DNA of 64,000 bases. Source: Candidatus Poribacteria bacterium. GTDB lineage: Bacteria > Poribacteria > WGA-4E > WGA-3G. The notes beneath the pieces are model-generated. The model had not been told where the DNA came from and made no database searches. It saw only the letters and a program-made list of their open reading frames with translations. How positions within the stretch are numbered: position 1 is the stretch's first letter; the number at the start of each line of letters is the position of its first letter. The stretch covers positions 4,928,001-4,992,000 of the forward strand of contig OZ251518.1 of NCBI GenBank assembly GCA_965242965.1, written 5' to 3'. Of the stretch, positions 1 to 64,000 are shown piece after piece. Made by a program: the position numbers and the translations under genes.

Positions 1-605
1 AGTTTCACGCTAATTTGCCCGAGGTCCCCCGTGCCAGTCATGCCGAACAGCAGGGAGAGCCCGAATAGCATCGTCCCGGAGGCTACCGCGCCGTAGGTAA
101 TGTATTTGAACGCCGCCTCGCTTGAACGCGGGCTATGCGTCAAAAACCCGGCGAGGATATAGGAGGTAAGACTCACCGTTTCCAACGAGATGAATATCAT
201 CAACAGGTTCGTTGAGGATGCCATCAGGAACATGCCGAGGGTGACAGCGAGCAGCAGCGCGTAGTATTCGCCTTTCAACCGTGCATCCAACTCTTCGGAA
301 CGCAGTGAGAAAAGAATCGTCGCCGTCGTTGCTAACAAGAGGATAATCTTGAAGAAAATCGCGAATCTATCCAGCCGAATCATCCCGAGAAACAGCGAGA
401 TGGATTCGTTATCACCGAGTAAAGCGTGCGTGAAAAGCACCGCGCCGAAGACGCAGGCTACACCTACCAGCGAGAGATACGCAACGGCGATACTCTCCCT
501 ATTTTTCACCACCAGATCGAGGATAATGACGGCGGCGGCGAACACCACCAGCAGTATCTCCGGCGTAAAATAGAGTAGGCTTTCGATATTTTTTAAGGGT
601 CCCAC
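1..605 (-). CDS. nuoN: NADH-quinone oxidoreductase subunit N (5' part; runs off window)
   Basis: Manual translation from GTG 605 (GGAGG upstream): MGPLKNIESLLYFTPEILL...GEYYALLL...ISLETVSLTSYILAG...SEAAFKYITYGA; directly follows nuoM. Confidence 0.93.
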   Translation of the reverse strand, partial: MGPLKNIESLLYFTPEILLVVFAAAVIILDLVVKNRESIAVAYLSLVGVACVFGAVLFTHALLGDNESISLFLGMIRLDRFAIFFKIILLLATTATILFSLRSEELDARLKGEYYALLLAVTLGMFLMASSTNLLMIFISLETVSLTSYILAGFLTHSPRSSEAAFKYITYGAVASGTMLFGLSLLFGMTGTGDLGQISVK

Positions 606-614
606 ACCGTCCTC

Positions 615-2138
615 CTATTGTAGATTCGCCAGCGCGTTCACTGTATCAACCAGTTTCGTCACGGATTCGCTGAACATCTCAATCGCGAAACCGGGCCAGA
701 TACCGAGGACAATCGTCAAAATGCCGAGCGGCACCAGCGTCAAGATTTCGCGTCCATTAATTTCCGGGAGTGCCTCATATTTGGGGTTGAGTTTCCCTAA
801 GAAGACGCGCTGGAGCGTCCAGAGGAAATACGCAGCCCCGACAACGATGCCGATTGTCGACAAAATCGTCAACATCTTAAATTTGTCGTAAGCCCCGAGC
901 AGGGAGAGTGCTTCTCCGACAAACCCGCTGAGCCCCGGCAATCCCAAAGATGCCATAAACGCCAGCGTCGTGATGCCCGTATAGATAGGCATTCTGCTCC
1001 CCAAACCGCCGAAACCGTTAATCTCGCGGTGATGTGCCCTATCGTAAAGCACGCCGACGAGCAGGAAGAGCATCGCGCTGATGACACCGTGGTTAAACAT
1101 CTGCAGAATCGCACCGGTTACCCCAGCTTCGTTCCGGGCAGAGAGTCCCAGGATGACGAAACCCATGTGTCCGATGCTGGAATACGCTACCAATTTCTTA
1201 AAATCAGTTTGCGCGAGCGCGCAGAATGAACCGTAAACGATATTAATGAAACCCAGCAGCGCGAGGCTGTTCCCCCATGGGCCAAGTCCATTGCAGAAAA
1301 AGTCCATGCCTTGTGGGAGCATCGCCATGTTCACCCGCACTAACCCGTAAGTTCCCATTTTGAGCAGGATGCCTGCGAGGATAACGCTAATTGCTGTCGG
1401 TGCTTCGACGTGCGCATCAGGGAGCCACGTGTGGAAGGGGAAAATCGGCACTTTCACGGCGAATCCGATGAAGAAGCCGAGGAATACCCAGATTTGGAAG
1501 TTCAAATCGGCGAGTGCGTGTCCACTCGTGGATGCGAGCACGATAAGCCGCGGAATGTCAAACGTTCTCTCACCCGCGGCCCCGCTGTTGAGGTAGACAG
1601 CTATCATCGCAACCAGCATAAGCACACTGCCGAAGAGCGTATAGAGGAAGAACTTGATAGCGGCGTATTCGCGGCGCGGTCCGCCCCAAACGCCGATGAG
1701 GAAATACATCGGCAGCAGCGTCAGCTCAAAGAAGACATAGAAAAGAAACAGATCCAGCGCGGCGAAAAAGCCGAGCATCCCTGTCTCTAGGAGTAGGAAC
1801 AACGCCATATACGCCTTAAGCCCCTTTTCTATGTTCCGCCACGAGGCGAGCACACAGATGGGGCCGAGGAGCGCAGTCAGGAGCAAGAGTGTGACGCTGA
1901 GCCCGTCAATACCGATGTGGTAACGGATATTGAACGCCGCTATCCATGCGATATCTAATTCATACTGCGTTCCGGCACTGCCCCTATCGTAGGATACGAA
2001 TAGGTAGACAGCGAGCAGGAGCGGCACGCACGTGAAAAACAGCGTGACACGTTTGATTAACTCCTCCGACTCGCGCGGCAGAAGTAAAACGGCAATCATC
2101 CCGAGCAACGGGATAAAAATCATTAGGGACAATAACAT
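615..2138 (-). CDS. nuoM: NADH-quinone oxidoreductase subunit M
   Basis: FYVFFE, AVKVPIFPFHTWLPDAHVEAPT, LLKMGTYG, AYSSIGHMG motifs. Confidence 0.97.
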   Translation of the reverse strand: MLLSLMIFIPLLGMIAVLLLPRESEELIKRVTLFFTCVPLLLAVYLFVSYDRGSAGTQYELDIAWIAAFNIRYHIGIDGLSVTLLLLTALLGPICVLASWRNIEKGLKAYMALFLLLETGMLGFFAALDLFLFYVFFELTLLPMYFLIGVWGGPRREYAAIKFFLYTLFGSVLMLVAMIAVYLNSGAAGERTFDIPRLIVLASTSGHALADLNFQIWVFLGFFIGFAVKVPIFPFHTWLPDAHVEAPTAISVILAGILLKMGTYGLVRVNMAMLPQGMDFFCNGLGPWGNSLALLGFINIVYGSFCALAQTDFKKLVAYSSIGHMGFVILGLSARNEAGVTGAILQMFNHGVISAMLFLLVGVLYDRAHHREINGFGGLGSRMPIYTGITTLAFMASLGLPGLSGFVGEALSLLGAYDKFKMLTILSTIGIVVGAAYFLWTLQRVFLGKLNPKYEALPEINGREILTLVPLGILTIVLGIWPGFAIEMFSESVTKLVDTVNALANLQ

Positions 2139-2154
2139 CTAGTGGGAATCCTCC

Positions 2155-2250
2155 TTATCCCATCATCGGGAAATCAGATAGAGTATAGAGAGCAAGGCTC
2201 CAGCAAAAGAACGGTGCGAAAATTTGAATGATTAACGACATCGGAGCCAT
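2155..2250 (-). CDS. Candidate small hydrophobic protein (28-31 aa) between nuoL and nuoM
   Basis: MAPMSLIIQIFAPFFCWSLALYTLSDFPMMG*; AAGGA lies 8 nt before the second ATG (2241); stop TAA overlaps the TAAGGAGG SD of nuoM. Confidence 0.35.
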   Translation of the reverse strand: MAPMSLIIQIFAPFFCWSLALYTLSDFPMMG

Positions 2251-2263
2251 CCTTACCCGAAAC

Positions 2264-4516
2264 CTATAAAGCCCGGAAAACTAAGATTAACACGACAAGC
2301 CCGGCGAGGACGACGAGCAAATAAGTCTGAATCGCCCCTGTCTGAATTCGGCGAATTCTGCCCCCGATTGCCCATGTAACCTGCGCGACGCGGTTGACAA
2401 GTCCGTCAACCACGCGGCTATCAAAAAATCCGGTGAAAGCGGCGAGTCCATCGCGCGTCACTCGTCCGACTCCGTTGACGATGCCGTCGACAACGCTGCT
2501 ATCAAATTGCGCGAAAAGCCGCGCCTTCCACACCGTGAGTGCTACCAGCACGCCGTTGTAGAACTCGTCAAAGTAGTATTTGTTCCAAAAGAGGTTGTAG
2601 AGCGGCCGGAACCTCGATGCAACTAATTCAGCGGAGAGGGTGCGTTTGTGGTAAAATAGCCACGAAAGCAGTATCCCTAACCCCGCGACAATGATAGAGA
2701 GCACCATTGCTATTGTATGCGCGGGACCGTGCCCGTGATGCCCTGCATCGCCGTGCGTGTCGTGCGCGCCATCTTCCTCAGCAGCAACCGCTTCGGATAC
2801 GCCGAATAGAGAAAACGTGCCTTTGCTATCCGGCGTGTTTTGGAGACGCGCGATGCCATCGTTAGTTGGCAAGCTTTGCAAACCTGCGTGCGCCGGTGCA
2901 TGGACATGCGGCTGTTTCGGCGGCGTAACGTAAGCATCGTTAAACCAAAGCACATTCACAACCGGAAAACTGAGCACTGCTAAGACGAGAAGCGGCACCG
3001 TCATTGACTTCGGAGATTCGTGTGCCATGTCGTGCATCTCTTGATTGCGCGGTTCCCCGAAAAACGTCATCAAAATGAGGCGGAACATATAGAACGCCGT
3101 AACCCCCGCGGCGCAGAGTGCCATGCCGAAGAGGACGTAGTGATGCACGGAGTTCCACTCCATCGCGCGTCCCAGCACGCCGCCTAAAATCGCATCTTTG
3201 CTCCAGAACCCGGAGAAGATGAACGGCACCCCGGAAATGGACAACGTAGCGATGAGCATCGTAGCGAACGTTATCGGCATTTTATGGCGGAGCCCCCCCA
3301 TGTTCCGCATATCCTGGTCTGGGGGAATTTCGGAACCGTGGGCATGAACTAACGCGTGAGAATGTTCTTCTTCGTGTTCGTGTTCTTCGTGTCCATGTGA
3401 GTCATGTTCGTCGTGGCTGTGCGCGTGCATCGCATGAAAGGCGTGAATGACGCTTCCAGAACCGAGGAACAGCAATGCCTTGAAAAACGCGTGCGTGGTG
3501 AGGTGAAAAAGTCCAGCCACATAACTGCCCACGCCAATTCCAAGCATCATATAACCGAGTTGGCTGATTGTGGAATACGCCAGCACCCGCTTAATGTCAA
3601 ACCGGACGATGGCAATCGTCGCCGCCACCAGCGCGGTAATGCCGCCGATATAGGCAATGGCAAGCGACGAGGTTTCCGTCAAAATCGGGAACATCCGCGC
3701 GGTGAGGTAAACGCCAGCGGCTACCATCGTAGCAGCATGGATAAGCGCGCTCACCGGAGTCGGGCCTTCCATTGCATCGGGGAGCCAAGTGTGCAACGGC
3801 ATCTGTGCGGATTTCCCGATAGCACCACAAAAGATGAGGACACCGGCGATGGAGAGCCATACCATGTCACCCGTGTTTAAACCAGCGGCTTGCGCGAAGA
3901 TGCCCTCTTCGCCGTAGAGTGCAAGCGTGTCGAATTTGGTAAAGAGCATCATCATGCCGATGAACATGCCAATATCGCCGACACGCGTCGTCAAAAACGC
4001 TTTTTTACACGCATTCGCCGCGGAATCCTTCTCGAACCAGAAGCCGATGAGCAGATAGGAGCAAAGCCCCACCAACTCCCAGCCGATGTAAATGCCGAGG
4101 AGGTTATCCGAGACAACGAGGAACAACATCGAAAACGAGAAGAGCGAGAGGAAGGCGAAAAACCGCGGATACCTCGGGTCGCCGTGCATGTAGCCCATCG
4201 AGAAAATGTGGACGAGGCTACTTACCAGCGTAACAACAATCAGCATGATGGCCGTGACGCTGTCAAGGTAAAACCCCATAGAAAAACTGACGTTCCCGAT
4301 GGCAATCCACTCGACTGTTTGCGGCGATGGATTCGGAACGACGTGTTGCAAGAGCAGGAGCGAACAGCCGAGCGCGATGAGCATCGCCGCTGTGGACAGA
4401 TAGTCCTGCCTCGGCACGCGCCGTTTCGCCAGTGACATGAGCCCGAAAACGGCGAACGCGGCGAGTGGGCAGAGTAAGATGAAACTGATTAACGGGACAA
4501 CCATGTTTGCTGTCAT
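2264..4516 (-). CDS. nuoL: NADH-quinone oxidoreductase subunit L with His-rich insertions
   Basis: GWELVGLCSYLLIGFW, KSAQMPLHTWLPDAMEGPTPVSALIHAATMV, THAFFKALLFLGSGSVIH. Confidence 0.97.
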   Translation of the reverse strand: MTANMVVPLISFILLCPLAAFAVFGLMSLAKRRVPRQDYLSTAAMLIALGCSLLLLQHVVPNPSPQTVEWIAIGNVSFSMGFYLDSVTAIMLIVVTLVSSLVHIFSMGYMHGDPRYPRFFAFLSLFSFSMLFLVVSDNLLGIYIGWELVGLCSYLLIGFWFEKDSAANACKKAFLTTRVGDIGMFIGMMMLFTKFDTLALYGEEGIFAQAAGLNTGDMVWLSIAGVLIFCGAIGKSAQMPLHTWLPDAMEGPTPVSALIHAATMVAAGVYLTARMFPILTETSSLAIAYIGGITALVAATIAIVRFDIKRVLAYSTISQLGYMMLGIGVGSYVAGLFHLTTHAFFKALLFLGSGSVIHAFHAMHAHSHDEHDSHGHEEHEHEEEHSHALVHAHGSEIPPDQDMRNMGGLRHKMPITFATMLIATLSISGVPFIFSGFWSKDAILGGVLGRAMEWNSVHHYVLFGMALCAAGVTAFYMFRLILMTFFGEPRNQEMHDMAHESPKSMTVPLLVLAVLSFPVVNVLWFNDAYVTPPKQPHVHAPAHAGLQSLPTNDGIARLQNTPDSKGTFSLFGVSEAVAAEEDGAHDTHGDAGHHGHGPAHTIAMVLSIIVAGLGILLSWLFYHKRTLSAELVASRFRPLYNLFWNKYYFDEFYNGVLVALTVWKARLFAQFDSSVVDGIVNGVGRVTRDGLAAFTGFFDSRVVDGLVNRVAQVTWAIGGRIRRIQTGAIQTYLLVVLAGLVVLILVFRAL

Positions 4517-4528
4517 ATTTTCTGTATC

Positions 4529-4837
4529 CTATCCTTTTAAGGTATCCACCTCGTTGGGGCGAATGCTACCGAATTCGCGGTAGATGGCGAGGATAATCGC
4601 GAGGAAGACCGCGGCTTCTGCAGCGGCAAGCACGATGCCAAAAATGGCGATTATCTGTCCATCAATGTTTTCCGGCGGCGTGACGAAGCGCGAGAACGCC
4701 GCAAAGTTCAGATTGCACGAATTGAGAATGAGCTCGATGCCCATCAAAATGCTGATGGCGTTCCGGCGCGTCAACACGGCGAAAATGCCGAGCGTGAACA
4801 GAATCGCACTGATGACGAGATAGTTTTGTAAGGACAT
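4529..4837 (-). CDS. nuoK: NADH-quinone oxidoreductase subunit K
   Basis: RRNAISILMGIELILN, AAAEAAV; 102 aa; operon position. Confidence 0.96.
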   Translation of the reverse strand: MSLQNYLVISAILFTLGIFAVLTRRNAISILMGIELILNSCNLNFAAFSRFVTPPENIDGQIIAIFGIVLAAAEAAVFLAIILAIYREFGSIRPNEVDTLKG

Positions 4838-4864
4838 ATTTTTTAGAGACTCCGTGAAGCGCGC

Positions 4865-5383
4865 CTAGTCTCGCACCTCTTTTCGTGAGATGAGTGCCGC
4901 GCCAATTAACGCTACCAGCAGTAACACCGAGACTACCTCAAACGGCAACAAGAACTGCCCATTCAAAATCAGCGTCCCGATACGTTCCGTAGTCGGTTGA
5001 AGCTGCTCGCCTTCATCAACGATGTTCTTCCATTGCGGCGTATTGGCGATGGTAGTCAGGAGCAGCATGAGCAGCGCGAGGGAGATCACGCCGCCTAATA
5101 GCAGCTGCCCGCGCTCAATATGGATGCGCATTTCCAACCGGCCGCTCGTCATCATCACGCCGAACAAGATGAGGACAAGAATGCCGCCGACATAGACAAT
5201 CACCTGTGTGGCGGCGAGGAAATCTGCCTGCAGAAAAACGTAAAGTCCGGCGACACCGAAAAGCGTCACCATCAGTGAAAACGCCGCGTGGACGATATTC
5301 CGCACCGTGACAACCACGATACCCGATGTAACCGTCAACAGCGCGAAGCCGTAAAAAATTAACGATTTAAGTGTGAATTCCAT
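4865..5383 (-). CDS. nuoJ: NADH-quinone oxidoreductase subunit J
   Basis: QVIVYVGGILVLILFGVMMT, PFEVVSVLLLVALIGA. Confidence 0.96.
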   Translation of the reverse strand: MEFTLKSLIFYGFALLTVTSGIVVVTVRNIVHAAFSLMVTLFGVAGLYVFLQADFLAATQVIVYVGGILVLILFGVMMTSGRLEMRIHIERGQLLLGGVISLALLMLLLTTIANTPQWKNIVDEGEQLQPTTERIGTLILNGQFLLPFEVVSVLLLVALIGAALISRKEVRD

Positions 5384-5386
5384 TTT

Positions 5387-6103
5387 TTACCCTGCTGCTG
5401 CCGGCTCCTCCGCCTCTTCCTCGCCGTACATCTCCTGCTTGGCAAAGGGGAAGATGAGCTCCGTCCGGTCGAACTTGGAATACTCAACGCCTTCCAGCGA
5501 ATCCTTCATCGTGAGGCACTCTGTCGGACATACCTCGGTGCAAAGCCCGCAATACATGCAGATAGACATGTCAATGTCAAACTTGTCAAGGTAGAAAACG
5601 ACTTTGTTTCGGGTGACGATCCGCGAGACTTCGTCGCTTGAAAACGTTTGCGTGCGGGCAGCGTCTTCCGATGCTTCAAGCCGGTCGGCGACAACCTGCG
5701 GCCCTTGGCGCGAGGTGAGGTTCGTAACGGTGAACGATTCGCCCGGCTTCACCTTCTCGCTGCCTTCAATGATGCCGATGATTTCGCGTCCATCTTTGAA
5801 ATGCACGACGTTCATGCTATCCCAAAGCTGCTCGCCTTTCGGCAGTTTTGTGGCGGTAATCGTGATGCAATCGACAGGACAAATCATCTCGCATTTTTTG
5901 CACCCGATGCAATCCTCAACGCGGTTATAGAGCTGCCCGCGATACCCTTTCGGAATCTCTCGGACGTTCCGCTTCTTTTCATAATCGCGTTCATACGGGT
6001 ATTGATGCGTCACTTCCGGCTCGAAGAACTGCCGAATTGTCACCCGCATCCCGACGAGCACCGTCCAAACGCCTCTATAAATGTTTCGTACGTATTTCTG
6101 CAT
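5387..6103 (-). CDS. nuoI: NADH-quinone oxidoreductase subunit I with internal insertion
   Basis: Start ATG 6103 after AAGGAGG (the ORF-track N-terminal extension is REP-derived); CIGCKKCEMICP and CMYCGLCTEVCP 4Fe-4S motifs; THQYP. Confidence 0.93.
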   Translation of the reverse strand: MQKYVRNIYRGVWTVLVGMRVTIRQFFEPEVTHQYPYERDYEKKRNVREIPKGYRGQLYNRVEDCIGCKKCEMICPVDCITITATKLPKGEQLWDSMNVVHFKDGREIIGIIEGSEKVKPGESFTVTNLTSRQGPQVVADRLEASEDAARTQTFSSDEVSRIVTRNKVVFYLDKFDIDMSICMYCGLCTEVCPTECLTMKDSLEGVEYSKFDRTELIFPFAKQEMYGEEEAEEPAAAG

Positions 6104-6140
6104 GACGAAATCCTCCTTACGATGAAAAAACACTTCCCTT

Positions 6141-6460
6141 TCACGTAGGGCGAGGGCCCTCGGATGCCACACGCGCATCCGAGCGGGTTTCCCTCGCCAT
6201 GCCATCCGCGCATGCGAGCGGGTTTCCCTCGCCATGCGTCTTGCTGTCAAACCGCATCCCCCCTGTAGTTCAGGATCGCCTGAAGCTCTGGCATGTTTGC
6301 CAAGCGATCCTGACCCGTTCGGGTGCAGGCGCACCCGAACTACAGAGAGAGTGCCCTGTAGCTCAGGATCGCCTGATCCTGATCCGTTCGGGTGCAGGCG
6401 CACCCGAACTACAGAGGTGGGCCTGATGGATCTCCGGTAGGAGGGACATCCCTGTCCCGA
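6141..6460. repeat. Mosaic REP-like palindrome array between nuoH and nuoI
   Basis: GTAG-led hairpin units (GTAGGGCGAGGG..., GTTCGGGTGCAGGCGCACCCGAACTAC, GTAGGAGGGACATCCCTGTCCCGA) that recur across the window. Confidence 0.85.
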
Positions 6461-6506
6461 TACACATCCCACCGGGCCATCGCCTACTTTCTGAATACCT
6501 CATGTC

Positions 6507-7769
6507 TTACGCAGAGCTTGGCTGCGCCTGCGGTTTCTGCCCTAGGTTTCTACCGATAAACACATACGCTTGGACAAGTCCGATTGAGATAATCGCGATG
6601 CTGATGCCCGTGCTGAGCGGGGTATCCTCTGGAAAGATGAGCCCCCAGATTCCCGTGCCTAGGATGTTAAAGAAGGCGAGAGGAATGAAGTATTTCCAGC
6701 ATAAATTCATCAGCTGATCGACCCGGAGGCGTGGGAGCGTCCAGCGCAGCCACATCATCAAGAAGACTAAGCCCATCGTTTTGATAACAAAACCGGGGAG
6801 CCCACCGAGGATGTCAAACCCGCCGCCGAAGACTGCCAAGTCGGGCAAAATGCCTTCCCAGCCGCCGAGGAAGAGCGTCACGGCAATCGCGCTCACAGCA
6901 AACATATTCGCATACTCGGCGATGAAGAAGAGCGCGAACCGCATGCCGCTATATTCCGTATGAAACCCGGCGACGATTTCCGACTCCGCCTCCGGCAAAT
7001 CAAACGGTGTCCGATTTACCTCGGCGATAGACGAAATGAAGAAGATAAAGAACGCGAAAAACGTAAACGGCGTGCGGAAAATGAGCCAATCCGAGATGCC
7101 CCCGGCTTGGTTCGCCACAATCGCCTCCATGCTCAAACTCTCAACGAGCATCACGACGGTGAGGATAGAGAGCCCGAGCGGGATTTCATAACTCACAATC
7201 TGTGCCGCCGAACGCAGCGAACCTAACAAGGACCACTTGCTATTCGAGGACCAGCCCGCCATAATCACACCCATGACTATCACGGACGAAATCGCCATGA
7301 TATAGAAGATGCCGATGTTAAAATTGCTGACGAGGATGTTCTGTCCGAACGGAATCCCGGCGAATACTGCAAACGAGCACCCGAAAATGACGTAAGGCGC
7401 GAGCAGAAAGAGGAGTCTATCGCCTTGCGGGGGGATGTAATCCTCTTTAAAGAGGAGTTTCACGCCATCTGCAAGCGTCTGCAGCAGTCCCCACGGTCCG
7501 ACCCGCATCGGTCCCGTGCGGTTTTGAAACCGGGCTGCAACTTTCCGTTCGGCGAGCACCAGCACCAGCGGTAGCAGCGGCACCACTGCCACGAAAATGC
7601 CTGCACATCCGAGCATGACAAGCACCATGCCGAGTTCTGCCGGAAGATGTGATGCCACGCTCTCTGGCAGCATCGGCATCAAAACGTCCCGGACGAACTT
7701 TTCCGCCCAATTACCGCTATCACCGGCGGCATCCTGAACAAAGAAACCTTGAGATAAAATGTCTGGCAT
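6507..7769 (-). CDS. nuoH: NADH-quinone oxidoreductase subunit H
   Basis: ERKVAARFQNRTGP, LADGVKLLFKE, AEVNRTPFDLPEAESEIVAGFHTEYSG; ATG 7769 after GGAGG. Confidence 0.97.
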   Translation of the reverse strand: MPDILSQGFFVQDAAGDSGNWAEKFVRDVLMPMLPESVASHLPAELGMVLVMLGCAGIFVAVVPLLPLVLVLAERKVAARFQNRTGPMRVGPWGLLQTLADGVKLLFKEDYIPPQGDRLLFLLAPYVIFGCSFAVFAGIPFGQNILVSNFNIGIFYIMAISSVIVMGVIMAGWSSNSKWSLLGSLRSAAQIVSYEIPLGLSILTVVMLVESLSMEAIVANQAGGISDWLIFRTPFTFFAFFIFFISSIAEVNRTPFDLPEAESEIVAGFHTEYSGMRFALFFIAEYANMFAVSAIAVTLFLGGWEGILPDLAVFGGGFDILGGLPGFVIKTMGLVFLMMWLRWTLPRLRVDQLMNLCWKYFIPLAFFNILGTGIWGLIFPEDTPLSTGISIAIISIGLVQAYVFIGRNLGQKPQAQPSSA

Positions 7770-7924
7770 CTGCCCTCCTGTAAACTTACGAAGACGACTC
7801 GGCAACGTTGTCGGCGTGCTTTTAATCTAGCAGGCCTTGTTACCTATTGATTTCAGTTCTCTTCGTTGAACTGATTAGCAACCCAAGCGGAAACCCTACA
7901 GTAATTATGGAAAAAACGTCTCCC

Positions 7925-8140
7925 CTTCACGTAGGGCGAGGGCCTGTCCCTCGCCATGCCACACGCGCATGCGAGCGGGTTCCCCTCGCCATGCGTTTGG
8001 CTATCAAACCTCATCACCCCTGTAGGGCAGGACCGTCTGAAGCTCTGGCATGTTTGCCAAGCGATCCTGACCTGTTCGGGAGCGGGCGCTCCCGAACTAC
8101 AGAGGTGGGCCCGATGCCTGCCGGTGTTCGCCCGCTTTTC
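7925..8140. repeat. Composite REP module (about 200 bp) between nuoD and nuoH
   Basis: Similar to modules at about 6143, 9693 and 47809. Confidence 0.85.
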
Positions 8141-8165
8141 ATCGCAAACTTAAACCGCGAAAAGT

Positions 8166-9395
8166 TTACCTGTCTACCTCGCCCATCACGATATCAATAC
8201 TGCCGATGATGGCGATGATGTCCGCCACCATGAGCCCGCGACTCAACTCCTGCAGCGCGCTCAAGGCACTGAAGCACGGCGAGCGTCCTTTAACGCGAAC
8301 CGGCTTCGGTGTGCCATCGCTGATGATGTAGAAACCGAGTTCCCCGCGCGGTGCCTCGCTGCGAAAGTAGACCTCGCCTTTCGGGGGCCGGACCGCTTTT
8401 AGATTCGCCATCACGGGCCCGTTGGGGAGCCCTTCTGCCAGAATCTGCCGCACAATCCGAACAGACTCTTTCATCTCGTCCATCCGAATTTTGTAACGAC
8501 TCCAGCAATCCCCGACAACCGCGCCCAACTCCGGCGTATCCTTCGCTACCGGCACGTCAAAATCAAACCTATCGTAAATGGAGTAAGGTTCATCGCGCCG
8601 TAGATCCCAGTCTACCCCAGAGCCGCGCAGATTCGGTCCGGTGGCACCGTAGCTCAGTGCCATCTCCGCGGACATGACGGCCACCCCGGTAGTCCGTTCA
8701 CTGAAGATGCTGTTTTTCGTGAGGAGTTCGTTGTATTCATCGATGAGGGGCTCGAAATAGTCGAGGAAGCGTTCGATTTCGTCCAAAAAATTCTGTTCAG
8801 TCGCCGAGCCGGGTTCCAGCGGTATGATTTCGGATACGCCGCCGATGCGGATGTAGTTATAGGTAAGCCGCGCGCCGCAGACTTTTTCAAACAGCAGGAG
8901 TAGCCGTTCGCGGTCGCGGAAGGCATAGAGAAACGGCGTGAACGCGCCGATGTCCATCCCGTAAGTGCCGAACGACAGCAGATGGCTGGCGATTCGGTTT
9001 AATTCGCAAATCAGCACTCGCAGGTATTCGGCGCGTTCTGGCACGGCGAACTTCCGTTTTTCGTCCGCCGCCAACAATTTCTCAACGGCGAGGCAGAACC
9101 CCCAATTCTGGTTCATCGCCGCGACGTAGTCCATTCTGTCGGTGAACGGGATGATCTGCGGGTAGGAGAGGTTCTCCGAGTGTTTTTCAAAACAGCGGTG
9201 GAGGTATCCGATGTGCGGAATCGCCTCGCGCACCACTTCGCCTTCGAGTCTGAGCTCTAGCCGTAAAACGCCGTGCGTGCTAGGATGCTGGGGTCCCATG
9301 TTCACTACCATTTCATCGGCGAACGGTTTAAGTTCAATGATTTTGCTTTCTGTATTGGGACTCGCTGCCCCGTTTACCTGTTGTGCGGTTTCCAT
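8166..9395 (-). CDS. nuoD: NADH-quinone oxidoreductase subunit D
   Basis: NMGPQHPSTHGVLRL, GYLHRCFEK, FTDRMDY, C-terminal DIVMGEVDR; start ATG 9395 inferred. Confidence 0.96.
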   Translation of the reverse strand: METAQQVNGAASPNTESKIIELKPFADEMVVNMGPQHPSTHGVLRLELRLEGEVVREAIPHIGYLHRCFEKHSENLSYPQIIPFTDRMDYVAAMNQNWGFCLAVEKLLAADEKRKFAVPERAEYLRVLICELNRIASHLLSFGTYGMDIGAFTPFLYAFRDRERLLLLFEKVCGARLTYNYIRIGGVSEIIPLEPGSATEQNFLDEIERFLDYFEPLIDEYNELLTKNSIFSERTTGVAVMSAEMALSYGATGPNLRGSGVDWDLRRDEPYSIYDRFDFDVPVAKDTPELGAVVGDCWSRYKIRMDEMKESVRIVRQILAEGLPNGPVMANLKAVRPPKGEVYFRSEAPRGELGFYIISDGTPKPVRVKGRSPCFSALSALQELSRGLMVADIIAIIGSIDIVMGEVDR

Positions 9396-9486
9396 AGTGT
9401 CGCGCTCACGCCGCGGATGGCGTGCTACATCGCTCCTCAATGCGTTAATTGTGTTTCCCGTGCGTATCCATTTCGCTTCTCTTAAT

Positions 9487-9515
9487 ATGATACCATTTTT
9501 ACAGCCAAATGTCAA
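9487..9515 (-). promoter_or_regulatory. Sigma70-type promoter of the nuoD operon
   Basis: TTGACA-17 nt-TATCAT with TG extension. Confidence 0.7.
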
Positions 9516-9619
9516 ATTTTAATAGCAGATTTTTTACGTTTTAAGTGACAACCTCCCATTTCATCAGACAATTCTAAACGTTGTCGCGAAAAAATGCAAG
9601 GATTTTAGAGGCATTTAGT

Positions 9620-9945
9620 TGAGGGTGTTTCATAAATCGCTCAACGTCGCGAGGACAGGCCCCGCGCTACGGTAAAAAAACGCCGCCCCTTCACGTAGGG
9701 CGAGGGCCTGTCCCTCGCCATGCCACACGCGCAGGCGAGCGGGGTTCCCTCGCCATGCGTCTTGCTAGCAAACCGCATCACCCCTGTAGGTCAAGAGCAC
9801 CTGCTCTTGACCCGTTCGGGATCAGGCGATCCCGAACTACAGAGATGGGCCCAATGCCTGCCGGTATTCGCCCGCCCTCCAAGGCAGGATAAATACCGAC
9901 TACCGGGTTCATATCGGGACAAGGATGTCCCTCCTACCGGTGCGG
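9620..9945. repeat. IS-like terminal motif followed by a REP array
   Basis: TGAGGGTGTTTCATAAATCG at 9620-9639, then GTAG palindromes. Confidence 0.8.
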
Positions 9946-9961
9946 GGGAGATGCCCCGCGG

Positions 9962-11149
9962 TTAGCCAGCGGCCGTAGCGAAAGTTTCAGGGTTCTCCGC
10001 CGCCGCTTCATAGTCATCAAGTAGTTCCGTAATGCTCGGATTTTCGCCGCAAAGTGGGCAGTCCGCGTCGCGGTAAATTTTCACCTCACGATACGTCATC
10101 CCGAGTGCTTCATAAAGCACGAGTCGGCCGATGAGCGTTTCACCGATACCGATAATATACTTAATCGCCTCGGTGGCCATCATGACACCGATTACGCCTG
10201 GGAGCACGCCCAGGACACCCGCCTCGCTTCAGCTGGGCACCATGCCTGGGGGCGGCGGTGTCGGATACATGCACCGATAGCAAGGTCCTTCGTTCGGCTT
10301 AAAGAGGGTGACTTGCCCCTCAAATTGGAAGATGCTGCCGTGGACGATGGGCTTATTCATCAGCACGGCGGCATCGTTGACGAGGTAGCGCGTCGCGAAG
10401 TTATCGCAGCCATCGACAATCACATCGTATTCGCCGAAGATTTCCTCAACGTTGTCCGTAGTTAATCGGAGATTGTAAGGCGTGATGTCAACGTCCGGGT
10501 TGAGCGACTTAATCGTGGTGGTCGCGGACTGGACTTTCGGTGTGCCGACGGACTCCGTGCGATGGAGGATCTGGCGTTGCAAATTACTCAACTCCACGAC
10601 ATCTGAATCGATGATGCCGAGGTGTCCTACGCCAGCGGCACCGAGGTAAACGCCGGCGGGTGAACCTAAACCGCCCGCGCCGACGAGTAACACTTTGGCA
10701 TCAAGCAGTTTGGATTGCCCTCTTTCGCCGACTTCCGTGAGCATAAAGTGCCGACTATACCGGTCCAACTGTTCGTTGCTCATCGGCTTGTCTTGTGCTG
10801 TTGGGTATCCAGCGGCAGACCAGTCGCGGTATCCGCCGGCCATGGAGACGGTATCCGTGTATCCCATTTCGCGCAGCGATTTTGCGGCGAGCAGGGAGCG
10901 GAGCCCTGCGGCGCAGTAGACGATAACCTTCTGCTCGCGGTCTGGGATATAATTCTCGACAGAAAATTCGAGCATCCCGCGCGTTACATGAACAGCATCG
11001 GGGATATACCCTGCGCGATATTCGTCTTCGTCGCGGACATCAAGGAGCACGAAGTCGGCATCGTCGGCTTGGCTCGCTTTGACTTCGTCCACGGTAACTT
11101 CGGGGATTTCTGTTTTTGCCGCCTCAACGATTTGTCTATAGGATTTCAT
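9962..11149 (-). CDS. moeB: Rhodanese-MoeB/ThiF adenylyltransferase; probable selenoprotein (in-frame TGA at 10229-10231), 395 aa
   Basis: Rhodanese YCAAGLRS; RYSRH, GAGGLGS, SNLQRQ, CYRC...VPS[TGA]SEAGVLGVLPG...CPLC; the two ORF-track pieces are in one frame; ATG 11149 after AGGAG. Confidence 0.88.
10197..10214 (-). promoter_or_regulatory. Candidate bacterial SECIS hairpin
   Basis: CCUGGG-CGUGCU-CCCAGG stem-loop; 20 nt separate the UGA from the loop, which has G at position 2. Confidence 0.7.
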
Positions 11150-11257
11150 AAAATTCTCCTGGCGGGTGGAGATACCACTCCACACGAACGATTTTCACAC
11201 GAGTTGCAGTTAAGTATGTTTCACGATTTTGGGCTTCTTTGACAATTCCTACAAGAA

Positions 11258-11286
11258 ATTATACCATAAATTTGTTATATTGTCAA
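11258..11286 (-). promoter_or_regulatory. Consensus sigma70 promoter of moeB
   Basis: TTGACA-17 nt-TATAAT with TG extension. Confidence 0.8.
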
Positions 11287-11304
11287 AACTTTTTTAATTC
11301 TGGC

Positions 11305-11922
11305 CCCTGGAGCAGGATAGGAGCAGGATAGGAGCAGGATTTACAAGATTATCACGATTAGCAAGAGACTGTAGTTCGGGAGCACCTGCTCCCGAACCGG
11401 CGCATGGAGAGGAAAACCCTTTCCTGGCCCGTAGCGCGGGGGCCTGTCCCCCGCGATCGTTCACGTGAAAAAAAACCCTCTTCAGGTCCTTTAGGTCCTG
11501 CATGTCTATAGTATCCCGCCGACCGAAAAAAAGCCCTAAGGTCCTTTAGGTCCTTAATCTGCAGCAGCTGCATCGCCGTAGAAAACATTAAGGTCCTAAA
11601 GGACCTTGCGGACTTGGCGGCCAGCGCGTGCTATAGACATTCAGGTCCTACGGACCTAAAACCGTTACCTGGCCCGTAGCGCGGGGGCCTATCCCCCGCG
11701 ATCGCACGACCTGCGCGAAAAACGCCAGCCAAAACCGTTTCCCATCCCGCGCCAGCGGGATGAATTCTGGGTGGAAAAAAATTTAACTAGGAAAGAAAAA
11801 AGCAGTGTGATATACTGTTCATGTCAGGAAACTTCATGGGGTGTCTCCTAAAATGTTTTTGGTTCTTCATGCTAGGATACCCCATCTCCTAACGTTTTCC
11901 AACGATTTATGAAACACCCTCA
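11305..11922. repeat. REP array, short tandem repeats and IS-like terminal motif
   Basis: GGAGCAGGAT(A) x3, GTAG palindromes, AGGTCCTA(C/AA)GGACCT units; CGATTTATGAAACACCCTCA at 11903-11922. Confidence 0.8.
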
Positions 11923-11948
11923 GCCTTAAATACTTGTCAGGAGGAAAA

Positions 11949-12167
11949 ATGGATACGCAACATACCTACACCGCTCATATTGAACACCACGGTGAGTGGT
12001 GGATTGGGTGGATCCTCGAGGTTTCTGGCGTAACGTGCCAAGAACGGACGCGAGAGGAATTGCTGGAATCGCTCAAAATGACGCTGCTTGAAATTTTAGC
12101 GTATGACGAAGAGCAAGCACGTCAACGAGCAATCCACGAATACGAGGAAATCAAGATTGCCGTATGA
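11949..12167 (+). CDS. hicB: HicB-like antitoxin (short form)
   Basis: YTAHIEHHGEWWIGWILEVSGVTCQERTREELLESL; GGAGG SD; ATGA overlap with hicA. Confidence 0.85.
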   Translation: MDTQHTYTAHIEHHGEWWIGWILEVSGVTCQERTREELLESLKMTLLEILAYDEEQARQRAIHEYEEIKIAV

Positions 12168-12349
12168 AACGGACCCAATTAATCAGGCATCTCACCCGAC
12201 ACGGATGCAAATTGGTGCGTGAAGGCAGAAGCCACTCGTTGTGGGGCAATCCTGAACTTGGCACTCGTGCCGCAGTCCCTAGGCACCAAGAAATTAATAA
12301 TCATCTGGCCCGGGAAATCTGCAAGGAACTAGAGATTCCCCGGATTTAA
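12164..12349 (+). CDS. hicA: HicA toxin (mRNA interferase)
   Basis: MKRTQLIRHL..GC..VREGRSH...VPRHQEI...ICKELEIP. Confidence 0.9.
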   Translation: MKRTQLIRHLTRHGCKLVREGRSHSLWGNPELGTRAAVPRHQEINNHLAREICKELEIPRI

Positions 12350-12388
12350 TGGGATTGAGCCCACTATTCTCAATAACGACACCGGTTA

Positions 12389-15300
12389 CTACTGAGAAAG
12401 CGTAACCCGCTCATTCGCGGCAAGATGGAATGTCCCTTCTTGGATGAGGCTGTCCACGAGAGGACGCATCCGCTGCACCAGCATCCTGCCGGTAGATTTG
12501 TAACCGAAGAGTTTCGCCGCTTCGGTGACGAGGGCATCGGGAGGCATGGAGCCCTGTGCCTCAAGCACCTGTTTCATCGCCGCGGCGATTTCTTCATCGC
12601 AGATCCACTCAATATTCAGGTTTTTCCGGCGGCGCACCTGAAGAGCACGCTCCTCGACTGTCCATAAGAAATCCCCTTTACGTTGCACGCGCCGGTTTGC
12701 CATCCGCTTTCGCTGCGCTGTCAAAATGCCCGCCTCAATTGCATCCTTAATTCGCGCGCCTGCCCGCTTGACACCCCACAAGGAACGAATGCGGAAGACC
12801 ACGGCATCAACATGGACAGGGCTTTCAACCTCCACTACCTGCTCAATGGCTAGCGCAAGCTGGCCAGGGGCTTGCTCGGGTAACGTGCCGCGGATCTGGA
12901 TGCCCAAATCGGTGCATTCAACGTAAGCATGCTGTTCGGACGGCGGTGGCGTTGCCGGCTGTGGTGGCGTTGCCGGTGTGCTTTCTTCTTCCGGGGGTTC
13001 ATCAGGAGGAGTTAACACAGGTTCTTCTGCTTTTGGCGGCGGTTCTTTTGGCGTTGCGATTTTGGCGCGTTCAACTGCTGCTAATAGCCGCTGTCCGGTT
13101 TCCGCGCGATGCCGATACCAATCAGTAGACCAGATGCGGTGAATCGTCCACCCTAATCCCTCCAACACCTGCTGTCTCAGCCGGTCCCTATCTCGCGCCA
13201 CGGGCGAACTGTGATACCGCGCGCCATCGCATTCAACGCCGAGAAGATACCGGCCCGGGGATGCAGCATCTGTTACGGCAAGATCGATGCGATAACCTGC
13301 GCATCCTACCTGTTTGCTAACGGTGTAGCCGTGGTTTGTGAGGAACTCATAGACTGCATCCTCAAACGGCGAATCGGTATCGCCGCCTGTCGGCATCGCA
13401 GTTTGCAAGTTCCGATTCTCGGCATAGTCAAGGAAGGTTTTTAGGGCCCGCACGCCGAACGGGGCACTCTCGTCTATGTGCAGCTCTGCCGCGCGGAAAT
13501 TGGAGAAGACGACGCACCGCTCCCTCGCGCGCGTGATGAGAACGTTCAAACGGCGATGCCCACCTTCTTGGTTAAGCGGGCCGAAGTTGCGATGAAGTCG
13601 TCTTGTCCCATCTTTTCCATAACCGATGCTGAGGAAGATGACATCGCGTTCATCTCCCTGAATCGTCTCCAGATTCTTGACGAAGAAATGTTCGTCACGG
13701 GTGCTGGCGAAGAAGGTTTCCATCTCTGGATGCTGACGCAACTGGAGTTCCACTTCGTCAAAGATGGCTTGTTGCTGTTTGCTACTGAAGGTGCCGACAC
13801 CGAGGCTTTTGTCCGGATACTCCTGAAAATGCTGAAAAGCGGCTTGGACGACAGCTGCCGCCTCTTTCCGATTGGCAGCACTGCGTCCCCTGTCGTAAAC
13901 CGCCTCTGGCAGATGGACAAACTTCAGTCCGAGGTGTTTCACATCTTCAAGCGGCGAAGGGAAAATGAGCAGGTTGTTGTCATAGAATTCCTGATTGGAA
14001 ACGGCGATGAGCGACTCGTGTCGGCTGCGATAGTGCCACTTTAACGCCTTCGTCGGAAACGCCATTTTGCAGTGGTGCAGAATGCTCTCCACATCAAGGA
14101 GCGTGGTGGTGCCATCGTCGGTATCCGCTTCGGTATCGTCAACGATGCTGTCAAAGAAACGGGTGGGTGGTAACTGCCGCGTATCGCCGATGACGACGGC
14201 TTGTTTGCCTCGTAAAAGCGCGCCGAGCGCGTCTTCTGGCCGGATCTGACTCGCTTCGTCAAACACGATAACGTCAAAGTTGAGCAAACTCGGGTCGCAG
14301 AATTGCGCAACAGATAGCGGGCTCATCATAAAGCACGGCTTAACTTTCTGGATCAAACCGCCGACGGTAGAAAGCAGTTTTCGGATGGGCATGTGGCCGC
14401 GCTTGCGGTTAAATTGCCCGTGGAGGATGCCGACTTCGGAGTCACGGGATGCACCGTCAATCAGACGCGGGCGGTTTTGATGCAACCGAGCGACAAGCCG
14501 TTGTTGATTCACTTTGAACGACGCATTGTCATGCTCGCGGAAATCTGCAATCTTTTTTTCGTGCAGTTCGCGTGAAAAGCCCTGCAGTGGTAGACGTTCC
14601 ATGAACGCCTCATGGAGGAGAGCATCGGCGAGGTTGCCCTCAAAACAGGCAACTAAATCTGCCGGTTCAAGTGCCGCCATGTGTTCCAAAATCGGTTTCG
14701 CAATCGTCTCTTGGCACGCTTCACGCCGCATCATAAACTGTCCCCAAGCCGTCAATTGCGAACGCGCGTCCCGCCATGAATCAAGCCGCGCGCGGAGTTC
14801 CGCAAAGGAGAGGTTTTCCTCAGACTCTCCGAAGAGGCGTTCGGCATCGGTACCGAGGCGTTGAAAGAGCCGATTGCGCTGCGCCACAAACTCGCTTTCG
14901 GCGGCGGTAATTTGAGCGACGAGCGTCTCAATTTGTTCGCGCGGGATACCTGCGCTAACGATGGCCACGGCATCTACGGCATCTTCTGTCAAAGTGCCAT
15001 CAAGCAGACAGCCGCGGAATTCGACAATCCATTCGGCAAATGCGCGCAGGAAGTCTGCATCGCTGTTTTCACCGAGCCAGTGCTCGCCGAAGAGTGCGCG
15101 CCCGGTTTGTTCGCGTTCCTGCAGTGCTTTTCGGAGATGGATGCAGTGTGCTAATTCGCCGAGTTCACTGATAAGCACCTCTGGTTTTCGGGGTGCGGTT
15201 GCTTTGTAAAAACTTTGGAATTCGCGGTTGATGAACCGGTAGCGGCTGTTCAAAATGCGGAACCAACTTGCCGACAAGACTTTATACTCGTCAAGGAGAT

Positions 15301-17128
15301 TCGCGAAGTCTTGTGTTAAGGCAGTTGACGTAAATTTTGCGTTCGCCGAGGCAAGTGCATTTTGCAAATCCTCAACCTCAGCAATCAAGGCTGCTGCGTC
15401 TGTATTCTGCCTGTCCCACGCCGTATTCAACAGCATGTCGCGTGCGGCGGGGATGGCTCTTTTCATCACGTCTGCGCCTTGCATCGCGCGTGAGAGTGCG
15501 GCGAGGGTATCAGGAAGGTGAAATTTGCATGCCTCAACGCAGGGAATGAACGCCGCTTCTAGCGCATCCAATGCGTTTTTGCACGTCTCAATCAGCGTGC
15601 TGATTTCTCCTTCAACGAGCGGCGTGATGACACCCGGCACACAGCCACGCCACGGATGCTCGGCAATCGGCATGACATGCGGTAGCAGCGCTGCTACATT
15701 CTCAAGTTGCAACTTCGCCGCGTCCCAGTCTCCCCGGTTGCTTTCAGATGGGTTATTGAACCGCGCCGACATCATCTCGCGTCCGGCGTTCTCAAAATGC
15801 CGGCGCGCGTTCTCCCGAATCCCGAATAGCATATAGGGCGATTTCCCTGTCTCGCCGATGGGTTCATGCAAGGCGTTGACATACGCGTTGAGCTCTGCCT
15901 TCTGCGAATCAACATCGGAAAAGAGACTATCCGCTTGATTTAACTGCGGCGGGTGAGCAGAGAAGGTGCGTTCCAACGCTTGCAACACCTCACGTTTATT
16001 GGACTTGTGGCTGTGCAATTCCAAGCAGAAATCGCCGAGTCCCACCCGGTCCAACCGACTTTTCACCACCTCAAGGGCGGCCATTTTTTCACTGACGAAC
16101 AGGACATTTTTGCCAGCGGCGAGCAGTTCGGCGATGATATTGGTAATCGTTTGGGACTTCCCGGTGCCAGGCGGTCCTTCCACTACCAAACTCTTGCCTA
16201 CCTTGATGTCCTCAATGACTGCGATTTGTGACGAGTCCGCGTCCATGACGTGATAGAAAGTCTCGCTAGATTGCTTGTCTACCTCATCGGGTTGAAAGCC
16301 GCCACCTCCGCCTCCCCCGCTCCCGGTTGTCTCGCCAAAAATCCTTCCGAGTAGCGGATGGGTATCCACATTCCACCCCTCGGGCTCTAAATCTTTATAC
16401 ATCACAAATTTGGTGAAACTGAAGAATTCAAGGTAAATGTCCGGCACAACGCGCCAATTTTCCTGTCCGGTGATTGCATCGTTAACAGCCTGAAAATAGG
16501 CATCAATGGCGGCCTTGTCTTCGGGCGTTTCGAGAGGGGGCAATTCCAGGCTCTGCTCCGCCAGTTTTGCCTCCAGCGAGAGATTCGGTGACAGTTCCGC
16601 GCCGCTCCATTTGAGACTGAATCGGGTGCGCACCTTCTGGCGTTCCAATTCGACAGGAATGAGCAGGAGTGGGGCGCGATGCCTACTTTCAGAGCTCGCG
16701 CTTTCTGTCCACTCCAAGAACCCCATGGCGAGATAGAGGACAGAATAGCCTTGCTCCTCAAAGACAGAACGCGCCTGCTGATGGATGTAATACAACCGCT
16801 TCTGAAGTTCGTCTCCCGGCAGAGAGGTTTGCAAATGCCGGTCTGTGTGATGTTCCGCGGGTTCGGTAGCATCATCCACCCACGGCATCGGTGCAGCTTC
16901 ATCGTCTTCAACCTCGGATACCACCGTATTTTCGGAAGGCTTGAATTGCATCGTCCGTTCGCCGAGGACGAGAATGTCAAAAACCTCTTTCGGGATTTCA
17001 TCAATTACCTGAATGCTACGCCGTCGGCTTGGCCGGAAATTGAGGAGACGGTTTCTTCCTGTCAGATCGAGGAGATTCTGCCGCGCGGCTTGCAGCTGCT
17101 CGGCGATATTTCGATTCCGATTTTTCAT
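12389..17128 (-). CDS. DUF4011 + SF1 helicase + Vsr-like nuclease + DUF3320 protein (Hhe-like antiphage candidate)
   Basis: LLDLTGRNRLLNF, GPPGTGKSQTI, FDEASQ, HYRSRHESLI, QGDERD, GVECDGARYH, GWTIHRIWSTDW. Confidence 0.88.
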   Translation of the reverse strand: MKNRNRNIAEQLQAARQNLLDLTGRNRLLNFRPSRRRSIQVIDEIPKEVFDILVLGERTMQFKPSENTVVSEVEDDEAAPMPWVDDATEPAEHHTDRHLQTSLPGDELQKRLYYIHQQARSVFEEQGYSVLYLAMGFLEWTESASSESRHRAPLLLIPVELERQKVRTRFSLKWSGAELSPNLSLEAKLAEQSLELPPLETPEDKAAIDAYFQAVNDAITGQENWRVVPDIYLEFFSFTKFVMYKDLEPEGWNVDTHPLLGRIFGETTGSGGGGGGGFQPDEVDKQSSETFYHVMDADSSQIAVIEDIKVGKSLVVEGPPGTGKSQTITNIIAELLAAGKNVLFVSEKMAALEVVKSRLDRVGLGDFCLELHSHKSNKREVLQALERTFSAHPPQLNQADSLFSDVDSQKAELNAYVNALHEPIGETGKSPYMLFGIRENARRHFENAGREMMSARFNNPSESNRGDWDAAKLQLENVAALLPHVMPIAEHPWRGCVPGVITPLVEGEISTLIETCKNALDALEAAFIPCVEACKFHLPDTLAALSRAMQGADVMKRAIPAARDMLLNTAWDRQNTDAAALIAEVEDLQNALASANAKFTSTALTQDFANLLDEYKVLSASWFRILNSRYRFINREFQSFYKATAPRKPEVLISELGELAHCIHLRKALQEREQTGRALFGEHWLGENSDADFLRAFAEWIVEFRGCLLDGTLTEDAVDAVAIVSAGIPREQIETLVAQITAAESEFVAQRNRLFQRLGTDAERLFGESEENLSFAELRARLDSWRDARSQLTAWGQFMMRREACQETIAKPILEHMAALEPADLVACFEGNLADALLHEAFMERLPLQGFSRELHEKKIADFREHDNASFKVNQQRLVARLHQNRPRLIDGASRDSEVGILHGQFNRKRGHMPIRKLLSTVGGLIQKVKPCFMMSPLSVAQFCDPSLLNFDVIVFDEASQIRPEDALGALLRGKQAVVIGDTRQLPPTRFFDSIVDDTEADTDDGTTTLLDVESILHHCKMAFPTKALKWHYRSRHESLIAVSNQEFYDNNLLIFPSPLEDVKHLGLKFVHLPEAVYDRGRSAANRKEAAAVVQAAFQHFQEYPDKSLGVGTFSSKQQQAIFDEVELQLRQHPEMETFFASTRDEHFFVKNLETIQGDERDVIFLSIGYGKDGTRRLHRNFGPLNQEGGHRRLNVLITRARERCVVFSNFRAAELHIDESAPFGVRALKTFLDYAENRNLQTAMPTGGDTDSPFEDAVYEFLTNHGYTVSKQVGCAGYRIDLAVTDAASPGRYLLGVECDGARYHSSPVARDRDRLRQQVLEGLGWTIHRIWSTDWYRHRAETGQRLLAAVERAKIATPKEPPPKAEEPVLTPPDEPPEEESTPATPPQPATPPPSEQHAYVECTDLGIQIRGTLPEQAPGQLALAIEQVVEVESPVHVDAVVFRIRSLWGVKRAGARIKDAIEAGILTAQRKRMANRRVQRKGDFLWTVEERALQVRRRKNLNIEWICDEEIAAAMKQVLEAQGSMPPDALVTEAAKLFGYKSTGRMLVQRMRPLVDSLIQEGTFHLAANERVTLSQ

Positions 17129-17134
17129 GATTTC

Positions 17135-18322
17135 CTACCAATTCGCCTTCCTATCCTGCCACAGATGCGCCTTGACAGCATCCTCGTTGAGCTCAGTGCC
17201 CCAACCGGGACGCGTCGGCGTTTTCATGAAGCCGTCAACGATTTCTGGAGTATGCGTCGTCAAATCGTCTTTCCACGGGACATCGTCAATATCAATCTCC
17301 ATGATTCGCACGTTCGGCAGCACTGCACAGAGACTCGCGCTCATGAAGGAAGAGAGGTGGCTGTAGTAGTTGTGCGGCGCGACATTGAGTTGATACACCT
17401 CCGCCACGTCACCAATTTTCTTCGATTGCGAGAAGCCGTTCCACGGCACGTCTATCATGAAGACATCGGCGGCGCGCGCCTCAAAATAGGGGAGATAATC
17501 GCGCATGTAATAGAGATTCTCGCCGGTGCAGATTTTCGTCGTCGTGGCATCCTTAATCTGACGGATGGCTTCGGGCGAATACATGTCAATCTCTAACCAC
17601 AGCAAATCGAACGGTTCCAACGCCTTAGCGATGCGCATGCACGCCTCCGGCTTAAAGTTGAAGTTGAGATCGAGATTGATGCCGACATCCGGGCCGACTG
17701 CCTCGCGGAATGTGCCGATTAAGGTGACGATATGCCGCAGCAATTCAGAACTCACATTGCCATCGGTAGTGCCCTGTCCGCCGCCGAAACCGCTGAAGTA
17801 GACAGAGCTCGGGTCACCGGGGATGACGATATTCGTTTTGAGCGCAGTGAAGCCTTTCTCAACAACTTCGCGTCCGAGTGCGGCGATGTCGTCCATCGTC
17901 CTTAAAGGCGGCACGCCTAGGAGTTCAAAATTGCGAGCACGCGAGGTACCACAGTGGGACCAGTAGACGCGGACATCGTCACGCGTGGGCCCGCCGAACA
18001 ATTCCACGACAGAAATACCCAACGCTTTCGCTTTGATATCAACGAGGGCACATTCAATTCCAGCGATTGCCTTAGCGGCAATGCCGCCGGGGCTCTGCCG
18101 TGAACCACGAATCATGTCCCAGAACCGCATCTCATACGCGCCCGGGTCTTTCCCAATAAGCAACGGAGCCAGGTCGCGGATGGTGCCAGCCACGCCGTTG
18201 GGACTTCTACCGTCGCTACACTCGCCGTAGCCGGTGATGCCTTCGTCGGTTTCAACCTTGACGAAAATCCAAGGTCTCCAGCCAGCATCGACGATAAAGG
18301 TTTCAATGTTTGTAATTTTCAT
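17135..18322 (-). CDS. Mandelate racemase/enolase-superfamily dehydratase (DgoD-like)
   Basis: MKITNIETF..WIFVKVETDEGITGYGE, CTGEN, APHN; start ATG 18322 after AAGGAG. Confidence 0.88.
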   Translation of the reverse strand: MKITNIETFIVDAGWRPWIFVKVETDEGITGYGECSDGRSPNGVAGTIRDLAPLLIGKDPGAYEMRFWDMIRGSRQSPGGIAAKAIAGIECALVDIKAKALGISVVELFGGPTRDDVRVYWSHCGTSRARNFELLGVPPLRTMDDIAALGREVVEKGFTALKTNIVIPGDPSSVYFSGFGGGQGTTDGNVSSELLRHIVTLIGTFREAVGPDVGINLDLNFNFKPEACMRIAKALEPFDLLWLEIDMYSPEAIRQIKDATTTKICTGENLYYMRDYLPYFEARAADVFMIDVPWNGFSQSKKIGDVAEVYQLNVAPHNYYSHLSSFMSASLCAVLPNVRIMEIDIDDVPWKDDLTTHTPEIVDGFMKTPTRPGWGTELNEDAVKAHLWQDRKANW

Positions 18323-18339
18323 CGTTTTCTCCTTATTTT

Positions 18340-18585
18340 CTCCGGTAGGCGGGACATCCCTGTCCCGATGCCGAATTTTTTCCGGTAGGCGGGACATCCC
18401 TGTCCCGATATCCCTCTTCGGTAGGCGGGACATCCCTGTCCCGATACGAAAAATTGAGACCAGGAGGTCGCTCCTACCGAAACCGAATTGCATCGAGACC
18501 GGGAGGGCTCTCCTACCCGAAGAAATCGAGACCGGGAGGTCTCTCCTACGCCGGTAGGCGGGACATCCTTGTCCCGAATCCGATG
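18340..18585. repeat. REP array with tandem GGTAGGCGGGACATCCCTGTCCCGA units
   Basis: Four copies (one variant) plus GAGACC-type units. Confidence 0.85.
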
Positions 18586-18593
18586 CATCGCCG

Positions 18594-19625
18594 CTACAGG
18601 GATACAACTTCTCCACACCGATTTGATTCAAGAAGCGCGTCGCAGATGCGCATCGTGTTAACGGCGACATTCGGCCAATGCTCCTCAAGCTCTCCAGACT
18701 GCACGATGTCCGAAAACCGTTCAATCATCGTGACTTCCTGAATACAGGTGCCGGTTTCATATTTCGTGTTATCCGCGCCATGCACCCAGAATCGCGCCGA
18801 GTCTTCAGATGTGGGCACGGTGAAATCATCGCAGACGATAGATGCGCGCGTGCCTGCAACTTCAAACCATTTGCGGAGAGCGGTATCAAACCCGCAATCC
18901 AGCGTGGCGATGCGTTCATCGTCAAACCAGAGGATTCCGGCGAGGTTGAAATCCACGCCGCCTTTGTAGCGCGCGGTAGCGAAGGCTTTCGTTGGCATCT
19001 GCTCAAAAGCCCAGAGGATGGCACGGATGCAGTAATACCCCAGGTCACCGAGGCTGCCGCCGGCGAGTTCCTTCATCGCCCGGATATTGTCCGTCGGAAT
19101 GGTATCCCAATTGAACGTAAACGCCGCTGTAACTCGGCGCAGTTCGCCCAAAGTGCCATCGGTGAGTTTCTGTTTCATTGCCGCGGTGCGTTCGTGATGC
19201 ACCCACATGACTCCGTCCATGAGTTGCACGCCGTTTTGGCGGCATGCATCCGCCATCGCCATCGCCTCGCTTGCGTTCGCGGCGAGCGGTTTCTCACAAA
19301 GGACATGCTTGCCGTGTTCCGCCGCCTTGATTGTCCATGCCGCGTGGTGTGATGGCGGCAGCGGGATATAAACGGCATCAATTGTTTCATCGGCGAGGAG
19401 CGCGTCGTAAGTGCCGTATGCGTTGGGGACGTTATGTTGTGTCGCCCAGGCACTCGCGCGCGTCTCGTCCCGACTCGCGATTGCAATAAGTTCCGCGTTC
19501 CGGGCGAGATGCATCGCGCGGGCAACCTTCGTGGCAATATTCGCTGTGCTGAGGATGCCCCAGCGGATTTTCGTTTGTAATGTGTTTGTTGATGGGTTTC
19601 GGTACAATGCCGTTCTCCTCTGCAT
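18594..19625 (-). CDS. Gfo/Idh/MocA family oxidoreductase
   Basis: IRWGILSTANIA, GKHVLCEKP, GGSLGDLGYY. Confidence 0.9.
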   Translation of the reverse strand: MQRRTALYRNPSTNTLQTKIRWGILSTANIATKVARAMHLARNAELIAIASRDETRASAWATQHNVPNAYGTYDALLADETIDAVYIPLPPSHHAAWTIKAAEHGKHVLCEKPLAANASEAMAMADACRQNGVQLMDGVMWVHHERTAAMKQKLTDGTLGELRRVTAAFTFNWDTIPTDNIRAMKELAGGSLGDLGYYCIRAILWAFEQMPTKAFATARYKGGVDFNLAGILWFDDERIATLDCGFDTALRKWFEVAGTRASIVCDDFTVPTSEDSARFWVHGADNTKYETGTCIQEVTMIERFSDIVQSGELEEHWPNVAVNTMRICDALLESNRCGEVVSL

Positions 19626-19659
19626 ATTTGTTATTGGTTATTGATTTCGGTCCGGCAAC

Positions 19660-20060
19660 GTTACCGTAGCGCGGGGGCCTGTCCCCGGCGAAGTGAAGAA
19701 ACCGTCCCATTACCGTAGCGCGGGGGCCTGTCCCCCGCGAGCGTCCCGTAGGAGAGCCCTCCCGGTCTCGATTTCCCCCGGTAGGAGAGACCTCCCAGTC
19801 TCGATGCAACATTAAGGTCCTACGGACCTTGATAGGGTAAGGCGCGTGTTTCTATAGACATTAAGGTCCTACGGACCTAAAAGAGCGGTTTGATAGACCG
19901 CAGCATGGCGAGGGACAGGCCCTCGCCCTACGGTGAAGGGGACGTTTTGTGAAGAAGATGTCCCGTTACCGTAGGGCGGGGGCCTGTCCCCCGCGATCGT
20001 TGCATGGCGAGGGAAACCCTCTCGCATGCGCGTGTGGCATGCGAGGGCCCAAGCCCTACG
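19660..20060. repeat. Mosaic REP array
   Basis: GTAGCGCGGGGGCCTGTCCCCCGCG, GTAGGAGAGACCTCC.., CTATAGACATTAAGGTCCTACGGACCT units. Confidence 0.85.
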
Positions 20061-23000
20061 TGAGGCCCGGCAACTCCCCAACCAACCGCACCGTCTCTTC
20101 ACTAACATGCATCACCTGCCCCACCAACCGAACAATATATTGCACATCTTCCCCATTCGGATCGGAGACAATACCACTCCCGTTCGGATCGGGTTTCACG
20201 CGATACCGATCGATGAGCCACTCTAATGCCGAACGCCTCCCCAAACGATAATCAAATACCTCTGGCGGAATATCCACTACCGTCAAAGATTCATTGTAGC
20301 GGAGCTGCGTTTTGTCTTTGGATAACTCCATCTTCTCCACACGCCAATTGAGCGGCGGGGTTTCGATGAGGTTTGGCATCACGTCAAGTGTTTCATAGTT
20401 GACATGCAAGTCCGCCAAAGCGCGCCCGATGTTCACAAATCCCCAGAAATCCGGGGCGAAGGGGAGATGCGGCAAGTCGTGCTTGAGGTTCACCTGATAT
20501 GTCTCGCGGTATTCGGGATGATGCAAAAGCGCGTAATTGTAGTGGAAAATGTCCCATTTGGTGATGGTTTCATCCTCGTAATGCATTCGGAAATGGGACA
20601 ATGCCCAGTCGGTGATGTTCTCTCTGCGGTTCGTGCCATCCTCATCGTAGGTGTAGAAGGGGAAGCACTGAGAATCACCCGTTAAATGGAGATTTGGAAT
20701 CACGTCAGTCATTAGCACGTGAAAAGGCGAATTTGAACTCGGCGCGCAAACGCAAATTGCCCGATTCTCCTGTTCGATTTCCGGTGTAGGGAAGATCGAA
20801 GGAAACCCGGCAATCCTATCCGTGAGCACTCTGTCAAAGAACAAATGCGTTTTCGTGAACGGCCGGTAAAGCGACGTGCGCATCTTGCTTTCGGCGAATT
20901 CGGTGCCTCGGCCGCGCGCCAACTTCACTTTTAAGTCGCGACTCCATTTGATATCGCGAGTATGTTGCGCCGCAAATGCATCCACGGTGATGCCCGACTG
21001 TTTTTGGGTTTCTTGCCATTCAAGCACGCAGAGGTTATAGGCACGGATCGTCCGTTGCATGTTTTCTTCAAGGGCTCTGGGCTGAAAGTTGTAAACCCAC
21101 GCATCGCGGTTGGTTGAAACACCAAGGACGTAGGTTTTAAAAAGCGTGCCGGCTCCCTCGTTTTTCGCGGCTTTAGCGGCTTTCGTGCCCATCGGGATGA
21201 ACGTGTTAAAGTCGGCGCGAAATCCCTCGGTGAGCCACATCTGTCGCGCATTCGGCTGAAGTTCGCGCCACTTGACATTGCCGACGTGAGTCGTCTTTTC
21301 CAAAAATTGGAACGTGTCGGATTTGGAGAGCTCCGCGGTTGCATCGTGATAGAGGAGACGCGCCTTGCCTTCGCGGTTTTCGCCCGTTTTCACGAGGAGA
21401 TTGATGCTTACACCCACCTTAATTCCGAAGACGTTAGAATCCCCCGGATGCCGCTTGCGTTCAATATTGCCACCGAGATCGAGCAGATAGAGCGTGTCAA
21501 ATTCCTCGGCGAGGCATTGCCGCAGACCATCAAACTGCTTCGCGTCAATGAAACTATTATTCGTTATCACCGCAATGATACCTGCCTCGCCAATTTTATC
21601 GGATGCCCACCGGAGGGATTTCACGTATGGATCGTAAACTTTATTATTCAGTTGCGCCGTGGAGGCGGCGACATAGGTGGCACGCACACGGTTGTCGACA
21701 GCCTCATGCGGCCGATTCTTGTTATTATCGTTTTCGTTCTGCTGACTCGCGTTATAGGGTGGATTCCCGATGACGACGAACATCGGTGTCTCCTTCTGCT
21801 CTTGAACGCGCATCGTGTTTTCCAGCGTGAAATAGGCGAATTCGCCGGTTTGATTTGGCGCGTCCATCAACCCGAAGGTATCGAACGTATCCACGAAGCA
21901 GATGTGCTTGAACGGCTCGTATCTCCCCATCTTTTCGTAATAGGCGTGTTCGATGTTCATCGTGGCGATGTAATACGGCAACAACATTACTTCGTTGCAA
22001 TGCAACTCGCCTTTGTATTTCTTATCCAGCGCGATGCCAGGGATGTCTTGCATCAAGCGGACGATGAAGTTGCCGGTGCCGACGAAGGGGTCGATGATAT
22101 GCACCCCTGTATCGGCCAGGGATTTGCCGAAATGGGTTTTCAGGAGGTGCTGGACGCTGTTCACCATGAAATCAACGATGGGCTGCGGCGTATAAACGAC
22201 CCCGTGTCTATCGGCATCCTTGACAGAGAAGTCCTGAAAGAAGCGTTGATAGAGGGTATTGAGAAAATCCTGTTTCTGCGAGAAATCGGACAAGGTGCTG
22301 GCGGTTTTCTCGATCGCCGTGTAAAACGGGTTGAGTTCTTTGAAGAACTGAGCCCGGTCGAAGGCGTAGCGAGTGAGAACATCGATGACGTTCTCAATTT
22401 CGCGGGCGATGATATTGCGCCGGGTGAAATCGCGGTTGTTGAAAACGGTGGCGAAGATGCGTTCCGTCATGAGGTGTTGCGTGAGCATCCGTTCCACCTC
22501 TGTCTCGGCGAGATTTGGGTTAATTGCCGCTTGGCATTGCTGATGGAAGTGCGCGAACGCCTCGCGGAATTCGGGGGTATTCTGGCGTTCAGTTTGGATG
22601 AGCGTCTCCAATTTCGCGCCGAGTTGGGGGATGGTATCTTGGAACGTATTGACAGCGGCATCCCACTCGGCGAGATTTTCCTCGGTGTAGGTGAAGAAGG
22701 TTTCAAGGAGTTGGATGAGATTGCGCGGCTCGGTGATGTCCACATCCAAGATAAGCGCGCCGTTTTGATAGAGGATGGCGCGGTGCGGGGTTTGGAAGAT
22801 GATGTTTTTCGCAGGATAGCCCGTGGCAAATTTCTGTTGCGCTTCGGCGGGGAGATCATCGAGGAGATCTTTCGCTTCCCAATGGCCGAAGATGAGTCCG
22901 AAGTCGGTGACGATTTCGCCATCGATGCGGATGTGGTTTCCGTTAGGTGTGGTGCGGGTTTTCTCACATATCAGCGTGAGATTGCGTTGTCCGCAGTAGT

Positions 23001-23124
23001 ATTGCAAGAGCGTTTGGAAGGCGACGCGGACGGCACCTTCATGTTGCGCGCCGAGTTTCGTGAACTGCTTGAGTTCGGCGTAGTAGTTTTTTATGGGTTT
23101 GTGCGTGGTTTTGATGTTGAGCAT
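20056..23124 (-). CDS. Single-chain R-M enzyme: nuclease + N6-adenine MTase + type ISP (LlaBIII-like) C-terminal specificity domain
   Basis: ID-x10-WEAK nuclease-like motif, GVVYTP, DPFVGTG, GNPPYN, LYRPF, QCFPFY, ENITDWAL; ATG 23124 after GGAGG. Confidence 0.85.
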   Translation of the reverse strand: MLNIKTTHKPIKNYYAELKQFTKLGAQHEGAVRVAFQTLLQYYCGQRNLTLICEKTRTTPNGNHIRIDGEIVTDFGLIFGHWEAKDLLDDLPAEAQQKFATGYPAKNIIFQTPHRAILYQNGALILDVDITEPRNLIQLLETFFTYTEENLAEWDAAVNTFQDTIPQLGAKLETLIQTERQNTPEFREAFAHFHQQCQAAINPNLAETEVERMLTQHLMTERIFATVFNNRDFTRRNIIAREIENVIDVLTRYAFDRAQFFKELNPFYTAIEKTASTLSDFSQKQDFLNTLYQRFFQDFSVKDADRHGVVYTPQPIVDFMVNSVQHLLKTHFGKSLADTGVHIIDPFVGTGNFIVRLMQDIPGIALDKKYKGELHCNEVMLLPYYIATMNIEHAYYEKMGRYEPFKHICFVDTFDTFGLMDAPNQTGEFAYFTLENTMRVQEQKETPMFVVIGNPPYNASQQNENDNNKNRPHEAVDNRVRATYVAASTAQLNNKVYDPYVKSLRWASDKIGEAGIIAVITNNSFIDAKQFDGLRQCLAEEFDTLYLLDLGGNIERKRHPGDSNVFGIKVGVSINLLVKTGENREGKARLLYHDATAELSKSDTFQFLEKTTHVGNVKWRELQPNARQMWLTEGFRADFNTFIPMGTKAAKAAKNEGAGTLFKTYVLGVSTNRDAWVYNFQPRALEENMQRTIRAYNLCVLEWQETQKQSGITVDAFAAQHTRDIKWSRDLKVKLARGRGTEFAESKMRTSLYRPFTKTHLFFDRVLTDRIAGFPSIFPTPEIEQENRAICVCAPSSNSPFHVLMTDVIPNLHLTGDSQCFPFYTYDEDGTNRRENITDWALSHFRMHYEDETITKWDIFHYNYALLHHPEYRETYQVNLKHDLPHLPFAPDFWGFVNIGRALADLHVNYETLDVMPNLIETPPLNWRVEKMELSKDKTQLRYNESLTVVDIPPEVFDYRLGRRSALEWLIDRYRVKPDPNGSGIVSDPNGEDVQYIVRLVGQVMHVSEETVRLVGELPGLT

Positions 23125-23207
23125 CGTTTTTCCTCCGTGTTTTGATTGGGTTATGAGTATTTTAACGTAAATCAGGATAAATTGCAAGGGAAAAACGGGG
23201 CCTGAAA

Positions 23208-23720
23208 CGATCGCGGGGGACAGGCCCCCGCGCTACGGTAGCCGGAACGGCTCCCTTTACCGTAGGGCGAGGGCCTGTCCCTCGCCATGCACCGGTCCAC
23301 CGGACGATCGCGGGGGCCTGTCCCCCGCACTACGGTAGATGAGGCGGCCGCGCTTTTGATCCGTTCGGGATCAGGCGATCCCGAACTACAGTCTCTGGAG
23401 CACGCGAACGATCGCGGGGGACAGGCCCCCGCCCTACGGTATCCAAAACGCCTCCCCTTTACCGTAGGGCGAGGGCCTGTCCCTCGCCATGCGGCGATCG
23501 CGGGGAACAGCCCCCGCGCTATGGAGCCTGAAACGATCGCGGGGGACAGGCCCCCGCGCTACGGGGCCCAGCACGGCTCCTTTTTACGTAGGGCGAGGGC
23601 CTGTCCCTCGCCATGCTGCGTTAATCGAGCGATCGCGGGGGACAGGCCCCCGCGCTACGGTATCCAGAACGATCTCTCTTACCGTGCGGCAGCAATCGAG
23701 ACCAGGAGGTCTCTCCTACT
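23208..23720. repeat. Long mosaic REP array
   Basis: Alternating inverted GTAGCGCGGGGG.. and GTAGGGCGAGGG.. palindromes. Confidence 0.88.
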
Positions 23721-23728
23721 GATTGGCT

Positions 23729-24859
23729 CTACGCCTCACCCGCCTCTCTCCGCCACCGTTCAAGCGGATGTTCGCGCGAGGTTAACGGTAAGTCCACCCG
23801 CGCTTTCCGCCGATGCGATTCCCACGTTGCGTGAATCATCTCAAGACAATCCCGTCCATCGCTGCCGCTTGCGAACGGCTCCCGGTCTGCCTCAATGGCT
23901 TCAATCAGATCGCGGAGCATGAGCCGTTGCAATAACAGCCGGATGGATGCCTTATCTCGCTGCACGCCGTGCTCGTCCAAATCTTCAGCGGATAGATGCA
24001 CCGGTTCCCACGCATCCGCCGGTGTCTTATGTTGTCCGCGATGGATAAACATCGTTGTGCCGACGCTCTCTCTGACAGCGATGCGTCCTTCAGCGCCGAT
24101 AATATCAATACCGTAGCCGTCGTCGTTCGTCTGCGGTTGCGCGAGGAACTGCACATCGGCGTGGATGCCGTTCTTGAACCGAAAGGCAGCGTGTCCGCGT
24201 TCGCCAAGCACGAGCCCTGCATCCCTGTCGTGCGGATGCACCTCTTGGGTATGTTTGATGTCCGCAACGGTTGACTCGCGGCCGTCCATCTGAACGAGGT
24301 GCGCGTGCGCCCATTCCACATCGCCGCCGAAAAGCCGCACCCAATCGTAGAGATGCGTGCCCATCTCCATCAGCGAATTGCCTGCCTTCCGGCCGCCTTT
24401 GTCTGTCGCTTTCAGCAGAACCACGTCGCCGATTTCGCCGCTGTCGATCAGCGACAAGACATGCCGGTTGTAGGGACTGGCGCGTTTGATGTGGTTAATA
24501 GCAAACTTGACATGGTGTTTGGCGCAGGTTGCAACCATCTCGTCTGCCTCAACGAGGTCCAACGCAATCGGCTTTTCGCAGAAGACGTGGATGCCTCGCT
24601 GTGCCGCCGCAATCGTCGGCGCGTAGTGCATCGGTGCCTGCGTCGGAACGATGACAATGTCCGGGTGTTGTGCATCAAGCATTTTCTCGTAGTCGTCATA
24701 GATGGCTTTCACCCCGAATCGTTCTCCCCACGCCGCCGCGCGCTCAGGTTCAATCTCTGCCCCAGCGACGAGTTCACAATTTTCTTCCAACGCCACTGCC
24801 TCGGCATGCGCTCTTCCCATGCCGCCGAGGCCAATGATTGCAATACGGTAGTTTTTCAT
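23729..24859 (-). CDS. Gfo/Idh/MocA family oxidoreductase
   Basis: IAIIGLGGMG, HVFCEKP, MEMGTHLYD. Confidence 0.9.
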   Translation of the reverse strand: MKNYRIAIIGLGGMGRAHAEAVALEENCELVAGAEIEPERAAAWGERFGVKAIYDDYEKMLDAQHPDIVIVPTQAPMHYAPTIAAAQRGIHVFCEKPIALDLVEADEMVATCAKHHVKFAINHIKRASPYNRHVLSLIDSGEIGDVVLLKATDKGGRKAGNSLMEMGTHLYDWVRLFGGDVEWAHAHLVQMDGRESTVADIKHTQEVHPHDRDAGLVLGERGHAAFRFKNGIHADVQFLAQPQTNDDGYGIDIIGAEGRIAVRESVGTTMFIHRGQHKTPADAWEPVHLSAEDLDEHGVQRDKASIRLLLQRLMLRDLIEAIEADREPFASGSDGRDCLEMIHATWESHRRKARVDLPLTSREHPLERWRREAGEA

Positions 24860-24959
24860 GCGTGCCTCCTAATGCTTACATTACCCCTAGACGCGGTTTG
24901 AAAGCGCGCTTTGTAGAGGAAACCTCCCTGTCTTGATACCGCGTTCGTTCTGTATCTGA

Positions 24960-26069
24960 TCACTGAACCAGTGCCGCCCGTGCAATCCCGCGGCCGCGTT
25001 CTGTCAAAGCCAACTGGCCGTTTTCCCGTGATACACAACGATTCTCTAAAGCGTATCTCACGATTTGGGCGGCGAACGGCGGCTCCCACCGCAGATGTTC
25101 CTGAAGATGAGATACCTGTGACTCTTGTTCGGCTTCTGGCAAACCTTCGTGATTTAGGAGATGGATGACGAGCATCGTCTGTGCAAACTCCAACTTCTGG
25201 CGATGTCGGCGGCGCGCGATGGCGATCATCCCGCGCCTGGGCACAACCAAAAAGGTGATGCCGAACATAATGAGCGTCGTCGTCGCAATCGCGCCGGCAA
25301 TGGAGACATCGAAGAGGCGCGCGAGCCAGTAGCCGCTGACAGCGTTCACACTGCCGAGGATGGCACTCAAGATGAGCATCCGAGCAAGGCTGTCTGTGAT
25401 CAGATATGCCGTAGCCGGCGGCCCGACAATCAACGCAACGACAAGAATTGAACCAACCGCATCAAACGCACCCACCGTCGTGATGGATACCAACGTCATC
25501 AACCCGTAGTGAATGAGCGCGGGCGCGAAGCCGAGAGCGGCTGCCAAACTTTCATCGAACGAGGCGATTTTCAGTTCCTTGTAAAAAAGTAAGATAAAGG
25601 TGAAGTTCAGCACCAAAATCGTGCCCATGACATACAGGGAGACGGGGCCCAGATTGACTCCAAACATCTCCCATTGATTTAAATGCGCATACGCAAGTTC
25701 GCCGAGTAGCACGGCATCCATGTCAAGGTGAACGTTGCCTGCGAACCGTGAAATCAGGATAACGCCGATGCTGAAAAGCGCGGGGAACGTTAACCCTATC
25801 GCCGCATCCTCTTTCACCAAGTTCGTCCGTTGGAGCAGTTCCACGAGGACAACGGTGAGGACACCCGTGCCAGCCGCCGCCAGAATAAGGAGTGGGGACG
25901 AAAGGCTCTCTGTCAGAAAGAAGGCGAGCACGATGCCGGGGAGGATTGCGTGGCTAATCGCATCGCTCATCAACGTCATCCTGCGGAGGACGAGGAATAC
26001 ACCGGGCAAAGCGCAAGCCACCGCTACCACAATGGCAATAAGTTGGGTTTCAAGTTGATGGATTGCCAT
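24960..26069 (-). CDS. troD: Mn/Zn/Fe ABC permease with C-terminal winged-helix-like extension
   Basis: SDAISHAILPG, KEDAAIG, HLDMDAVLLGE; tail ending LALTERGRGIA. Confidence 0.85.
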   Translation of the reverse strand: MAIHQLETQLIAIVVAVACALPGVFLVLRRMTLMSDAISHAILPGIVLAFFLTESLSSPLLILAAAGTGVLTVVLVELLQRTNLVKEDAAIGLTFPALFSIGVILISRFAGNVHLDMDAVLLGELAYAHLNQWEMFGVNLGPVSLYVMGTILVLNFTFILLFYKELKIASFDESLAAALGFAPALIHYGLMTLVSITTVGAFDAVGSILVVALIVGPPATAYLITDSLARMLILSAILGSVNAVSGYWLARLFDVSIAGAIATTTLIMFGITFLVVPRRGMIAIARRRHRQKLEFAQTMLVIHLLNHEGLPEAEQESQVSHLQEHLRWEPPFAAQIVRYALENRCVSRENGQLALTERGRGIARAALVQ

Positions 26070-26159
26070 AATTTCGTATTTCCTAGCGGTGGTTTGGCTG
26101 CCTCTTGGCAGGATAGCATTGTCTTATCAGGCCGTCTTGACGTTGTCAAGACTTGCAAT

Positions 26160-26415
26160 TCTGGGCTATTTTTAGCGATTTTGACCCGTTCGGGAGCGGG
26201 TGCTCCCGAACTACAGAGGTGGGCCCGGTGCCTCCCGGTAGGAGGGACATCCTTGTCCCGATACGGTGTGCATCGAGACCGGGAGGTCTCTCCTACCCGA
26301 AGAAATCAAGACAGGTAGGAGGGACATCCTTGTCCCGATAAAAACAGAAACAAATGCATCGAGACCAGGAGGGCTCTCCTACGGGGCTGCATCGAGACCA
26401 GGAGGGCTCTCCTAC
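26160..26415. repeat. REP array inside the tro operon
   Basis: GTAG palindrome units of three families. Confidence 0.8.
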
Positions 26416-26430
26416 ATCTGTCCATTGTCC

Positions 26431-27360
26431 TTACACTTCTAAATCGCCTTCACGCTGTGGATTTTCCAAGAGTCTGTTAGCCGGTAGTTTGATGCTCTCT
26501 TTATTTCGCCGCTGCCGCGCCCAATGCCACACCAATCCTCGGTTCGGAGCCAGCGCGAAGGAAAATCCGACGAAGACCGTGGCACACATCACAATTGTCG
26601 GCCCAGTCGGGAGGCGCGAGGCACTGCTACTGATAATCGTCCCGCTCACGCCAGCGATTGCACCGAAGAACGCGGCGAGAAGCACCATGTGCCCGAGCCT
26701 GTCTGTCCACTGTCGCGCCGCAACCGCGGGAGCGACTAACATCGCGCTCATCAACACCGCGCCGACGGCTTGTAAACCGAGGACGATTGCAACAGTTAAG
26801 AGACTCGTCAGTAGAATATCAAGCGAGCGGACCGGCAGTCCTATTGATGTCGCGAATCCCTCATCAAAAACGAGCAGTTTCAACTCTTTCCAAAAAAGTG
26901 ACACGATGAGGAGCGCGATGCCGCCGAGGATGCCCATCGTCAGCACATCGCGTTCCAACAGCGAAGCGGCTTGCCCGAAGAGGAACGTATCCAACCCCGC
27001 CTGATTTGCATTGCCACTCCGCTGGATGAGCGTGTGCAGGACAAGCCCAAATCCGAAGAAGGTAGAGAGCACGAGGCTCAGCGCGCTGTCGTATTTGATA
27101 CGGGTGAGTTTGACGATGCTGAGAATTAGCAGCGTGCCAACCCACCCGGCAATAGCGGCACCAAGGACTAGAATCAGCGGCGTTTTGGTGCCGGTGAGCA
27201 GAAACGCGATAGCGATGCCCGGCAGTGCGGCGTGCGAGATGGCATCGCCGAGGAGGCTTTGCCGCCGCAAAACCGCATAAGTGCCGAGCGCGCCGCTGAT
27301 GAGCCCGATGAGTGCCGAACCGAGGCCGACAACTATGAGTGTGTAATTAAGCGTGTGCAT
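26431..27360 (-). CDS. troC: Mn/Zn/Fe ABC permease
   Basis: LLGDAISHAALPG, FLFGQAA, PAVAARQWT. Confidence 0.88.
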   Translation of the reverse strand: MHTLNYTLIVVGLGSALIGLISGALGTYAVLRRQSLLGDAISHAALPGIAIAFLLTGTKTPLILVLGAAIAGWVGTLLILSIVKLTRIKYDSALSLVLSTFFGFGLVLHTLIQRSGNANQAGLDTFLFGQAASLLERDVLTMGILGGIALLIVSLFWKELKLLVFDEGFATSIGLPVRSLDILLTSLLTVAIVLGLQAVGAVLMSAMLVAPAVAARQWTDRLGHMVLLAAFFGAIAGVSGTIISSSASRLPTGPTIVMCATVFVGFSFALAPNRGLVWHWARQRRNKESIKLPANRLLENPQREGDLEV

Positions 27361-27441
27361 CGTATCCTAATCCTGCCTGTGGCAACCTTCGTCCGGATAT
27401 GAACTTACAATTAGCCGCTGCTTGCCGTTGTGCTCTATAAT

Positions 27442-27520
27442 TGCGGGTGTTTCATAACTCCGTTGTAGTTCGGGATCGCCCGATCCCGAACGGGTCAGGA
27501 TCAGGCGATCCTGACCTACA
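27442..27520. repeat. Terminal motif plus REP doublet
   Basis: TGCGGGTGTTTCATA then GTAGTTCGGGATCGCCCGATCCCGAAC and GTCAGGATCAGGCGATCCTGACCTAC. Confidence 0.75.
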
Positions 27521-27549
27521 TAGGTGAGCTAGAAATCTTCAAATCCTGC

Positions 27550-28296
27550 TTAATTTTTCATGAAGGCGACGCGGCCGCCATACGTCTGGCGTAAATTGTC
27601 TTGGGTGAACGTCTCTCCAACCGGTCCGCTCGCAATGCGGCGAATGTTTAACAGCATTACCCAATCAAAATAGTCTGTGACGGTCTGCAAAGCGTGATGC
27701 ACGACGACGACTGTTTTTCCTTTGGCTCGGAGCTCCTGCAGCAGTGCGATGATTGCGCGCTCTGTCGTTGCGTCAACTCCCTGAAAAGGTTCATCCATCA
27801 GATAGACAGTGGCATCTTGGACTAGCGCGCGGGCGAGAAAGACGCGCTGCTGTTGTCCGCCGGAGAGTTGACTAATTTGCCTATCGGCATACGCCTGCAT
27901 CCCCACTTTCTCCAATGCGTTCGTCGCGAGCTCACGTTCCGCCTTCCCCGGTCGGCGGAACCAGCCCAAACTGCCGTAACGTCCCATCATCACGACATCA
28001 AGGACATTGGTGGGAAAATCCCAGTCCACGCTACCGCGCTGCGGCACGTAGCCGACAATTCGCCGTTGCACGGGATACGGTTTATCGTAAATTAAGACGC
28101 GCCCGGCGGCGGGCCGGACAAGCCCCAAAATCGCCTTAATCAACGTCGTCTTGCCCGCACCGTTCGGTCCGACGATGGCTAGAAGCACACCCGGCGGCAC
28201 ATCCAAATCGATGTCCCACAAGACTGGTTTCTCCTGATATGCAACGGTGAGGTCTGTGACTTCGATAGCTTTCGTTTCGTTCATTTCATTTGTCAT
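27550..28296 (-). CDS. troB: Mn/Zn/Fe ABC ATP-binding protein
   Basis: [26 protein letters not shown]. Confidence 0.92.
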
Positions 28297-28374
28297 GGAG
28301 GCTTCACGTCTTGATATGCGCGGGTGTGTAATCCTGCGAAATCTTGCCCATCCTATAAATCTTGGAAATCCTGC

Positions 28375-29322
28375 TTAAGGTTGTGCTGCTGTCAACGCCG
28401 CGACAATCGTATCAATATTGTGCCGCACCATGCCGATATAAGTGCCTTCAGGAGTCCCATCGGAGCCCATTGCATCCGAGAAGAGTTGCCCGCCGATTTT
28501 GATGTTAAACCCTTTTGACTGGACAGCGGCTTTCACCGCCTCAATGCTCCGTGAAGAGACAGACGACTCAACAAAAATGGCGGGGATGCGGCGTTCGGCG
28601 ATAAAAGTAGCTAATTCTTGAACGTCTGCGATGCCTGCTTCTGTCGCTGTGCTAATGCCTTGTAGCCCGCGCACCTCAAATCCGTAAGCCTTGCCGAAGT
28701 AATTAAAGGCATCGTGCGCCGTGACAAGCACGCGATGTTCCGATGGCACTTTTTCCGCCTGTGTATTGACATATCGGTGCAGTTCTGCGAGTTCGGCGAG
28801 GTAGCGTTCGGCGTTCGTTTGGTAGTCCACCTGATGCCCCGGGTCACTTTCAGTAAGAGTGTCACGCACCTTTTCCACGGCTTTCATCCACAGCGTCACG
28901 TCAAACCATAAGTGCGGGTCATGTTGTCCCTCGAATTCGGGCGGTGTAAGGAGATGCGCCTTGTCCACATCATCAGTTACAGCGACGGTTTTCGTATTCC
29001 CTGTCATTTTGGCGAGGATTTCGCCCATTTTGGACTCAAGGTGCAACCCGTTATAGAAGATGAGTTTCGCCGATGTCAAGCGCGCCACGTCACCCGCTGT
29101 GGCTTTGTAAAGGTGCGGATCTACCCCGGGTCCCATCAGTCCTATCACCTCTACATGCGCGCCGCCAACATTCCTGACGATGTCGGTAATCATCCCGATA
29201 GTCGTGACGACGGTGAGTTTGCCTGTCGTTGCGGCATCGGGCTGTCTCTTTCCATCACAGCCGATGCCTGTCAGTAATAGGGCAATCAAGCAGTGCGCTA
29301 AAAAGGTGTTTATTCTTTGCAT
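28375..29322 (-). CDS. troA: TroA/ZnuA-family metal-binding lipoprotein
   Basis: Lipobox GIGC; GVDPHLY, DPHLWFD, TAHDAFNYF, LFSDAMG. Confidence 0.92.
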   Translation of the reverse strand: MQRINTFLAHCLIALLLTGIGCDGKRQPDAATTGKLTVVTTIGMITDIVRNVGGAHVEVIGLMGPGVDPHLYKATAGDVARLTSAKLIFYNGLHLESKMGEILAKMTGNTKTVAVTDDVDKAHLLTPPEFEGQHDPHLWFDVTLWMKAVEKVRDTLTESDPGHQVDYQTNAERYLAELAELHRYVNTQAEKVPSEHRVLVTAHDAFNYFGKAYGFEVRGLQGISTATEAGIADVQELATFIAERRIPAIFVESSVSSRSIEAVKAAVQSKGFNIKIGGQLFSDAMGSDGTPEGTYIGMVRHNIDTIVAALTAAQP

Positions 29323-29344
29323 CGCCTTTGTTCCTTTTCATTAT

Positions 29345-29525
29345 TCAGTAGGCGGGACATCCCTGTCCCGAATCCGATCGCTATTCAGTAGGCGGGACAT
29401 CCCTGTCCCGAATCCGAAGCATCGAGACCAGGAGGTCTCTCCTACTGGGGAAGTCGAGCCCCGAGGTCTCTCCTATCAGAGCATCGAGATCGGGAGGGCT
29501 CTCCTACCAGGGAGTTTCTCCTACT
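29345..29525. repeat. REP array
   Basis: GTAGGCGGGACATCCCTGTCCCGA x2 plus GAGACC-type units. Confidence 0.8.
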
Positions 29526-29526
29526 A

Positions 29527-30741
29527 TTAAAAGAAAAAGTGTTCTAAAAGTTCCCCGACGAGGTATCCTACGCCTGCAACGCCGAGGCCAACGACAAACA
29601 TGTCAATTCCACTCCGAATGAGGCTTCGTCCGGTGAATAGGCTTCGCGCTGCACCGACAGCAAAGTGCGAAATCATTGCAAATGCGAATGCCATCCAGAT
29701 GGCAAACGGCCCGTCGTCAAACAGGAAGGGTGCGGCTGGAATAAAAGCACCGATGGCGGTTGCCAAGCCGGTAATCCAACCTTCTCGGAGCGGCGTGGTG
29801 TGCGTTTCGCCGATTTTGAGTTCCGCCTGTATCTTTTCTTCGAGTGCCCGGTCCGGATCTTGCATAATTTCTTGTGCGAGTGCGCGGGCTTGTTCTTTCG
29901 GGACGCCGCGCGCCTCATAAATCAGCGCGAGTTCGGTCTCCTCAATATCCGGCATGAGGCGGATTTCCTCTCTCTCCACGGCAATTTCGTGCTCGTAGAC
30001 TTCCTGTTCACTTTTCGCGGCGAGGTAGCCGGAGGCACCCATCGAAAGCGCGTCGGCGACGGTGCCAACGATGCCAGTCGTGAGAATGATAGAGACATCC
30101 GGTGTCGCGGCGATGACACCGGCGACGAGCCCGAAGTTCGCCGTGAGTCCATCGTTGAACCCATAGACAATGTTTCCTACCATGCCGCCTGACTCGGTTT
30201 TGTGCCACGGTTCATCGCTAGTGCCGGTGAGTTCCTGCAGGCTTTCGGTGTGCATGGCGGATTCTTTCGCTAAATCAAGTGCCATCTCTTTCGCGTCCGC
30301 GCGCGTGCTGTTTTTATGGAGGGTGAGGTAATCCTTGACTTCATTCGCCTCCTCGTTCAGCATTTGCGAGAGGAAGAAACCGCTGCCGAACCGGCGCGAA
30401 CACCACGCCATCAGCCGCGCCTTCGCTGTCGGGCGCGGCAGTTTATATTTCACGTTATTGGCGGCAAGCAGTACCTGCCATCGGTTGACGTGCTCGGCTT
30501 CGACTGCTGTCAATTCGCTTAATATTTTCTTCCGATTCACATCCGGTTCAAGTTCCTCGAAAACCTCGTAAAGGAATCGGGCATCTACCTCGTCCTGCAA
30601 GTGTGCTTTCCACGTTTTGAGCGTTTTGCTATCCGGTTTTTCGTATTCGCGCGAAGCGTTCAATTGAGGGTTCTGGTTGATTGACGAACTATTCCCAGAG
30701 CCGCCTGCGCCGTTGTCGGGTGCCGCGTTCTTGGTTGACAT
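29527..30741 (-). CDS. VIT1/CCC1 transporter with N-terminal ferritin/rubrerythrin-like domain (MbfA-like)
   Basis: EAEH and ESAMH helices; VYGFNDGLTANFGL, ALSMGASGYL; ATG 30741. Confidence 0.85.
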   Translation of the reverse strand: MSTKNAAPDNGAGGSGNSSSINQNPQLNASREYEKPDSKTLKTWKAHLQDEVDARFLYEVFEELEPDVNRKKILSELTAVEAEHVNRWQVLLAANNVKYKLPRPTAKARLMAWCSRRFGSGFFLSQMLNEEANEVKDYLTLHKNSTRADAKEMALDLAKESAMHTESLQELTGTSDEPWHKTESGGMVGNIVYGFNDGLTANFGLVAGVIAATPDVSIILTTGIVGTVADALSMGASGYLAAKSEQEVYEHEIAVEREEIRLMPDIEETELALIYEARGVPKEQARALAQEIMQDPDRALEEKIQAELKIGETHTTPLREGWITGLATAIGAFIPAAPFLFDDGPFAIWMAFAFAMISHFAVGAARSLFTGRSLIRSGIDMFVVGLGVAGVGYLVGELLEHFFF

Positions 30742-30745
30742 ATTT

Positions 30746-31423
30746 TTAATTCTCCTCTTGCACGTCGGCGACGAAAATGTGCTTCGCGACCTCCCTGCCG
30801 ATGACAGCAGGATGTCCCGCGATGTCAATGGTAAAGGGCCCCTCAAACGGCGCGACATCAAGCACCCGGATAGCGGTGCCCGGGTAAAGGTTCAGTTCAC
30901 CGAGGTATTGGAGCAGTGCCGAGTCGCTATCGCTGACTTCGGCAACAACGCACGCTTGCCCCTTACGAAGCGTTGTCATCGGTATATACGCGGTTTGCGT
31001 GACAACGCCGTTCTTATCAGGGATAGGCGAACCGTGCGGGTCCGCCGTTGGATAGCCGAGAACAGCATCGATGCGTTCTTCGACATCTTCGGAGATGACA
31101 TGCTCCAGTTTCTCGGCTTCTTCGTGCACGTTCTCCCACGGCACGCCGAGTGCCTTGAATAGATAGAGCTCCAGCAAGCGATGATGCCGGATGATTTCCA
31201 GCGCGACCACCTTGCCTGCCTCGGTTAGCGTAATTTCCTGATACCGTTCTTGGCATACCAGTTTCATTGCTTTCAACTTTTTTAGCATGCCGGTGGCGGA
31301 CGCGGGCTTAACGTTGAGCGTCTCGGCTAAAAGGCCGGTTGACACCTTACTGCCCTTTTCTTGTAGTTTGTAGATGGACTTGAGATAGTCCTCAGCCGCT
31401 TGTGTTAACATCATTTTTTCCAC
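30746..31423 (-). CDS. mntR: DtxR/MntR family metal-dependent repressor with FeoA-like C-terminal domain
   Basis: EDYLKSIY, IIRHHRLLELYL, VHEEAEKLEH, DPHGSPIP. Confidence 0.92.
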   Translation of the reverse strand: MEKMMLTQAAEDYLKSIYKLQEKGSKVSTGLLAETLNVKPASATGMLKKLKAMKLVCQERYQEITLTEAGKVVALEIIRHHRLLELYLFKALGVPWENVHEEAEKLEHVISEDVEERIDAVLGYPTADPHGSPIPDKNGVVTQTAYIPMTTLRKGQACVVAEVSDSDSALLQYLGELNLYPGTAIRVLDVAPFEGPFTIDIAGHPAVIGREVAKHIFVADVQEEN

Positions 31424-31487
31424 ATTTGCGTCTGTGTCCCCAAAATTTAGGTAACCGATGCCAAAATTGTTAGGAACATTTAGAAAT

Positions 31488-31509
31488 TAATTTAGGTATG
31501 ACTAAATTA
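31488..31509. promoter_or_regulatory. DtxR/MntR-type operator palindrome overlapping the operon promoter
   Basis: TAATTTAG-gtatga-CTAAATTA perfect 8-bp inverted repeat next to the minus-strand TTGACA(31535)-18 nt-TATAAT. Confidence 0.75.
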
Positions 31510-31549
31510 TATATTATATCCACCTAAATTGTCAAGAAAAAAATTTAAC

Positions 31550-31578
31550 TTGACTTTTTAGTTTTTATAGGGTATAAT
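31550..31578 (+). promoter_or_regulatory. Sigma70 promoter of the PIN gene
   Basis: TTGACT-17 nt-TATAAT. Confidence 0.7.
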
Positions 31579-31631
31579 AAATAGAGTGTTTTTAACGTGA
31601 TGGATTGACTTTTTTACACGAAAGGAATTTT

Positions 31632-32345
31632 GTGAGAGACTATAACGATAGAAAACCGAGAGTCTACCTTGAAACGACAGTCATTAGTTATTTGGTGGCA
31701 CTGCTGAGTGCCAATCCGCGAATAGCGGGATGGCAGCAGGAAACCCGGCGGTTCTGGCGAGAATACGCCCATAGATTGGAGTTTGTCGTTTCAGAAACTG
31801 TTATTGGCGAAGTGAGTAGAGGCGATACAACCGAAGCAGGGAAGCGGCTTGCGGCGTTAGCGGGCTTACCGGCATTAAAAAAATCATCGGAGGCTTTTCA
31901 GTTGAGTCAGAAATTGCGCGATGCAAGAGCTGTTCCACCCAATTTAGTGGCAGACGCAGACCATATCGCCATTGCCACTGTCCACGGCATTGAATATCTG
32001 GTATCGTGGAACCATAAGCACCTCGTGAATGAAAATCAACTTCGGCAGATTAACAGCGTGTGTGAAGCGGCTGGGTTTCAACCTGTTACTATCTGCACAC
32101 CGACAGCACTCATGGAGGCATTTACCGTGAAAGAAACTCCCGACGTTGTCCCTGGCACCGAGACAGATCCGATTCTTGAGGAATGCTATCGCATCAAGAG
32201 GGAGATCAGCGCGGAACGGGCACGATTCACCCCAGAGGAATACGAAGCGTACGTCAAGGCGCGAGAGGAGGAGTTGGAAAAGCAGGGTTGGAAATTTATC
32301 CCAGCTCCCCCTCCCCGCACCAACACGGCCGCGAAGAAGGACTAA
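31632..32345 (+). CDS. PIN-domain (VapC-like) protein fused in frame to a small partner domain
   Basis: RVYLETTVISYL...DADHIAIA...LVSWNHKHL...ICTP, then DPILEECYRIK domain; GTG 31632 after AAAGGA. Confidence 0.8.
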   Translation: MRDYNDRKPRVYLETTVISYLVALLSANPRIAGWQQETRRFWREYAHRLEFVVSETVIGEVSRGDTTEAGKRLAALAGLPALKKSSEAFQLSQKLRDARAVPPNLVADADHIAIATVHGIEYLVSWNHKHLVNENQLRQINSVCEAAGFQPVTICTPTALMEAFTVKETPDVVPGTETDPILEECYRIKREISAERARFTPEEYEAYVKAREEELEKQGWKFIPAPPPRTNTAAKKD

Positions 32346-32719
32346 CCTTGAACGGGTCTGCACAAATTACGAGTGCAGGCCCGTTACCTCGCTAAAATGC
32401 GTTGAATACCGGCACAGGAGGCATTTACCGTGAAAGAAACTCCCGACGTTGTCCCTGACACCGAGACAGATCCGATTCTTGAGGAATGCTATCGCCTCAA
32501 GAGGAAGATCCGCGCGGAAAGGGCACATCTCACCCCAGAGGAACGCGAAGCGTACGTCAAGGCGCGAGAGGCGGAATTGAAAAAGCAAGGCTGGAAATTT
32601 ATCCCAGCTCCACCTCCCCGCGCCAACACGGATGCGAAGAAGGACTAACCTCGACCGGGTCTGCACGAATTACGAGTGCAGGCCCGTTATCTCGCTAAAA
32701 TGCGTTGAATACCGGCACA
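32114..32719. repeat. 303-bp tandem duplication
   Basis: 32114-32416 versus 32417-32719, about 23 mismatches by manual comparison; GGA at the junctions. Confidence 0.92.
32430..32648 (+). CDS. Stand-alone small PIN-partner (putative antitoxin) copy
   Basis: GTG start with GGAGG SD; DPILEECYRLKRKI. Confidence 0.7.
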   Translation: MKETPDVVPDTETDPILEECYRLKRKIRAERAHLTPEEREAYVKAREAELKKQGWKFIPAPPPRANTDAKKD

Positions 32720-33747
32720 GGATGCCCAGTTTCAATGGATTCCCACGCCGCTACGCCGACAGCGATGGACTTCGCACCGTCAACCACTCCCGGCGACGGT
32801 TCCACGTCTCTTTCAATACACTCCTGAAAATGGCGCATATAGCGGATGACCGTCTGTCCGTGCCCATACACACTCGTATCCACTTCCGCGGGGCACGTCA
32901 TTTCAAATGGCTCTCTCGCCGCCATCTTATCAAGCATCAATTTCACCTGTCCACCTTTGTTATCGGTAAAGTCGCCTATTATCGTGCCTTTGCTGCCGTA
33001 GATCGACACCTGCATCATCGGCATCGGCGGGTGGACGATGTCGTAAAGCCCCATCGCCCGCGCAATTTGTCCGCTTTTAAACTTCAGGTTCAGGGAAAAG
33101 TTGTTCCGAAGCGGGTATCCCGGTGTCAGCGAACCTTTCGTCCCGTAGGCGTGCACCTCCTCAACATCGCCGAGGAAACTGCGTAGGATGTCAACGGGAT
33201 GCACCACGCCGCCAAACATCAGATCTTGCGGGACATGAAGCCGCCACGGTGTGAAATCGTAAACCTCCCGCATGTCGTGGACATAGTAAGCGTCCGCTAC
33301 CATGATGTCGCCCAAGTCACCGTCGTCGTAGAGTTTCTTCATCGTCAGAAATTGCAAGTCAAACCGCATCGTCTGTCCGACGAGAAACTTGACGTTGTGT
33401 TGCCGCACCAAATCGACGAGATGCTGCGCGTCTGCCAGCGTCGTCACCATCGGTTTCGTGCAGACGACGTGCTTGCCTGCCTCTATCGCGGCCACACAAT
33501 GTTCTGCATGAAGATGATCTGGGGAATAGACAGCGATGACTTCAATATCGTCGCGCTGGACGAGTTCGCGGTAATCTGTCGTCCAAAAAGCCACACCGAG
33601 TTGTTGTGCGTAGGGTTCCAGAATCTCCGCGCGCCGTGAACAGATACCGCGGAGTTCATACTTCAAATCTGGCACATCTTTGAGCAGTGCTGCGGTTGAA
33701 CCCATGTTAGTAGGATTCATTCCGATGACACCGAGTCCGATTGTCAT
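32695..33747 (-). CDS. Gfo/Idh/MocA family oxidoreductase
   Basis: GLGVIG, SPDHLH, GKHVVCTKP, GQTMRF. Confidence 0.88.
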   Translation of the reverse strand: MTIGLGVIGMNPTNMGSTAALLKDVPDLKYELRGICSRRAEILEPYAQQLGVAFWTTDYRELVQRDDIEVIAVYSPDHLHAEHCVAAIEAGKHVVCTKPMVTTLADAQHLVDLVRQHNVKFLVGQTMRFDLQFLTMKKLYDDGDLGDIMVADAYYVHDMREVYDFTPWRLHVPQDLMFGGVVHPVDILRSFLGDVEEVHAYGTKGSLTPGYPLRNNFSLNLKFKSGQIARAMGLYDIVHPPMPMMQVSIYGSKGTIIGDFTDNKGGQVKLMLDKMAAREPFEMTCPAEVDTSVYGHGQTVIRYMRHFQECIERDVEPSPGVVDGAKSIAVGVAAWESIETGHPVPVFNAF

Positions 33748-33863
33748 AGTTGTCGCTCCTTTACAATAGGGTGGGTTTCCATTTTCGTTTCATGATACAC
33801 GATGTAATGAAGACTATCCACGGCCCTGCAAGACGCAAGAGTTTTTGGTAGGTGTTCATCGCG

Positions 33864-35129
33864 TTATGTCTCCGTGCGAAGTGCCGCTATCGGAGAAAGT
33901 TGTGCCGCCCGCATCGCCGGGTAAACCCCGAAAACGATGCCCATCAAGACAGAAAACCCCACGGAAATGCCTATCCACGGTAACGAAAGCACCGCGGGCC
34001 ACTCAGGGACAATCGGAACGATATGCACCGCTAACCGTGCCATCCCCTGCGCCGCCAGCCAGCCGCCACCAATCCCAAGGACACCACCACAGAAACAGAG
34101 GCAAACGGACTCCGCTAAGAATTGCCAGAAAATATCACGATGTGTCGCGCCTACCGATTTGCGCAAACCTATCTCCCGCGTCTTTTCGCCGACAGAAACG
34201 AGACAGATATTCATGATGCCGATGCCGCTCACAAATAGCGAAAAACCCGCAATGCCGCCCAACGCGATTTTTATCACCTTTTCAATACGTTCCAACCGAC
34301 GAAAGGAGCGTTGCGGAATCCAATAGCCGATAAAATCATCGGTGCCCCGATGTCTTTTCCGCAGCACATCCGTGACGCTGTCAATCACACGGTAGACATC
34401 TGCCGTTTTGTCAAAAAAGACGGTGAGACTTTGAATATGACGGACACCTGACAGGCGTTGCTGGTGCGTTGTCAACGGCACACAGACAATGTCATCCAGA
34501 GACGTGGCACTGCGAAGACTCCTGCCTTTGGGGGCCATGATGCCGATGACGCGACAGCGGACCGGCGGTTGCCGCCAGCGAATCTTAAGTTTCACTTCTT
34601 GTCCCAGAGCAGCGGTGTCGCCAAACAACTCATCAACGATGTCTGCGCCGAGGACGCACACCTGCGCAGCCTTTTCAATATCCGCCGCCGAGAAAAAGCG
34701 GCCCTGTTGCACCTCCCACCGCAGACCCTGGGCATAGTCTGCTGTCACGCCTTCCACGTAGGGGCGCGCGTGGCCGCCGGTAGGGCTTGTCACAACCCCG
34801 CGGTATCTATCATTTTTCGGCAAGACAAAGAGGACATCGGGGCATTCCGCCTCAATGGCATAAGCATCTGCCAGGGTGTAGCGTTCGGTAGTCCACCGTA
34901 AGACGCGTCGCTTCCGGAAGATGGCCCGGCGTGTCCAGAATTGCACTTGGTTTGCGCCACCAAGTTTCTCTATGTCTAAGGCAACGAGTTCTTTTGCGCC
35001 ATCGCCAAGGGCCATCATGCAGAGCACACTCGCGATGCCGATGAGGATGCCGAGGATGGACAACCCAGCACGGAGGCGATTTTGAGAGAGGTGCGCGAGA
35101 CCCGCGGCAATCGCGTCATGGAGTTTCAT
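33864..35129 (-). CDS. MacB/FtsX-family ABC permease
   Basis: LSILGILIGIASV, GIGIMNICLVSVGEKTREIGLRKSVGA, YPAMRAAQLSPIAALR. Confidence 0.9.
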   Translation of the reverse strand: MKLHDAIAAGLAHLSQNRLRAGLSILGILIGIASVLCMMALGDGAKELVALDIEKLGGANQVQFWTRRAIFRKRRVLRWTTERYTLADAYAIEAECPDVLFVLPKNDRYRGVVTSPTGGHARPYVEGVTADYAQGLRWEVQQGRFFSAADIEKAAQVCVLGADIVDELFGDTAALGQEVKLKIRWRQPPVRCRVIGIMAPKGRSLRSATSLDDIVCVPLTTHQQRLSGVRHIQSLTVFFDKTADVYRVIDSVTDVLRKRHRGTDDFIGYWIPQRSFRRLERIEKVIKIALGGIAGFSLFVSGIGIMNICLVSVGEKTREIGLRKSVGATHRDIFWQFLAESVCLCFCGGVLGIGGGWLAAQGMARLAVHIVPIVPEWPAVLSLPWIGISVGFSVLMGIVFGVYPAMRAAQLSPIAALRTET

Positions 35130-37053
35130 TCTTCAAATAAGGCTTCATATCCCACAAAAGAATAGTGCCGTCAAAACTCCCACTTGCTAACAGTTCTCCA
35201 TCTGGGGAGAAAGCGAGCGTTTGGACATCGGTGGGGTGTCCCCGGAAAGTCACGAGATTTTCACCACTAGCAACATCCCACAACCGAATTGCAACCTGCT
35301 TTATACCCATCCCCCGGTGCCACCACGCGCCAGAAACCAGATACCGGCCACACGGCGAAAAGACTAGGGCAAACGGCCACCAACTGTCCTGTGCATGGGG
35401 AAGCGTCATAAACGTTTCACGCCGTTTGACATCCCACAACAGAATTTTCTTTGCCATGCCGCAGGCAATCACGTCACTACCAGGCGAAAACGCTATCGCA
35501 TCAATTCTATCCGGAAACTCGCTAAATTCTTTCCCGCTTTCAACATCCCATAGCCGGGATACAGGACCGTCTCGCCGAATACTTACGAGGCACTTTTCAT
35601 CCGGGCTAAATGCCACCGAATGAATCCAACCATCATGTGCGGGGAGGACGTGTAAATGTGCCTTGCCGCGCACATCCCACACAGCTAGTGTGCCGTTGCT
35701 ATCGCCGTATGCAAGCAGATTCTTCGTAGGCGAGAGTGCCGCCGTGGATACCGTCACATCTATCTCTGCCACATCTATCTCTGAAGATGTGAACGTAAGG
35801 CGCGGCGCGGTTTCTCCAATCTCCCATACCTTAATGGTATTTTCGTCAATACTCGTCGCGTGGCATTTTCCGCACGCCGCGACAAAAACCGCCTGAATCT
35901 TCCCTATTATATTGAAACTGCGTGGCTGCTGCGCAGGTGCCGCAATGTCCCATAACTTCACACCCTCATTCCAGGTCCCGGCCGCCAGCGTTCTTCCATC
36001 GGGTGAGAACGCCAAAGAATCAGGGAAGGCGGTATGTGAGTGAAGGCACTTGCGCGGTTGTGGGTTCCCAGTTGTCCACACCGTCCACTCATGTGCGCCG
36101 GCAACGACGAACTGTGCATCTCGTGAAAAATGCGCGCCGGGGCGGCTCCCCGCCGCTTCAACGTATGAATAGCGTTTTTCATCATGTTCAACATCCCAGA
36201 CGACAGCGGTGTCTTTTGAAACCGTCGTCGCATGCAGAACACCCTGTGACGAATATGTGACACTCACGCGAGAATCACCATAATCAGAAACCCGGTGCTG
36301 TGCCCAGGTCTTCACATTCCACACCCGCACCGTGCCTTGAGACTCTCCAGCAGCGAGGTATCTACCGCACGGAGAAAAGCAGAGGCTCTGGATAACATCA
36401 GTGGGTTCGGTGAGGCAGGCGATGCATTCACCTGCCTCTAAATCCCACACCGAGATAGAGTTTGCTGTGCCGGGGGCACCTTCGGAATTCGTGCAGGCTA
36501 GCCAGCAACTGTCGGGGGAAAAGGCGACAGGACGAGTGAGATTCCCCCATTCTACTTGGGCATCGTAGAATTTTGCGAGCCGTTCGCCGGTTTCTGGCTG
36601 CCATATTTCGACCCTATTGTCGCGGACACCGGTTCCGGTTGCGGCGAGCCGTTGGGCATCTGGCGAGAAGGCGAGTTGGGACACCCCCTGTTGTTTCGCC
36701 TTTGTCTGTCGTGCCATCTCGGCGATGCACACACCTTGCGCCAGATGCCATACCTTGACAATTCCATCGTCGTTGCCGACAGCAACCCAGTGTCCATCGT
36801 GGGAAAAGGAGATGGCCGAGACCATCCCCCGTTCGGTTTCCCACAAAGCCACGGGTTGCATCGTGGCGAGTTCATACCACCACAGCCCGATTTTCGTCGC
36901 GACAGCGAGAAGACGGCCATCGGGCGAAACCGCCATGCGGCGCACGCCGCCGCGGCCTAATCGGGCAATCGCCCCCTCTGGTAAAGCCCAGAGAGGAGGT
37001 TTTTCAGTCACAGGAATCATTGCATTTAGAACTGATACCGCAGATTCTTTCAT
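35116..37053 (-). CDS. WD40-repeat protein
   Basis: Many (S/A)FSPDG..LA...WD repeats; WALPEGAIARLGRG; start ATG 37053 inferred (upstream ORF part is REP-derived). Confidence 0.88.
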   Translation of the reverse strand: MKESAVSVLNAMIPVTEKPPLWALPEGAIARLGRGGVRRMAVSPDGRLLAVATKIGLWWYELATMQPVALWETERGMVSAISFSHDGHWVAVGNDDGIVKVWHLAQGVCIAEMARQTKAKQQGVSQLAFSPDAQRLAATGTGVRDNRVEIWQPETGERLAKFYDAQVEWGNLTRPVAFSPDSCWLACTNSEGAPGTANSISVWDLEAGECIACLTEPTDVIQSLCFSPCGRYLAAGESQGTVRVWNVKTWAQHRVSDYGDSRVSVTYSSQGVLHATTVSKDTAVVWDVEHDEKRYSYVEAAGSRPGAHFSRDAQFVVAGAHEWTVWTTGNPQPRKCLHSHTAFPDSLAFSPDGRTLAAGTWNEGVKLWDIAAPAQQPRSFNIIGKIQAVFVAACGKCHATSIDENTIKVWEIGETAPRLTFTSSEIDVAEIDVTVSTAALSPTKNLLAYGDSNGTLAVWDVRGKAHLHVLPAHDGWIHSVAFSPDEKCLVSIRRDGPVSRLWDVESGKEFSEFPDRIDAIAFSPGSDVIACGMAKKILLWDVKRRETFMTLPHAQDSWWPFALVFSPCGRYLVSGAWWHRGMGIKQVAIRLWDVASGENLVTFRGHPTDVQTLAFSPDGELLASGSFDGTILLWDMKPYLKNETP

Positions 37054-37086
37054 AGTTACATTCTCCACATCCGGTCTTGATACAAT

Positions 37087-37492
37087 TGAGGGTGTTTCAT
37101 ATCTCAATGCCTTCCCGGTAGGAGAGACCTCCCGGTCTCGATGCCTCTGGGTAGGAGAGCCCTCCTGGTCTTGATTTCGTCCTGTTGACGCGCCGTCCCG
37201 GTTTCGATGCGCGCGATGTCCCCGTAGGAGAGACCTCCCGGTCTCGATGCAGCCCCGTCTGATCACAAACAGTTCAGGAGCAGGTGCTCCTGAACTACAG
37301 GCGGCGCGTCTCTGAGCTCTGTAGTTCGGGTGCGCCTGCACCCGAACGGATCAAAATTGGGCACGCCTTCCCTCATCGAGACCAGGAGGGCTCTCCTACC
37401 CGACGCGCCCCTGAGCTCTGTAGTTCGGGTGCGCCTGCACCCGAACGGATCAAGCGTCTATTGCATCGAGACCAGGAGGGCTCTCCTACCGG
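37087..37492. repeat. Terminal motif plus REP array
   Basis: TGAGGGTGTTTCATATCTC at 37087, then GAGACC- and TTCGGG-type GTAG palindromes. Confidence 0.82.
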
Positions 37493-37506
37493 CACAGAAA
37501 TTGCGA

Positions 37507-38739
37507 TCAGGGTGCAATAACTTGGTGCAACTGAATCACCCCATCGGTTATCGTGTTGATAACGCCGCTTTTAATCGCATAACGGTTTTCGTCGTAACGC
37601 GCAATTTCTGAGGCACCGCTGTAGTTCATCGTTGCGGCGAGTTGGGCGCGAATGGCAGAGCCTGTCAAAGTTTCGGCGCGCTGCATCGCTTGCACCAGAA
37701 TCCGAACGGCATCGTATCCTAATGACGCAGGACCGTCCGGCGGCGCGCCAAACATCGCCGTATACGCTGTCACAAATTGCCGCGCCTCTTCTGTCGTCAA
37801 ATTCTCAGCTGGCTGTGCAGCGAAGTGATTGACGAAGAAGCTGCCCTCCAGTGCCTCGCCGCCGACAGGAATCAACGCAGGATTATCCCATCCATCGCCG
37901 CCGAGGAAGGTGGCAGTTATGCCGAGTTCCGCTTTCCCTTGCCGAATAATTCGCGCGACTTCTGGCATAAAGCCTGGCACAAAGACGACATCGGGCGACG
38001 CTGCGGCGATAGTTGTCAATTGCGACATAAAATCGGTAGCGTCTTTCTCGTAAAATTGCTGCGCGACGATAGTGCCGCCGCCCGCTGTAAAGTCATTCGT
38101 GAAGAACTCCTTGAGGCCCTCCGCGTAAATGCCCGTGTAAGCCGTGCTTTGTTCGCTCAGAATCGCCGCGGTCGTCGCCTCTAACGATTCAAGCGCGAAC
38201 TTGGCAATTAATTCGCCTTGGTAGTTATCGGTGTAGGCACTCATAAAGATAAAATCACCGGCATCCGGGTTATTCGGGTTCGTCGGATACGTCGTCACCA
38301 TCGGAATTTGCGCGCTTTGTGCCAGCGGCCCCACTGCCCAAGACTGCGGATCCCAGTCAGGCCCGATGATGCCTATCACCCCTTCAGCGATAAGTTCCCT
38401 TGCCAATTCTGCGCTGCGTTCCGCATCATTGCCATCATCCTTCGCGATGAGAGTTATCGGCACGCCGTTAATGCCGCCCGCAGCGTTGAACTCACTGACA
38501 GCTAATTCCGCACCGGACAGCGTCGTCCCCGGGGCGGGTAAGGAATAAAGCATACCGATTTTGATTGTTACGTCAGTGTCACTGGGAGCAACCGTCGGTT
38601 GTTCATCGGGGACAACGACTTGTTGGATGCGCTCACACGCCGAAAACGTGAGACACATCAGAAAAAGCGATGCCAACGCGCCGTAAACCGCCACATGATG
38701 GATAACAGCAAGTGCTGGCATATTTCGTTGAGTATTCAT
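37507..38739 (-). CDS. LivK-like (periplasmic binding protein type 1) lipoprotein
   Basis: Lipobox FSAC; NAAGGING, FLGGDGWD, GYDAV. Confidence 0.88.
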   Translation of the reverse strand: MNTQRNMPALAVIHHVAVYGALASLFLMCLTFSACERIQQVVVPDEQPTVAPSDTDVTIKIGMLYSLPAPGTTLSGAELAVSEFNAAGGINGVPITLIAKDDGNDAERSAELARELIAEGVIGIIGPDWDPQSWAVGPLAQSAQIPMVTTYPTNPNNPDAGDFIFMSAYTDNYQGELIAKFALESLEATTAAILSEQSTAYTGIYAEGLKEFFTNDFTAGGGTIVAQQFYEKDATDFMSQLTTIAAASPDVVFVPGFMPEVARIIRQGKAELGITATFLGGDGWDNPALIPVGGEALEGSFFVNHFAAQPAENLTTEEARQFVTAYTAMFGAPPDGPASLGYDAVRILVQAMQRAETLTGSAIRAQLAATMNYSGASEIARYDENRYAIKSGVINTITDGVIQLHQVIAP

Positions 38740-38867
38740 TGAAAACCTCCATTTGGGGTGTTGAAAAGGGGCTCGTTACGGTGTTATTGCAAGAAGAGGT
38801 CAGAGTCCTATGAAAAGGAAAATCCGAAGAGAGGCGGGACAAGAATGCCCCGCCTAGCGAAAAGCAG

Positions 38868-40070
38868 TTAGGGTGCGATGACCTGGAATTGCTGGATCTG
38901 CCCATCTTTGACGATATGAATAGCCCCTCTCTTAATCGGATGCCGGTTTTCATCATAACTTGAGAGTCCTATCGCCCCGCGGTAATCTGTCGTTGCGGCG
39001 ATTTGTTCCCGAATTGCGGGACCGGTCAGGTTCTCAGCACGTTCTATCGCCTGCGCCAAGATCATGAACGCGTCATACGCCATGGCGGCACCTATTTTGG
39101 GGTTCGTCCCGAACATTTCGTTGTAAGCGGCCACAAATTGCTTGGCTTCTTCCGGTGTATGTTCGGTGATAGGCAGTGCCCAAAATTGGCTGACAAAGTA
39201 GGTGTCTTCAACCGCCGCGCCGCCCTTTGTAATCAGGTCTGGATGATCCCATCCATCGCCGCCGAGGAAGGTGGCAGTCATCCCGAGCGTCTCTTTTCCT
39301 TGTCGAACGGCCTCCGAGACTTCGGCTATGAAGCCTGGGATAAAAACGACATCGGGCGCGGCTTCGTTGATGGCTGTCAATTGCGTCGTGAAATCGGTAT
39401 CGCCTGGGACGTAAAATTGCTGTGCTACGACTTCACCGCCGAGCGCGGTAAAGTTCTCGGAGAAGAAGCGCGATAAGCCCGCCGAGTAAGCCTCACCGGG
39501 TTCATGCCGTTCTTCAGTCAGCAGTGCTGCTGTTTTTGCCTTTAATGTTTCCGTAGCAAACTTGGCCAGCAATTTGGCCTGGTAGGCATCGGTCAGCGCG
39601 CTCAGAAACACAAAATCTCCCGCTTCCGTGACTCGCGGGTTGGTAGGATAAGCTGTCACCATCGGAATCTGGTGCTGTTGCGCACGCGGTCCGACGTGCA
39701 CCGCATGCCGGGCCCAGTCCGGTCCGACGAGCCCCACTATCCCTTCCGCAACCAATTCCTCAAACAGTTCAAGGCTGCGTTGGGTGTCGTTGCCATCCTC
39801 TTTTGTGATGAGCGTTACCGGCTTCCCTTTGATGCCGCCTGCTGCGTTAATCTGGCTGACTGCCAATTCCACTCCGGACACGGTGGTGCCGGGCAGGGGT
39901 GCTGTCCAGATCATGCCGATTTTGATCGTTTCCTCACTGTCACTAGGCGCAACCGTCGGTTGTTCACCGGGGACAACAACTTGTTGGATGCGCTCACACG
40001 CCGAAAACATGAGGCACATCAGAAAAAGCGATACCAACACGCCGTATGCCATCACGCGTTGAGAGTTCAT
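38868..40070 (-). CDS. LivK-like lipoprotein (paralog 2)
   Basis: FSACERIQQVVVP; INAAGGIKG, FLGGDGWD. Confidence 0.88.
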   Translation of the reverse strand: MNSQRVMAYGVLVSLFLMCLMFSACERIQQVVVPGEQPTVAPSDSEETIKIGMIWTAPLPGTTVSGVELAVSQINAAGGIKGKPVTLITKEDGNDTQRSLELFEELVAEGIVGLVGPDWARHAVHVGPRAQQHQIPMVTAYPTNPRVTEAGDFVFLSALTDAYQAKLLAKFATETLKAKTAALLTEERHEPGEAYSAGLSRFFSENFTALGGEVVAQQFYVPGDTDFTTQLTAINEAAPDVVFIPGFIAEVSEAVRQGKETLGMTATFLGGDGWDHPDLITKGGAAVEDTYFVSQFWALPITEHTPEEAKQFVAAYNEMFGTNPKIGAAMAYDAFMILAQAIERAENLTGPAIREQIAATTDYRGAIGLSSYDENRHPIKRGAIHIVKDGQIQQFQVIAP

Positions 40071-40127
40071 TGGAATCCTCCGTGAGAAATTAGGCGGACA
40101 GGAATGCCCGCCTAGCAGAAAGCGAAG

Positions 40128-41333
40128 TTAAGGCGCGATAACCTGATGTGTCCGTAATTCGCCGTTTGAAATAGTGATGATGACACCACTCTTAATAGCG
40201 TGGCGGTTTTCGTCAAACTTGGAGAGCATCGTCGCGCCGCTGTAATCCATCGTTGCGGCGATCTGGTCCCGAATGGCAGCACCGCTCATATCTGCTGCAC
40301 CCTGAATCGCCTGGACCATTATCCGAACGGCATCGTATCCGAGCGCGGCGGGGCCATCCGGTGGCATCCCGTATTCTGCCGTGTAAGCCTCTACGAAGTG
40401 ACTCGCGGCTTCACCGAGGTCTGCACCGGATAGTGCAGAGAAGTGATTGACGAAGAAGCTGCCTTCAAGCGCGTCGCCGCCCATCTCCAGCAGGTTTGGC
40501 TGATCCCAGCCATCGCCGCCGAGGAAGGTGGCAGTGATGCCTGCCGCTTTTGCCTGCTGAATCGCTGTCGGCACCTCTGGCACGAAGCCGGACATGAAGA
40601 CGACATCGGGTTCCATCGCGGCAATCTCAGTGAGTTGCGCTGTGAAATCGGTATCCCCTTTATCGTAGAAAACTTCCAGCACTTCAACGCCTTCGGCGGA
40701 TTTCATCAAGTTGTCTCTGAAGTATTCCGATAACCCTTCCGAATAGGCGAGGCCGCTTTGTGTCAGGATAGCCGCTTTCTTGGCATTCAGCGATTCAGCG
40801 GCAAACTTGGCAATCAGTTCACCTTGGTAATTATCGGTGAACGCGCCCATGAACACGAAGTCCCCCGCGTCGGGAACGGTAGGGTTCGTCGGATACGTCG
40901 TTATCATGGGAATGCCGGCGGCTTGCACAACTGGCCCGACTTCAAGAGCATGCGCAGACCAGTCCGGTCCGATGATGCCCACCGCGCCATCTGCAATCAA
41001 TTCCTTGACGCGAGCGACGCTGTTTTGAGTGTTGTTTTCATCGTCTTGCGTTTCAAGGACTAAAAGTTTTCCGTTAATACCGCCTGCTTCGTTGACCTCG
41101 CTGACGGCTAATCTCGCGCCGTTCCGCGTGGTGCCGGGAAGCGGTGAGGAATAGAGCATGCCGATTTTGACGGTTTCCGACTCCACCGCGTCATCAACAG
41201 CATCAATCACACCGATAACGTCTTCCACGTCACAAGCAGAGAACATGAGGCTCATGAGCAAAAGCACTGCAACAACGCCACACGCCATGATGCAGCTGTG
41301 TGCAGTTCTCTCGGTTTTCTGTTGAAAGTTCAT
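40128..41333 (-). CDS. LivK-like lipoprotein (paralog 3)
   Basis: FSAC lipobox; VNEAGGING, FLGGDGWD. Confidence 0.88.
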   Translation of the reverse strand: MNFQQKTERTAHSCIMACGVVAVLLLMSLMFSACDVEDVIGVIDAVDDAVESETVKIGMLYSSPLPGTTRNGARLAVSEVNEAGGINGKLLVLETQDDENNTQNSVARVKELIADGAVGIIGPDWSAHALEVGPVVQAAGIPMITTYPTNPTVPDAGDFVFMGAFTDNYQGELIAKFAAESLNAKKAAILTQSGLAYSEGLSEYFRDNLMKSAEGVEVLEVFYDKGDTDFTAQLTEIAAMEPDVVFMSGFVPEVPTAIQQAKAAGITATFLGGDGWDQPNLLEMGGDALEGSFFVNHFSALSGADLGEAASHFVEAYTAEYGMPPDGPAALGYDAVRIMVQAIQGAADMSGAAIRDQIAATMDYSGATMLSKFDENRHAIKSGVIITISNGELRTHQVIAP

Positions 41334-41489
41334 GAAAAGTCTCCTTTTAAATCGGTTGGCACAAGTGCCAGACCTGGTGAGGGTTTTGTTTTATTAGGGA
41401 TACCGCGGTGAACCCATGCACTCGCGATGTCCCGTTGTCAATACGTTGGTAGAGTTTAGCACATTTGATAAGAAAATGTCAAATGTGTT

Positions 41490-41740
41490 GGCATTGCGGG
41501 GGACAGGCCCCGCGCTACGGTGATAAGAAAAATCAAATATCGTGGCATCGCGGGGTAGGAGAGACCTCCTGGTCTCGATTATCCCCGGTAGGAGAACATG
41601 TCAAATGTGTTGGCATCGCGGGGGACAGGCCCCCGCGCTACGGTGAAAAAATGTAATGGCATCGCGGGGGACAGGCCCCCGCGCTACGGTGAAAAAATGT
41701 GATGGCATCGCGGGGGATAGGCCCCCGCGCTACGGTGAAA
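41490..41740. repeat. REP array
   Basis: Direct copies of ATCGCGGGGGACAGGCCCCCGCGCTACGGTGAAAA. Confidence 0.82.
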
Positions 41741-41772
41741 GCAGTGCTACGGTGAAAAACGGATGCCCACCA

Positions 41773-44373
41773 CTAAAAATCGTAATTCACCTTAGCATAC
41801 CAAAACGCGCCGCCAAACCCATAAGGACTATACTCGCCGAAAGGTCTGCCAACGCTATCCGCTGGGAGCTCACCTTCGGTAACGTTGTCAGGTTCAACGT
41901 TGAGGACATTTTGGACACCGACGGTGAGAGACATGTTCTCAATAAACGCGTAGTTTGCCTCAAGATCGACGAGAAACGCGCCGCCATAAACCTGTTCACC
42001 GACAGCATTTTCATACCACGGGCCATAGTAATTGACACGTCCAAGCACGCCCAAGTTATCGAGAATTTCTTGTGTCAAAGTGACATTCCCGCGGTGCCGC
42101 GGCAGTCCTTCTTCCAAGAGTCTGACGCGCTTGTCGTCCAGAATGTCTGCATTCCGCTCGGTAACTTCGGTGCTTGTCCAGTTGTAGGCGAGACTTACTG
42201 CCCCTTCAAGCATCGGGATAGTGAGCACGACATCAATGCCTTGCGTGCTGGTTTCAAATTCGTTGGTAAAGAACCGAAATTCCTGCAGGTTGCCCGCGCT
42301 CGTGATTCCTTCGGCGACGAGTTTCTGAATATCTGATTCGCTAATATCCTCGCCGCGTGTGAAATCCTTTGAGGGAGCAAGCCGGTCTTCCACGCGGATA
42401 TTGAAATAGTCCACCGTGACGCTGACGCTGTCGTGGTTGATAACCGTTCCAAGCGTGATGTTGGTAGACGTTTCTGGCTCAAGTGCCGTGCCTCCCACTA
42501 ACCCCGCGGCGGCGTGCGTGGAGGGAATCGTGCCTTTATTGACAAGTTTCCCATCTGCACCGAATTCGGTTGTGACGTTAAAGGCGTTCTGCTGTCCGGG
42601 TGTCGGTGCCCGGAACCCGGTGTTATAGCTGCCGCGCACGCGCCAATCAACAGGCATATCCATCGCGGCGAGTGCCATCAGCGAATCAGTAATCCCGAAA
42701 TTCGTTGCCACCTTGTAGTTGAGGGTGCTCCCGAAATCGTCAAAGTATTCGCCGCGGAGCGCAAGCCCCAGCAGCCAGTAGTCAACCGGTCTTAACTCCG
42801 TTTCCACATAACCTGCGTAGTTGGCGCGAGTCCAACTGCCCTCGGCGATATCGCTGAAACCGGGAAACCCGTTGGAACCAGAACTAAAGCCTTGGCTCGC
42901 TAATGGACCGATTTCCCAAGACTCCGACTGTCCCGCCACAATTTCAAAACTTTCTATCCGATATTCCGCACCCGCGGCGAGGAAAACCTTGTCATGTAGC
43001 GGATAGGTGAGATCGAGGTTGATGTTCACCTGGTCTTGGATATAATCGCCCGGGTCAAATTCGGTCGGTGTATCGGGACCGAGGGAGGCGTTCACCGTGT
43101 TTTTGATAAAGAAATCGGATTGATGTCCGCCGCAAGAACCACTCAGATCCCACCCCAGTTTCTCTGCCAACGTGCCTCTGAGGCCAAGGAGACCTGAGGC
43201 ATCAATGGTATTCGCGCCGAAGCGTGGCGTGAAACCGCCGGGGAAAAGTTCCTGGAAAGTGAAAAGATTCGGATCGGAGAGAACCTGCTGCAAAGCGGCG
43301 GACTCGGGACGATTGTTCACTATTGCGACTGTTGGGACTTCGCCCGTGCCGGATAACCGCCCAACGAGCAAGGTTTCGCCACCGTCTTTACTATAGACAG
43401 CACCGCGCGTATTAGGATTCCGGAAATAGAAGCCGCCTTCTACTTCTTTCTGCGCGAAGTTTCCGTGTCCATAGAGTTGGACAGTCTCCGTGATGTCCGC
43501 GCCGTAGTTGGCGAAAAATTTCAGGTCATTCCGGACAATAGGCAAGCCCCACGGTTGCGCCGGGTCTGCCACATCGGTATTGCCAGCTGCTATGAGTGCC
43601 AGTGCATCGGCACGCTGCACGGACCGGTCAGTCTCATCAGCGTTCCCGTATTCCAGGCTGAGATTCGCCCAGAGTTCTTCGCGTCCGAGTCCGATATTTC
43701 CGGCGAAAGAATAGGCGAGTCCATCACCGGCTTGGAAAATACTCGGCTTGATTTGGAAGGAACCGCCGCTGTAATTGTCTTTCAGTTTCAGATTCATCAC
43801 GCCAGCGATGGCATCGGAGCCGTATTGTGCCGATGCGCCGTCACGGAGCACTTCCACCTGTTTCAAAGCGATGGAGGGGATAGGCGAGAGGTCTGCGCCT
43901 TGTGCGCCATCAGAAATCCCGTTGCCAAGCCAATAAATGACAGAGGCGCGATGACGGCGTTTGCCGTTAACGAGGAGTAACGTGTGGTCTGGCGCGAGTC
44001 CGCGAAGGTTCGCTGGACGCACGACAGTCGCCGCATCGCTAATCGGCTGCGCGTTCACGTTGTAAGAGGGAACGACATTTCTCAGCAGGTCTGGTAAGTC
44101 TGTCCCGGCTTGCTTAACAAATTCTTCACCGCCGAGGACATCAATCGGCACGGCGGATTCAATTACGGAGCGCGGTTGCGCGCGGGAACCGACGGTGACA
44201 ACACCTTCAATCTGCACGACATCTGCGCCTGCAGGTTGTTCTATCGCCTCTTGGGTTTGGGCGGTAGCTTCTTCCTCGCTTTCATGTCCCTCAGCCTGTG
44301 CTATTGAAGGGAAAAAGGCAGCAAGAACGCCTAGAACAAGCATCATTTTCAACATGATGGTGTGCTTCATCAT
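41773..44373 (-). CDS. TonB-dependent receptor
   Basis: Signal peptide, VVTVGSR, LRGLAPDHTLLLVNGKRRH plug, VEVLRDGASAQYGSDAIAGV, C-terminal YDF. Confidence 0.93.
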   Translation of the reverse strand: MMKHTIMLKMMLVLGVLAAFFPSIAQAEGHESEEEATAQTQEAIEQPAGADVVQIEGVVTVGSRAQPRSVIESAVPIDVLGGEEFVKQAGTDLPDLLRNVVPSYNVNAQPISDAATVVRPANLRGLAPDHTLLLVNGKRRHRASVIYWLGNGISDGAQGADLSPIPSIALKQVEVLRDGASAQYGSDAIAGVMNLKLKDNYSGGSFQIKPSIFQAGDGLAYSFAGNIGLGREELWANLSLEYGNADETDRSVQRADALALIAAGNTDVADPAQPWGLPIVRNDLKFFANYGADITETVQLYGHGNFAQKEVEGGFYFRNPNTRGAVYSKDGGETLLVGRLSGTGEVPTVAIVNNRPESAALQQVLSDPNLFTFQELFPGGFTPRFGANTIDASGLLGLRGTLAEKLGWDLSGSCGGHQSDFFIKNTVNASLGPDTPTEFDPGDYIQDQVNINLDLTYPLHDKVFLAAGAEYRIESFEIVAGQSESWEIGPLASQGFSSGSNGFPGFSDIAEGSWTRANYAGYVETELRPVDYWLLGLALRGEYFDDFGSTLNYKVATNFGITDSLMALAAMDMPVDWRVRGSYNTGFRAPTPGQQNAFNVTTEFGADGKLVNKGTIPSTHAAAGLVGGTALEPETSTNITLGTVINHDSVSVTVDYFNIRVEDRLAPSKDFTRGEDISESDIQKLVAEGITSAGNLQEFRFFTNEFETSTQGIDVVLTIPMLEGAVSLAYNWTSTEVTERNADILDDKRVRLLEEGLPRHRGNVTLTQEILDNLGVLGRVNYYGPWYENAVGEQVYGGAFLVDLEANYAFIENMSLTVGVQNVLNVEPDNVTEGELPADSVGRPFGEYSPYGFGGAFWYAKVNYDF

Positions 44374-44542
44374 TCAGAACTCCTTTTAATTTTTAAGTAT
44401 TACGTTTGGTAGATTGTTTTGGATAGGACTTAGGCAGCCTCAACACCGTAGGTTCGCGTTGTCCGCACACACGCGCGACTTCGCCGGTGCATGGTTGAAA
44501 ACCGCGCCTACCGGTGAGGTGCATAAGTTTCGCTAGGATAGG

Positions 44543-44571
44543 AAAAAGGGCGGATATGTCATACCCGCCCT
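44543..44571 (-). terminator. Intrinsic terminator after the first TBDR
   Basis: AGGGCGGGTATGACATATCCGCCC followed by TTTTT on the minus strand. Confidence 0.7.
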
Positions 44572-44581
44572 GCCGACAACC

Positions 44582-47146
44582 CTAGAAGTTGTAGTTCGCT
44601 TTGGCATACCAGAACGCGCCGGCAAAACCAAACGGGCTGTATTCGCCGTAGAGGTTCCCGAATCGATAGGGTTGTAGAATTTTATCGGGATAGTTGTTCA
44701 AGATATTCTGCGCACCGACGGTAAGCGAGATGCCGGTGTCGGTGAATGCGTAGGTGGTTTCAACATCAAAAACCATCTCGCTGCTGAATGTATGTTCAAC
44801 GAGTGTGCCTTCCCACCAACCGCCGAAGTAGCTCGCGCGTCCGAGGACATCCCAGTTCGCGTTCACGGGTTGCCGCATGGTAAGACTCCATCGGTTTTTC
44901 GGAACGCCTTCTTCGAGGAGCCGGATACGCAGTTCACCGGTAAGATCCGTGGAATCGGTGACTTCGGTATCGGTATAGTTATAGGCGAGACTGACATCGC
45001 CTTTTCCTACCGGCGCGGTGAGGACGACATCAATACCCTGTGTCCGGGTAGTAAAGTCGTTGACAAAGAACCGGAATCTTTGCAGATTGCCCGCGCTCGT
45101 GATGCCAGCGGCGAGAAGTTGCTGCCGCTCCGCGTCTGTCAACTCAAAATTCTTTGAAAGCGACAGCCGGTCTTTTACCTCAATATTGAAATAGTCAAGG
45201 GTAACGTTGACTTCAGAGAGCAACACGATGATGCCCGCTGTGATATTGATAGACGTTTCCGGCTGCAGTGCTTCGCCGCCTTTGAGTTCGGCAGCGGCGT
45301 TGGTTGACGGAATCGTGCCGTTGTTCACCAGGTCATTGTTCTCAACGTCAAATTCAGTTGTGACGTTAAAGGCGTTCTGTTGCCCGGGTGTCGGTGCTCT
45401 GAATCCGGTACTGAAACTGCCACGCAACTTCAGTTCATCCGTAACGCCGAAGTTCGTCGCGAGTTTGTAGTTAAGCGTGCTGCCGAAGTCATCGAAGTTT
45501 TCACCGCGGACAGCGGCACCCAGCAGCCAGTTTTGCACCGGCCGGAATTCGGCTTCAACATAACCTGCGACGTTGGCGCGGTCCCACGTGCCGGAGGCAA
45601 CTTCGCTGAACCCCGGAAAACCGTTGGAAGCCGCACTAAACCCTTGTCCAGCCAGCGGACCGATTTCAAAGGATTCTTTTTGGCCCTGCACAATCTCAAA
45701 GCGTTCTATCCGATATTCAGCCCCGCCCGCGAGGAATAACTCGTTCATGACAGGATACGTGAAGTCGGCGTTAAAGTTGAGATCCCACTGAATGTAATCA
45801 CCGGGATTGAATTCGGTTGGCGTATCAGGTCCTAGAGAGGCATTGACGGTATTGTTGATAAAAAAGTCCGACACATGTTCACCATGAGACGCACTGATGT
45901 CCCAGCCCAATTTTTCTGCAACCGTCCCGCGCACGCCGAGGACGACAGATCTATCCTTGGTATCCGCGCCGAAGCGGGGGGTGAAACCCCCAGGGAACAT
46001 TTCTTGGAATGAGAACAAGTTATCGTCATCTTTGACGGTGGCTAGTGCCGCTGAGTCAGGAACGTTGTTAGTGACTGCAACAACCGGCACTTCGCCTGCT
46101 CCACTCAGATTTCCGATAAGAAGCGTGCTTCCACCATCGTTGCTGAATACGCTGCCGCGGGTGTTTGGATTACGGAAGAAGAACCCACCCTCAACGCGCT
46201 TTTGAGCGTAGTTAGCGTGCCCATAGAAATTGGCCACGTCTTCAACGAGGGTCGCGCCGTAATTCGCGAAGAGTTTCAAGTCATCTGCAATTTCGGGCTG
46301 CCCCCAAATCTGTGCAGGATCGTTCACACGGGTATTGCCTGCGGCAATCAGTCCCTCGGCATCAATACGTTGGACAGAACGGATAGTGTCACCGGAATAA
46401 CCGTATTCAAGGCTCAGGTTCGTCCAAAGGTCTTTCCTACCGAGGCCGAGATTCGCGGCGATAGAATACAATTCACCGTCGCCATCTTGGAATGCCCCGG
46501 CTTTGGTTTCGATGGCGATGCCTTCGTAGTTATCACGCAACTGGAAGTTCATCACACCGGCGATGGCATCGGAGCCATACTGTGCCGATGCGCCATCACG
46601 GAGCACTTCCACCTGTTTCAGCGCGATGGCCGGAATAGCGGAAAGATCTGGCCCTTGCGCGCCATCGGAGATACCGTTGCCGAGCCAATAAATGACAGAG
46701 GCACGGTGGCGGCGTTTGCCGTTGACAAGCACCAACGTGTGGTCTGGGGCAAGTCCCCGTAAGTTCGCCGGCCGCACGACAGTCGCCGCATCGCTGATAG
46801 GCTGCGTGTTGATATTGTAAGAGGGAACGACGTTTCGCAAAAGGTCATTCAAGTCGGTTCCACCCTGCTTGACGAATTCCCCACTGCCGAGGACATCAAT
46901 CGGCACAGTCGAGTCGATAACGGAGCGCGGTTGCGCGCGAGAACCGACGGTGACGATACCTTCAATCTGCACTACGTCTGCGGTTAAGGTTTGTTCCGCT
47001 GCTTCTTCAGGTTCCGTTTCAGCGGCAACCTCTTCGGTGCTTTCGTGTCCTTCAGCTTGCACAAGCACCGGGAACAGTGCGAAAAGCACTGCAATCATGC
47101 TAAATACAAAAACGATATGGCGAGAATTTACCGTTCGTTTCATCAT
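44582..47146 (-). CDS. TonB-dependent receptor (paralog)
   Basis: Same plug motifs; C-terminal YNF; AAGGAG SD. Confidence 0.93.
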   Translation of the reverse strand: MMKRTVNSRHIVFVFSMIAVLFALFPVLVQAEGHESTEEVAAETEPEEAAEQTLTADVVQIEGIVTVGSRAQPRSVIDSTVPIDVLGSGEFVKQGGTDLNDLLRNVVPSYNINTQPISDAATVVRPANLRGLAPDHTLVLVNGKRRHRASVIYWLGNGISDGAQGPDLSAIPAIALKQVEVLRDGASAQYGSDAIAGVMNFQLRDNYEGIAIETKAGAFQDGDGELYSIAANLGLGRKDLWTNLSLEYGYSGDTIRSVQRIDAEGLIAAGNTRVNDPAQIWGQPEIADDLKLFANYGATLVEDVANFYGHANYAQKRVEGGFFFRNPNTRGSVFSNDGGSTLLIGNLSGAGEVPVVAVTNNVPDSAALATVKDDDNLFSFQEMFPGGFTPRFGADTKDRSVVLGVRGTVAEKLGWDISASHGEHVSDFFINNTVNASLGPDTPTEFNPGDYIQWDLNFNADFTYPVMNELFLAGGAEYRIERFEIVQGQKESFEIGPLAGQGFSAASNGFPGFSEVASGTWDRANVAGYVEAEFRPVQNWLLGAAVRGENFDDFGSTLNYKLATNFGVTDELKLRGSFSTGFRAPTPGQQNAFNVTTEFDVENNDLVNNGTIPSTNAAAELKGGEALQPETSINITAGIIVLLSEVNVTLDYFNIEVKDRLSLSKNFELTDAERQQLLAAGITSAGNLQRFRFFVNDFTTRTQGIDVVLTAPVGKGDVSLAYNYTDTEVTDSTDLTGELRIRLLEEGVPKNRWSLTMRQPVNANWDVLGRASYFGGWWEGTLVEHTFSSEMVFDVETTYAFTDTGISLTVGAQNILNNYPDKILQPYRFGNLYGEYSPFGFAGAFWYAKANYNF

Positions 47147-47480
47147 TCTGTATTCTCCTTAATTGGATAAATTTCAGAGTCATTTACCGTTTTAAATGAC
47201 AAAAGGGTCCTGTCAAACTTATGTTCAGGGCACAACCGGTGCGACAAGGCGCGTAGAGCGGCGCGACCTTCGCTGGCGCGCCACGCAGACAGGCTTAAAT
47301 AGAATTGCCTGTTACCCTCATATTTCGCATTTCAGTAGCCACATGTTACACAGTTAGACAGTACCCTCAAATAGTTCTGCAAAATTTCTATGCGTCGCTC
47401 GCCGACAGAAAGCCACGTTATTCCACACGTCCTTCCAAAGGACAGTAGACGCTTACGCTTATCCGTGCGAGCCGTTATAT

Positions 47481-47509
47481 AGTATACCACAAACAAGGCG
47501 GTTTGTCAA
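47481..47509 (-). promoter_or_regulatory. Sigma70 promoter of the TBDR locus with a leader of about 330 nt
   Basis: TTGACA-17 nt-TATACT with TG extension. Confidence 0.75.
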
Positions 47510-47591
47510 ATTTATTTTTACAAAGCAGGGAATTTGCTGAATTTTCGTTGCTATTTGTAAAAAAGATGGTATAATAGAGGAAGAATTAATA

Positions 47592-48014
47592 TGAGGGTGT
47601 TTCATATTTTTTTCGATGTGTTCGGTAGGAGAGACCTCGGGGCTCGATTTCCGGTAGGAGAGACCTCCTGGTCTCGATGCAATAGGCGGCAGAAAGCCCC
47701 CTTGCAAAAACGTCTCTTAGGTCCTAAAGGACCTAAAACGCCACCGCTTGACGATGGAGTTCGCGGGGGACAGGCCCCCGCGCTACGGTAAAAAACAGTC
47801 CCCTTCAGCGTAGGGTGAGGGCCTGTCCCTCGCCATGCGTTTGGTTGGCAGACTGCATCACCCCTGTAGGTCAGGATCGTCCGATCCTGACCCGTTTTAC
47901 CGCCCGCAGGCGATCCCGAACTACAGAGGTGGGCCCGATGTCTTCCAGTAGGAGAAATCTCAAGACCAGGAGGTCTCTCCTACCGGGAAGCCATCGATTT
48001 ATGAAACACCCTCA
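47592..48014. mobile_element. MITE-like cassette: terminal inverted repeats enclosing a REP mosaic
   Basis: TGAGGGTGTTTCATA ... TATGAAACACCCTCA (perfect 15-bp inverted repeat); no transposase inside. Confidence 0.7.
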
Positions 48015-48089
48015 CTTAAAGGGAAGCCCAGCCTACAAGCGAAAAGGACGTGCTTATCAAAAACTGCATTACGATACTTGGAGAACCTT

Positions 48090-49325
48090 GTGAATATTGA
48101 TACTTTAAAAGGAAAAACAATCGGTGCCGCCGTGTCGGGCGGCTTAGATAGCTGCACTATCACCAAATGGTTAGTCGATAACGGCGTCAACGTCGTCTGT
48201 TTTACGGCAGACCTCGGGCAGCCCGATGAGCGCGACGTTTCTGAAATTCGGGAACGGATGTTAGCGTGCGGTGCTGAAGAAGCCGTTATCGTGGATGCCA
48301 AAGCCGCGCTCGCCGAAGAAGGCATCCGGCTTATCCAATCTCAAGCAATGTATGAAGGTGGATATTGGAATACCACCGGCATTGCGCGGCATGTCACGGT
48401 AAAGGCACTTTTGCCGGAGATGGAGAAGCGCGGCATCACCATTTTAACGCACGGCGCGACCGGCCGTGGAAATGACCAGGTGCGGTTTCAACTCGCCACG
48501 AATATGCTCAATCCGCACTTCTCTGTCTATGCCCCGTGGCGCGATGCCAAGTTTCTTGAAATCTTCGGCGGCAGAAAAGAGATGATAGACTTCTGTGAAG
48601 CGCGCGGCTTGCCTATCACTGCGACACACGAGAAACCTTACTCAACCGATGCCAATTTATTGGGCTTAACACACGAAGCGGGGAGGTTAGAATCGCTCAA
48701 GACACCGGCAGGATTTATCACGCCGGGAATGGGGGTTCATCCGAAAGACGCGCCTGATGCAGCGGAACACGTCACCGTCACCTTTTCACGGGGCATCCCG
48801 GTTGAAGTGAACGGCAGTCCTGTCACGCCGTTGCAAAGTTTGCTAGAGGCGAACCGCATCGGCGGCAGAAACGGGGTTGGCATCGGCATCCACACGGTGG
48901 AGAACCGGTTCGTTGGCATCAAGAGCCGCGGTGTTTATGAATCGCCGGGGATGGAACTGCTCGGGAAGTGCTACGAATATCTGCTGCAGCTGATTTTAGA
49001 TAGAAGGGCGCGCCGACATTTCAACGACGTTGCCGCCACTATCGCGGAACAAGTTTATCAGGGATACGGATTTGACGCGGCGACGCAGGCGTTGCATGCC
49101 TCTATTGCGCACTTAACCCGCTTGGCAACCGGCACCATCACCGTCGCGCTTTACAAAGGGAATGTTGCGTTCCATGCTGCGGGCGGTGCGCCGCATTCAC
49201 TCTACTCTGAAGAAACCGCCTCTATGGAAGCAATCGGCGATTTTGACCACGGTGATTCGGAAGGCTTTTTAGGCGTGCTTGGCGTTGGCGCGCGTGCATC
49301 CGCTGTCGCTGGACAAACCCGGTAG
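48090..49325 (+). CDS. argG: Argininosuccinate synthase
   Basis: AVSGGLDS, HGATGRGNDQVRF, YSTDANLLGLTHEAG, ENRFVGIKSRGVYESP. Confidence 0.95.
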   Translation: MNIDTLKGKTIGAAVSGGLDSCTITKWLVDNGVNVVCFTADLGQPDERDVSEIRERMLACGAEEAVIVDAKAALAEEGIRLIQSQAMYEGGYWNTTGIARHVTVKALLPEMEKRGITILTHGATGRGNDQVRFQLATNMLNPHFSVYAPWRDAKFLEIFGGRKEMIDFCEARGLPITATHEKPYSTDANLLGLTHEAGRLESLKTPAGFITPGMGVHPKDAPDAAEHVTVTFSRGIPVEVNGSPVTPLQSLLEANRIGGRNGVGIGIHTVENRFVGIKSRGVYESPGMELLGKCYEYLLQLILDRRARRHFNDVAATIAEQVYQGYGFDAATQALHASIAHLTRLATGTITVALYKGNVAFHAAGGAPHSLYSEETASMEAIGDFDHGDSEGFLGVLGVGARASAVAGQTR

Positions 49326-49496
49326 GAGAGACCTCCTGGTCTCGATGGAGCGATGTTCCCGTAGGAGAGACCTCCCGGTCGCGATGGAAGCGATGTTCCA
49401 GTAGGAGAGACCGGGAGGCCACCGGCAATTCCCTATTTTTCACGGCAGCGCGGGGGCCTGTCCTCGCGCTGCTGAGCTATTTATGAAACACCCTCA
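49320..49496. repeat. REP array ending in the terminal motif
   Basis: GTAGGAGAGACC units; TATGAAACACCCTCA at 49482-49496. Confidence 0.8.
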
Positions 49497-49501
49497 CTGA
49501 C

Positions 49502-50494
49502 TTAGGGTACCTCAATCTTCGCGAACACCTGCTCAACGATACTTTCCACATCACGTCCTTCCGCCTCAGCTTCATAACTGATACTCACGCGATGCCGCAG
49601 CACATCCATGCCGACGGCGTGAATATCTTCCGGTGTGACGTAGCCGCGTTGCGAGAGAAACGCCCGTGCCCGCGCTGCAAGCGCGAGGAAGATGGTGGCG
49701 CGCGGCGACGCGCCGTATTCAATCAGTGGACTCAGCTCGGATAACTGATATGTCTCCGGGGCGCGCGTCGCGCAGACTAAATCGACGATGTAGGTTTCCA
49801 ACTGCGCCGCCATGTAGATGTTGCACACTATCTCTCGGAAACGGATGATGTCTTCGGGGGAAATTACGCGCTGAATGTCAGGAATCTCTTCGGTTGTCAT
49901 GCGCCGCAGGATTTGCAATTCCTCTGCGTGCGTCGGGTAATCCACCCGAATTTTTAGCATAAACCTATCCACCTGCGCTTCGGGGAGGGGGTAGGTGCCT
50001 TCTTGCTCGATGGGATTCTGCGTCGCCAAAACGAGGAACGGTTCATCAAGCGGATAAGTCGTGCCGCCGATGGTGACTTGTCGTTCCTGCATCGCTTCGA
50101 GTAGCGCGCTTTGCACTTTGGCGGGCGCGCGGTTAATCTCATCGGCGAGGATGACGTTTGCGAAAACCGGTCCCTTTTTGGTGTAGAAATCGCCGCGCCC
50201 CTGGTCATAGATGAGTGTGCCAACCAGGTCTGCCGGGAGCAAATCGGGTGTAAATTGGATGCGATTGAAGGAGGCATCGATAGTCCGAGCCAGCGCGCTC
50301 ACGGCGGTAGTTTTGGCGAGTCCGGGCACGCCTTCCAGCAGGATGTGTCCGTTGCAAAGCAGTCCGATGATGAGTCCCTCTAGCAAATCGCGCTGCCCGA
50401 CAATCATCTTCCCTGTCTCGGCGAGAATTTGTTGGATGAGCCCGCTGTCTGCTTCAATGCGAGCGTTCATTGCGTCTAAGTCGTATTGTTGCAT
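49502..50494 (-). CDS. moxR: MoxR family AAA+ ATPase
   Basis: EGVPGLAKT, RIQFTPDLLPAD, DEINRAPAKVQSALLEAM, TQNPIEQEGTYPLPEAQVDRF. Confidence 0.95.
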   Translation of the reverse strand: MQQYDLDAMNARIEADSGLIQQILAETGKMIVGQRDLLEGLIIGLLCNGHILLEGVPGLAKTTAVSALARTIDASFNRIQFTPDLLPADLVGTLIYDQGRGDFYTKKGPVFANVILADEINRAPAKVQSALLEAMQERQVTIGGTTYPLDEPFLVLATQNPIEQEGTYPLPEAQVDRFMLKIRVDYPTHAEELQILRRMTTEEIPDIQRVISPEDIIRFREIVCNIYMAAQLETYIVDLVCATRAPETYQLSELSPLIEYGASPRATIFLALAARARAFLSQRGYVTPEDIHAVGMDVLRHRVSISYEAEAEGRDVESIVEQVFAKIEVP

Positions 50495-50584
50495 TTTTTT
50501 TGTTGGAAACGCTGATGCAAAACGGCAACGGCTAAACCCGAAAAGGCGCGGGCTCCGTAACGCCCGCGCTATTCGCTATTTAAG

Positions 50585-51333
50585 TGAGAGTGTTTCATAT
50601 CTCGATGTCTTCCCGGTAGGAGAGACCTCCTGGTCTCGATGTTCCCGTAGCGCGGGGGCCCTCGGAGGTTTCCATACGCGCATCCGAGCGGGTTTCCCCC
50701 GCGATGGCTCAAGAACCGTTTTTTATCGTAGCGCGGGGGCCTGTCCCCCGCGAACTCCATCGGCAAGAGTGGCGTTTTAGGTCCTTTAGGACCTACATGT
50801 CTATAGAAAAACGTGCCGTGCCGTTTTCAAGGGCCTTTAGGTCCTTAATAAAACCCGCGTGGCCCTGGCAAAATCCATTAAGGACCTAAAGGACCTTAGC
50901 GTTCTTCGCAGCCGCACGTGCTATAGACATTAAGGTCCTACGGACCTAAGAGACGTTTTTCCATAGCGCGGACGATGGCGAGGGACAGGCCCCCGCCCTA
51001 CGGTGAAAGGGAGGGCTTTCCTCTTACCGTAGCGCGGGGGCCTGTCCCCCGCGATTGTTGGATTGCGCGTGCATGCACGATGCGAGGGAAACCCTCTCGC
51101 ATGCGCGTGTGGCATCCGAGGGCCCTCGCCCTACGTAAAGGGGTGGCGTTTTTTTATCACCGTAGCGCGGGGGCCTGTCCCCCGCGAGTTTCCAGTAGAG
51201 CGCAGCATAGCGAGGGACAGGCCCTCGCCCTACGTAAAGGGGCGGCGTTTTTTATCGTAGCGCGGGGGCCTGTCCCCCGCGAGCGTTGGATTGCGCGGAC
51301 GATGACAGGGTGGCGATTTATGAAACACCCGCA
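50585..51333. mobile_element. MITE-like cassette with REP mosaic
   Basis: TGAGAGTGTTTCATA ... TATGAAACACCCGCA; TTTAAG on both flanks (50579-50584, 51334-51339). Confidence 0.7.
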
Positions 51334-51334
51334 T

Positions 51335-52687
51335 TTAAGTGAAAAATGCCGCCGTTTCTCCCTCCTGAAAAGACTGCTCCAGCCACGGGTCTTCCGTTTT
51401 TTCCCGGAAGGCGACGACTTTCCCGCGCATCTCGTTAAGCATCGCCTGCAACGCTGGCTCGTCAATGAGATTGGTGGACTCCGCCGGATCCTGCTGCATA
51501 TCAAAGAGTGCCTCCCTGTTCTGCTGTAAGAAGTGCTCCCGCTGCCGCTCGCCGAGCTGCTGGACGTTGTCATCTCGTACCGCTGTCCACGAAATAGAAC
51601 GAAACAGATCACTCGGTAGCGGGGTTTCCAGTTGATACGCCAAATTGCGGACATACTTATACCGCCGTCCTCGCAATACACGATACGGATAGTAGTTCGT
51701 CACTTCGTGGAAGCAGTGCGAGAAATAGGTTTCCTCCCACGTGCCATCGCCGGGGTGCGGGCTGTCGTCTTCAAGGATGGAGAGCAGTGAGCGGCCCGGC
51801 AGCGCGTCTGAACCGTCGGGATGCGCAACGCCGCACCAATCTAACATCGTCGGGCAGAAATCCACCCAGTTGACAAGTGCCTGATTGCGGAGTCCCCGTC
51901 GCCGTTGCGTTGGGCTCGCGATGAGCAACGGACAGTGGTGCCCGCTATCAAAACTTGATGCCTTCGCGCCCGGGAACGGCATGGCGTGGTCCGTCGTAAC
52001 AAAGACGAGGGTTTCATCAGCGCGCCCGGATGCCTCCAGGGCACCTAACACTGCGCCGACGACAGCATCCCAGCGCGTGACGCTCTCGTAATAGTCTGCC
52101 AAGTCTTCACGGACAGCGGGTATATCCGGCAGGAAATTCGGCACGAGTATTTCATCGGGAGAGTAGGGGTTCGGTTTGATGCCTGCATGCGTCCGTTCAT
52201 TGCCGAAGCCTTTGCCAGCACGATGCGGATAACTACTGCCGATATGCAGGTAGAACGGGTTATCCGCGTTCTCATTGAGGAATTGTGTCACCTTTGCTGC
52301 CATGTCTACCGGGCTTCTGCCATCAACGCGCGGCTCGTAGTCAAACGGATAGACGCTGGCAGGTTCGACGTGTTTTTTGCCGATGCACGCCGTAGCGAAC
52401 CCGTGCGCCTTCAGGATTTTAGGCACGGACTGCATGTTTTCGTGCGTGCGAAACCCGTGAATGCCGTGGCAGTGCCCGTATTGCCCGTGCGTGTGGCTAT
52501 GCTGCCCGGTGAGAATACAGGCGCGGCTCACCGCACACGAGGGGCTCGTGCAAAATCCGTAATCAAACACGACACCGCGCTCCGCAAACGCATCGATGTG
52601 TGGCGTGCGGATTACCTCGTTGCCGTAGCACTTCGCGATGCGGCTCCAGTCGTCCGCAATGACGAACATAACGCTTTGATAGTTCAT
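51335..52687 (-). CDS. Formylglycine-type sulfatase (sulfamidase-like)
   Basis: VIADD, SPSCAVSRACILTG, IGKKH, TTDH, YKYVRNL. Confidence 0.9.
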   Translation of the reverse strand: MNYQSVMFVIADDWSRIAKCYGNEVIRTPHIDAFAERGVVFDYGFCTSPSCAVSRACILTGQHSHTHGQYGHCHGIHGFRTHENMQSVPKILKAHGFATACIGKKHVEPASVYPFDYEPRVDGRSPVDMAAKVTQFLNENADNPFYLHIGSSYPHRAGKGFGNERTHAGIKPNPYSPDEILVPNFLPDIPAVREDLADYYESVTRWDAVVGAVLGALEASGRADETLVFVTTDHAMPFPGAKASSFDSGHHCPLLIASPTQRRRGLRNQALVNWVDFCPTMLDWCGVAHPDGSDALPGRSLLSILEDDSPHPGDGTWEETYFSHCFHEVTNYYPYRVLRGRRYKYVRNLAYQLETPLPSDLFRSISWTAVRDDNVQQLGERQREHFLQQNREALFDMQQDPAESTNLIDEPALQAMLNEMRGKVVAFREKTEDPWLEQSFQEGETAAFFT

Positions 52688-52703
52688 AATTCTGTTCCTT
52701 TTC

Positions 52704-53378
52704 CTAATCCTGCTTTACCTGCGCGACAATCAAATCAACTACCTCGTCAATTGTTTTGTGCGTTGTATCCACGACGATTGCATCTTCCGCTTCGCGGAGT
52801 GGGCTGTGTTCGCGCGATCTGTCCTTCTCATCGCGGGTGCGGATTTCCGCCGCCACTTCCTCAAGCGTCGTTTGAACATTCTGTGAACGGAGTTCTGCCA
52901 GCCGCCGCCTCGCGCGTTCCGTAACAGAGGCATCAAGGTAGAATTTGAAATCGGCATCCGGAAAAACGATTGTCGTCAGATCTCGGCCTTCTGCCACGAT
53001 ACTTCCAGCTGCGCCGATGCGCTGTTGGTGCTTAACAATCTCCTTCCGAATCTCCGGAATTTTCGCCACGTCTGCTACCCGTTTGTTCACCGCCGGGGTG
53101 CGGATGCAGGTAGTGACATCCTCACTGTCAAGCAGAACAATCTTGCCGTTATCGGCAAATTCGATCTGACACTCTTGAACACGGGATAGCAGTTTCGGCG
53201 AGTTTGCGGATAGTTTATGCCGGATTGCCAACACGGTAACCGCCCGATACATCGCGCCGGAATCAAGATAGAGGCATCCTAATTTTTCGGCGACGTGGCG
53301 CGCAACGGTGCTTTTCCCAGAACCGGCGGGGCCATCTATTGCAATTTTTCTGTTGTTCGCAATGCGTTCAATAGACAT
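52704..53378 (-). CDS. cmk: Cytidylate kinase
   Basis: IAIDGPAGSGKST, LDSGAMYRA, EGRD, RDEKDRSREHSPL. Confidence 0.96.
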   Translation of the reverse strand: MSIERIANNRKIAIDGPAGSGKSTVARHVAEKLGCLYLDSGAMYRAVTVLAIRHKLSANSPKLLSRVQECQIEFADNGKIVLLDSEDVTTCIRTPAVNKRVADVAKIPEIRKEIVKHQQRIGAAGSIVAEGRDLTTIVFPDADFKFYLDASVTERARRRLAELRSQNVQTTLEEVAAEIRTRDEKDRSREHSPLREAEDAIVVDTTHKTIDEVVDLIVAQVKQD

Positions 53379-53394
53379 AGTTTGTGAGGGAGGG

Positions 53395-53510
53395 CATCGA
53401 GACCAGGAGGACTCTCCTACCCACCATTGTTTGCATAGGGAAACGCAATCTTGGAAATCCTATAATCTTGGAAATCCTGTGAAATCCTGCTAATCTTGTA
53501 AATCCTGCTC
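53395..53510. repeat. REP unit plus AATC(C/T)TG short-period repeats
   Basis: AATCTTGGA/AATCCTATA/AATCCTGTGA/AATCCTGCT; same family near 11310-11360 and 28330-28375. Confidence 0.7.
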
Positions 53511-53515
53511 TGGTT

Positions 53516-54412
53516 TCACGTCAGGGTTTCCCGCTGTTTTTTCGCTTCGGTTAGCACGCGTTCAATTTCAACGTGGTTATCGGTTTGGAGTAGGTTTTTG
53601 AATGCAGTCAAGTTATCCACCATGCCATCGATGAGTGCGGCGAGGACTTCGGCGTTCTGCGTGAAAATCCCTGTCCACATCTCCGGTGAACCCGCGGCGA
53701 TGCGCGTCGTATCCCGAAATCCTGTCGCGGTGTAATCCAACGCTTTTTCGCAACCTGCCTCCACTTCGGCGACGCTGTTCGTCAGCAGACTGGCGATGAG
53801 ATGCGGCAGGTGACTCGCTGCGCCAATGAGGGTATCGTGCGTTTCTGGCGAGAGGCGATACGGCACCGCGCCGACAAACCTCCACAAGTTTTCAATGCGT
53901 TGCAGCGCATCGCTGTCCGTATTTTCAGTAGGAGTCAGGATGCATGTCGCGTTCTCGAAAAGCGTCGCCCGCGCCGCGCCTACGCCGGTTTCATGTGAAC
54001 CTGCCATCGGATGCCCACCGACAAAGGCGACACCTTCCCGGTGACGTGGGATAAGCCGTTCTTCAACCGCCTTCACCATCGCGCCTTTTGTGCTGCCGAC
54101 ATCGGTGACCACGATGGGATTTCGGGACGTGACTGAAACGCATTCGGCGATGCGTTCTACAAACCCCGGAACGTGTTCCACCGGCATGCCGAGAACAACC
54201 ATGTCTGCATCACGGATGCCTTCGGCGATGTCTGTCGTTATTATGTCTACTGCATCGCGCGCAAGTGCCTGCTTCAGGGTGGAGAGCCGCCTGCCGAGCC
54301 CGACGCGCTCGCCCGTGAAGCCGTTCGCTTTCAACGCCAGTCCAAGCGAACCCCCGATTAAACCGACACCCCAGATGGTTAGCCGTTGAAGTTGCTGCAA
54401 ATCGGTAAACAT
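53516..54412 (-). CDS. tyrA: Prephenate/arogenate dehydrogenase
   Basis: GVGLIGGS, TDVGSTK, GGHPMAGS, SHLPH, GFRDTTRIA. Confidence 0.94.
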   Translation of the reverse strand: MFTDLQQLQRLTIWGVGLIGGSLGLALKANGFTGERVGLGRRLSTLKQALARDAVDIITTDIAEGIRDADMVVLGMPVEHVPGFVERIAECVSVTSRNPIVVTDVGSTKGAMVKAVEERLIPRHREGVAFVGGHPMAGSHETGVGAARATLFENATCILTPTENTDSDALQRIENLWRFVGAVPYRLSPETHDTLIGAASHLPHLIASLLTNSVAEVEAGCEKALDYTATGFRDTTRIAAGSPEMWTGIFTQNAEVLAALIDGMVDNLTAFKNLLQTDNHVEIERVLTEAKKQRETLT

Positions 54413-54481
54413 ATCGCGCGATATCCTGTGATTTGTCCTTTCGGGTAGGCGCGGTTTGCAACCGCGCCTACGGCGTGCCTC

Positions 54482-55228
54482 CTATTCCATCAATGCTATC
54501 ACACCACAAGCGAGACGCGCGCCGCCGCCTGTCACGATAGGTGCAAGTGCCGGATCATCGCCCGGTTCAGCCATTTTCGTAACCAGCACCAGTTGCGGCA
54601 CTTCCACCCTCTCAATCGGTTCGTCCGGACCAGGGATGACAATGACAGGCGTTTCCTCTACCGGTGGCGCGATGTCGGCATCTACCACAGGCGGCGTTTC
54701 AAAGGTATCGCCTTTTTCATGAATCATGACGAGTTTGCCGAGGATGTCGGTGCCCGGGTCACCGCCGAGAGTCCAGAGTGAGGTGGTAAATTCAAGCGTG
54801 CCGGTGCCGTCCTCGCCGACTTGGATGTTCCCAATTTCGCCTCTCCCAACGGGCGGCATCTCCGGTGTTGCCTCCACGACAGGGACACCGATAGTGCCGA
54901 TGGGAATGTGAGTCGGGTGCCAATGCCCTTCGGCGTTCGCGCAATCAGCACCGTTGTGGAGGTGCGCGGCGTGCGGTCCCGGGGCAGCCCCTTGAATCTC
55001 AATGCGGACGTGCAACGTTCCCGCGGATTCCATAAATACGGCTGTGCCGGTGATACCGCTATCGGTGCCCGGTTTATCGGTGATGGTTGCCATCGCTGTT
55101 TTTCCTTCGGGACTGGGCGGCATCACCTGTGTCGGAATTCTCTCACAACTGACAATGAGGCACGTCACGAAGATGATGGCTATTGACAGGAACTGAAGCT
55201 GAAGTGTTGAGTCTTTAGATTTAAACAC
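54482..55228 (-). CDS. sodC: Cu/Zn superoxide dismutase family lipoprotein
   Basis: HAAHLH, GHWHP, GEIGNI, MIHEKGD, GARLACGVI; IVSC lipobox. Confidence 0.8.
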   Translation of the reverse strand: MFKSKDSTLQLQFLSIAIIFVTCLIVSCERIPTQVMPPSPEGKTAMATITDKPGTDSGITGTAVFMESAGTLHVRIEIQGAAPGPHAAHLHNGADCANAEGHWHPTHIPIGTIGVPVVEATPEMPPVGRGEIGNIQVGEDGTGTLEFTTSLWTLGGDPGTDILGKLVMIHEKGDTFETPPVVDADIAPPVEETPVIVIPGPDEPIERVEVPQLVLVTKMAEPGDDPALAPIVTGGGARLACGVIALME

Positions 55229-55328
55229 GGCTAGTTTCTCCTTATAGGGTTTAAAATATTTTAAGACAATTCGCCATTTTTGTCAAGCGAAAATTTTTCA
55301 CCAGCAGAACTTTTCAGTTCTTCTTCCA

Positions 55329-55415
55329 TGTAGGCGAGACCTCCCGGTCTCGATGGTTAGGGAAAACCCATCTACCGGGTAGGCGAGACCTCCCGGTCTC
55401 GATGGTTAGGGAAAA
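55329..55415. repeat. Tandem REP units
   Basis: GTAGGCGAGACCTCCCGGTCTCGATGGTTAGGGAAAA x2. Confidence 0.8.
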
Positions 55416-55426
55416 CTGTTCTGTTT

Positions 55427-58003
55427 TCACCCGCGTGCATCCGCTAACGCCTCTTCAAGAGCCGCCCGGAATTCGTTCTCATTTTCGTTGTTATAGAACG
55501 GCACGCCGAGGAGGCGATAGTCCTTATCCTCTGTCAGTCTTCGACTCCCGAATTGGGCACGAATCTGCTTCAAAAAGCCCACTTTCCACGCGTCATGCGC
55601 TTGGAGGTGCTTCCCTTTGGGTTCAATGAAGAGTTGGTAACTTGCCTCATCGCCGTTTTTGTCTCGGAGGAACAGCACGAAGTCAGGTTGGAAGGCTTGC
55701 CCATCGGGGAAGTGATAGATGGCAAAATGCCCTTCGTTGCGGAGCAGATAGATGTCCTCGTGGGTTTGTTCTAATGCGGGAATCATCCTGTCCAGCATCC
55801 GCACGAACGCCTTTTCCTCGCTGGTGCCGTGGAGCGTGTTGAAGGCGTACCAGTTTTTGGCGGAGACGAAATGTGTAAATTGCGCGGTGTCAGCAACACG
55901 TTGCGTATTCGCGCCTAATTTCAGGCGTTTATCGGTGAAAATGGCGCGCACTTGTTGCTCCCGGAACCGCGTGGTGCCTTCGTATTCGGTGCTTTGCGTG
56001 CGAATTTCTGTCTCAAGCTGCCGCAGTAACCCGCGACAGCCAGCCAACTTCGCCGCCGGATTCACCGCGAGTTCACTGACATTCCCTTCAAAGGTGATTG
56101 CCAAGCCGCCGAGGTAGTTCTCTGCAGTGATAAATTCGCGTATTGACGCGAGTTGTGGAAAATACCGCTTGAGGGACGCGAACGTGAAAAACGGATTGCG
56201 CGCGATGGCACCTTGGACGATATTGCGCGCCATATCTGCCACCTGCACATCTTGCCGATTTTCTTCATGCACGAGAGGTGTCGCACCGTTCTCCAGCACG
56301 CGGCTCCCCCCGCCTTGTCCGGTTGCAACGGTATGGACATAGTTTTTCTTCTGCACGCCTAAGTCTGCGAAGGAGCGCACGTTCTGATAACTCTTCTCCA
56401 CCCGTTCGTTCAGCCAGACGACACCGTGTTTGTAAAAATCTGTCTGCTTGAACTTGTCTTTCAGTTTGAGTTCGCGCGTCACCGTGCTTTCGTCCAGCAT
56501 GCCTTGTTCCACCAAGGCGGTACGGATTTCGGAGATGTAACGCGAATCGTTGATGCTATGATAGTGGAGTTCTTCCAAGACGCGGCGTTCGTTATCGAGT
56601 TCCGTATCAAACTTGCGGCGGAACCTGTCCGAGTGCCCTGGTCCGACGAACGGGAAATAGCGTGCCCCGCGCCCGATGAGTTGCGCTTCGGATATCGTCG
56701 TCTTCCCGATTTTGCCTTGTCCCGAATCGCGCTGCTCATAACAGCGGACAATGTCAAAGAGATTCAGCACATCCCATCCTTCGTTCAGTTTCTGCACGGC
56801 GAAAATGGCGCGGAGGGGATTCCCCGCATCCTCAAGCGTGTTCACCCGAAGTTGGTAGGTGTCCTTTTCCTTCTCGCTGTTGACTGAAAGACAATTCGTC
56901 TCCCGGAACCCGTGTTTGAGGCGTTGTGCCAGCTGCGCATCTGATACCGAATTTTCCGCGAAGAAGTGGAACGCCTGCTGAACAATGGGAACGGTTGAAG
57001 CCTGGCGCATCTCAGCAATTTGTGCCTCCGTGAGTCCATCAATCAACCGATGGAAGTTCGCCTTATTCTCTTCCGATTGCGCAATCGTGCGCTGCGCTTT
57101 GAAGAGGATGACAGGTTTCAGGTTAATGCCGTGTTTCGCCGCCACCGCCTGTTTATACTCGCTGAGAATTAACGCTTGCAGAATGCGTTGCGGCAGTTCA
57201 AAATCGGATTGAACGATGACGACATCTTTGGAAAACCGGTCGTTCCGGAAATCCTTCAGCGCGTAGCGATTGATAACCTTGTTCCGATACTTCGTTATCA
57301 TCGCGGGCGTTTCATAATCGTGCGTCGCGGTGAATTCCAACAGCAGGTTTTCTGCGTTTGCGTTGAAGATACGCTCCACCGTGTTCTCCCAGTTGTTAAA
57401 CAACTCCTGCTGTGCCTTCGTCTGGACGTTGATGTGGTGCGCCTCATCTGCGAGAAGCACAATCTTCTTCTCGGCGAAATCCTCAAAGGTGAGCGCGTTC
57501 TCCTTCACTGTCGTCAAATCGGTGTGCAGTTTCTGAATCGTCGTGAAGCAGATGTTGATGGCGTGTTCATTGACACCCTCAAAATTAGCCACCTCTGTCA
57601 CCTCAACGCGTTTGCCATCAAAAAAGATGTTTTCGCTGAAGAGGTATTTGGAGGCGAGCGGGTTGAGGAAGTTGTCCTTTGTCTTCTCAATGATATTGGT
57701 GGAATTGACGAAGAAGAGGAAGTTGCGGTGCCCGTGCTCATAGAGGTAGAGCATCAACCCTGCCATGATAAGCGTTTTGCCGCTGCCTGTCGCCATGTTA
57801 AAGAGGAGGTGCAGCGGTTTTTCCTTGCCATCAAATTCCTCGTTAAAGCAAAGGAAGAACCGCGCAAACGCCTCTTTCTGATAGGGACGGAGTTCAAACG
57901 CCGGATTGAGGTTCTCGGTGAGATAAGTGGGGATTTCGGTGGCTTGGAGAGTGCGCCTCCCGAATTCCTCAACGATGGTTTCGTATAAGAATTTTTCAGG
58001 CAT
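55427..58003 (-). CDS. res: Type III restriction endonuclease subunit Res
   Basis: MATGSGKT, DEAHH, EFTAT, NEGWDV, QLIGRGAR, PDF...IEPKG. Confidence 0.92.
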   Translation of the reverse strand: MPEKFLYETIVEEFGRRTLQATEIPTYLTENLNPAFELRPYQKEAFARFFLCFNEEFDGKEKPLHLLFNMATGSGKTLIMAGLMLYLYEHGHRNFLFFVNSTNIIEKTKDNFLNPLASKYLFSENIFFDGKRVEVTEVANFEGVNEHAINICFTTIQKLHTDLTTVKENALTFEDFAEKKIVLLADEAHHINVQTKAQQELFNNWENTVERIFNANAENLLLEFTATHDYETPAMITKYRNKVINRYALKDFRNDRFSKDVVIVQSDFELPQRILQALILSEYKQAVAAKHGINLKPVILFKAQRTIAQSEENKANFHRLIDGLTEAQIAEMRQASTVPIVQQAFHFFAENSVSDAQLAQRLKHGFRETNCLSVNSEKEKDTYQLRVNTLEDAGNPLRAIFAVQKLNEGWDVLNLFDIVRCYEQRDSGQGKIGKTTISEAQLIGRGARYFPFVGPGHSDRFRRKFDTELDNERRVLEELHYHSINDSRYISEIRTALVEQGMLDESTVTRELKLKDKFKQTDFYKHGVVWLNERVEKSYQNVRSFADLGVQKKNYVHTVATGQGGGSRVLENGATPLVHEENRQDVQVADMARNIVQGAIARNPFFTFASLKRYFPQLASIREFITAENYLGGLAITFEGNVSELAVNPAAKLAGCRGLLRQLETEIRTQSTEYEGTTRFREQQVRAIFTDKRLKLGANTQRVADTAQFTHFVSAKNWYAFNTLHGTSEEKAFVRMLDRMIPALEQTHEDIYLLRNEGHFAIYHFPDGQAFQPDFVLFLRDKNGDEASYQLFIEPKGKHLQAHDAWKVGFLKQIRAQFGSRRLTEDKDYRLLGVPFYNNENENEFRAALEEALADARG

Positions 58004-58025
58004 CTCGGTTTCCTTTCAACGATTT

Positions 58026-58337
58026 CTATCTTTCTTCGCACTGGCCGTCCCGAAAATCCGCGAGAGCTTCCGCTGCAAACCGGGCCAACTTCCCGGCTTT
58101 CACGTCTGCTGCGAACTGTTTATCCCATGCCGCTGCTTCCTCATCATACTTGACTAAGGTTTCCTGAAGCATCGTTTCTAGGGTTTTCAGCAAGATTTCT
58201 TTCGTTTTCGCTGCGCAGCTGACTTCGGGAAGTTCTTGGATACAACCGAGCCATCCCGCGCCGTTGCGTTCCACTTTGGCGGTATAAGTTTCACCGCGTT
58301 CCTGTTCCAGAATTTTGGCGATATAGACTCGTGCCAT
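58026..58337 (-). CDS. Chimeric antitoxin-like protein (HicB-like N-terminal part + WDxQ..D..AGKL helix)
   Basis: N-terminal part aligns by eye with the HicB at 11949; AAAGGAG SD. Confidence 0.7.
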   Translation of the reverse strand: MARVYIAKILEQERGETYTAKVERNGAGWLGCIQELPEVSCAAKTKEILLKTLETMLQETLVKYDEEAAAWDKQFAADVKAGKLARFAAEALADFRDGQCEER

Positions 58338-58502
58338 CTGGGACTCCTTTGATGATTAGGGATGATAGAATAAATAATAGCCTATCACCCGCCAAATTGT
58401 CAAGACAATTGACTTCAGATTTAGATTGTGTTACAATGACGAGACAAGCCGGGGATGAACGGCTCCATGCCACGTGATTGCCGGGCCGCGGTCTGCGCAA
58501 AC

Positions 58503-60463
58503 CTATATCCCTGGCTTCTTTTCGTCTCGATAAAATGCGCGATTCAACGCCTTATCTTCATCGCTGACGCAGAACGTCGCATCCTCCATCTCCGAGAGGT
58601 TAACGTAGAGCTGATTCTTATCCAGCAGCTCCATCAACAGCGACTGCTGCTTTTCCACGTCGCCGATAGCGATGAAATCCTCCACCGCGTCTGCCGGCAC
58701 CTCAGGATTGATATACCAATTGAGGAATGACCCCCCCTTGCCATTTCGCGCCAGAGTACCACGAGTTCGTCGGTGTTGTGCGCCGCTTGGATGCGTTCCA
58801 CGAAGGCGGCGTTATAGGGCATCAGTTCACAGGAAATGAAATCGCCGCCGCCCTGCCAGTTGACTGATTTGGAAATGCCGCCCTGTTCGCCCGTGAGCAC
58901 CTTCTCCAAACGAGGAAGCGTCACCGTTTCTATGTAGTCCATCTGCTCAACTCCAATCCACTGCCGCCCCATCTTGTGTGCGACGGTTGCGGTTGTACCA
59001 CTACCGAGGTGGAAGTCTAGCACGATGTCTCCTGCATCGGATGCCAGTTCAATAACCCGCGCAATGAGATGTTCGGATTTCGGGTAGTCGAACACTTTTT
59101 GAGCAAATAACGCTTTTATGTGTCCAGTGCCCCGTGCGTTCACAAATTCCTTCTCGTCCCAAACGCTCCGCTGTCGTTTTGAGGATTTCCGGTGTTTTTG
59201 AACGATGGTATATCCACCGTCACGTTTCGCCTTCCCTTTTATCTCGGTGTTTAAGTTCTGGCGCGCCTTTTCCTTGCCCCATCGCCAAACTGTCTGCACG
59301 CCCTGCGATTTTAACGGCATCACTTCGACAAAACCCGTTTGCTTTTCTAGGGACACTTCCAGTAAATCATCGGCATCCGCGGATGACGGATTCACATAGA
59401 ATGGATAACAGAGATTCGGACGATTCTTAACGTTGAACCGAATGTTGCCATTTCTTAAATTCATCAAGTTAAAACCGCCGCGTTCATCTGCGTAGTTAAA
59501 CGCCTTACCCTTCTGTTCCAACTGATTCAATTCTGTCCCCGGGATTTTTGAATAGATCAGTAGGTATTCGTGGGTTCTCGCGATGCTACCGTAGTCTCTG
59601 CCGCCTCGATTAATCACAACGATGGAATTGGAGACAAAATTTTCCCTGCCAAAAATCTCATCCATCAAAACCTTCAGGTATGCCTGTTCGTTGTCATCGC
59701 ACTGAGCAAAAATCACGCCGGCGTTGCTCAACAATTCGCGCGCTACCTCCAGCCGATTTCGCATAAACGTCAGCCAACTGGAATGATTGAAACTGTCGTT
59801 ATAGCCGAACGAATCGTTCCCGGTGTTATAGGGCGCATCGATGTAGACACACTTTACCTTACTCCGGAACTGCAACTTCAGACTATGAAGTGCCAACAGA
59901 TTGTTCCCTTTGACAAGCAGGTTCTCCCGAATCGTGCCATCATCAGCGCGTTTGAGGGCAACTACCGGCTGTTCGCCTGTGCCCGTATGTCGTTTCCAGT
60001 TCGTCAGCACCTTCGGCGCGAGGAGCCGGTTAATCTCATCCGGCGCGAGGAGCTCGTTGAAGAATATCTCGGTGCGTTTCTCTTCTTCGTGCGTCTGGCC
60101 GCCTTCCAAGACGCAGTCTTTGTAGGGCCAGACGAGTGCGACTTCGTCGCGTTCGGGGAGGAACTTTTCGTTGATGTTCAACCCGATTTTGTTTCGGAAT
60201 CGAGTGTATGCATCGGCGAGGAAGTTTTTGTCGGAGAGGTAGGTAATGAAGGCGTTGTAATCGAAAATCCAATGTCCCTCAATTTCGGTGAAAAACTTCG
60301 CCTTGAGTTCGGGTTCGCTGAGGAGTGACTTGATGAGCGCGGTATCCAGTTGCCACGCGCTATCTTTAGCGGCGGCGGGGATGAATTCGCCGGCGTTATC
60401 GACGAAGCGCGCGTCTGTTTTGAGTAGGCGAATGAGTTTTTGGTTGAAGTTATCTGTTGGCAT
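58503..60463 (-). pseudogene. mod: Type III modification methylase Mod, frameshifted at a G7 tract (58731-58737); possibly phase-variable
   Basis: KGNNLLAL, YIDAPYNTG, DFHLGSGTT; C-terminus continues in another frame (SFLNWYINP...LLDKNQLYVNLSEMED..NRAFY). Confidence 0.82.
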
Positions 60464-60649
60464 CCGGGGTTTCCTTATGTGCGTTTGTTAGTCAGTATAC
60501 CTGAAACCATCTGGCATGTCAAGAAAAACCGGCCTTTTCCAGAACGATGCGGTTTTTGGTTTCAGGGTTGACATTGCAAGACGTTTGTGCTAGAATTAAT
60601 GATACCATGTTCGGCGCATATTTTCAAATCTAAAATAGGAGAAATCATC

Positions 60650-61477
60650 ATGGCATACACTCTTGAAGACGAATTCGGCGATATTATCGGAAAGGCGCGC
60701 CGCGGGCAACGTCTCACTCTCGCGCAAACGGCAACCGCTGCAGGCATCCCCGAATCGCAACTCTCTAGCATGGAGCAGTATACCGTCCAACCGACAGAAA
60801 CGCAAGTCTACCGACTCGCAGAGGTGCTGAATTTAGACGGTGCCAAACTGCTGGACATCGCGATGGAACGCTGGATTCCGAATCCAGCCGAGTCGTCCGG
60901 TAATCCTGTTCTTGATGTCGTTACCATCAGCGCGCCTGTCGGCGGATGGCCCGTCAACGCCTATCTCTTAATCTGCAAGGCGACAGAAGAGGCGGCGATT
61001 GTTGACACGGCGGCGCACCCGCATCTCATCCTTGAACAACTAGACGCGCGCAACGTCCAACCCACTGCGATTTTGTTGACGCATGCACACGGAGACCACG
61101 CCGATGGACTCCCGCAGCTCCAACAGGCCACCGGTGCCCCGGCTTACATCCACAAGAACGAACCAAAGCCGCAAAGCGCGCAGCCGCTCAAACAGGTCGA
61201 ACACGGCGATGTCCTCACCGTCGGTGAACTCATGGTAACCGTCGTGGATACGCCCGGGCACACTCCGGGGGGCTGCAGTTTCCTGACGCAAACGGCTGCG
61301 TTCGTGGGCGATGCGATTTTCGCGGGCTCCGTAGGCGGTCCCAACATTTCTTATGACGATGAGCTTAATAGCGTTCGCGATAACCTGCTCACGCTTGCAG
61401 ATGACGTGAGGCTATTTCCGGGCCACGGGCCCGCGACAACCGTCGGTGAAGAGAAAGCGCATAACCCGTTTTTCTAA
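60650..61477 (+). CDS. XRE-HTH fused metallo-beta-lactamase-fold hydrolase
   Basis: IGKARRGQRLTLAQTA HTH; THAHGDH, TPGHTPG, GDAIFAGSVG, PGHGP; ATG 60650 after AGGAG. Confidence 0.88.
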   Translation: MAYTLEDEFGDIIGKARRGQRLTLAQTATAAGIPESQLSSMEQYTVQPTETQVYRLAEVLNLDGAKLLDIAMERWIPNPAESSGNPVLDVVTISAPVGGWPVNAYLLICKATEEAAIVDTAAHPHLILEQLDARNVQPTAILLTHAHGDHADGLPQLQQATGAPAYIHKNEPKPQSAQPLKQVEHGDVLTVGELMVTVVDTPGHTPGGCSFLTQTAAFVGDAIFAGSVGGPNISYDDELNSVRDNLLTLADDVRLFPGHGPATTVGEEKAHNPFF

Positions 61478-61516
61478 CATGGAAATCCGCTCGGAAAATA
61501 AAGGAAATTTGAGACT

Positions 61517-62539
61517 TTGCTTTCGTATCTCATTCAACGTTTTCTCTCCATCGGTTTATCGCTGTTAGGCGTGTCGCTGCTCGTCTTCTTCATGGTGCAT
61601 CTCATTCCCGGCGATGCCGCGCTCGCCATTTTGGGGGAACGCGCCACGGAAGCATCACTCGCTGAACTCCGCCGGGAGATGGGGCTTGACAAACCGCTGT
61701 ATCAGCAATACGCGAAGTTCCTCTGGGACATCGCGCACCTTGACTTCGGCCGTTCGTTCAAAACGAAGCAGCCTGTTATAGAGGAGATTCAACGCTATTT
61801 CCCGGCAACGGTGGAATTAACCTTCGCCGCGATGGCGTTTTCAATCCTGTTCGGCATCAGTGCAGGCATCGTCGCCGCCATCTATCGCGGCAAGTTTTTG
61901 GACTACTTCTCCATGTCTATCTCGCTCGCGGGCATCTCGATGCCGATTTTTTGGCTCGGGCTGATGCTGATTTTGCTTTTTTCGCATGTCTGGCCCATCC
62001 TGCCGAGCACGCAACGTCTGGATGCCATACTCGATTTGGACATTGAACACCGCACCGGTTTCTACCTCATCGATACGCTCCTCATGGGGAATTTCGCCGC
62101 CTTTCGGAACGCCATCGCGCACCTCATCCTGCCAGCGATTACCTTAGGCACGATTCCACTCGCCATCATCGCACGGATGACCCGGGCCAGTCTGCTGGAT
62201 GTGCTGAATCAACCTTATATTACCACGGCGTATGCGAAAGGCTTGTCGCGCTGGAAGGTCATCGGCAAACACGCGATGAAAAATAGCATGGTGCCGGTGC
62301 TGACTATCATCGGATTGGAATTCGGGTATCTGATGGGCGGCGCGATTTTGACGGAATATATTTTCTCTTGGCCCGGGCTCGGTTCGTGGCTGCGCGATGC
62401 AGTCGAGGCTCGCGACATTCGTCCCATCCAAGGCGGCGTGCTTTTCGTCGCGACGATTTTCATGTTGGTGAACCTTTGCGTCGATCTCCTCTACGCCTAC
62501 TTCGATCCGCGCATCCGAATCGGAGGTGAAACGACATGA
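61517..62539 (+). CDS. dppB: Dipeptide/oligopeptide ABC permease
   Basis: IPGDAA, GLDKPLYQQY, FPATVEL, ARMTRAS...AYAKGL, YFDPRI. Confidence 0.9.
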   Translation: MLSYLIQRFLSIGLSLLGVSLLVFFMVHLIPGDAALAILGERATEASLAELRREMGLDKPLYQQYAKFLWDIAHLDFGRSFKTKQPVIEEIQRYFPATVELTFAAMAFSILFGISAGIVAAIYRGKFLDYFSMSISLAGISMPIFWLGLMLILLFSHVWPILPSTQRLDAILDLDIEHRTGFYLIDTLLMGNFAAFRNAIAHLILPAITLGTIPLAIIARMTRASLLDVLNQPYITTAYAKGLSRWKVIGKHAMKNSMVPVLTIIGLEFGYLMGGAILTEYIFSWPGLGSWLRDAVEARDIRPIQGGVLFVATIFMLVNLCVDLLYAYFDPRIRIGGETT

Positions 62540-63402
62540 AGCACGAAACAGCCGCCAACAGCCACCTCTCGCGTTTTCGGAAAGCACGCTTGCGAGCGGC
62601 GCGCTATCCCTCTGCTATCATCGGTTTATCAATTATCCTGTTTTTCGTGAGTGTCGCCATTTTTGCGCCGCTGATTGCAACGCACGACCCGAGGCAAGCG
62701 AACGTCGTTGAACGTCTACAAGGCAGTTCCGCTGAACACTATCTCGGCACCGATGGCGTTGGACGAGATCTGTTCAGCCGGATTGTCCACGGCACGAGAA
62801 TTTCTCTCAAGGTGGGCTTTATGGCGACAGCATTTTCGCTAGGGTTCGGCACCTTTTTCGGGGCGATTGCCGGCTATTACGGGGGTTGGTGGGACAACGT
62901 TATCATGCGCGCGATGGACATTATGCTTGTGATGCCAAGCATCCTGCTCGCCATGGTAATCGTGACGATTTTAGGACAGAGCCTCACCAATGCGATTATT
63001 GCGGTTTCCATCGTCTATATCCCGCAGTATGCACGCATCCTCCGCGCCTCTGTGCTGAAAGTGCGGCAATTGGATTACGTCATGGCCGCCAAAGTCATCG
63101 GTGCTAGCGATTTTCGGATTTTGACACGGACGGTCCTACCGAATTGCATCGCGCCCTTGATTGTGCAGGCGACGCTCGGTATCGGTGCCGCCATTTTAGA
63201 TGCCGCGGGCCTGAGTTTCCTCGGGCTCGGCGCGGAAATCGGGGAACCAGAGTGGGGCGCGATGCTCAACGAAAACCGAAACTTCATTCGGCGCGCGCCG
63301 CTGACAGTGACTGCTCCCGGCCTGGCGATTTTCTTTATTGTGTTAGCGTTTAATCTGCTCGGCGATGCGCTGCGTGATGCGTTGGATCCGCAGATAGACT
63401 GA
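62536..63402 (+). CDS. dppC: Dipeptide/oligopeptide ABC permease
   Basis: LGTDGVGRDLFSR, YVMAAKVIGA, FNLLGDALRDALDP. Confidence 0.9.
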   Translation: MKHETAANSHLSRFRKARLRAARYPSAIIGLSIILFFVSVAIFAPLIATHDPRQANVVERLQGSSAEHYLGTDGVGRDLFSRIVHGTRISLKVGFMATAFSLGFGTFFGAIAGYYGGWWDNVIMRAMDIMLVMPSILLAMVIVTILGQSLTNAIIAVSIVYIPQYARILRASVLKVRQLDYVMAAKVIGASDFRILTRTVLPNCIAPLIVQATLGIGAAILDAAGLSFLGLGAEIGEPEWGAMLNENRNFIRRAPLTVTAPGLAIFFIVLAFNLLGDALRDALDPQID

Positions 63403-63440
63403 CCTGTCTCGATGCGTGCGGTATCGGGCACCGAATAACA

Positions 63441-64000
63441 TCACTCCGCCTGCTCCACAACGCGAATCTCCTCCTCGCTGAGCCCATACAACGCGTAAAC
63501 GTGCCTGTCAATCTCCCATTCAAGTTCAGCAGTATCCTCTCCTTTCGCCGAGAGAATTTTGTCAACGAGTGCCACAATCGGCCGCTGCGCCGCTTCCGCC
63601 GGGACAACCACAGGCAGCTTCCTGACAACAGCAACCTTCACCTGTGCCTGACTTTTTCCGGACTCTTGCGAAACAAAATGGTAGACAAAGTTCAACAGTC
63701 GGCTATTGAACAACGCCAAAAAATACTTGAGGTTCACGCTTGGCGATTTCGGGAGGATGGTATGGAGCGTGTTATCCGTGTAAAAACGCCCCAATTCCGC
63801 CTCGCTGTGATATGCGACAATCAAATCGTCGTCCGTTTGCCGCATGAGGAGCCGCTCAGGTTGATGATGATTTTCAACGGCCCCGCCGAAACCCCAGTGC
63901 TCGTTTCGTCGGCTCGGTTTGCCGCCGCGGCCAATGCCGGGAATCGGCAAAGGTTCATAGTCAATGTCGCAGAACCGATACTTCGCCTTCGGCGAATCCC
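63441..64000 (-). CDS. C-terminal TaqI-like specificity domain of an Eco57I/type IIG MTase (partial; frame open to the window edge)
   Basis: LLMRQT, YFLALFNSRLL, KLPV, IVALVDKIL, EIDRHVYALYGLSEEEI. Confidence 0.8.
   Translation of the reverse strand, partial: DSPKAKYRFCDIDYEPLPIPGIGRGGKPSRRNEHWGFGGAVENHHQPERLLMRQTDDDLIVAYHSEAELGRFYTDNTLHTILPKSPSVNLKYFLALFNSRLLNFVYHFVSQESGKSQAQVKVAVVRKLPVVVPAEAAQRPIVALVDKILSAKGEDTAELEWEIDRHVYALYGLSEEEIRVVEQAE

Follow-up and report, generated by a model that had tools for sequence, protein, structure and literature searches.

A rhodanese-MoeB/ThiF gene from a Candidatus Poribacteria bacterium contains a single in-frame UGA, and the locus raises the question of whether this codon ends the protein or is decoded as selenocysteine (Sec). 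The gene lies on the minus strand at positions 9962–11149 of the window, by which is meant the whole 64,000-nucleotide stretch of DNA that was analyzed. Its ATG (11149–11147) is preceded by an AGGAGA sequence and its TAA stop codon is at 9964–9962. When TGA is translated as U the product has 395 residues, with the sole in-frame TGA (10229–10231) as residue 307, and this extent of the coding sequence is consistent with a match to the rhodanese-MoeB model NF006444 and with the N-termini of orthologs. The first-pass annotation had described one in-frame TGA in the context CYRC-x13-TGA-SEAGVLG and a frame running without a shift to CPLC, and translation bore this out: C290-Y-R-C293 is followed by 13 residues, the TGA and SEAGVLG, and C364-P-L-C367 comes later in the same frame.

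Domain organization and the residue at the UGA

The product contains two recognizable domains. An N-terminal rhodanese domain (residues 20–113, positions 10811–11092) was identified by Pfam PF00581 (E = 4.6e-19) and also matches chains 6mxv and 1yt8. Within its active-site loop, C79-AAGLRS, the residues C79 (codon 10913–10915), G82, R84 and S85 do not vary when the protein is aligned with 12 full-length homologs. The second domain, an E1-like ThiF/MoeB adenylation domain (residues 131–365, positions 10055–10759), spans the UGA and matches PF00899 with E = 8.5e-85 over profile positions 1–237 of 238. The ATP motif G157-AGGLGSP is invariant in the same alignment, as are all four zinc-ligand cysteines. 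The first zinc-ligand pair, C290-Y-R-C293 (10271–10282), matches the CxxC of MoeB, ThiF and Uba4, and the second, C364-P-L-C367 (10049–10060), is equivalent to the C-terminal CxxC of MoeB and ThiF. With the PF00899 match, the glycine-rich ATP motif and the Cys4 zinc site, the protein belongs to the ThiF/MoeB E1-like adenylyltransferases. It also belongs to the rhodanese-MoeB family NF006444 (PRK08762), whose cut-off of 449 bits it exceeds with a score of 536 over residues 5–384 of 395, across the UGA. Membership of the Uba4/MOCS3/MoeZ type was considered and rejected, as the rhodanese domain (20–113) precedes the ThiF domain (131–365) and the score against the MoeZ model NF005902, which has a C-terminal rhodanese domain, is 394.5 bits, below its cut-off of 647. 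Though not a member, the protein may work like the Uba4/MOCS3/MoeZ enzymes.

The second zinc-ligand pair is encoded 3′ of the UGA, so read-through is needed for the enzyme to possess C364 and C367. Given the invariant rhodanese loop, ATP motif and four zinc cysteines, the enzyme appears complete, though solely on condition that translation passes the UGA. Public gene callers treat the codon otherwise: as the first-pass annotation had expected, databases record the gene as 306 residues ending at the UGA, under the name 'ThiF family adenylyltransferase'. Such entries are in line with a real stop, which would leave a 306-residue rhodanese-ThiF protein without its last zinc ligands and an 81-codon downstream ORF that is either untranslated or a separate small subunit of a split gene. 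Downstream there is indeed an 81-residue ORF, with the GTG at 10207 as its start. That GTG is, however, Val315 of the full-length frame, within an invariant hairpin loop described below, and has no conserved start context.

The UGA falls in the crossover loop of the adenylation domain, at a position where homologous enzymes carry cysteine, as expected of a bacterial selenoprotein dependent on SelB and a SECIS element. In a sequence search, PDB chains of Uba4, ThiF and MoeB matched the protein at E of approximately 1e-57. Alignment to 1jw9_B places U307 opposite Cys187 of Escherichia coli MoeB, in 'CVEAG', the equivalence that the first-pass annotation had proposed, and alignment to 1zud places it opposite Cys184 of ThiF, both residue numbers being obtained by counting along the printed alignments. 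In Chaetomium Uba4 the aligned residue is the cysteine of 'SCGEAG' in the crossover loop (chain index 200/201). This is taken to be Cys202 of the published structure (PMC7527816), with a presumed offset in numbering, because it is the only cysteine within the aligned part of the loop. In the available text of that study, the Uba4 crossover-loop cysteine is the active-site residue that forms a thioester with Urm1, which is next attacked by the persulfide cysteine of the rhodanese domain (PMC7527816). U307 aligned to an invariant cysteine in 12 of 12 full-length homologs, two of which come from sources that possibly store U as C.

Conservation of the UGA and of the hairpin that follows it

Among close relatives, 60 of 61 genomes encode a full-length ortholog with exactly one TGA, and the single exception (G055) has only a paralog. 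Across the phylum, 153 of 176 genomes gave a match at E ≤ 1e-125, each with exactly one TGA and all within one order; the count of one TGA was seen in all 150 matches listed, and the other three are taken to be G039, G054 and G057, which each had one TGA in the close-genome comparison. The matches are distributed over four families (108/111, 9/11, 28/29 and 7/7 genomes in f1, f2, f3 and f4, respectively) plus genome G000. At the same threshold none of the 17 genomes from families f5–f11 matched. The six members of the order without a match are 73–95% complete, and five outgroup genomes encode only a shorter paralog lacking the rhodanese domain. The TGA is thus not private to this assembly; a private TGA was one of the outcomes that the first-pass annotation had named as counting against its reading.

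Fifty orthologs, 30 from f1 and 20 from f2–f4, were fetched for detailed comparison. At identities down to 59%, all 50 have the TGA at residue 307 or 308, in the motif VP[S/G]U[S/N]EAGVLGVLPG. Past the UGA the frame stays open for a further 85–94 codons in every one, with no frameshift and no further stop, giving products of 392–401 residues, and the N-termini are alike at all 50 loci (MKSY.., MKSS.., MRSS.., LKST..). The ratio dN/dS past the UGA (codons 308–375) was approximately 0.14 for 70 of 78 pairs, a rough value since dS is near saturation; upstream of the UGA the filter left only 19 of 78 pairs. Judged from these substitution rates, purifying selection acts on the reading frame past the UGA. 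The site is covered by contigs of three separate studies, and no variant is listed in them at 10229–10231 or in the hairpin, so that the TGC or TGT reads which the first-pass annotation had said would refute its reading did not appear. Synonymous sites nearby (10190, 10244, 10247 and 10250) do vary in these contigs.

A Cys-containing paralog of approximately 270 residues is present in every genome, and in 20 genomes its codon at the equivalent site was TGT (15) or TGC (5). In the source genome this paralog is a 268-residue ORF (contig C1, 3519737–3520510) with Cys at the site. A possible further difference, loss of a C-terminal 'EFC' cysteine from the Sec forms, proved inconsistent: f3 keeps this cysteine in 8 of 10 fetched orthologs, whilst f1, f2 and f4 are without it.

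The hairpin that the first-pass annotation had placed after the UGA was recovered as described, with CCUGGG and CCCAGG arms, G at loop position 2 and a loop 20 nt past the UGA. Counting the U of UGA as 1, this SECIS-like upper hairpin consists of CCUGGG at nt 18–23 (5′ arm, 10214–10209), the loop CGUGCU at nt 24–29 (10208–10203) and CCCAGG at nt 30–35 (3′ arm, 10202–10197), forming a 6-bp stem (10197–10214) that begins after a spacing of 14 nt. The spacing rule for bacterial SECIS elements is 16–37 nt. The upper hairpin is present in the minimum-free-energy fold, the centroid fold and the consensus fold of the 50 orthologs. An RNAalifold consensus also contains a possible lower stem (10187–10222) that would pair nt 10–15 with nt 40–45 after the UGA; here 85% of cells are paired and one pair is changed on both sides, in two sequences, which is weak support. 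An Rfam scan of the window at the gathering threshold matched no family.

The minimum free energy of the 66-nt stretch gave z = +0.60 against shuffles, with 145 of 200 shuffles folding at least as well. As the folding energy is unremarkable, the case for the hairpin rests on conservation. In the 50 orthologs 98.3% of upper-stem cells are paired, and the changes are one-sided and wobble-compatible apart from five A·G mismatches at the basal pair; the stem is in register with all 6 bp in 45 of 50, and the remaining five keep 5 of 6 pairs. The stem varies too little for covariation to be scored: 43 of 500 shuffles reached the observed score, and no upper-stem pair had changed on both sides. Nucleotides 20–32 past the UGA are identical in all 50 orthologs.

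Part of this conservation is a by-product of the protein sequence, as the peptide V-L-G-V-L-P-G alone fixes approximately half of the stem letters. Constraint beyond the peptide was seen at third codon positions. Over the gene, 170 sites combine a conserved residue with a degenerate third base (Ala, Gly, Pro, Thr, Val, Leu, Arg or Ser, some of them two-fold only, e.g. AGY Ser), and their mean third-base entropy is 1.58 bits. Zero entropy was found at only four of the 170, and these are the consecutive codons 313–316, which form the inner stem and loop. In the Cys paralog, examined as a control in 20 genomes of the same order, the equivalents of Gly314, Val315 and Leu316 each use three or four codons and no equivalent hairpin is kept.

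Homologs outside the fetched set provide a second comparison. Of 80 loci from named genomes, two (L142 and L177) were left out because the motif search could not assign them to either form; the other 78 comprised seven with TGA and 71 with TGC or TGT, confirming the alternation of TGA and Cys codons for which the first-pass annotation had advised looking. The seven TGA forms come from three Poribacteria, Entotheonella, a Nitrospinota MAG, a Rokubacteria MAG and one unclassified MAG, whilst the Cys-type NF006444 members belong to Actinomycetota, Chloroflexota, Myxococcota, Binatia and others. A 6-bp stem follows the site in all seven TGA forms, six of them in register, and in none of the 71 Cys forms. 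In the Entotheonella gene the loop is AGUUUUG, and 6 bp are regained by a one-base shift of the 3′ arm, the register being read by eye. Loop position 2 is G in all three loop variants (CGUGCU, GGUCCU and AGUUUUG). As a candidate SECIS element the hairpin is characterized by a stem constrained at synonymous sites and tied to the TGA forms, with an energy z-score that is not significant. A split gene would leave both the freeze at synonymous sites and the association of the hairpin with TGA unexplained, nor would it require the stop to be a TGA, and precisely in place of the conserved Cys codon, in all 153 matching genomes.

The relationship between the two forms was examined in a quick maximum-likelihood tree (IQ-TREE, LG+G4, SH-aLRT only) of 100 rows, namely 78 of the 80 named-genome loci, 12 of the 50 Poribacteria orthologs and 10 database proteins, with the site coded alike in all. 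All 19 Sec forms fell in one 27-row subclade (support 93) alongside eight Cys forms. The tree requires at least two changes of state, and places a group of Cys forms as the sister of the Entotheonella Sec form (support 100). This placement indicates that the Sec state is concentrated in one multi-phylum subfamily, with at least one switch between Sec and Cys.

Selenocysteine machinery and the proposed decoding of the UGA

The source genome (5.70 Mb in two contigs, 94.7% complete) encodes a complete Sec system. The first-pass annotation had proposed looking for selA, selB, selC and selD, and all four were found with scores exceeding the curated cut-offs: selA at 577 bits, selB at 331 bits, a tRNA-Sec (selC) at 78 bits that has the anticodon TCA, lies 35 nt from selB and is also called as tRNA-SeC by ARAGORN, and selD at 358 bits. 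The selD gene is itself of the Sec type, with one in-frame TGA reading '...VKCAG-U-ASKL...'. After its UGA comes a GC-rich hairpin with a GGG loop that begins 17 nt past the codon, an in-genome example of similar geometry. According to the available part of a 2026 paper, Poribacteria are among the phyla with Sec-type group 4 hydrogenases. The presence of the full Sec system argues further against the UGA being a real stop and, together with the points given above, makes termination at residue 306 very improbable.

Read-through of the UGA could in principle insert a standard residue (Cys, Trp or Gly), by near-cognate suppression or under a variant code, and the downstream frame looks translated and is clearly under selection, which is in line with that reading. 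TGA nevertheless terminates 10 other ORFs of at least 250 residues in the window, some of which may be shadow ORFs, and 10 of the 50 orthologs themselves end at a genuine TGA, so TGA has not been reassigned. A dedicated tRNA-Sec, SelB and SelA are present, and a Cys codon lies one mutation away yet is absent from the site in 153 genomes. Insertion of a standard residue is on these grounds just as improbable as a true stop. A lone in-frame stop in a well-known enzyme also resembles a fresh nonsense mutation, but a pseudogene or a sequencing or assembly error is already refuted by the comparative data and can be dismissed almost entirely, as the same TGA occurs in 153 genomes and four families, contigs of three separate studies span it without a listed variant, and the 50 orthologs show neither frameshift nor extra stop and a dN/dS of approximately 0.14 past it.

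Decoding of UGA307 as Sec is the reading that accommodates these observations, and the gene is very probably a genuine bacterial selenoprotein gene, as the first-pass annotation had suggested; the Sec machinery, the conserved TGA and the constrained hairpin all support it. The UGA and its conservation, the constraint on the hairpin, the Sec machinery, the intact domains and the residue correspondence were each shown by computation. Selenium incorporation at residue 307 and the binding of SelB are what we infer from them: SelB carrying Sec-tRNA(Sec) would bind the hairpin 14 nt past UGA307, Sec would be inserted and translation would continue to the TAA at 9962–9964. The predicted product would be an N-terminal rhodanese domain with a persulfide-carrying Cys79 joined to an E1-like MoeB/ThiF domain with a Cys4 zinc site.

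Relation to known enzymes and a possible chemistry

Selenoproteins of the MoeB type have been described before. A 'molybdopterin biosynthesis MoeB protein' was reported in 2005 as a new selenoprotein family with 11 Sargasso Sea sequences (Zhang, Fomenko and Gladyshev, PMC1088965), Sec-MoeB was represented by 19 sequences in the 2008 GOS survey (PMC2398784), and the family is tabulated in two reviews (PMC9312934, PMC13188914). The first-pass annotation was therefore correct that Sec-MoeB had been reported from marine metagenomes (PMC1088965, PMC2398784). The Poribacteria protein resembles the published Sec-MoeB, as described in the accessible text, in belonging to COG0476/PF00899, in having one in-frame UGA where homologs have Cys and in the stem-loop past the UGA, the three features that the comparison covers. 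In the portions available, none of these four papers names a host lineage, proposes a mechanism or assigns a role to the residue (PMC1088965, PMC2398784, PMC9312934, PMC13188914). The papers found on MoeB/ThiF selenoproteins and on selenocysteine in Poribacteria, to the extent that their text was accessible, likewise contained no mechanism for Sec in an E1-like enzyme and no mention of the Poribacteria gene. As Sec-MoeB has been listed since 2005, the Poribacteria gene is a well-supported addition to a known family and not a new kind of selenoprotein. Relative to the available text of this literature, what is new is its Poribacteria-wide fixation, its presence in four further lineages, named or unclassified, and the matching of the Sec residue to the E1 catalytic cysteine. 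Current understanding is not overturned by these findings.

Amongst characterized enzymes, the eukaryotic Urm1-activating E1 Uba4/MOCS3 (6yub, 6yuc, 6z6s; PMC7527816) is similar in combining adenylation and rhodanese domains in one chain, and is matched at E of approximately 1e-57 over residues 120–333. It differs in that its rhodanese domain is C-terminal whereas that of the bacterial Poribacteria protein is N-terminal, and in having Cys in place of Sec. The NF006444 (PRK08762) 'molybdopterin-synthase adenylyltransferase MoeB' proteins share the N-terminal rhodanese domain and match over the full length, but most of the classified loci (71 of 78) carry Cys at the site, and the family name is an annotation label. 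We found no functional test of this N-terminal rhodanese-MoeB arrangement. E. coli MoeB (1jw9) and ThiF (1zud) have the same adenylation fold, ATP glycine motif and Cys4 zinc site, but lack a rhodanese domain and have Cys rather than Sec. In architecture it is the 268-residue Cys paralog of the source genome, more than the rhodanese-MoeB protein, that is close to MoeB and ThiF.

The genomic surroundings identify neither a pathway nor a sulfur carrier, as neither E1 paralog lies in an informative operon. The rhodanese-MoeB gene stands alone and its neighbors are not conserved, the downstream NuoD gene being adjacent at only five of 50 loci. A HicA-type gene upstream and a large helicase-like ORF look unrelated. 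Four ThiS-family carrier genes are present in the genome, located beside MoaE, between a PAPS reductase-family gene and a JAB protease, beside a DAO-type oxidase, and beside a molybdopterin-binding subunit. None of the four adjoins the rhodanese-MoeB gene and none can be assigned to the enzyme. We infer that the enzyme activates one or more of these four ThiS/MoaD-type carriers.

By analogy with Uba4, catalysis could proceed in three steps. A ThiS/MoaD-type sulfur carrier would be adenylated at its C-terminal glycine, the acyl-adenylate would then be attacked by Sec307 to give an acyl-selenoester, and the Cys79 persulfide would resolve this selenoester, so that the carrier leaves as a thiocarboxylate. 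Selenium might allow quicker attack and release, or might make the site less prone to over-oxidation. We regard the chances of this sequence of adenylation, selenoester and thiocarboxylate chemistry as about even. In a variant of the scheme, Sec307 would act as the resolving residue and form a Se–S bond with Cys79, which recalls the acyl-disulfide that Cys184 of ThiF makes with ThiS. Cys187 of E. coli MoeB is reportedly dispensable for activity, so the argument for a catalytic role of Sec307 draws on Uba4 and ThiF and not on MoeB.

More broadly, the protein could be a natural 'seleno-E1', in which an acyl-selenoester between Sec307 and a ubiquitin-like sulfur carrier would be the selenium analogue of the E1 thioester. 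Such chemistry would be obligatory for the N-terminal-rhodanese subfamily, whose Sec residue is fixed throughout one order of the sponge-associated Poribacteria and occurs in Entotheonella, Nitrospinota and Rokubacteria as well. This larger proposal is tentative, and we would put its prospects somewhat below even.

For annotation, the consequence is that the true product would be 395 residues long in no fewer than 153 species genomes of Poribacteria, as well as in some MAGs of Entotheonella, Nitrospinota and Rokubacteria. The hairpin, with its synonymous sites frozen and its sequence near-identical across phyla, offers a compact and well-defined example of a bacterial SECIS element. The natural Sec/Cys pair, which includes a Cys paralog in the same cell, would allow thioester and selenoester chemistry to be compared in sulfur-carrier activation. 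In the course of evolution Sec has come to occupy the position of the E1-type crossover-loop cysteine and has been retained there, which argues that this residue does chemistry in these rhodanese-fused enzymes. If the seleno-E1 proposal is true, the crossover-loop cysteine would be the nucleophile that limits rate or robustness in rhodanese-fused bacterial E1-like enzymes, although it is reportedly dispensable in E. coli MoeB.

The SECIS-like hairpin and the selD gene

The 18-nt hairpin CCUGGGCGUGCUCCCAGG, located at positions 10197-10214 of the minus strand with a 6-bp stem starting 14 nt past the UGA of the rhodanese-MoeB selenoprotein gene (Sec-MoeB), was found with the same sequence in Poribacteria and at loci of two distant MAGs, L109 (an unclassified MAG) and L130 (a Rokubacteria MAG). 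The proteins encoded at these two loci are only approximately 56% identical to the Poribacteria counterpart despite the identical hairpin, and this pattern points to either strong SECIS constraint or gene transfer. The selD gene of the same genome (G000:C1:58854-59813) also contains one in-frame TGA, in the context '...VKCAG-U-ASKL...', followed by a GC-rich hairpin whose loop, GGG, starts 17 nt past the UGA, and is also a selenoprotein gene.

Sequences flanking Sec-MoeB

Approximately 30 nt beyond the Sec-MoeB stop codon there is one copy (9913-9933) of a REP-like palindromic repeat, and the region 3' of the gene (9880-9965) is predicted to form a stable fold (z = -3.05). A motif count over the whole window with ATCGGGACA(A/G)GGATGTCCC(T/G)C gave 10 copies against 0 expected, the others being at 6441, 18349, 18389, 18425, 18558, 26242, 26319, 29352 and 29392. 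In public contigs the repeat had many, differing flanks and a depth of 10^3 to 10^5, compared with roughly 13 to 570 over the Sec-MoeB gene in the same runs. This identifies the repeat as an interspersed element of very high copy number in the metagenomes supplying these contigs.

At its 3' end, a 77-aa ORF (11934-12167, plus strand) overlaps a HicA-type toxin gene (12164-12349, plus strand; PF07927, E = 6e-9). The 77-aa ORF had no Pfam match, and by inference probably encodes the HicB-like antitoxin of the HicA-type toxin. Past the HicA-type gene is a helicase-like ORF of 1579 aa (12389-17128, minus strand).

A Cys-type paralog and a candidate partner carrier

A 268-aa ORF (G000:C1:3519737-3520510) encodes a Cys-type MoeB/ThiF paralog that lacks the rhodanese domain and shares 64% identity with the Sec enzyme over the latter's residues 123-381. 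Since this paralog is also retained in G000, the genome containing the window, and in 58 of 60 relatives, Sec and Cys enzymes coexist. At a further locus (G000:C1:1978337-1981597) a ThiS-family carrier gene is flanked by genes for a PAPS-reductase-family protein and a prokaryotic JAB (Mec-like) protease, an arrangement resembling that of CysO-type sulfur-carrier systems. Such systems employ rhodanese-fused E1 enzymes, and this carrier is a candidate partner of the Sec enzyme. The pathways of the four ThiS-family carriers of this genome are presumably split between the Sec and Cys enzymes.
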